The notes under the pieces are model-generated. The model was not told the origin of the DNA. It saw only the letters and a program-made list of their open reading frames with translations, and did not search any database. 24,279 nt of DNA from a virus (lineage: Duplodnaviria; Caudoviricetes): positions 1 through 24,279 of the IMG/VR virus record IMGVR_UViG_3300020436_000094, one strand, 5' to 3'. Below are positions 1-24,279 of the stretch, one piece after another (the stretch's first letter is position 1; the number at the start of each line of letters is the position of its first letter). The position numbers were made by a program, and so were the translations under genes.

Positions 1-378
1 AGTTGTTGTAAATGTATCTGTTTTAGTTGTAGACAAGACTTGTAATATAGAACCAGTAGGTAGTCTATCATTAGACAATGTGCCAGATGCTACTGCTCCT
101 GCGTCTACATTAGCTGCTTGAAATGTATCAAACGCTACAACTTCTACTATATCATTTGCTGCAAGTGCACTAGCAAAAACTACACTGCTACCAGAAGTAG
201 CTGTAACATCTGTACCTACTACTTGCTTTACACCATTCAAATATACATCTGCTTGTCCTGCTGTATATGCTAATGTTCTACTATTATCATCTGCACCATT
301 TACAGTTGTAGGTGTACCACTAATTGTAAATACATATCTAATGTTTACTGAGTCTTGTAGTGTTCCTGCTATACTCAT
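1..378 (-). CDS. Tail fibre / receptor-binding protein, 3'-truncated by the window edge
   Basis: Not in the ORF track. ATG at 378 (ATGA overlap with the upstream stop), open to base 1: MSIAGTLQDSVNIRYVFTISGTPTTVNGADDNSRTLAYTAGQADVYLNGVKQVVGTDVTATSGSSVVFASALAANDIVEVVAF...LPTGSILQVLSTTKTDTFTTT. The VYLNGV repeat and GSILQV motif are typical of phage tail-fibre modules. Confidence 0.8.
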   Translation of the reverse strand, partial: MSIAGTLQDSVNIRYVFTISGTPTTVNGADDNSRTLAYTAGQADVYLNGVKQVVGTDVTATSGSSVVFASALAANDIVEVVAFDTFQAANVDAGAVASGTLSNDRLPTGSILQVLSTTKTDTFTTT

Positions 379-506
379 TTTTTCCTCGCTGTTCTTTTTG
401 CTCTAGCAAACTGTGCTGCTGTTGGTGCACCTTTTGCACCTTTCTTTCTCATTTTTTCACCACGCTTACGCTTAGCATGTATGTTTGCATATAATCCTTT
501 TCTCAT
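375..506 (-). CDS. Small highly basic protein (43 aa)
   Basis: Manual translation: MRKGLYANIHAKRKRGEKMRKKGAKGAPTAAQFARAKRTARKK. ATGA-coupled at both ends. The GLYANIHAKRKR...GAPT motif is recalled from marine podovirus small proteins. Confidence 0.85.
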   Translation of the reverse strand: MRKGLYANIHAKRKRGEKMRKKGAKGAPTAAQFARAKRTARKK

Positions 507-652
507 TTCTTTTTCTTAGGAGCATTCTTGTGTGCTTGTGTAAAACTCATACCTCGCTCCATCTGTCTCCTCATTTTTGCTAGCACTGATTTTGTGTGAT
601 GTACACTATGCTTTTTTAGTGCTGCTTCTTGTCTTTTTGTTAGTTTTGGCAA
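503..652 (-). CDS. Small basic His-rich protein (49 aa, TTG start)
   Basis: Manual translation: MPKLTKRQEAALKKHSVHHTKSVLAKMRRQMERGMSFTQAHKNAPKKKK. A GGGGGG SD-like run lies upstream of the TTG, the stop overlaps the next ATG, and the ORF fills an otherwise empty gap. Confidence 0.75.
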   Translation of the reverse strand: MPKLTKRQEAALKKHSVHHTKSVLAKMRRQMERGMSFTQAHKNAPKKKK

Positions 653-869
653 CTTTAGTTCCCCCCTTTTTACCTAACAAATCTTTGTCGGCTTTTCTTG
701 CACCACCTTTACCTGATACAAAACTTTTTACTCTACCCATAGCCCACGCATGAGCTGATACATTTCTAGAACCTGAACTGTAATAAGCTCCCATTCCACG
801 TTTGTACACTTTGTCTAATGTACTTTTGGAAAATCTACCTGCTCCAGGCACTCCTTTATAACTAGGCAC
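606..869 (-). CDS. Small basic protein, DUF5824-like
   Basis: Motif VYKRGMGAY...G.R......WAMGRVKSF resembles the recalled DUF5824 viral family. K/R/G-rich. Coupled to the upstream ORF. Confidence 0.75.
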   Translation of the reverse strand: MPSYKGVPGAGRFSKSTLDKVYKRGMGAYYSSGSRNVSAHAWAMGRVKSFVSGKGGARKADKDLLGKKGGTKVAKTNKKTRSSTKKA

Positions 870-1059
870 GTTTCTTCCTCCTGTCTTTTGCTCTTGCTTT
901 ACTTATTCTATCCATCTCAGCAACACTTAATTTTCCTGCTTTGTATTTAGCTCTTGTGTTTTTTATTTCACGTTCACGAGCTGATGGATTTTTAGTACCT
1001 GCAACATACTTCTTAGGTACTCCGCCTTTTGTCTTTGGTACTTTCTTAAACTTTCTCAT
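862..1059 (-). CDS. Small highly basic protein (65 aa)
   Basis: ORF track. Very K/R-rich; start overlaps the stop of the upstream gene. Confidence 0.8.
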   Translation of the reverse strand: MRKFKKVPKTKGGVPKKYVAGTKNPSAREREIKNTRAKYKAGKLSVAEMDRISKARAKDRRKKRA

Positions 1060-1457
1060 AATGCAAAAATTTTGTTTGAACCTGAATCAAAGACTATATC
1101 TACGTCTGCACCGTTTGATGTGAAAGGTAACCCTGTACCTGTATCGATGTATGCAATCAAATCACTTGTAGATGCTGTACCCGTGTCTTTGTAGATAACT
1201 AATGCTTCAATACTTGTGCCTGCTGTTGGTGTAGTGAATGTAGCATCTGCTGCATCAAACACACCTGATGTTACAGTTTTACTTCCTAATGCTACTGGTG
1301 TACCCAACACTCCTGATAAATCACTGTAGTGTTCATGTGATGCACTATATGTATATGTTCCTGTATCTACTAAAGCAATCTTAATTGTATCTGATGTCAT
1401 ATTGATAGCACCAGATAAAAATGCTTCTTTAGCTTTTGGATATATTGCGTTTGCCAT
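1056..1457 (-). CDS. Virion structural protein (minor tail-type, beta-rich)
   Basis: AGGAGG SD. T/G/A/D-rich with DTIKIALV, FDAAD and LIAYID motifs seen in small phage tail-associated proteins. Lies in the structural operon. Confidence 0.7.
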   Translation of the reverse strand: MANAIYPKAKEAFLSGAINMTSDTIKIALVDTGTYTYSASHEHYSDLSGVLGTPVALGSKTVTSGVFDAADATFTTPTAGTSIEALVIYKDTGTASTSDLIAYIDTGTGLPFTSNGADVDIVFDSGSNKIFAL

Positions 1458-1465
1458 GTGTCCTC

Positions 1466-2230
1466 CTAATTAGGTAACTTTAATGTTACGTTTACTAATT
1501 TATTTATTTCGTCTTGTCTTGCAAAACTTGATAATAACAACTGTGCTGTTGTTAAATATTGTTGTGCTCTTTGTGCATCATTCAAATGTAATCCCCAAAA
1601 TAATGCTGATGTATATGTTATTAATGCTTGTGGATAACTTTTTGTAATACTGTTTTTATCGCTATCCGATTGTAAATCTGCTGGGAATAATCCTAGCATG
1701 AGTCTAATTTTATTATCTTGTTCTGAGCTGCCTGGTCTTGGATATACATGTAAAGCATTATTAACTCTGTAAGCTAATTGTGGTATGCCTGTCATGTCAG
1801 CTCGTGTACTACGTGATGATTGATAGCCAGGTCCAAACTTAATTGTATCTGTTCCATAATCAAAACTAGCTCTGCCATATGTAGTTCCTAATTGTTGTGT
1901 TGATGATTCATTAAAATCAATTGGTGACCTAATATGTAATGGATAATAAACTTCTTCACTACCAGATACATCTATATAATATGCATCTAATATAACTTTA
2001 GTTCTATTTGGCAAATTGTACTCATCTGTTTTTGCAGATACTTCACTACTAGAAATTGTATGTGTATATACAAACTCATCATATACTGATTGAATAGTAT
2101 TACCAAATAGCTCTACAGCTATATTAATTAAATCATTTATAACAGTATCAATACCACTAAAATTTCTACCTATAATACTCTTTACTTTAGTTCGTATGTT
2201 ACTTCTATCGTAATTTAATTCACTACGCAT
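1466..2230 (-). CDS. Putative head-tail adaptor / tail tubular protein
   Basis: Downstream of the capsid genes. N-terminal helices (INDLINIAVE), EYNLP, 'G.P...Y......LHVYPRP' and a C-terminal helical YPQALI segment fit podovirus adaptor proteins. Confidence 0.6.
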   Translation of the reverse strand: MRSELNYDRSNIRTKVKSIIGRNFSGIDTVINDLINIAVELFGNTIQSVYDEFVYTHTISSSEVSAKTDEYNLPNRTKVILDAYYIDVSGSEEVYYPLHIRSPIDFNESSTQQLGTTYGRASFDYGTDTIKFGPGYQSSRSTRADMTGIPQLAYRVNNALHVYPRPGSSEQDNKIRLMLGLFPADLQSDSDKNSITKSYPQALITYTSALFWGLHLNDAQRAQQYLTTAQLLLSSFARQDEINKLVNVTLKLPN

Positions 2231-2706
2231 TATTTACCACCATTTGCTTCTACCCAGTCTTTCTTAACTTTTTCTCCACCAGGTATTTTATAGTTATTTG
2301 TATTTCTAACTTCTTCTCTTACGTCTCTTTGTGCTCCTAAATTATAAGAACTAAGAGTACCTATGTTCATATATTTAGTTTCAAATATAATATGGTCTTT
2401 TATTCTTTGACATAATGTATAGCCCATATAACTAAACACTTTTTTGTTTCCTGTAAATCCTGCACGACTGGCATTAGATAACTTTGTAAAAACTAATTGA
2501 TACCATGCATTATCTTGTTCAGTCCATGATTTAACAAATTGCATAAGTTCAGAATTAGGTTCAGCTAATAAATATAATAATTCTAATTCTAAATCTGATT
2601 CTGTCATACAATTAAATGTAGGACCAGAGGACAAGGTTCTACAAATCTTGCCCTCTTTGTCCAATGGATTAAAGTGCACTCTGTTTAAGTGTACTCTGTA
2701 CCACAT
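2230..2706 (-). CDS. Hypothetical protein (structural operon)
   Basis: 158-aa ORF abutting both neighbours; no recognised motif. Confidence 0.7.
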   Translation of the reverse strand: MWYRVHLNRVHFNPLDKEGKICRTLSSGPTFNCMTESDLELELLYLLAEPNSELMQFVKSWTEQDNAWYQLVFTKLSNASRAGFTGNKKVFSYMGYTLCQRIKDHIIFETKYMNIGTLSSYNLGAQRDVREEVRNTNNYKIPGGEKVKKDWVEANGGK

Positions 2707-3114
2707 TTAGGCAACTCCGTTACCGTCAGGAATTAACTCATAATATAAAAGATAAAACCCGTCGCCAGCTGTTGAGCCACCAGCACCTTGTACTTTTCTT
2801 TCAAAATGTAAGATGTCAGTGTCTTGTACAAAGAACGGAGTTAAATCCGCTTCTATTGTTACACCAGCTGCTGTAGTGTTTGGAATTGTCAGTGTTACTT
2901 TCTCAGCTCTAGATACACTGCCTACTGTGTCAGTAAAATCTAATGATACTACTGGGTCAGTAGATGTAGCTACAACTGCAGTTTGTACTATAAATTCAAA
3001 TCTATGGATAACCATAGGATGATTCACCTTGAAGGTAAAGTCATCACCAGCTGTTCCATCAAGGTCAGCTGATACCGGAATCATAGCAAATTGTACTTTA
3101 CTATTAAAAGCCAT
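2707..3114 (-). CDS. Putative capsid decoration / minor capsid protein
   Basis: Directly after the MCP with an AGGAGG SD. 135 aa, beta-strand-like T/V/A-rich composition. Function inferred from position. Confidence 0.55.
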   Translation of the reverse strand: MAFNSKVQFAMIPVSADLDGTAGDDFTFKVNHPMVIHRFEFIVQTAVVATSTDPVVSLDFTDTVGSVSRAEKVTLTIPNTTAAGVTIEADLTPFFVQDTDILHFERKVQGAGGSTAGDGFYLLYYELIPDGNGVA

Positions 3115-3127
3115 GTTATTTTACCTC

Positions 3128-4072
3128 CTAGTCGTTAGAATGAATCCTAACTAAATGATACTCACCGTCAGTTGAATTAGTCCAAACTTTTTTGAACCCT
3201 GTCAGTGCGTTCCAGGCAACACCTGTGAATCTACCAAAGTCCCAAGATTCAATCATTGTAGATTCTGCTTGTGCAAGCACCTCTACTACTGGCTCGAATC
3301 CTAAGATAATTGCTTCACCATTGTGTGATGACCCACCGATTGTGTTAGAAAGAACATTGTTTTCTTCTACCATTCTCATTCCAAAGTATTGACCAATTTC
3401 ACCGTTAATTAACGATTCTGGTTGGTCATATTTGTGTAAGTCTACAATGCTTCCGCTTGCAGTATCTTCAAATAGTTTTGCCATTGCAAATGGTGAGAAC
3501 ACACCTAAGTAGTTGTTCCCATCATATTTTGGTACATTATCAGTTTTAAGATTTCTGATAAGGTCTCTTATGTGTGCAGATGTAATACTTGCGCCTGCAC
3601 CTGTACTTACAGTTCCATCTTTATCTAATGTTCCTGCACTTGATGATGTTGGTGTGTAGAATACGTCAGCGTTCTGAAATTCAGTACCAGCAATCTTATC
3701 CATAGATTCAGCAACGTTCATACTTAATATTTTCTTGAGTGTTTCATCAACAGAGTATTCCGCAAGTGTTTGTGCTTTTCTAGTGTAAGATACACCGTTA
3801 CCATATTCATTGACTGTAGCAACCACAAAACCAACATTTGGTTTTTGCATAGGTAATGACTGTAGTTCAGAAATTGTACCAGTTGCAGTACCCAGTTTTT
3901 GATACTTTTCGATTTCAACTTGTGAACCTTTGTTTTTACCATACGATTGAATCGGCTTAGACAGCGTTCTAAACTGCATCATGTTACCAGCTTGAAATCT
4001 GATATCTGAATCAATTTTGATTTTAGCAAGTCTAGCCTCTTCGTTTAAGTAGCTTATAGCTCCTTGTGGCAT
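3128..4072 (-). CDS. Major capsid protein (HK97 fold, N4-gp56-like)
   Basis: Follows portal and scaffold. Motifs EYGNGVSYT, Y.GVFSP and LINGEIGQYFGMRMVE. Start moved to ATG 4072, 8 nt after AAGGAGGT. Confidence 0.88.
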   Translation of the reverse strand: MPQGAISYLNEEARLAKIKIDSDIRFQAGNMMQFRTLSKPIQSYGKNKGSQVEIEKYQKLGTATGTISELQSLPMQKPNVGFVVATVNEYGNGVSYTRKAQTLAEYSVDETLKKILSMNVAESMDKIAGTEFQNADVFYTPTSSSAGTLDKDGTVSTGAGASITSAHIRDLIRNLKTDNVPKYDGNNYLGVFSPFAMAKLFEDTASGSIVDLHKYDQPESLINGEIGQYFGMRMVEENNVLSNTIGGSSHNGEAIILGFEPVVEVLAQAESTMIESWDFGRFTGVAWNALTGFKKVWTNSTDGEYHLVRIHSND

Positions 4073-4094
4073 AATCAATAACCTCCTTTATTAA

Positions 4095-4622
4095 TTATTG
4101 TTGTTTTCTTCTGATAGTTGTCTGCTGTCTATAACGCTTTTCTAGAAACTTAAAATAATCGTTGTCGTCTCCTAGAGGAGCGTCGTTTTCAGGTGACAAT
4201 AAATTTCCATCAGGTGTAGGAGAAGGACTACCAGCTACATCCATCTCACCTTTCGGTGCAACTTTAGTAGCTTCTGTCTTTGCTCCTTCTTCTTTTACTT
4301 CTTCTTCTTGTTTTTCTTCTGGTTTATTTCGTACCTTGTTAAACTTGTCTAATGCGTTAGAAAATCTTTCTTTTACCGGTGCATCTTGCGGTGTTGCAAG
4401 TAATAATGCATCAAATACTTCTATCTCTTCTGGTGTCATAGTTGATACATATTTTTCATGCAATGTAGATGCTTGTACCATATTAGATGTTAGTTGCATC
4501 TGTTCTTCCGGTGACATCTTAGACATGTCAACACCCGGTGGAGTTAATCTCGCTGCTGCGTCTTTAGCAGAAATATTTACTCTTACATCATCACTGTTGT
4601 TCTGTGGTGTTTCTTCTGACAT
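4095..4622 (-). CDS. Putative capsid scaffolding protein
   Basis: Between portal and MCP. Acidic, helical/disordered, with a basic C-terminal tip (YFKFLEKRYRQQTTIRRKQQ). Confidence 0.7.
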   Translation of the reverse strand: MSEETPQNNSDDVRVNISAKDAAARLTPPGVDMSKMSPEEQMQLTSNMVQASTLHEKYVSTMTPEEIEVFDALLLATPQDAPVKERFSNALDKFNKVRNKPEEKQEEEVKEEGAKTEATKVAPKGEMDVAGSPSPTPDGNLLSPENDAPLGDDNDYFKFLEKRYRQQTTIRRKQQ

Positions 4623-6336
4623 TGTTTAATACCTCCATCATTTCTTCGGGTGACATTTCTGGTTGACCATTGGCTTGTGTTGGATTTGCCATTGGGTTTT
4701 GTTGTTGTTGCATTGGGTTAGTTGTTTGTTCTTGTTGTTGTCTCAACATATCCATGTTTAGGATATCTTCAGGTAATTCATCGAATGACTCAAAGATTCT
4801 TTCTACAAATTTAATTGGGTCAATAGCTGCTGCAACTTGCGGCATATTACCAATTACATTTACAATTTGCATAAGTTTGTTAAAGTTTGTCATTTTAAGA
4901 ACTTTGCCAGATATACCTCTGACTGTAATTCTAGCTTCTCTAATAATATCCATGCGTTCATTGAAAGATAACCCAAGCAATTGCTTTATTGGATTGTCTT
5001 CATCTTGTGTGTACATAGGCTCATGTGATATATCATCTATGTAAATTAGCTCCGTATGCAATATCATTTCCAAGGAGGGTTCGATAATACTACGTTCTAT
5101 TTCACTAGCAATATCAGTAAAGAAGCTAGCAGTTTCTTGTGACTTCTGACTTATTTCTTGTGCTGTAGGTCTTCCTTTACTTGTTGGTTGTCCTTGAAAA
5201 AACTCGTTTTGAAATGACCTATTTTGTATTAATCTATCTATAACAAATAATAAATTTGTTGCATTAGGATTTAAGTTTTGATTGTACACTTGGTTTATTG
5301 TATTAGGTGCAGTTACTGGATACAAACGTCCTGGAGTAATAGAGCCAAACAAATGAGCTTTACCACTCTCTACATTTGTAGAAACTAATTCGTATACTCC
5401 TAATGTAGACATACGAAATGCATCTAATAATAAATTCATACTTTCTACGTAAGACGATAGTAGACTTCTTAATTTTGATATATAACCTCTACCATAACGT
5501 CCTTGTAAAACTTTCATTGGGAATCCACATATATATGGGAATCTACCATTTGGTAAATTATTTTTACCATAATAAACAACTGTGTCACTACCTGCTATAA
5601 TAAAATGTACGTTACGGTCTAACACAGCTCCACGTTTGTCTGAAATATATTTTGCATATACATAACATAATTTAACTTGTGATAAATGATTTTCTTCTTG
5701 GTCTCCATTATACATCATGCTTCGCATTACTTTGTTTGTATTGGTCCAACCATTAACTCTAGCTAATCTTTCATAGTCAGCTAAACTAACGGTCTTCATC
5801 TCTATAATATAATTATCACCATTAGGGTCTAGCATAATGTTAAATGGATTAATAGCATTTACAGAAGTTCTACCCATAATCTCGGTTTGTTCTTCTATTT
5901 CTCCGCTTTCTTCATTTACTCTTGGAAAAGTTTGTTCGTCATATGTATATCTAATTTTTGTATAATATGGACTTGTTAACAAAGAAAATTTTAGTGCATC
6001 TCCAAATATTAATGGGAACTTATTGTTTGATAAAACTTGTTGTAGTAATTTATTTAATGCACCTTGGTATCCTTTGTTAGGATGTTCTATTGTAAAATAT
6101 TTATTATCAGTTGACATTAAGATACGTACAAAGAAGTTAGATAATCTAACAACTAAGTTATCAACTACTGGGTCTTTAATCTTTGTTTGCCAATCTAGTT
6201 TATTGTCAAAGTTATATTCATCCATATAAAAACGCATGTTCTCACGCCACTCTTGTGAGTTTTGTGTAAACACTGGTTCTGCTTGATTTTTTATGTAGTT
6301 GAAAAAACTTAATATTATTTCTGGTTTTACACTCAA
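4591..6336 (-). CDS. Portal protein
   Basis: 581 aa directly after TerL. INPFNIMLDP, YGRGYI and RPTAQEI motifs and a Q/P/M-rich C-terminal tail fit P22/N4-like portals. Confidence 0.88.
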   Translation of the reverse strand: MSVKPEIILSFFNYIKNQAEPVFTQNSQEWRENMRFYMDEYNFDNKLDWQTKIKDPVVDNLVVRLSNFFVRILMSTDNKYFTIEHPNKGYQGALNKLLQQVLSNNKFPLIFGDALKFSLLTSPYYTKIRYTYDEQTFPRVNEESGEIEEQTEIMGRTSVNAINPFNIMLDPNGDNYIIEMKTVSLADYERLARVNGWTNTNKVMRSMMYNGDQEENHLSQVKLCYVYAKYISDKRGAVLDRNVHFIIAGSDTVVYYGKNNLPNGRFPYICGFPMKVLQGRYGRGYISKLRSLLSSYVESMNLLLDAFRMSTLGVYELVSTNVESGKAHLFGSITPGRLYPVTAPNTINQVYNQNLNPNATNLLFVIDRLIQNRSFQNEFFQGQPTSKGRPTAQEISQKSQETASFFTDIASEIERSIIEPSLEMILHTELIYIDDISHEPMYTQDEDNPIKQLLGLSFNERMDIIREARITVRGISGKVLKMTNFNKLMQIVNVIGNMPQVAAAIDPIKFVERIFESFDELPEDILNMDMLRQQQEQTTNPMQQQQNPMANPTQANGQPEMSPEEMMEVLNNVRRNTTEQQ

Positions 6337-7847
6337 TTTAATGTCCTGCCTCTTTCTCCAAACTTCATATCAAAATATTCGGGCTCATTCATTGGAATAT
6401 CATCTGTATCAACTAATCGTTTAGATATGTAATACAAACCCAACTTAAATGCATCAGATATGTGTTCGTAGTATTTATCTCGTTTCGGTATACCATTGTC
6501 GTCTCTTGTATAATTTGATAATGTTTCACAAAGAAGTTGTGCGTGTTTAGAATCTATTTGTATTCTAGGTACACCTTCTGCTAATATTTTTAATTCTTCA
6601 TTAGCTAACACTACACTAGTATCCCTCTTTACATACACTACATCTGTTTGCAATCCTTTGTTTTCAAATATCATTGCACTCGTGTTAGGAGATACGTCAT
6701 ACTTTCTATTTGCGTCGTGTGGTAACAAATCCATTGTATTTAATAACTTTGGAAATGTTTCTGTTTGTTGTACAGTTACTTGGTCTATAAAATCTGTTAA
6801 CTGTATATTTTTACCTAATACTGCCATCAGTATATTCTTACGCCCTACTTTGTCTACTTGAAAAATTACACAAGCAGGTCTTGAATATCCTAAGTCCCAG
6901 GCTCTCCATGCTGTACGTAGTGGGTCATATTGTTCTGTAAGATTATCTACTACGTGCATTTCGTTAAAGTCTGGATACACTATTGGACCTTTAGGTTGCA
7001 GTTGAAACTTACCGCCTTCACTAAATCTCCAATGCATTGCAGTTTCTGTAAATCTTTTTTTGTATCTTTCTATCTCTTCTTTTTCTAGAGATAAATTATC
7101 GTATACATCTATAAAATGAAAACTTGTATCTTTGTCGTCTTCTTGTCGTTTGTATATGTCTTGTGGTATATAATTGCTTGTTGCGTCTTCTACAATAAAA
7201 CTCATAATCATTTTGCCAGACTTTCTTAATAGTCTAGCTAATATTTCATCATGCATGTTTTGTGGTGGACATTCGTCAAACCAGCAGAAATCAATACCAG
7301 ATGCTTGTAGGTTTTGCGTTTTCATTTCAGCTGACTTAAATTCTAAGATTGTACCATCCCAAAATTTTACGAAGTCTAAACATCTGTTTTTACCCCAAGC
7401 TACTTTGCCACCACGTTTCTCTATACTTTCAATTGACGGTAGTAATCCTATATCATTAGGCGTATCAGTAGAAAAAAGGTGAACCTGACTAGACGTCCTT
7501 TGAATATCAAAAGAGGGACTAAATGCCCATATAATCCTATTGCCATATTTTGGCTTGTGTATTTCATACTGTGGATGCCATCCTATTACATTGTAAGCTG
7601 TAACAGCAGCACTACAATATGACTTACCGCTAGAATTATTACCGTGTACGTACACACTAAAGTTATTATCGTCAAGTATGGGTTTTTGTGCAGGGTATGG
7701 ACGAAAGAAGAAAAGGTTGCCATACCAGTATAACAACTCTGCTTTAATATTTTTATCAAATTTTGCAAACTCTTCCTCTGTCATGTTATGTACTTTGTGC
7801 CACAAAGCTAACATTTTTTTGTCCTTATACCACCAGTCTCTTATCAT
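6333..7847 (-). CDS. terL: Terminase large subunit
   Basis: Walker A GNNSSGKS, Walker B FCWFDEC, RNase H-like nuclease motifs AWDLG and HISDA. Confidence 0.93.
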   Translation of the reverse strand: MIRDWWYKDKKMLALWHKVHNMTEEEFAKFDKNIKAELLYWYGNLFFFRPYPAQKPILDDNNFSVYVHGNNSSGKSYCSAAVTAYNVIGWHPQYEIHKPKYGNRIIWAFSPSFDIQRTSSQVHLFSTDTPNDIGLLPSIESIEKRGGKVAWGKNRCLDFVKFWDGTILEFKSAEMKTQNLQASGIDFCWFDECPPQNMHDEILARLLRKSGKMIMSFIVEDATSNYIPQDIYKRQEDDKDTSFHFIDVYDNLSLEKEEIERYKKRFTETAMHWRFSEGGKFQLQPKGPIVYPDFNEMHVVDNLTEQYDPLRTAWRAWDLGYSRPACVIFQVDKVGRKNILMAVLGKNIQLTDFIDQVTVQQTETFPKLLNTMDLLPHDANRKYDVSPNTSAMIFENKGLQTDVVYVKRDTSVVLANEELKILAEGVPRIQIDSKHAQLLCETLSNYTRDDNGIPKRDKYYEHISDAFKLGLYYISKRLVDTDDIPMNEPEYFDMKFGERGRTLN

Positions 7848-8104
7848 ATAATTGTTATAACTCCAAACAATAACGTTTGTATTATTATGTGTAATATGTT
7901 AATTCTACTAAACAGGTTGTTTGGCTGCAAGTCTCCTTGCCTTCGCCACAACCTATCTAGCAATAACTTAATTTGATGAATGTACATAAATTTCGTTTTT
8001 TCCTTTGTGCCCTTTGATATACTCTCAATTGGGCAGCTCTGATATTTTTCATACCTACCTCCCTGTTCTTGTAACTCATGAACTATGAGAGGCTTTTTAT
8101 CCAT
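7844..8104 (-). CDS. Hypothetical protein with C-terminal hydrophobic helix
   Basis: 86-aa ORF with ATGA coupling to terL; C-terminal ILHIIIQTLLFGVITII. Confidence 0.6.
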   Translation of the reverse strand: MDKKPLIVHELQEQGGRYEKYQSCPIESISKGTKEKTKFMYIHQIKLLLDRLWRRQGDLQPNNLFSRINILHIIIQTLLFGVITII

Positions 8105-8117
8105 GCCTTATGGAATG

Positions 8118-8339
8118 TTAATAACTATTTAACTTATCCCATGCTTTATCATGCATATTAATACATGCTTTATAACTTTGTTTCTGATATGCCCAGCACT
8201 CTACTTTATTTTCTGCATTACTACAGTCGGGTGCTTGTGGACACTCAGGCTTTACAAATTTTACTTTGCTACTCAATATCGAACAGCCACTAAGGCTTAT
8301 CGAGATAATCGTTAGCATTATCAATTTTTTTAACTGCAT
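8118..8339 (-). CDS. Lipoprotein, putative outer-membrane spanin (Rz1-like)
   Basis: Signal peptide with lipobox LSG|C. Pro/Cys-rich mature part (KPECPQAPDC). Overlaps the 3' end of the upstream gene. Confidence 0.65.
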   Translation of the reverse strand: MQLKKLIMLTIISISLSGCSILSSKVKFVKPECPQAPDCSNAENKVECWAYQKQSYKACINMHDKAWDKLNSY

Positions 8340-8490
8340 CTTTTTTTGCTTGTAACTCCATTGTCTTTACCCAAACTTCATGTTTGGCAGACTTTAATTC
8401 TATATCTTTTTTATCCTGACCACGTTTACTCCACCAGCCAAATAAAAATTTAGATATAGATGGAACTATTTTTAGCAACCACCAAGGCAT
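8290..8490 (-). CDS. Small membrane-associated coiled-coil protein, putative inner-membrane spanin
   Basis: N-terminal hydrophobic/amphipathic segment followed by a charged helix. Its 3' 50 nt overlap the lipoprotein gene, as in overlapped spanin pairs. Confidence 0.5.
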   Translation of the reverse strand: MPWWLLKIVPSISKFLFGWWSKRGQDKKDIELKSAKHEVWVKTMELQAKKDAVKKIDNANDYLDKP

Positions 8491-8628
8491 CTATCCCATC
8501 CTCTTCTTTGATTTTTTAATTTTATTTTTTAATGCTGGTGGCAATGTTTTTTGTTTTGCTGTTAGCATACCATTCTTCTTCTTTGGTCTCCCTTTTTTAC
8601 TTCCGTATGTTCCTTTACCCATTGGCAT
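8491..8628 (-). CDS. Small highly basic protein (45 aa)
   Basis: Manual translation: MPMGKGTYGSKKGRPKKKNGMLTAKQKTLPPALKNKIKKSKKRMG. GGAGG SD; the stop abuts the next ATG. No acidic residues. Confidence 0.85.
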   Translation of the reverse strand: MPMGKGTYGSKKGRPKKKNGMLTAKQKTLPPALKNKIKKSKKRMG

Positions 8629-8642
8629 AATTATATCCTCCG

Positions 8643-8945
8643 TTATGCTTTATTAGATTTTTTCTTTTTATGTCTTGCTGCAAAAGCTCTAGCTGCTTCT
8701 TTACTTCCAAATCCCCATGCTTTCAAAGCAAGTTTTAATCTCGTTGGTCTACCCTTAGAATCTTTGAGTGCACCTGCCATACCACCAAATCTAGCAGCAA
8801 AGCTAACACGTCTAGGGTTTGTACCAGATTTTACTGGTGCTTTTAGGTTAGAACCTTCTGCTCTAGCACTAGCTCTACCCTTAGCATTTAATCCACCTTT
8901 AGGATTTTTTCCCTCTTTTCTTTGCCACGCTGGTGTTTTTGCCAT
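8643..8945 (-). CDS. Basic protein, DUF6321-like
   Basis: AWQRKEGKNPKGGLNAKGRAS...RRVSFAARFGGM...LKAWG matches the recalled DUF6321 phage family. AAGGAG SD. Confidence 0.85.
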   Translation of the reverse strand: MAKTPAWQRKEGKNPKGGLNAKGRASARAEGSNLKAPVKSGTNPRRVSFAARFGGMAGALKDSKGRPTRLKLALKAWGFGSKEAARAFAARHKKKKSNKA

Positions 8946-9072
8946 GCAATGTCTCCTTTTTCTTTACTACCTTGTTACTTTCTACCCATGCTGGTAAATA
9001 TCTACCTTCTCGCATAAGATGTTTTGATTCTGCGTCCTTATGTACGTTTAATTTATTGGATTTTTTCTCCAT
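8899..9072 (-). CDS. Small basic hypothetical protein (57 aa)
   Basis: Manual translation: MEKKSNKLNVHKDAESKHLMREGRYLPAWVESNKVVKKKETLHGKNTSVAKKRGKKS. Fills the 107-nt gap between track ORFs and overlaps both. Confidence 0.5.
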   Translation of the reverse strand: MEKKSNKLNVHKDAESKHLMREGRYLPAWVESNKVVKKKETLHGKNTSVAKKRGKKS

Positions 9073-9538
9073 ATTCTTCCCACGCCTCGTCTTGTAGAGA
9101 TTCTATTGCTTTATTTATATAATTTTGTGTTTGTTCTTGTCCAGTAGACGTTAAACTAGCACGTAACTGGTCTTTGAGTACAGTTAATTTTAATTTATAA
9201 TACTGAATCACTAACCTATCGTCGTTTTGACTGGTCGCTTGTTTAATTTTTGCATCTAATTCTTGTAATGCTGTCTCATATCTTTGGAATATAGTAGAAC
9301 TAAAGTCGCCATCTGCAAAAGATTTAACAGTATCCTCTACTTTTGACATAAATATCTTATATGTTTCAGAATTTTTACAGGAATCTAGTATATTCTTGAC
9401 TGTTTTGTGGTCAATCTTCAGTTCTCTGCCCGTAGCTCGTAAAACCCAGCCATTTGAGTAACAACTTTCAAGGAATTTCCACATTTTCTTGTTATAATCT
9501 ACTTCTTCAGGAAATAACTGGTTTAATTTATTGTTCAT
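9053..9538 (-). CDS. HTH + coiled-coil protein, probable terminase small subunit with a sigma-region-4-like HTH
   Basis: HTH GWVLRATGRELKIDHKTVKNIL followed by long helices. Size and position upstream of terL fit TerS. Confidence 0.55.
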   Translation of the reverse strand: MNNKLNQLFPEEVDYNKKMWKFLESCYSNGWVLRATGRELKIDHKTVKNILDSCKNSETYKIFMSKVEDTVKSFADGDFSSTIFQRYETALQELDAKIKQATSQNDDRLVIQYYKLKLTVLKDQLRASLTSTGQEQTQNYINKAIESLQDEAWEEYGEKIQ

Positions 9539-9761
9539 AACTTATTTGTGCCTCCCTTTTGCTTTCTCTGTTACGTCTCTCACGGTATTTACCAATATAT
9601 TTTGATACACACCACTTATAGTCGTTTGGCATAACATTCTCTTCAAGTATGTAAAGACACGCATCATGTAAAATATCCTCGCAGTCAATCTTAGTTATAC
9701 CATACTTTGCTCCGTTTAGCAAACAATAATCCTTTAGCTCTAGATATTGCATTTCTGTCAT
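9528..9761 (-). CDS. Small protein resembling sigma-70/ECF region 2
   Basis: DCEDILHDACLYILE...KW....YIGKYRERRNR resembles DAEDLxQExFL...W.......DYxRRxxR. Start moved to ATG 9761 (AGGGG SD; the track start at 9806 lies inside the promoter). Confidence 0.55.
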   Translation of the reverse strand: MTEMQYLELKDYCLLNGAKYGITKIDCEDILHDACLYILEENVMPNDYKWCVSKYIGKYRERRNRESKREAQISYEQ

Positions 9762-9782
9762 TAATAGTAAACCCCTTATACT

Positions 9783-9813
9783 AGTATAAATAGCCCAGAA
9801 AGCCATTTGTCAA
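9783..9813 (-). promoter_or_regulatory. Putative leftward (late operon) sigma70-type promoter with a 19-bp spacer
   Basis: Minus strand TTGACA (9813-9808), 19 nt, TATACT (9788-9783). Confidence 0.45.
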
Positions 9814-10120
9814 GTTTTATTTATTATCTAGGTAAATACAGCACTATATGTGCTTTAGAATACCTTATACCAGTATTCTTTGGTAACTAATAACTACAAT
9901 TGGGTGAGCATTGGGCGGCGTTGTAAGTGCCCGTAACTATTACATATTTATAATAACAATAAATACTTGCAGTTTTTATGAGGAGAGTTGGGAAATCAAC
10001 CCATGTACTTTTATTAGGGGTGTGGGCGGTTGTGGCAACCTAGGGGGGGTCTACAAAAGGCAAAAAAAATTTACACAAAAACGGCAGACAAGGTTTATAT
10101 ATTCATTATAGAAATAATTA

Positions 10121-10137
10121 TGCGGGAATATCCCGCA
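10121..10137. promoter_or_regulatory. 17-bp palindrome copy 1 (TGCGGGA-ATA-TCCCGCA)
   Basis: Perfect 7-bp inverted repeat ending 23 nt upstream of a -35 box; one of six copies. Confidence 0.8.
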
Positions 10138-10160
10138 AATAATTAATTTCGTTTTGGTAC

Positions 10161-10188
10161 TTGATATTATTGATATATCATTCATAAT
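10161..10188 (+). promoter_or_regulatory. Putative sigma70 promoter for the first rightward gene
   Basis: TTGATA (10161-10166), 16 nt, CATAAT (10183-10188). Confidence 0.5.
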
Positions 10189-10218
10189 AATAGAGTGAAT
10201 AAGTTAGTAGGAGAGAAC

Positions 10219-10782
10219 ATGAAAATAAACGATTACAAAACAGTAATTAAAGGTCTTGTCAAAGGCGACGACCTTTTCCAATCTAACTTTAAGAACCTAA
10301 GAGGTTTAATGGTTCAGGATTCAAAATTCCTAGGAGATAAAAAATATAATCTATCTCAAAAGACTAGGGATTGGAATCCAGCAACTTTGGACCTTGTTAA
10401 ATCTTGGAATGTATCAGAAAGATATTACGATACAGTATCAAGAGCTTATCGTTCATCTACTAAGCTAGATAGCAATGGTAAGTTAAATAAAAAGGGAATG
10501 GCACTTTCGGCAAAGTCTATTCAAAATCTAGGACTTACCGAAGAGGCTAAAAAGTCAGGCTGGAAAGCTAAAGATTCTAGCCCAGCAAAGCCCAAAGCTA
10601 AAAAGGTTTTGTCTAATGATGAAAAATTAAGCCTTATTGGTTTACTTTTCTCAGACTTAACCAAAGATAAATTCAGACCTACAGAAGATAGACTGAATTT
10701 TCTTAGGGATAAAATCGAAAGTTATGAAATAGCTATTCAACATATCCCAGCAACTAAAACAGCCATAGCCGGCAAAAACTAA
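10219..10782 (+). CDS. Basic hypothetical protein, stand-alone early gene
   Basis: ATG 10219 follows AGGAGA (track start GTG 10195). Lys-rich, with its own promoter and terminator. Confidence 0.85.
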   Translation: MKINDYKTVIKGLVKGDDLFQSNFKNLRGLMVQDSKFLGDKKYNLSQKTRDWNPATLDLVKSWNVSERYYDTVSRAYRSSTKLDSNGKLNKKGMALSAKSIQNLGLTEEAKKSGWKAKDSSPAKPKAKKVLSNDEKLSLIGLLFSDLTKDKFRPTEDRLNFLRDKIESYEIAIQHIPATKTAIAGKN

Positions 10783-10798
10783 AAAATCAAAAACAAAA

Positions 10799-10814
10799 TC
10801 TAACTTATTCACAA
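10799..10814 (+). repeat. 16-bp direct repeat copy A, TCTAACTTATTCACAA (contains DnaA-box-like TTATTCACA)
   Basis: Identical to 21977-21992. Confidence 0.8.
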
Positions 10815-10837
10815 CCCCCGCAAGGGGGTTTTTTTTT
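10813..10837 (+). terminator. Rho-independent terminator
   Basis: AACCCCC-GCAA-GGGGGTT hairpin (GNRA loop) running into a 9-T tract. Confidence 0.93.
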
Positions 10838-10846
10838 GTCTAATTT

Positions 10847-10863
10847 TGCGGGAAAAACCCGCA
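10847..10863. promoter_or_regulatory. 17-bp palindrome copy 2 (TGCGGGA-AAA-ACCCGCA)
   Basis: One mismatch to consensus; directly after the terminator. Confidence 0.75.
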
Positions 10864-10916
10864 AATTAAAACTATAAAATCTTAACTTTTGTTATTATTA
10901 ATATTTTGCAGAGGGT

Positions 10917-11053
10917 ACTAGTGTTTACATGAGTAGCAACTGGTCACTTGACATACTAGTATATTAGTGTATACTTATATGTATATATTAGTTACTAGTA
11001 GATACTAGTTATTAGTATTTAATTATATTAGTAAGTATTAACTAGTAACTAGT
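10917..11053. repeat. AT-rich cluster of AYTAGT hexamers (iteron-like)
   Basis: ACTAGT at 10917, 10955, 10994, 11004, 11041, 11048 and ATTAGT at 10963, 10987, 11011, 11027. Non-coding. Confidence 0.7.
10948..10975 (+). promoter_or_regulatory. Sigma70 promoter of the early operon
   Basis: TTGACA (10948-10953), 16 nt, TATACT (10970-10975). Confidence 0.7.
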
Positions 11054-11070
11054 TGCGGGATTCTCCCGCA
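11054..11070. promoter_or_regulatory. 17-bp palindrome copy 3 (TGCGGGA-TTC-TCCCGCA)
   Basis: Perfect, extendable to 19 bp (11053-11071). Lies between the promoter and the first RBS. Confidence 0.8.
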
Positions 11071-11093
11071 AATACAAATGGAGGTGAGATACC

Positions 11094-11369
11094 ATGAGTG
11101 AATTCTACGATACAATCTCCTATGGTGAGTTAGTCAAAGGCGACAAGCTAAAGACTACTCAGCTAAGAGAAGTTGGTGTCGAACAACCTATAACTTCTTA
11201 TCTAATGGAATCACCTAAGCAGGGTAAAGGACTAAAGAAAACTGTCTTAGTTGATACCAAGGGTACTGAAGTAGGTTTCTTTGATGAGATGGGTTCTATC
11301 TATGCCAGTCATGTGATGGCAGTAGAACGAGATGGCGAGTGGTTGGCAGTCGTTGGTCAACCAGAGTAA
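11094..11369 (+). CDS. Hypothetical early protein
   Basis: GGAGGTG SD; 91 aa, small beta-rich domain. Confidence 0.85.
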   Translation: MSEFYDTISYGELVKGDKLKTTQLREVGVEQPITSYLMESPKQGKGLKKTVLVDTKGTEVGFFDEMGSIYASHVMAVERDGEWLAVVGQPE

Positions 11370-11385
11370 GCGGGAATGTCCCGCA
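11369..11385. promoter_or_regulatory. 17-bp palindrome copy 4 (AGCGGGA-ATG-TCCCGCA)
   Basis: Begins on the last base of a TAA stop codon. Confidence 0.8.
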
Positions 11386-11390
11386 ATACC

Positions 11391-11536
11391 TGTGTAGCTT
11401 AGACAGGATTAAGGCGTGAGATTAAAGTGACCTGTTCACGATGAGCTACACATACTAAATGGGTAAGTTCGGAGTTCAAGCCCACAACAAAATGAATTCT
11501 AGGTTTTGGTGGTTTTATTCCTCACAAAAATCACCA
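11391..11536 (+). ncRNA. Putative structured RNA leader (closed multi-stem domain, H-type pseudoknot, hairpin)
   Basis: Pairings read by eye: 11391-11400/11443-11452; 11403-11407/11431-11435; 11460-11464/11480-11484; 11471-11478/11493-11500; 11507-11516/11527-11536. Confidence 0.55.
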
Positions 11537-11562
11537 CTATACTAAACAGGAGGTGAGTTCCT

Positions 11563-11982
11563 ATGGGTAGATACTATAATGGTGATATCAATGGCAAGTT
11601 CTGGTTTGCAGTACAGAATAGTAATGATGCAAATCATTTCGGAGTCCGAGGTGTATACTTTTTGCAGAGTGATGGCAAAAAATTGTATGAAGAAGCCGAG
11701 TATTACGATGGCTTAGAGTATTACTTTGGAGAAGAACATCTGTCTGGTGTTATAACTAAACTCAATGACATAGCTGACCAACTAGGCTCTTACAAAGCTG
11801 AGTTAGACAAGTTTTTCAAAGAGAACAATGGTTACAATGACGAGATGATAGTAGAACAAACCAATATACCAGCAGAAGAAGTAGACAAGGCTCTAGTATT
11901 GTATGCTAGACACGACTTAGGTAAAGAGATTCGTGATTGTATTATACAATGCGGTCGCTGTGCTTTTGATGCTGAGTTATAA
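11563..11982 (+). CDS. Conserved phage hypothetical protein (MGRYY.GDI.GKFWFAVQ family)
   Basis: AGGAGGTG SD; N-terminal motif recalled from marine phage hypotheticals; acidic. Confidence 0.85.
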   Translation: MGRYYNGDINGKFWFAVQNSNDANHFGVRGVYFLQSDGKKLYEEAEYYDGLEYYFGEEHLSGVITKLNDIADQLGSYKAELDKFFKENNGYNDEMIVEQTNIPAEEVDKALVLYARHDLGKEIRDCIIQCGRCAFDAEL

Positions 11983-11997
11983 ATAAGGAGGTGAGTA

Positions 11998-12171
11998 ATG
12001 CAACCAGATAAGAAAGATGCTGAGTTACTAGAGAAGTGTGCCGACATGCTTCATGAATTGTATAATTATATACATATCGTAAGCACCACACATCACAAAC
12101 GCATGAACCTAGATGAAAAGTTTGAGTCACTCAGAACAGACATCAAGTTAATAAAAAAACAACTAAAATAA
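11998..12171 (+). CDS. Hypothetical protein (57 aa)
   Basis: Manual translation: MQPDKKDAELLEKCADMLHELYNYIHIVSTTHHKRMNLDEKFESLRTDIKLIKKQLK. Strong AAGGAGGTG SD; fills a gap. Confidence 0.8.
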   Translation: MQPDKKDAELLEKCADMLHELYNYIHIVSTTHHKRMNLDEKFESLRTDIKLIKKQLK

Positions 12172-12184
12172 GGAGGGAACTAAC

Positions 12185-12406
12185 ATGAGTAGACGTGTAC
12201 AGGACCTAGGACTGAACGCTATTGACAATATTCTGTTTGACAGATTTGTTGCTGTGCAGTACGAAGGTGGCGATAACATGATGAGTCAAGAGGCACGAGA
12301 ACGAGCTGGCTTAACTCGTGATGAGCACTTTACCATCATAAAAAGATATGGCGAGTTGGCAGAGAAATATCCAGCAGTCATTGAATACTATCAAAACAAT
12401 GGATAG
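12185..12406 (+). CDS. Hypothetical early protein
   Basis: AAGGAGG SD; motif FVAVQYEG..NM.S..ARE.AGL. Confidence 0.8.
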   Translation: MSRRVQDLGLNAIDNILFDRFVAVQYEGGDNMMSQEARERAGLTRDEHFTIIKRYGELAEKYPAVIEYYQNNG

Positions 12407-12421
12407 AAGGAGGACAGGCAC

Positions 12422-12691
12422 ATGAGTAGAAGTTATCCAATATGGAATATCATCAACTCTTGTGCCTATCAACAAGGTAACAAATCATACGGCGTAAAAG
12501 AAACCGGTGATGTCCTTGTAAAGGTAGGCACGAGTGCGAGTAACTCTCATCACTTTGTTAAGCATGTGGTAACACACCGCAAGCACGACAATGGCGACAG
12601 AGAGTATCGTTTTTATGTTGACAATGTATGTATTAAGCGTGCATTATTACGTAAAGATGCAAACGAACTAGAACAATTACCACCAGTATAG
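12422..12691 (+). CDS. Conserved phage hypothetical protein (SYPIWN family)
   Basis: AAGGAGG SD; SYPIWN...C.Y...KSYG...VGTSASNSH motif. Confidence 0.8.
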   Translation: MSRSYPIWNIINSCAYQQGNKSYGVKETGDVLVKVGTSASNSHHFVKHVVTHRKHDNGDREYRFYVDNVCIKRALLRKDANELEQLPPV

Positions 12692-12700
12692 GAGGATACT

Positions 12701-13015
12701 ATGGACGAAGAAACTACAGAATTGATACTAGAAGAAGAAGAAACTTCTTTTCTTATCAGAGGTACAACACCATTAACAAACCCATATAGTTTTAATTTTG
12801 GTACAGACTTGTACGAATACTTAGAACGCTGTTATCCAGAGTATGCAGAGTGTCATGTCAGGTGGCACTCATGCATATGTCTGTTGATGAAAAATAGAAA
12901 ACTAGACCCGATACCCAGTCATGCAGTACATGTATGGTTACGAGATATCGGTGTAATACCACACCCCACAAGGGGTTTGCAAACCTACAGAGAGGAGGAA
13001 GATGATGGTAAGTAA
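12701..13015 (+). CDS. Hypothetical early protein
   Basis: AGGAGG SD; His/Cys-containing, 104 aa. Confidence 0.7.
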   Translation: MDEETTELILEEEETSFLIRGTTPLTNPYSFNFGTDLYEYLERCYPEYAECHVRWHSCICLLMKNRKLDPIPSHAVHVWLRDIGVIPHPTRGLQTYREEEDDGK

Positions 13016-13238
13016 AGAAAAAGTGTATTGGTTTGACCACAAACCAACTGATGATAATGATGGTTACATCTATGGTCTTCAGTATTTATGGAATGATGAC
13101 GTTATGTATTGTAAATGGTACAAAACTGAAGAAGAGAGAGATACCGATTACGAACTCAGAGATGACATCAAGTCAAAGATACTAGAAGAAGAAATAAGTC
13201 GGTACTATCCCGAATACAAACAATTATTAAACAAATAA
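13002..13238 (+). CDS. Hypothetical early protein
   Basis: AGGAGG SD; acidic/aromatic, 78 aa. Confidence 0.75.
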   Translation: MMVSKEKVYWFDHKPTDDNDGYIYGLQYLWNDDVMYCKWYKTEEERDTDYELRDDIKSKILEEEISRYYPEYKQLLNK

Positions 13239-13254
13239 GCGGGAACTTCCCGCA
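13238..13254. promoter_or_regulatory. 17-bp palindrome copy 5 (AGCGGGA-ACT-TCCCGCA)
   Basis: Fills the space between a TAA stop and the next AGGAGG RBS. Confidence 0.8.
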
Positions 13255-13265
13255 AGGAGGTAAAC

Positions 13266-13445
13266 ATGGACAAAAATACAAAAACATATAAAGTATATCT
13301 CAGTAATATTCACTATTACGAAACCACTGTCGAAGCTAGTGATGAAGATGAAGCTTATCAGATAGCATCTGAGTTAACCTACGATGAAACAGGACCTGAA
13401 GTGTCGACTAATGGTTTTGAAGTAGACGAAATACAGGAGGACTAG
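13266..13445 (+). CDS. Small acidic protein, DpnD/PcfM-like (59 aa)
   Basis: Manual translation: MDKNTKTYKVYLSNIHYYETTVEASDEDEAYQIASELTYDETGPEVSTNGFEVDEIQED. AAGGAGGT SD; VEA.DE.EA motif. Confidence 0.8.
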   Translation: MDKNTKTYKVYLSNIHYYETTVEASDEDEAYQIASELTYDETGPEVSTNGFEVDEIQED

Positions 13446-13447
13446 TG

Positions 13448-13558
13448 ATGAGTAAGATTAAAGAATGGGTAAAGCGAAACAAATTTGGTTTGGGTCTTAT
13501 ATTTTATCCACTAATTTTGTTACTGATTTGCAATGCTCTGGCGAATCTGTTATATTAA
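13448..13558 (+). CDS. Single-pass membrane peptide (36 aa)
   Basis: Manual translation: MSKIKEWVKRNKFGLGLIFYPLILLLICNALANLLY. AGGAGG SD 7 nt upstream. Confidence 0.7.
   Translation: MSKIKEWVKRNKFGLGLIFYPLILLLICNALANLLY
13528..13556 (+). promoter_or_regulatory. Internal sigma70 promoter
   Basis: TTGCAA (13528-13533), 17 nt, TATATT (13551-13556) with an extended -10 TG; followed by AAGGAGGTG and ATG 13581. Confidence 0.6.
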
Positions 13559-13580
13559 AAAAGTAAGGAGGTGCAACCAT

Positions 13581-13784
13581 ATGAGCGATATAGTTAGAGA
13601 GGCTTGGATAGAACATAGAGCCGAAGAACTTATGGAGAAGTCTAGTACATTGGACTTCAAGGATGCCATGATTCAAGCAGAAGAGGATTGGTATACACAA
13701 GAGTATAGTAAGATTCCTGACCAAGTTTTGGATGATGATGACTCTTGGCGTGAGTACGATATTGATGACAAGGAGGAACTATGA
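13581..13784 (+). CDS. Small acidic hypothetical protein
   Basis: Start moved to ATG 13581 on SD evidence; very D/E-rich. Confidence 0.8.
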   Translation: MSDIVREAWIEHRAEELMEKSSTLDFKDAMIQAEEDWYTQEYSKIPDQVLDDDDSWREYDIDDKEEL

Positions 13785-13978
13785 GTAAAAAATTCGTAAT
13801 AAGAGCTAGTGAAGTTATAGAATACGTTGGGTTTTATGAAGCTGATAACATGGAGGAAGCAAAGAGTATGTTGTCTAGACAAGTATCAGAAGTAACTTGG
13901 AACGCCCATAAAGATGTTGAAGTAGAGTACAACGGATTCCAGTGGGATATCTGTGAGGAGGTGAAAGATGGAGAATAA
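13781..13978 (+). CDS. Small acidic protein, DpnD/PcfM-like
   Basis: KKFVI...E......YEADNMEEAK motif; ATGA coupling. Confidence 0.75.
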   Translation: MSKKFVIRASEVIEYVGFYEADNMEEAKSMLSRQVSEVTWNAHKDVEVEYNGFQWDICEEVKDGE

Positions 13979-14153
13979 ACCAGCAACAGACTGGTCTATG
14001 TCTATTAGATTTACGGCTAACACAATAGAGAATGGTATAGAAAAAGATTATTATTCTTTTGGTGGTGAGGTGCTTGATGCTAGTACATTACAAGCAGTGA
14101 AAGAAGCTGTACTAAAAGCTATGAACAAACGAGAAAAAGAAAGGAGAAAGTAA
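13968..14153 (+). CDS. Hypothetical protein
   Basis: GGAGGTG SD; 61 aa. Confidence 0.75.
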   Translation: MENKPATDWSMSIRFTANTIENGIEKDYYSFGGEVLDASTLQAVKEAVLKAMNKREKERRK

Positions 14154-14368
14154 TGGGTAAAAAAATAAACGGAATGAGTGCGTCATTCTACAAGTTGATG
14201 TACTACCCACCCGAACAAAGTGAATGGGATAGTAAAGCAAGTAAAAGTTTTTTTGATTCCATGAAAGTAAAGGAGGTTGAAGTTGCAGAAACTAAACAAG
14301 CAAGGGACGGAACTGGTATTGCTAGCATTGCACGGAGTAAGAAAAAGACTATCAAAAGAAAAGTTTAA
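14153..14368 (+). CDS. Hypothetical protein
   Basis: TAATG coupling, AAGGAG SD. Confidence 0.65.
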   Translation: MGKKINGMSASFYKLMYYPPEQSEWDSKASKSFFDSMKVKEVEVAETKQARDGTGIASIARSKKKTIKRKV

Positions 14369-14546
14369 TTCTTATTGCGAGTTGTCATATGATAGTGCCG
14401 ATAGGTCTGACACTCCCGTTTCGGAAGAAACAAGAGAAGATTATTGGAACTGGTGGCAACGTGACCCAGTTGCATTTTTCTCTCACGTTAAAAATTTAAG
14501 GGAATACTTGTTGCTAGAAGTAACACAGTGGACAAGTGAATTCTAG
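14283..14546 (+). CDS. Hypothetical protein (TTG start)
   Basis: In-frame TTG at 14283 is 6 nt after AGGAGG. Overlaps the previous gene by 86 nt. Confidence 0.55.
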   Translation: MQKLNKQGTELVLLALHGVRKRLSKEKFNSYCELSYDSADRSDTPVSEETREDYWNWWQRDPVAFFSHVKNLREYLLLEVTQWTSEF

Positions 14547-14603
14547 TGGGAGAAATAATATTACTATTGATTATAATTATATTTATATTAGGAGGTGATT
14601 AGT

Positions 14604-14807
14604 ATGGCGTATTATGATAACAAAAACTCTGAACGCAGAGAACAGTTAGAGAAAGAAAAGCAAGAAGGAATAACCATCTTAGCTATTATAAACTCTGCTA
14701 TTGCTATGGAACAGCACGGTCTTAACATTAACAATGTAAAGCGTAATGTTGAAGAGTTGTTACAGTACAGAGATGAACTACTATACGGAAAAGAAGGAGA
14801 AGAGTAA
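14604..14807 (+). CDS. Hypothetical helical protein upstream of the helicase
   Basis: ATG 14604 follows AGGAGGTG; TAATG-coupled to the helicase. Confidence 0.75.
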   Translation: MAYYDNKNSERREQLEKEKQEGITILAIINSAIAMEQHGLNINNVKRNVEELLQYRDELLYGKEGEE

Positions 14808-15853
14808 TGGATAACGCATATCTAAACTTGATGACTTTCTTATTGAAGAAAGATAAACGACAAGTGTTAGAACCAATAGTAAAGAAAATTAAATTAGACG
14901 CACCCTTTGATATAGTGTTGGATGAGTTGATGATGAGTAAGACTGATATAACTAAGGCGGACTTACTTGATTTTGTTAAGGGTAAACTTAACTCAACAGA
15001 GTTTAATTATCTCAAAGGTATGTCAGAACGAGTGACTACTGCTGTAGGGTACAGGTCTATCCATTACTTACAAACACTTACACAATTAAAAGAAGTAGGT
15101 GACGTACTTAAATCACGAGTGCGTCCAGAGAAGAAACTTGAAAGAATAAATGTAGCATCAGACGTTAGAGCTATAACAACACAAGCAGTAGCTAAACCTA
15201 TAAGTGAATTTGTGTCGGATACTACTAATGATTTACTTAGTTTATTTTATTACGGAGTAAGTAGAGAAGAGTTAGCCGTATTGTGTGCGTTTAGTGGTAG
15301 AGGTAAGACTACCATACTGTTGTCACTAGTGCGTCAAGCAATACGAGATGGACTCAAAGTTTTATTTGTATCAGTACAAGATTTTTCTGAGGGTATGCTG
15401 AAAGAACGTATCGCTACGGCACATGAGTTTCCGGACTTTTATGCTGTGTGCTCGTCGTCGTTTGGTATACCAGAGCTAGAAGTAGAGGTAGATTCTTTGA
15501 TGCCAGACGTAGTATTTCTAGATTACATGAGTGTACTAGACGCACCACAGAGCAAAGAGAAAAGATTTCAGTTGGAATACATATCTGAGAATCTTAAACG
15601 AGTAGCTCAGAATAAGAAGATAGCTATTATTACAGCTCATCAGTTAAATGCTGATGTAAACTTACCAAGTGAAAAAGAATTGTTAGAGGCTAAGGCGGGA
15701 CTCCTAGCTCACACAGACTTAGTGCTTGGTATAGGTGGTGACATGTACGATACGGTGCGAAATGTTACTACAATTAAATCAAGAAGAGCAGCACCAGTAG
15801 ATGTATTCAAAGTTGATATTGACTTTGCAAATCTAAACACATCTATTTTTTAG
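14807..15853 (+). CDS. Replicative DNA helicase (DnaB-like, SF4)
   Basis: Walker A AFSGRGKTT, Walker B VVFLDYM, TAHQLN and KSR arginine-finger motifs. Confidence 0.9.
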   Translation: MDNAYLNLMTFLLKKDKRQVLEPIVKKIKLDAPFDIVLDELMMSKTDITKADLLDFVKGKLNSTEFNYLKGMSERVTTAVGYRSIHYLQTLTQLKEVGDVLKSRVRPEKKLERINVASDVRAITTQAVAKPISEFVSDTTNDLLSLFYYGVSREELAVLCAFSGRGKTTILLSLVRQAIRDGLKVLFVSVQDFSEGMLKERIATAHEFPDFYAVCSSSFGIPELEVEVDSLMPDVVFLDYMSVLDAPQSKEKRFQLEYISENLKRVAQNKKIAIITAHQLNADVNLPSEKELLEAKAGLLAHTDLVLGIGGDMYDTVRNVTTIKSRRAAPVDVFKVDIDFANLNTSIF

Positions 15854-15861
15854 GAGAACAT

Positions 15862-16392
15862 ATGGAGTTTCGAGAATCGACACAACATAGTTACAATATG
15901 AATATCACAAATACAAAAGGACAGATGGCTCTACATGCTTTTGCAAAAGAGATATTACGTGTGCCAGGATGGGACGTAGCTTTCCCTGATTCACCCATAT
16001 CAGTTGTAGATGCATTTGCCTACAGCAAAGATACAACACTACGTTTTCAAGTAAAATATGTGAGTTGTATTAAATGTCCTACGAGTGGTGGCACTAAAGT
16101 TAAAGTACCATTACGTAATACTTACAAATATAAAAGTAACAAAGATTTAACTTGTAAAGTATTATATTTTGAAAACAATATTGATTGCGTATATGCATTT
16201 ATACCTGAGTTAGACAAAGGTATATTTGTTACTCCAAACATGGCTGTGCCTGGGCAGACTATGTTTCATGTACGTATATCTGCACCACCTAGATTAACTA
16301 AACGTACTCGTATGTGGTATCATCATACGGAGTTTCAACCGGAGGCACTAAATGGGAACAGTAATAGCAATGGCTCATTGTCCGTTTCATGA
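15862..16392 (+). CDS. PD-(D/E)XK endonuclease, group-I-intron/homing type
   Basis: KG...L...........V.FP......VD..........RFQVKY and Y....IDCV..F patterns resemble the I-Ssp6803I-like family. Confidence 0.7.
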   Translation: MEFRESTQHSYNMNITNTKGQMALHAFAKEILRVPGWDVAFPDSPISVVDAFAYSKDTTLRFQVKYVSCIKCPTSGGTKVKVPLRNTYKYKSNKDLTCKVLYFENNIDCVYAFIPELDKGIFVTPNMAVPGQTMFHVRISAPPRLTKRTRMWYHHTEFQPEALNGNSNSNGSLSVS

Positions 16393-17131
16393 AGACAGGA
16401 CACCGTCGTTAGCAATATATGAAAACTCATATCATTGTTTTGGATGTAAGAAGACAGGTAAGTTAGAACCGTGGATGACTGAGTTAGTTGATGGTGTTGA
16501 TGTTAGGGACAAGTCACAGCCCAAACTAGATGTAAGTAAATACAGTTATGACTTAAGTGATAGTGTAAAAAAGTTTTTTGAGGATAGACAAATACCTGAG
16601 TATGCAACTATGAGTTATCTTGTAAAAGGTAGAGGAGATGTAGTAGTATTACCGTGTTATGATGTTGATATGAAATTAACAGGTCATCAAAAACGTAAAG
16701 TTGTTGGTAAATCTAAGAACAAGTACATAACAATACCAGTTGATGGTGTGTATCCAGATTACTCTTGGTGTCCACTACATGAACATGAACCACTAACAGA
16801 GAACATAGGACATACAGATAGGACAATAATATTAGTAGAATCTATTGTTGACGGTTTGTTTATGAACAGAGTAGGTTTTGATGCTATTGCTTTATTAGGC
16901 ACTAATCCACGAGGCTCTCTTATACCGTTACTTGCATCACACGGATTGTCGTGTATTATATTTTTTGACCCTGATGCAATAGTGGTGGCTTCTTATCTTA
17001 ATGATAAGTTAAATGCTCATGGTATAAACAGTGTTATATTAGATTCGGATGTAAAACCTTATGAATGTAATCGTGGTACTATACATAGGACAATATGCAA
17101 ACTAAGGGAGGAGTTAAAAGATGATATCTAA
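16352..17131 (+). CDS. DNA primase (CHC2 zinc finger + TOPRIM)
   Basis: CPFHEDRTPS...YHCFGC zinc finger; TOPRIM LVESIVD and FFDPD. Confidence 0.92.
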   Translation: MGTVIAMAHCPFHEDRTPSLAIYENSYHCFGCKKTGKLEPWMTELVDGVDVRDKSQPKLDVSKYSYDLSDSVKKFFEDRQIPEYATMSYLVKGRGDVVVLPCYDVDMKLTGHQKRKVVGKSKNKYITIPVDGVYPDYSWCPLHEHEPLTENIGHTDRTIILVESIVDGLFMNRVGFDAIALLGTNPRGSLIPLLASHGLSCIIFFDPDAIVVASYLNDKLNAHGINSVILDSDVKPYECNRGTIHRTICKLREELKDDI

Positions 17132-17339
17132 ATTTATTGATGATGTAACAGCCCAGATTATGACTGGTTTGGAGTATGATAAACGAGGTTCTTCTATTAA
17201 ATATAAATTAGAAGAACACATTGTTAGGAGAATATTACAACGTAATTTAGATGCGTTATTTAAGGAGTTAGAATTACATAAGGAAGTGACAGATGACATA
17301 CAAGGAACGCAAACAGAAGCACCCCAACCATCCAGATAA
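17121..17339 (+). CDS. Hypothetical protein
   Basis: GGAGG SD; bridges primase and polymerase. Confidence 0.65.
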   Translation: MISKFIDDVTAQIMTGLEYDKRGSSIKYKLEEHIVRRILQRNLDALFKELELHKEVTDDIQGTQTEAPQPSR

Positions 17340-19452
17340 TTGTTTGAAATGTGGGTTGTTCGAGAATTGTAAAAGTTATAAACTAAAATATAAAAAAGTA
17401 CAAACTGGTAGTAAGACTGTATTGTTTGTGGTAGACACTCCATCACAGTTATACGACCATACAGGTTCTATGAAAAATAGTAAACTGTTAAACACATTAG
17501 AATTACTATCAAAAGATTGGCTACAAGAATTTAATGTATATGTTACTCATGCTGTAAAGTGTCGACAAGCAGAGGGTACTATAAAAATAGCAGCAATACG
17601 TCAATGCAATATTTATTTAATAGATGATATTAGTAAAATAAAACCTGATGTTGTAATAACATTGGGCGACACGGCAAAGAAAGCAATACAGGAATCTTGC
17701 GGGAGTTTCCCGCAAAATATCCAGGTACATAATGCTCCGTCAATAGTTGTTGATAATCAGGCAACCGTTACGGAGGTGTTGAACAGAGTGTGGCATGAGT
17801 TACACAAAGTGCTTTTACCGATACCTTTAACTACAAATTTGTCGAGGGTATTGTTGCATGCAGCTAAAACAAAGTTAATAGCGTTAGACTTTGAGTGGAA
17901 TCCTGATACAGGTATAGCCCACTCAGTAGGATTAGCGGCAGGTAAGGTAGCAGGTGGTTTTGTATTAGATAGTCACACTGAGAAGGCAATAGAGAATATA
18001 CTAGTTGATGAATCTATGACTGTTGTTGGGCACAACATAGCGGAAGATGTCCGACGAGTTATTGATAAATTAGGTGCACGTATTCGTTGTCAGTTCATAG
18101 ACACGCTGTTATTAAAACGACAGTTAGTGTTTAATCTACGGCAAGGTGGTCTCAAATACTTTGCGGAGCGTTATCTACTGTTAGAAGAGTATTGGAAAGA
18201 TATAACTGTGGATGATTTCAGTGCACCATCCCCCAAGCTATTAAAATATACTGGTGGTGATGCGTGGGCTACCTTATCTTTGTATAATAAATTTAAGCAA
18301 GACTTTAAGAATGAGTGGAAACATATGGAAAATGCTCGTGCCATTGATATGGATATGATTTTACCAGTGGCTTACATGGTACATGGTGGTATTAAAATAG
18401 ACAAACAAAAATTAAAAAAACAATTAACATCATTAAAATTAAAAGAGAACAAGTTGTTAAGTGAGTTTGAAACAAAACACAAAATCAACCCCGCAAGTCC
18501 TTTACAAGTATTAGAGTTTCTTAAAAAACGTAAACATAAAATTAAAAGCACAGGTATAGATGCACTTAGTAAATTGAATGATGAAGTTGTAGATAAGTTA
18601 ATTGAGTATAGAAAAATTAGTAAACTAACTACAACATACTTAGATAAGTTAGCAGACATGGCTGATGATAAAGATTTAATACACTGTAATTTACACTTAG
18701 CAAATACAATAACGGGTCGTATGAGTTCGAGCAACCCTAACATGCAAAATATTCCACCTGATGTACGACCCATTTTTGCTAGTGTGTTTGGGCAAGACGG
18801 TAATTTAGTAACAGTGGATGCTAGTCAAAGTGAGCTACGTTGTTTAGCATACCTAAGTAAAAGTAAATATTTAATTGACTCATACAATGAAGGTACTGAC
18901 ATGCATAGCTTGGTATCTAAGTTAGCAGGTATAAGTAGAAAAAATGCTAAAGTTCTAAACTTTGCATTTGTATATGGTTCATCAGAGTTTGGATTAAAGA
19001 ATCAATTAGTTAAAGCAGGTGTCGAAATGTCTAAGGCGGATACGGTAGTAGGAAGTTTTATTGATACTATGGACAAGTTAGGTATACGTGAGTATCAGCA
19101 GAAGCTACTTGACAAGGCAAAGAAATTGAATTATATTTATTCTCCATATGGTCGTGTTGGTACTAGACTTAATCCTACTCAAGTAGTAAATTTTCCTATT
19201 CAATCGTTTAGTGCTGACTTAAATAAGATGAGAATTATTTATGTATTTAATAGACTTCGAGAGGAGAAACTTATATCACGTATATGGTTAGAGTTTCATG
19301 ATGCTATGGAGTTAGACATATATAAACCAGAACAAAAACAAGTTTATGATATTATAAACGAATTAGATTTAACAATACCCGATGTATTAAACAAAGGTAT
19401 TGAAATACAACTGCCTTTGGATGTCAAAGAGAATGGCGTCAACTGGCAATAG
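17293..19452 (+). CDS. polA: Family A DNA polymerase with N-terminal family-4 uracil-DNA-glycosylase-like domain and 3'-5' exonuclease
   Basis: UDG4-like CLKC...YVTHAVKC...RQC...KPDVVITLG. Exo I DFE, II HNIAED, III YTGGD. Pol motifs TGRMSS.NPNMQNIP, DASQSELR, RKNAKVLNFAFVYG, FHDA. Confidence 0.95.
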   Translation: MTYKERKQKHPNHPDNCLKCGLFENCKSYKLKYKKVQTGSKTVLFVVDTPSQLYDHTGSMKNSKLLNTLELLSKDWLQEFNVYVTHAVKCRQAEGTIKIAAIRQCNIYLIDDISKIKPDVVITLGDTAKKAIQESCGSFPQNIQVHNAPSIVVDNQATVTEVLNRVWHELHKVLLPIPLTTNLSRVLLHAAKTKLIALDFEWNPDTGIAHSVGLAAGKVAGGFVLDSHTEKAIENILVDESMTVVGHNIAEDVRRVIDKLGARIRCQFIDTLLLKRQLVFNLRQGGLKYFAERYLLLEEYWKDITVDDFSAPSPKLLKYTGGDAWATLSLYNKFKQDFKNEWKHMENARAIDMDMILPVAYMVHGGIKIDKQKLKKQLTSLKLKENKLLSEFETKHKINPASPLQVLEFLKKRKHKIKSTGIDALSKLNDEVVDKLIEYRKISKLTTTYLDKLADMADDKDLIHCNLHLANTITGRMSSSNPNMQNIPPDVRPIFASVFGQDGNLVTVDASQSELRCLAYLSKSKYLIDSYNEGTDMHSLVSKLAGISRKNAKVLNFAFVYGSSEFGLKNQLVKAGVEMSKADTVVGSFIDTMDKLGIREYQQKLLDKAKKLNYIYSPYGRVGTRLNPTQVVNFPIQSFSADLNKMRIIYVFNRLREEKLISRIWLEFHDAMELDIYKPEQKQVYDIINELDLTIPDVLNKGIEIQLPLDVKENGVNWQ
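17698..17714. promoter_or_regulatory. 17-bp palindrome copy 6 (TGCGGGA-GTT-TCCCGCA), intragenic
   Basis: Perfect copy (19 bp with flanks) inside the polymerase gene, within codons SCGSFPQ. Confidence 0.75.
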
Positions 19453-19461
19453 GAGGGCAAT

Positions 19462-19770
19462 ATGCCAAATTCATACACACCAAGAGCTGGGCGTGTAGCA
19501 CGAGGAGCAAGTCTGAATAATGATTCAGGTGGTAGTGCTCCTGCACAGCAGTCATCAAACAATGATGGTAAAGCTAAACTAATACCATGTGGTGGTGGTT
19601 GGAAGACTAACTGGGGATACTCATGCCAGATACAGATAAATGGTAGAGCATACAAAGTTATGGCTTTTTGGAATAACAAACCAAAAGGGTCTAATCCACC
19701 TGCAATCAACTTTACTATTAGAGAGACTGATGTAGCTGGTGAAGACATACCGGTAAGAGAGGGTGACTGA
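19462..19770 (+). CDS. Putative single-stranded DNA-binding protein (DUF736/PC4-like)
   Basis: GGGWK...YS.QI.I.G.....MAF.N..K....P core; acidic EDIPV tail like an SSB tip; located after the polymerase. Confidence 0.55.
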   Translation: MPNSYTPRAGRVARGASLNNDSGGSAPAQQSSNNDGKAKLIPCGGGWKTNWGYSCQIQINGRAYKVMAFWNNKPKGSNPPAINFTIRETDVAGEDIPVREGD

Positions 19771-20585
19771 TGAGTCAAACAACCAAGCAAATTCTAACTA
19801 ATCCAGAAAGTTTTATTGACAATCTTAACGATTGCACAGAGCAGATTTTGGATATAGAGTTTGATGCAAGGTTTGAAGAATGGAAAGCTAGAGGTAGTGA
19901 CAAACAAGTTCGTGCCTCTAGTTTAGGTACATGTATACGTCAAGCATACTATTCATTTAATGAACAAGCAGAGCGTACACCTGTATCAGACCCGTTAGCT
20001 AGAAGACGTATGTACATGGGTTTTATTAATGAAGAAATTATGGGGAAGATTATTAACTTGATGCCAGGGCATACTCATGGGCTTGATAGTGAAGAACAAA
20101 ATAAGTTTCCTATACATGTAGACTTAATGAACGATGAAGACATTCACTGTGCTGCGACCACTGATTTTGTAAAAGAATATGAAGACAAAGATGGTGGTAA
20201 ATATTATATACCTATAGAATTAAAATCAACTGATGTGTACAAATGGAAAGAATTTACTTATTGGAAATATCATTTGAAACAATTATTACTATGGGTGTAT
20301 ATAGCAAAACAGAATGGGTTAAATGTACCTTATGCAATGCTAGTGTATACAAGACGTAGCACTATGGATATGAAATTTTGTGTTATATCTGTAGATACAT
20401 TGTATTCAAAGATGGGTAAAGTAGTAGAGAGTTACGAACATTGGTTTCCATTTATGGATGATTTAGTTAATAGACTGAAGTGGTCTATACGTAATAAGCA
20501 AGTACCAGCTATGCCTACCGATGTTCCACAATATATATGTAAGACTTGTCCGCATTTAGGCAAGTGTATGAATAATGTAGATTAA
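19770..20585 (+). CDS. Cas4/RecB-like PD-(D/E)XK exonuclease with Fe-S cysteines
   Basis: RASSLGTC.RQ.YY, TTD, IELKS, KQL..W and C-terminal CKTCPHLGKC. Confidence 0.85.
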   Translation: MSQTTKQILTNPESFIDNLNDCTEQILDIEFDARFEEWKARGSDKQVRASSLGTCIRQAYYSFNEQAERTPVSDPLARRRMYMGFINEEIMGKIINLMPGHTHGLDSEEQNKFPIHVDLMNDEDIHCAATTDFVKEYEDKDGGKYYIPIELKSTDVYKWKEFTYWKYHLKQLLLWVYIAKQNGLNVPYAMLVYTRRSTMDMKFCVISVDTLYSKMGKVVESYEHWFPFMDDLVNRLKWSIRNKQVPAMPTDVPQYICKTCPHLGKCMNNVD

Positions 20586-20586
20586 G

Positions 20587-20952
20587 ATGGTAAATAGAAG
20601 ATATCAAGCAGGATATAGATTTGAAAAACGGGTGACAAAAGATGTGTCTGGTTTGTTAGATTATGTGAACGACTTACTATATTATTCGATTGAATCTAGA
20701 GGTAGCAAAGGTAAAGCTGACATAGTGTTTGGTTTGTATAACAAGCGTAGCGGGGTTCGCACCTGGTTTGGGATACAATGTAAAAAAGGTTTTATTTCAA
20801 AACCAGAAGTAATGAGGTGCACTACGGCGGCTAGACAGGAAAACGGTATGTTTTTATTCTTTGCTACTCTAGACAAAACTAAAAAAGAATTGGTGTATAC
20901 ACCAGATATATTAGAATGGATTGATTTATGGATGACAAACAGTATTTCTTAG
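20587..20952 (+). CDS. Holliday junction resolvase (Hjc-like PD-(D/E)XK)
   Basis: Y..G..FE..V, SRGSKG.ADIV and IQCK motifs. Confidence 0.8.
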   Translation: MVNRRYQAGYRFEKRVTKDVSGLLDYVNDLLYYSIESRGSKGKADIVFGLYNKRSGVRTWFGIQCKKGFISKPEVMRCTTAARQENGMFLFFATLDKTKKELVYTPDILEWIDLWMTNSIS

Positions 20953-21455
20953 AAGCACTAAAACGTTTAGGAGTTATATGTCTGTTATTAAAAGACAAGT
21001 TTGGTGCTGGTTTATTAACTGGTAGTTTATTTATGGATAGCCGTATTAGTTTATTATCTAAGCTGTTATCAATGGTATCTACTAATTGGGAAGAATTAAA
21101 TTTAGATAGATTTTTACCAGAAGACTTAGACGCTAATGAGTTGATAGGTTATATAACTGAGTTGCGTGCTGAGTATGTAAACAAAGAAACTTATATACAT
21201 ATGTCATACAAAAATGTAAAGAAAAACGATAGTATTTTATTTTATGAGTTACCTGAGATACTAAACTATGAACGTGTAAACAAAGAAAAGACCAGAGTGT
21301 ATTATAATTTAATACCTGATAGGATTATTTATGTGTTACAAAGAATTAAAATACCTAAGATATTTGTAACAAAATGTTATTTGTATACGACAACCGATGA
21401 CTGGGCAACTATAGATACTTTATTACAAAGGAGTTACGAAACGTATGGAGATTAG
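20928..21455 (+). CDS. Hypothetical protein
   Basis: 175-aa ORF in the operon; no recognised motif. Confidence 0.7.
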   Translation: MDDKQYFLEALKRLGVICLLLKDKFGAGLLTGSLFMDSRISLLSKLLSMVSTNWEELNLDRFLPEDLDANELIGYITELRAEYVNKETYIHMSYKNVKKNDSILFYELPEILNYERVNKEKTRVYYNLIPDRIIYVLQRIKIPKIFVTKCYLYTTTDDWATIDTLLQRSYETYGD

Positions 21456-21954
21456 ATACAAAAAAGTTTTAGCTAGATTGTCTGATGTTTTTTTAATTGA
21501 TGATTACTTTACTCTAGATACTAGTACAGAATTAGAACAATCACTTATAAAGTTTTATGTTGATTTATCTACTGTTGGAGTGCGTGATAAAACTATAGGT
21601 AGTTTAATTGCGTTACTTGCAGCTGGTCATGCAAAGATATGGTTTGTTGATGGTTACCATGAAAATGTTTTCTATCGTTGTCAGACATTAATTGCAACAT
21701 TACTACGTCAGATTTTAGGCGAGCAATTGACAAAAAGCCTATTAGCAAGTAGTATTATATATAGAAGGATTGAGAGTAAATTGCAATTACAAAATACATA
21801 CAATCAATTAACCCAAGAAGGTGAACAGAACAACGAGGTTGTTGTTAATTTATCACTTATTTCTTGGAAGAAATATATACAAACAGCATACCCTGATATG
21901 TACAACAAAAAATATCAGGAGTATGAAACAGAGTATGACGAAATACTCAATTAG
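21445..21954 (+). CDS. Hypothetical protein
   Basis: AAGGAG SD; 169 aa; last gene of the rightward operon. Confidence 0.75.
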   Translation: MEIRYKKVLARLSDVFLIDDYFTLDTSTELEQSLIKFYVDLSTVGVRDKTIGSLIALLAAGHAKIWFVDGYHENVFYRCQTLIATLLRQILGEQLTKSLLASSIIYRRIESKLQLQNTYNQLTQEGEQNNEVVVNLSLISWKKYIQTAYPDMYNKKYQEYETEYDEILN

Positions 21955-21976
21955 TACCAACATGCTAGAGGCTGGG

Positions 21977-21992
21977 TCTAACTTATTCACAA
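21977..21992 (+). repeat. 16-bp direct repeat copy B, TCTAACTTATTCACAA
   Basis: Identical to 10799-10814; lies in the 53-bp gap between the convergent operons. Confidence 0.8.
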
Positions 21993-22007
21993 TCTCACTT
22001 CCTTGTC

Positions 22008-22259
22008 TCAGTCTCTAGTTTTTCTTGATTGAAAATCACAATTCATTTTTTGTATATCAACCCATCTATCGAAAGCGTTAGCACGTTTTTCAGCTATAAG
22101 ATTAGCTTCACGCTGTGCATCAGCTAGTTTTTCTAATGACCTAGCTATAGTTCTAGCTACTTCAGATGTACCATTACCGTTTTGTTGTTTCATAACAAGC
22201 CAAACAATAACGACTAGAGCCGGAGCTTGTGATAACATTGCTATTAATTCTGTTTCCAT
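22008..22259 (-). CDS. Single-TM coiled-coil protein (possible holin-like)
   Basis: N-terminal hydrophobic helix LIAMLSQAPALVVIVWLVM, then an amphipathic helix; TAATG coupling. Confidence 0.6.
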   Translation of the reverse strand: METELIAMLSQAPALVVIVWLVMKQQNGNGTSEVARTIARSLEKLADAQREANLIAEKRANAFDRWVDIQKMNCDFQSRKTRD

Positions 22260-22495
22260 TATTTACCTAGTGGATTATTAAATCCAGACCTAAACTCATT
22301 TAATTTAGCTTCTAATACTTCTAATTTTTTATCTAATAAATTAACTTGTTGTTGTAATTTTTCTACGTTGTCACTACCTACAGCTTGTGATACTGCATTT
22401 AGTCTAGTATTAAACTCACCCCAAGCGTAGAACCCGCCACCTATAGCAGATACAACACCAATTATCATTGCATACTTTTGTAATTTATCTAGCAT
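22259..22495 (-). CDS. Single-TM coiled-coil protein
   Basis: TM YAMIIGVVSAIGGGFYAW, heptad repeats, C-terminal NNPL; AAGGAG SD. Confidence 0.75.
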   Translation of the reverse strand: MLDKLQKYAMIIGVVSAIGGGFYAWGEFNTRLNAVSQAVGSDNVEKLQQQVNLLDKKLEVLEAKLNEFRSGFNNPLGK

Positions 22496-23858
22496 ATTGT
22501 CTCCTTAAAACTTGTAGTTCTTTTTCTTTTTGTATTCTAATTAATGTAGCTTTTTGTAGTTGTTCTTGATAGTCACGTACAGGGTCATTTAAACTAATCG
22601 CCGCAAACCTGTTATCATTTTGATATATCTCACCACCATCTAGCATACGTAAGTCTTCGTATACGTTACCTTCGTACAACTGTCTCTTATCTGTATATTG
22701 TTTATAGTAACTAGATATATCTACCTGTTGTTTTTCCATAGTTTCTGCTACGATTATATTAGTTACAGCTAGTTGTTTATCTATAGCTTTTATTTTAACT
22801 GCTACTTGTGCTTGTATATCTTGTACATCTACTGCTACTTGTTCGTTACTAGAAGGCTCACTTGTAGGTTCTTCTTGCACTGTTGCTACGGTAGTAGTTT
22901 CAGACTGCTCAGGTTGTTCTTCCATAGGTTCTTCTGTTATTGCAGTAGTTTCTGTAGGAGTTTCTTCTGTAACTTCTGGTTCTTCTTCAACAATCTCTGG
23001 TCCACCAAATGCTTGTAGTATTTCTACCTCTTCAAACTCTTCTTCTAATGTAGTAACTATTTCTTCAAATATTATTTCTTCTTCTAATTGTACTATACCA
23101 AATTCTTCTAGTGCAATAGGTATAGGAATAAACTCTTCTATCGGCACTGGTTCTATAAAAGATTGTTCCCATTCTTCAAATTGTTCTATAACTTCTTCTA
23201 TCAATTCTATAGTTTCTTCTTCTATGACAGTATCATCATAGGTCATTGTTAGTTTTGCACCAAGAAGATTAGGTCCACCCATATTTACAAAGCTACCTTC
23301 ATCTACTCCTTCCCATTCCCAATAGAACTGGTTACTACCTGTGCCTGTATAGCTAACAGAATCTTCATACTTAAAAGCATTTGCACCATACCCAGCATCA
23401 TTGTTTCTAGTTTGATTTGTTATAGCCAGAGTATTACCTTCATCATCTAGTATCTTAACTGTAGTTGTGTAGGTATCACGTCCTTGCCTAGCTTGACCAC
23501 ACTGCCAAGCAGACCCCTGCCACTCACAGTTTTGCACTATGGTAGTAGAGTCAAGTGTAATACCATTATTTAATTGTTGCTGTGTAGCATGGTCTGTTAG
23601 GTTACCAGTGTAATTAATACTACCTGTGCCAGTAGTTTCTAATTCTTGTCCCCAATCTCTAACAGTACCAACTACATTAAAACCATTTGTAGATACACTA
23701 GGTATTGTGTTGTCTACGCTTTGATAACTGCTTGAGTTGTTCGTACCATTGGGTAATAGGTTTCCTGTCGTAAGTTCTTCTGCACTTACTGCCCACGCTA
23801 TCAAGAATGCAATTAACAATAAGTAACCACATTTAATCATCGTCTCCATATAAATCAT
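22485..23858 (-). CDS. Secreted acidic protein (signal peptide, beta domain, Glu-rich linker, coiled-coil tail)
   Basis: Signal peptide MIKCGYLLLIAFLIAWAVSA|EE (true start may be ATG 23840), a Cys pair CEWQGSAWQC and a long E/P/T-rich stalk. Confidence 0.8.
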   Translation of the reverse strand: MIYMETMIKCGYLLLIAFLIAWAVSAEELTTGNLLPNGTNNSSSYQSVDNTIPSVSTNGFNVVGTVRDWGQELETTGTGSINYTGNLTDHATQQQLNNGITLDSTTIVQNCEWQGSAWQCGQARQGRDTYTTTVKILDDEGNTLAITNQTRNNDAGYGANAFKYEDSVSYTGTGSNQFYWEWEGVDEGSFVNMGGPNLLGAKLTMTYDDTVIEEETIELIEEVIEQFEEWEQSFIEPVPIEEFIPIPIALEEFGIVQLEEEIIFEEIVTTLEEEFEEVEILQAFGGPEIVEEEPEVTEETPTETTAITEEPMEEQPEQSETTTVATVQEEPTSEPSSNEQVAVDVQDIQAQVAVKIKAIDKQLAVTNIIVAETMEKQQVDISSYYKQYTDKRQLYEGNVYEDLRMLDGGEIYQNDNRFAAISLNDPVRDYQEQLQKATLIRIQKEKELQVLRRQYAR

Positions 23859-24279
23859 ACTCCGTGTCTATAGGTACAAACTCTGTTTTGTTGTCTATAG
23901 CTGCTCTTCTTTTTAATTTTTGTACATATTTGTCATAGTCTGGTCTTTCTATATCATACTTCTTCCACTGTGCTTCTGCCTCTGCACCTATTTTACCTTC
24001 AAATGGACAAGGTGTGCCAGCGTTTTCCATAGCAGAAAAAACTCTATCATCTTGGCATAGTATAGCTATACTAGCTACACGCATATTAAAATCATACAAT
24101 AGTTTACTTAGTTTCATTCTTTCGCAGTTTTCGTCAGTTATAAATGTACCTCCAGCTACACCAAATCCGGTTACTTGTACACCACCACTTACTCCTACTA
24201 CACATAAGTCTTGAGAGTAACTACTCATACTAGGTGCTATTGCAGAACTTACTGGTATTGCTTGACTCTCTGTGTTGTT
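23833..24279 (-). CDS. Cys-motif protein of a conserved marine phage family, 5'-truncated by the window edge
   Basis: Frame is open to the edge (NNTESQAIPVSSAIAPSMSSYSQDLC...). Motifs DENCERMKLSK, LCQD.RVF.AM and AGTPCP. Confidence 0.8.
   Translation of the reverse strand, partial: NNTESQAIPVSSAIAPSMSSYSQDLCVVGVSGGVQVTGFGVAGGTFITDENCERMKLSKLLYDFNMRVASIAILCQDDRVFSAMENAGTPCPFEGKIGAEAEAQWKKYDIERPDYDKYVQKLKRRAAIDNKTEFVPIDTEYDLYGDDD

Follow-up and report, generated by a model that had tools for sequence, protein, structure and literature searches.

A free-standing sigma region-2 homologue and a linked promoter element at the head of the late operon of an uncultured marine phage

The window analysed here, a stretch of 24,279 nucleotides (IMG/VR record IMGVR_UViG_3300020436_000094, Caudoviricetes), contains at the head of its late genes a small gene, ORF1, that is by profile and family comparison a free-standing homologue of sigma factor region 2. 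Its promoter carries a conserved element in the spacer that is present in phages with ORF1 and absent from those without, a point beyond the sequence-only reading made earlier of this DNA. The reading preferred here, tentatively and at somewhat less than an even chance, is that ORF1 is a gp55/RsoA-like factor consisting of sigma region 2 only, which would amplify its own late operon, and that its neighbour ORF2 is an ordinary small terminase. The genes concerned are the following.

9528 to 9761, minus strand: ORF1, 77-aa stand-alone sigma region-2 homologue by profile, predicted fold and conserved residues
9528 to 9538, minus strand: 11-nt overlap of the ORF1 stop and the ORF2 start, its frame and length not conserved
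9053 to 9538, minus strand: ORF2, 161 aa, N-terminal helix-turn-helix (HTH) and four long helices, probable small terminase (TerS)
6333 to 7847, minus strand: terminase large subunit (TerL; phrog_2, E 4e-14), in the same operon downstream of ORF1 and ORF2

The window comes from an uncultured phage of ~41 kb and is found in marine sequencing runs. A record of 40,583 bases, 99% complete, contains ORF1 and ORF2 identical to those of the window. Replication genes run rightwards from 10195 and the terminase, portal-like, and capsid genes leftwards from 9761; on the late strand of the 40.6-kb record genes are densely packed in a single run from ORF1 (5.8 kb) to 34.0 kb. No close relative was found among cultured phages, in which TerL, capsid, and polymerase matches reached only 21–28%, and a search found no cultured phage carrying ORF1, ORF2, P0064, or the ORF2 homologue of the distant phage L117. 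GTDB genomes searched for the host also gave no match.

The coordinates and translation of ORF1 are as the sequence-only reading gave them (77 aa, 9528–9761, minus strand). An in-frame ATG at 9806 sits within the promoter spacer and is missing from most close relatives, and 9761 is therefore the likely start. The gene is under purifying selection, with dN of 0.006–0.055 against dS of 0.06–0.84 in 21 pairs from seven close relatives. A profile search of 1.84 billion representatives returned 35 matches, all of 53–134 aa, and none of the 35 was a fused form of region 2 and region 4. The ORF1 of the window alone had no Pfam match, its Pfam and PHROG scans being uninformative, and first, shallow profiles found nothing among PDB sequences. 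Among the 34 relatives scanned (the 35 matches minus the window's own cluster), 13 matched Sigma70_r2 (PF04542), three of them above the Pfam cut-off. Eleven of these 13 matches stop by model position 37 of 71, covering mainly the core-binding half, which places the signal in regions 2.1–2.2. A 50-row ORF1 profile compared with PDB sequences had the ECF factor SigJ as its best match (E 0.0032, profile positions 3–72), and eight of its 13 matches at E up to 10 were ECF sigmas. The ESM Atlas look-alike of ORF1 is a viral 87-aa Sigma70_r2 cluster (0.95). The family profile also aligned with region 2 of the sigmas of phages L124 and L128 (HH-align 73%, E 3e-5), loci that were found using a pattern from the ORF1 family itself. 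The region-2 reading is borne out by the profile and by the Pfam matches of the relatives, above chance at the level of the family only. The two phage loci (L124, 4992–5540; L128, 4977–5516) encode full-length ECF-like sigmas of ~180 aa with an ORF1-like region 2, flanked by a gene that looks NinG-like by eye and by downstream genes.

The AlphaFold model of ORF1 (pLDDT 93.8) consists of three helices, at residues 3–18, 24–41, and 45–75. Its top structural matches are sigma-2 chains (Z 7.0–7.7, rmsd 2.3–4.0, 63–74 residues aligned), as the earlier reading would have it; five of the first six carry sigma titles, and the remaining one is aligned across a residue range identical to that of one of these. 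The margin is modest, with the first unrelated row at Z 6.7 against 7.7 for the best, and Foldseek of the model gave no E below 0.001. The second helix is acidic, with D29 in 50/50 rows, D26 in 46, D33 in 45, and E40 in 43, and the last helix is basic, K54, K58, R60, R63, R65, and R69 being invariant in 24/24 close-family rows. In gp55, according to the accessible text of PMC7892883, the corresponding helix touches the clamp helices through three acidic residues, and its last helix is likewise long. ORF1 shares homologous regions 2.1–2.2 with ECF sigmas (SigJ, SigE, SigH, and SigW, and those of phages L124 and L128), but the linker and region 4 are missing, the region 2.3 loop is shorter, and region 2.4 has diverged. 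Compared with SigJ, ORF1 lacks 3 plus 2 residues in the segment that follows helix 2. The Y48 column of the family is aromatic in 36/50 rows, and the column aligned with Y55, which we take to be the base-reading specificity position of region 2.4, varies (Y, F, T, or H). Promoter melting by ORF1 is doubtful because of the shorter segment and the variable region 2.4 column.

ORF1 is directly upstream of ORF2 in 30 of the 32 IMG/VR loci bearing ORF2 and overlaps it in 26, so the split on which the earlier reading turned is conserved in related phages. In the window the overlap is 11 nt in the +1 frame, as had been described. Among the 30 junctions, 13 are +1 overlaps of 8, 11, or 20 nt, 13 are ATGA overlaps in the other frame, and four are gaps of 98–140 nt; none is in frame. 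The variety of frames and gaps, none of them in frame, indicates two separately translated genes, and a purine-rich, ribosome-binding-like stretch precedes the ORF2 start in the loci shown. In contigs of three independent DNA runs the junction is spanned without any indel, the split being inherited. An RNA run yielded no more than short contig fragments, uninformative about expression or start site. By these sequence comparisons ORF1 is not an ECF sigma, as region 4 is absent, with 0/30 junctions in frame and all 35 homologues short. A context search of distant ORF1 relatives yielded, in addition to the full-length phage sigmas, one informative locus, in phage L117, where a sigma-2-like gene is followed by two genes, an ORF2 homologue, a lysozyme-like gene (by eye), and TerL.

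The promoter upstream of ORF1 has three recognizable parts.

9808 to 9814, minus strand: CTTGACA, sigma70-type -35 element, CTTGAC being invariant in 21 distinct ORF1-bearing promoters and also found in ORF1-less ones
9790 to 9800, minus strand: TTCT-GGG-CTAT (consensus TYCT-N3-CTAT), spacer element, present with ORF1 and absent without it
9783 to 9788, minus strand: TATACT, sigma70-type -10 hexamer, 19 bp from the -35 (18–19 bp in most relatives)

In the window the layout is CTTGACA (9814–9808), 7 nt, TTCT (9800–9797), 3 nt, CTAT (9793–9790), T, and TATACT; a standard promoter scan missed it because only 16–18-bp spacers were allowed. CTTGAC, CTAT, and the first and last T of TYCT do not vary among the 21 distinct ORF1-bearing sequences, unlike neighbouring spacer positions, and this invariance holds although ORF2 identity to the window drops to 45%. 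One ORF1-bearing sequence is without a good -10. The -35 is a plain TTGAC[AT] whether or not the phage has ORF1. Co-occurrence was counted in 49 loci, several of them the same contig or near-identical, comprising 32 viral loci and 17 of 21 metagenome loci (four with too little upstream DNA were dropped), with C or T allowed at the third position of the motif. The full motif is present in 42/45 ORF1-bearing loci; two of the remaining contigs stop short and one has the element without a -35 at that distance, while the spacer element is present in 43/43 ORF1-bearing loci with enough upstream DNA. The motif, which was derived from the same ORF1-bearing sequences, is found in 0/4 ORF1-less loci, which keep CTTGAC[AT] and represent one or two independent losses, and in 0/12 other sigma70-like sites in four genomes. 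Counts of TYCT-N3-CTAT alone in four genomes are 6, 12, 3, and 3, where about 4.5, 4.7, 4.6, and 2.5 are expected; the 12 short elements (~4.7 expected) belong to the first half of contig G001 and are mostly in genes, and the other three genomes are without excess. Behind a -35 the element stands only once per ORF1-bearing genome, and hence no regulon of further late promoters was found in the four genomes. The ORF1 promoter is the probable single start of the structural operon. Four loci (L041, L056, L057, and L089) also have a second, plain sigma70-like promoter without the element, ~108 nt upstream of ORF1 and 60 nt upstream of the element-bearing promoter.

The four ORF1-less loci consist of two from IMG/VR and two from metagenomes. 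One belongs to a nearly complete genome of 41 kb that matches ORF1 nowhere and forms the second half of G001, a contig joining two related phages. In the ORF2 tree the ORF1-less loci are nested within ORF1-bearing branches, by which the absence of ORF1 is a loss, in one or two events. Judged from these sequences ORF1 is dispensable: in one branch both the gene and the element are gone and a plain promoter of sigma70 type remains. In these losses the gene and its promoter may have been exchanged together. ORF1 and two small basic late proteins, one of them DUF5824, are all that two ORF1-bearing genomes share and the ORF1-less one lacks; none is HTH-like, in a region that only one ORF1-less genome covers. 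The joined record itself (G001, 83,747 bases; L064–L068) consists of two related genomes of ~41–43 kb placed one after the other, only one of which has ORF1, and is probably an assembly chimera.

Most plausibly, to judge from its sequence, ORF1 would work like a minimal gp55 or RsoA. On the preferred reading host sigma70 would give priming transcription from TTGACA-N19-TATACT, presumably weak for a spacer that is too long. ORF1 would be made first, and its acidic second helix, homologous to that of sigma-2 and T4 gp55, would dock on the beta-prime clamp helices as theirs does. The long basic third helix would read TYCT-N3-CTAT, the element that co-occurs with the gene, just upstream of the -10, and positive feedback would increase the output of the roughly 28-kb late operon. 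Polymerase binding, element recognition, and the sign of control are steps that we infer for ORF1. Since the sigma70-type -35 and -10 are both kept, repression and activation of the sigma70 holoenzyme fit equally. Over-long promoter spacers usually mean that a helper is needed (MerR-type promoters, Mu Pmom), and positive feedback is favoured for this reason and because the split sigma of Tn916 is self-activating. The available part of the report on Tn916 Sig7–Sig8 describes activation of its own promoter in a positive feedback (10.64898/2026.10.01.756105). A separate region-4 partner other than ORF2 was not found among 52 proteins scanned with Pfam.

Known systems resemble ORF1 in part. T4 gp55, which works with gp33, is likewise a phage late factor with a sigma-2 domain, an acidic clamp helix, and an unusually long last helix, as far as the accessible account goes (PMC7892883). 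Unlike gp55, ORF1 has only 77 aa and lacks the helix-loop-helix and the clamp-binding tail, no gp33-like partner was found for it, its promoter keeps a sigma70-type -35, and its gene is inside the operon that it would control. SigO–RsoA of Bacillus subtilis and Tn916 Sig7–Sig8 also have region 2 in a small protein of its own (10.64898/2026.10.01.756105; PMC8103513; PMC7826278). Both pairs, in the parts of these sources available, require a dedicated region-4 subunit, whereas none was identified for ORF1 and its neighbour is retained without it.

ORF1 might instead be a sigma-2 decoy or negative regulator, displacing host sigmas by blocking the clamp helices or by occupying the spacer element; its target would be host and early transcription or its own promoter, which it would damp. 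This is unlikely, though it carries appreciable weight. The core-binding helix is the best kept part of the protein and the part for melting and specificity is short and variable, the position of ORF1 as the first late gene means that it would accumulate late, and the gene is dispensable, all of which would suit a decoy. A pure decoy, however, leaves the six invariant basic residues of the last helix and the gene-linked promoter element unexplained, and a general block would hit the phage's own late genes, no RNA polymerase having been found among the phage proteins scanned. Another arrangement, for which the chances appear rather low, is that an ORF1-like sigma-2 module sits at the clamp helices and the -35 is read by region 4 of host sigma70 or by the HTH of the small terminase. 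If true, the phages would reprogram host polymerase into a hybrid holoenzyme that serves a single late promoter, formed with a member of a widespread and so far undescribed family of ~80-residue phage proteins.

It is quite unlikely that ORF1 acts after initiation or elsewhere, as an antiterminator on the clamp helices or as an anti-sigma bait, with the element read by another protein. The placement of the element, inside a late promoter between its -35 and -10, is reminiscent of the lambda Q site, and late activators such as RinA reportedly bind upstream of terS. NusG also takes the same clamp-helix site once gp55 leaves, according to the accessible text of PMC7892883. Against another reader of the element, ORF1 and the two small basic late proteins, none of them HTH-like, are the only genes co-absent from the ORF1-less genome.

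The model of the sequence-only reading, a two-subunit sigma made of ORF1 and ORF2 in which the small terminase supplies region 4 through its HTH, appears improbable. ORF2 has the coordinates given for it (161 aa, 9053–9538, minus strand), and its predicted model, a three-helix HTH (helices 15–28, 33–40, and 44–54) followed by four long helices, supports the earlier description of an N-terminal HTH and TerS-like helices. In favour of two subunits are the adjacency and frequent overlap of the genes (30/32 and 26 loci), a distance of 15 bp from CTTGAC to CTAT, which is near the ECF-type spacing, and weak sigma matches of the ORF2 HTH: Sigma70_r4_2 in 13/20 members of the family (best E 0.0028), sigma70-ECF in 10/23 (best E 0.0002), and, for an HTH-only profile against PDB, one sigma chain (SigL region, E 0.95) among kinase noise. 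The HTH, however, also matched HTH_23 in 14/20 members (E 0.0005) and IS21 transposase in 16/23, transposase, invertase, and HTH_23 profiles scoring about as well as sigma or better, and it lacks the arginines of the ECF motif 'SRLxRA'. The resemblance to region 4 is therefore real by eye but not specific, and on sequence the HTH is generic, with neither sigma-4 nor TerS demonstrated. It is also fully conserved in the lineage without ORF1, although a moonlighting TerS would be retained too. The pair is separated by two genes in L117 and by 98–140 nt in four loci, and the -35 is the sigma70 consensus expected of the host. With an unspecific HTH, retention without ORF1, and a plain -35, ORF2 is at best a doubtful region-4 partner.

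ORF2 is more simply a likely small terminase: it has a suitable size and architecture, lies upstream of TerL, has no rival as a TerS candidate, and is fully retained after the loss of ORF1. It is present in both G001 genomes and in G002–G004, and is kept across the clade. Pfam and PHROG scans of ORF2 gave no informative match and no TerS profile. Fold searches with the whole ORF2 model, the HTH not being folded alone, returned generic helical bundles and no TerS or sigma-4 match (Foldseek PDB, VIA wide, BFVD), with a phBC6A51-type protein at E 2–3. The Atlas look-alikes include a putative TerS cluster (0.94), T5 TerS clusters (0.92), and clusters partly labelled sigma-4 or ECF. By HH-align, T5 TerS fits the ORF2 profile slightly better than a phage ECF sigma (1.1% vs 0.2%), neither being significant, and the T5 score, though non-significant, is above 20/20 shuffles. 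ORF2 shares with HTH small terminases such as T5 TerS a length of ~160 aa, an HTH followed by long helices, and a position upstream of TerL; it differs in having no significant profile or fold match and several small genes before TerL. The Kuravirus gene upstream of TerL, also compared with ORF2, gave nothing.

That ORF1 and ORF2 are one sigma-like protein made by a +1 frameshift, or that the split is an assembly error, has next to no probability, since the +1 junction of the window recurs in 13/30 loci but 17/30 are in another frame or gapped, ORF2 has its own ribosome-binding-like stretch, no fused form is known among the profile matches, and the independent assemblies are without indel; as a conserved feature it is refuted.

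Region-2-only factors are known from few systems (T4 gp55, RsoA, and Tn916 Sig8). Split or region-2-only sigmas in print comprise T4 gp55–gp33, SPO1 gp33–34, SigO–RsoA, and Sig7–8 in the accessible portions of PMC7892883, PMC8103513, PMC7826278, and 10.64898/2026.10.01.756105. The portion of PMC13627669 available describes Francisella MtvS1-2 as possibly a split sigma, and that of PMC7826278 mentions a Bacillus phage sigma with region 2 alone. A search of the openly accessible literature found no paper on the ORF1 family among the results listed. The family is compact and partner-less, consists of at least 35 clusters at 50% identity, and has both a promoter element as its candidate target and a lineage that is a natural knock-out. 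With it one can test directly what a sigma-2 domain by itself does on polymerase, that is, whether it redirects, activates, or blocks it. It also suggests that surveys demanding both regions 2 and 4, as described in the accessible part of PMC7826278, overlook such phage regulators.

Several other features of the genome were recorded. The interval between ORF2 and TerL (7844–8945 in the window) is a variable cassette, found in the same place in L012, L059, and L062, with a spanin-like lipoprotein pair, DUF6321, and short very basic proteins that differ among close relatives. The first early gene (10195–10782 in the window; also in L008, L010, L016, and L017) is strongly variable in length (176–288 aa) and sequence, and neither it nor its counterparts had a family match. 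Terminator-like hairpins are located in the divergent intergenic region (10121–10137, minus strand) and after the first early gene (10813–10830, plus strand). The gene at 17293–19452 encodes a DNA polymerase of family A whose N-terminal domain resembles a uracil-DNA glycosylase (Pfam UDG, E 9e-7).
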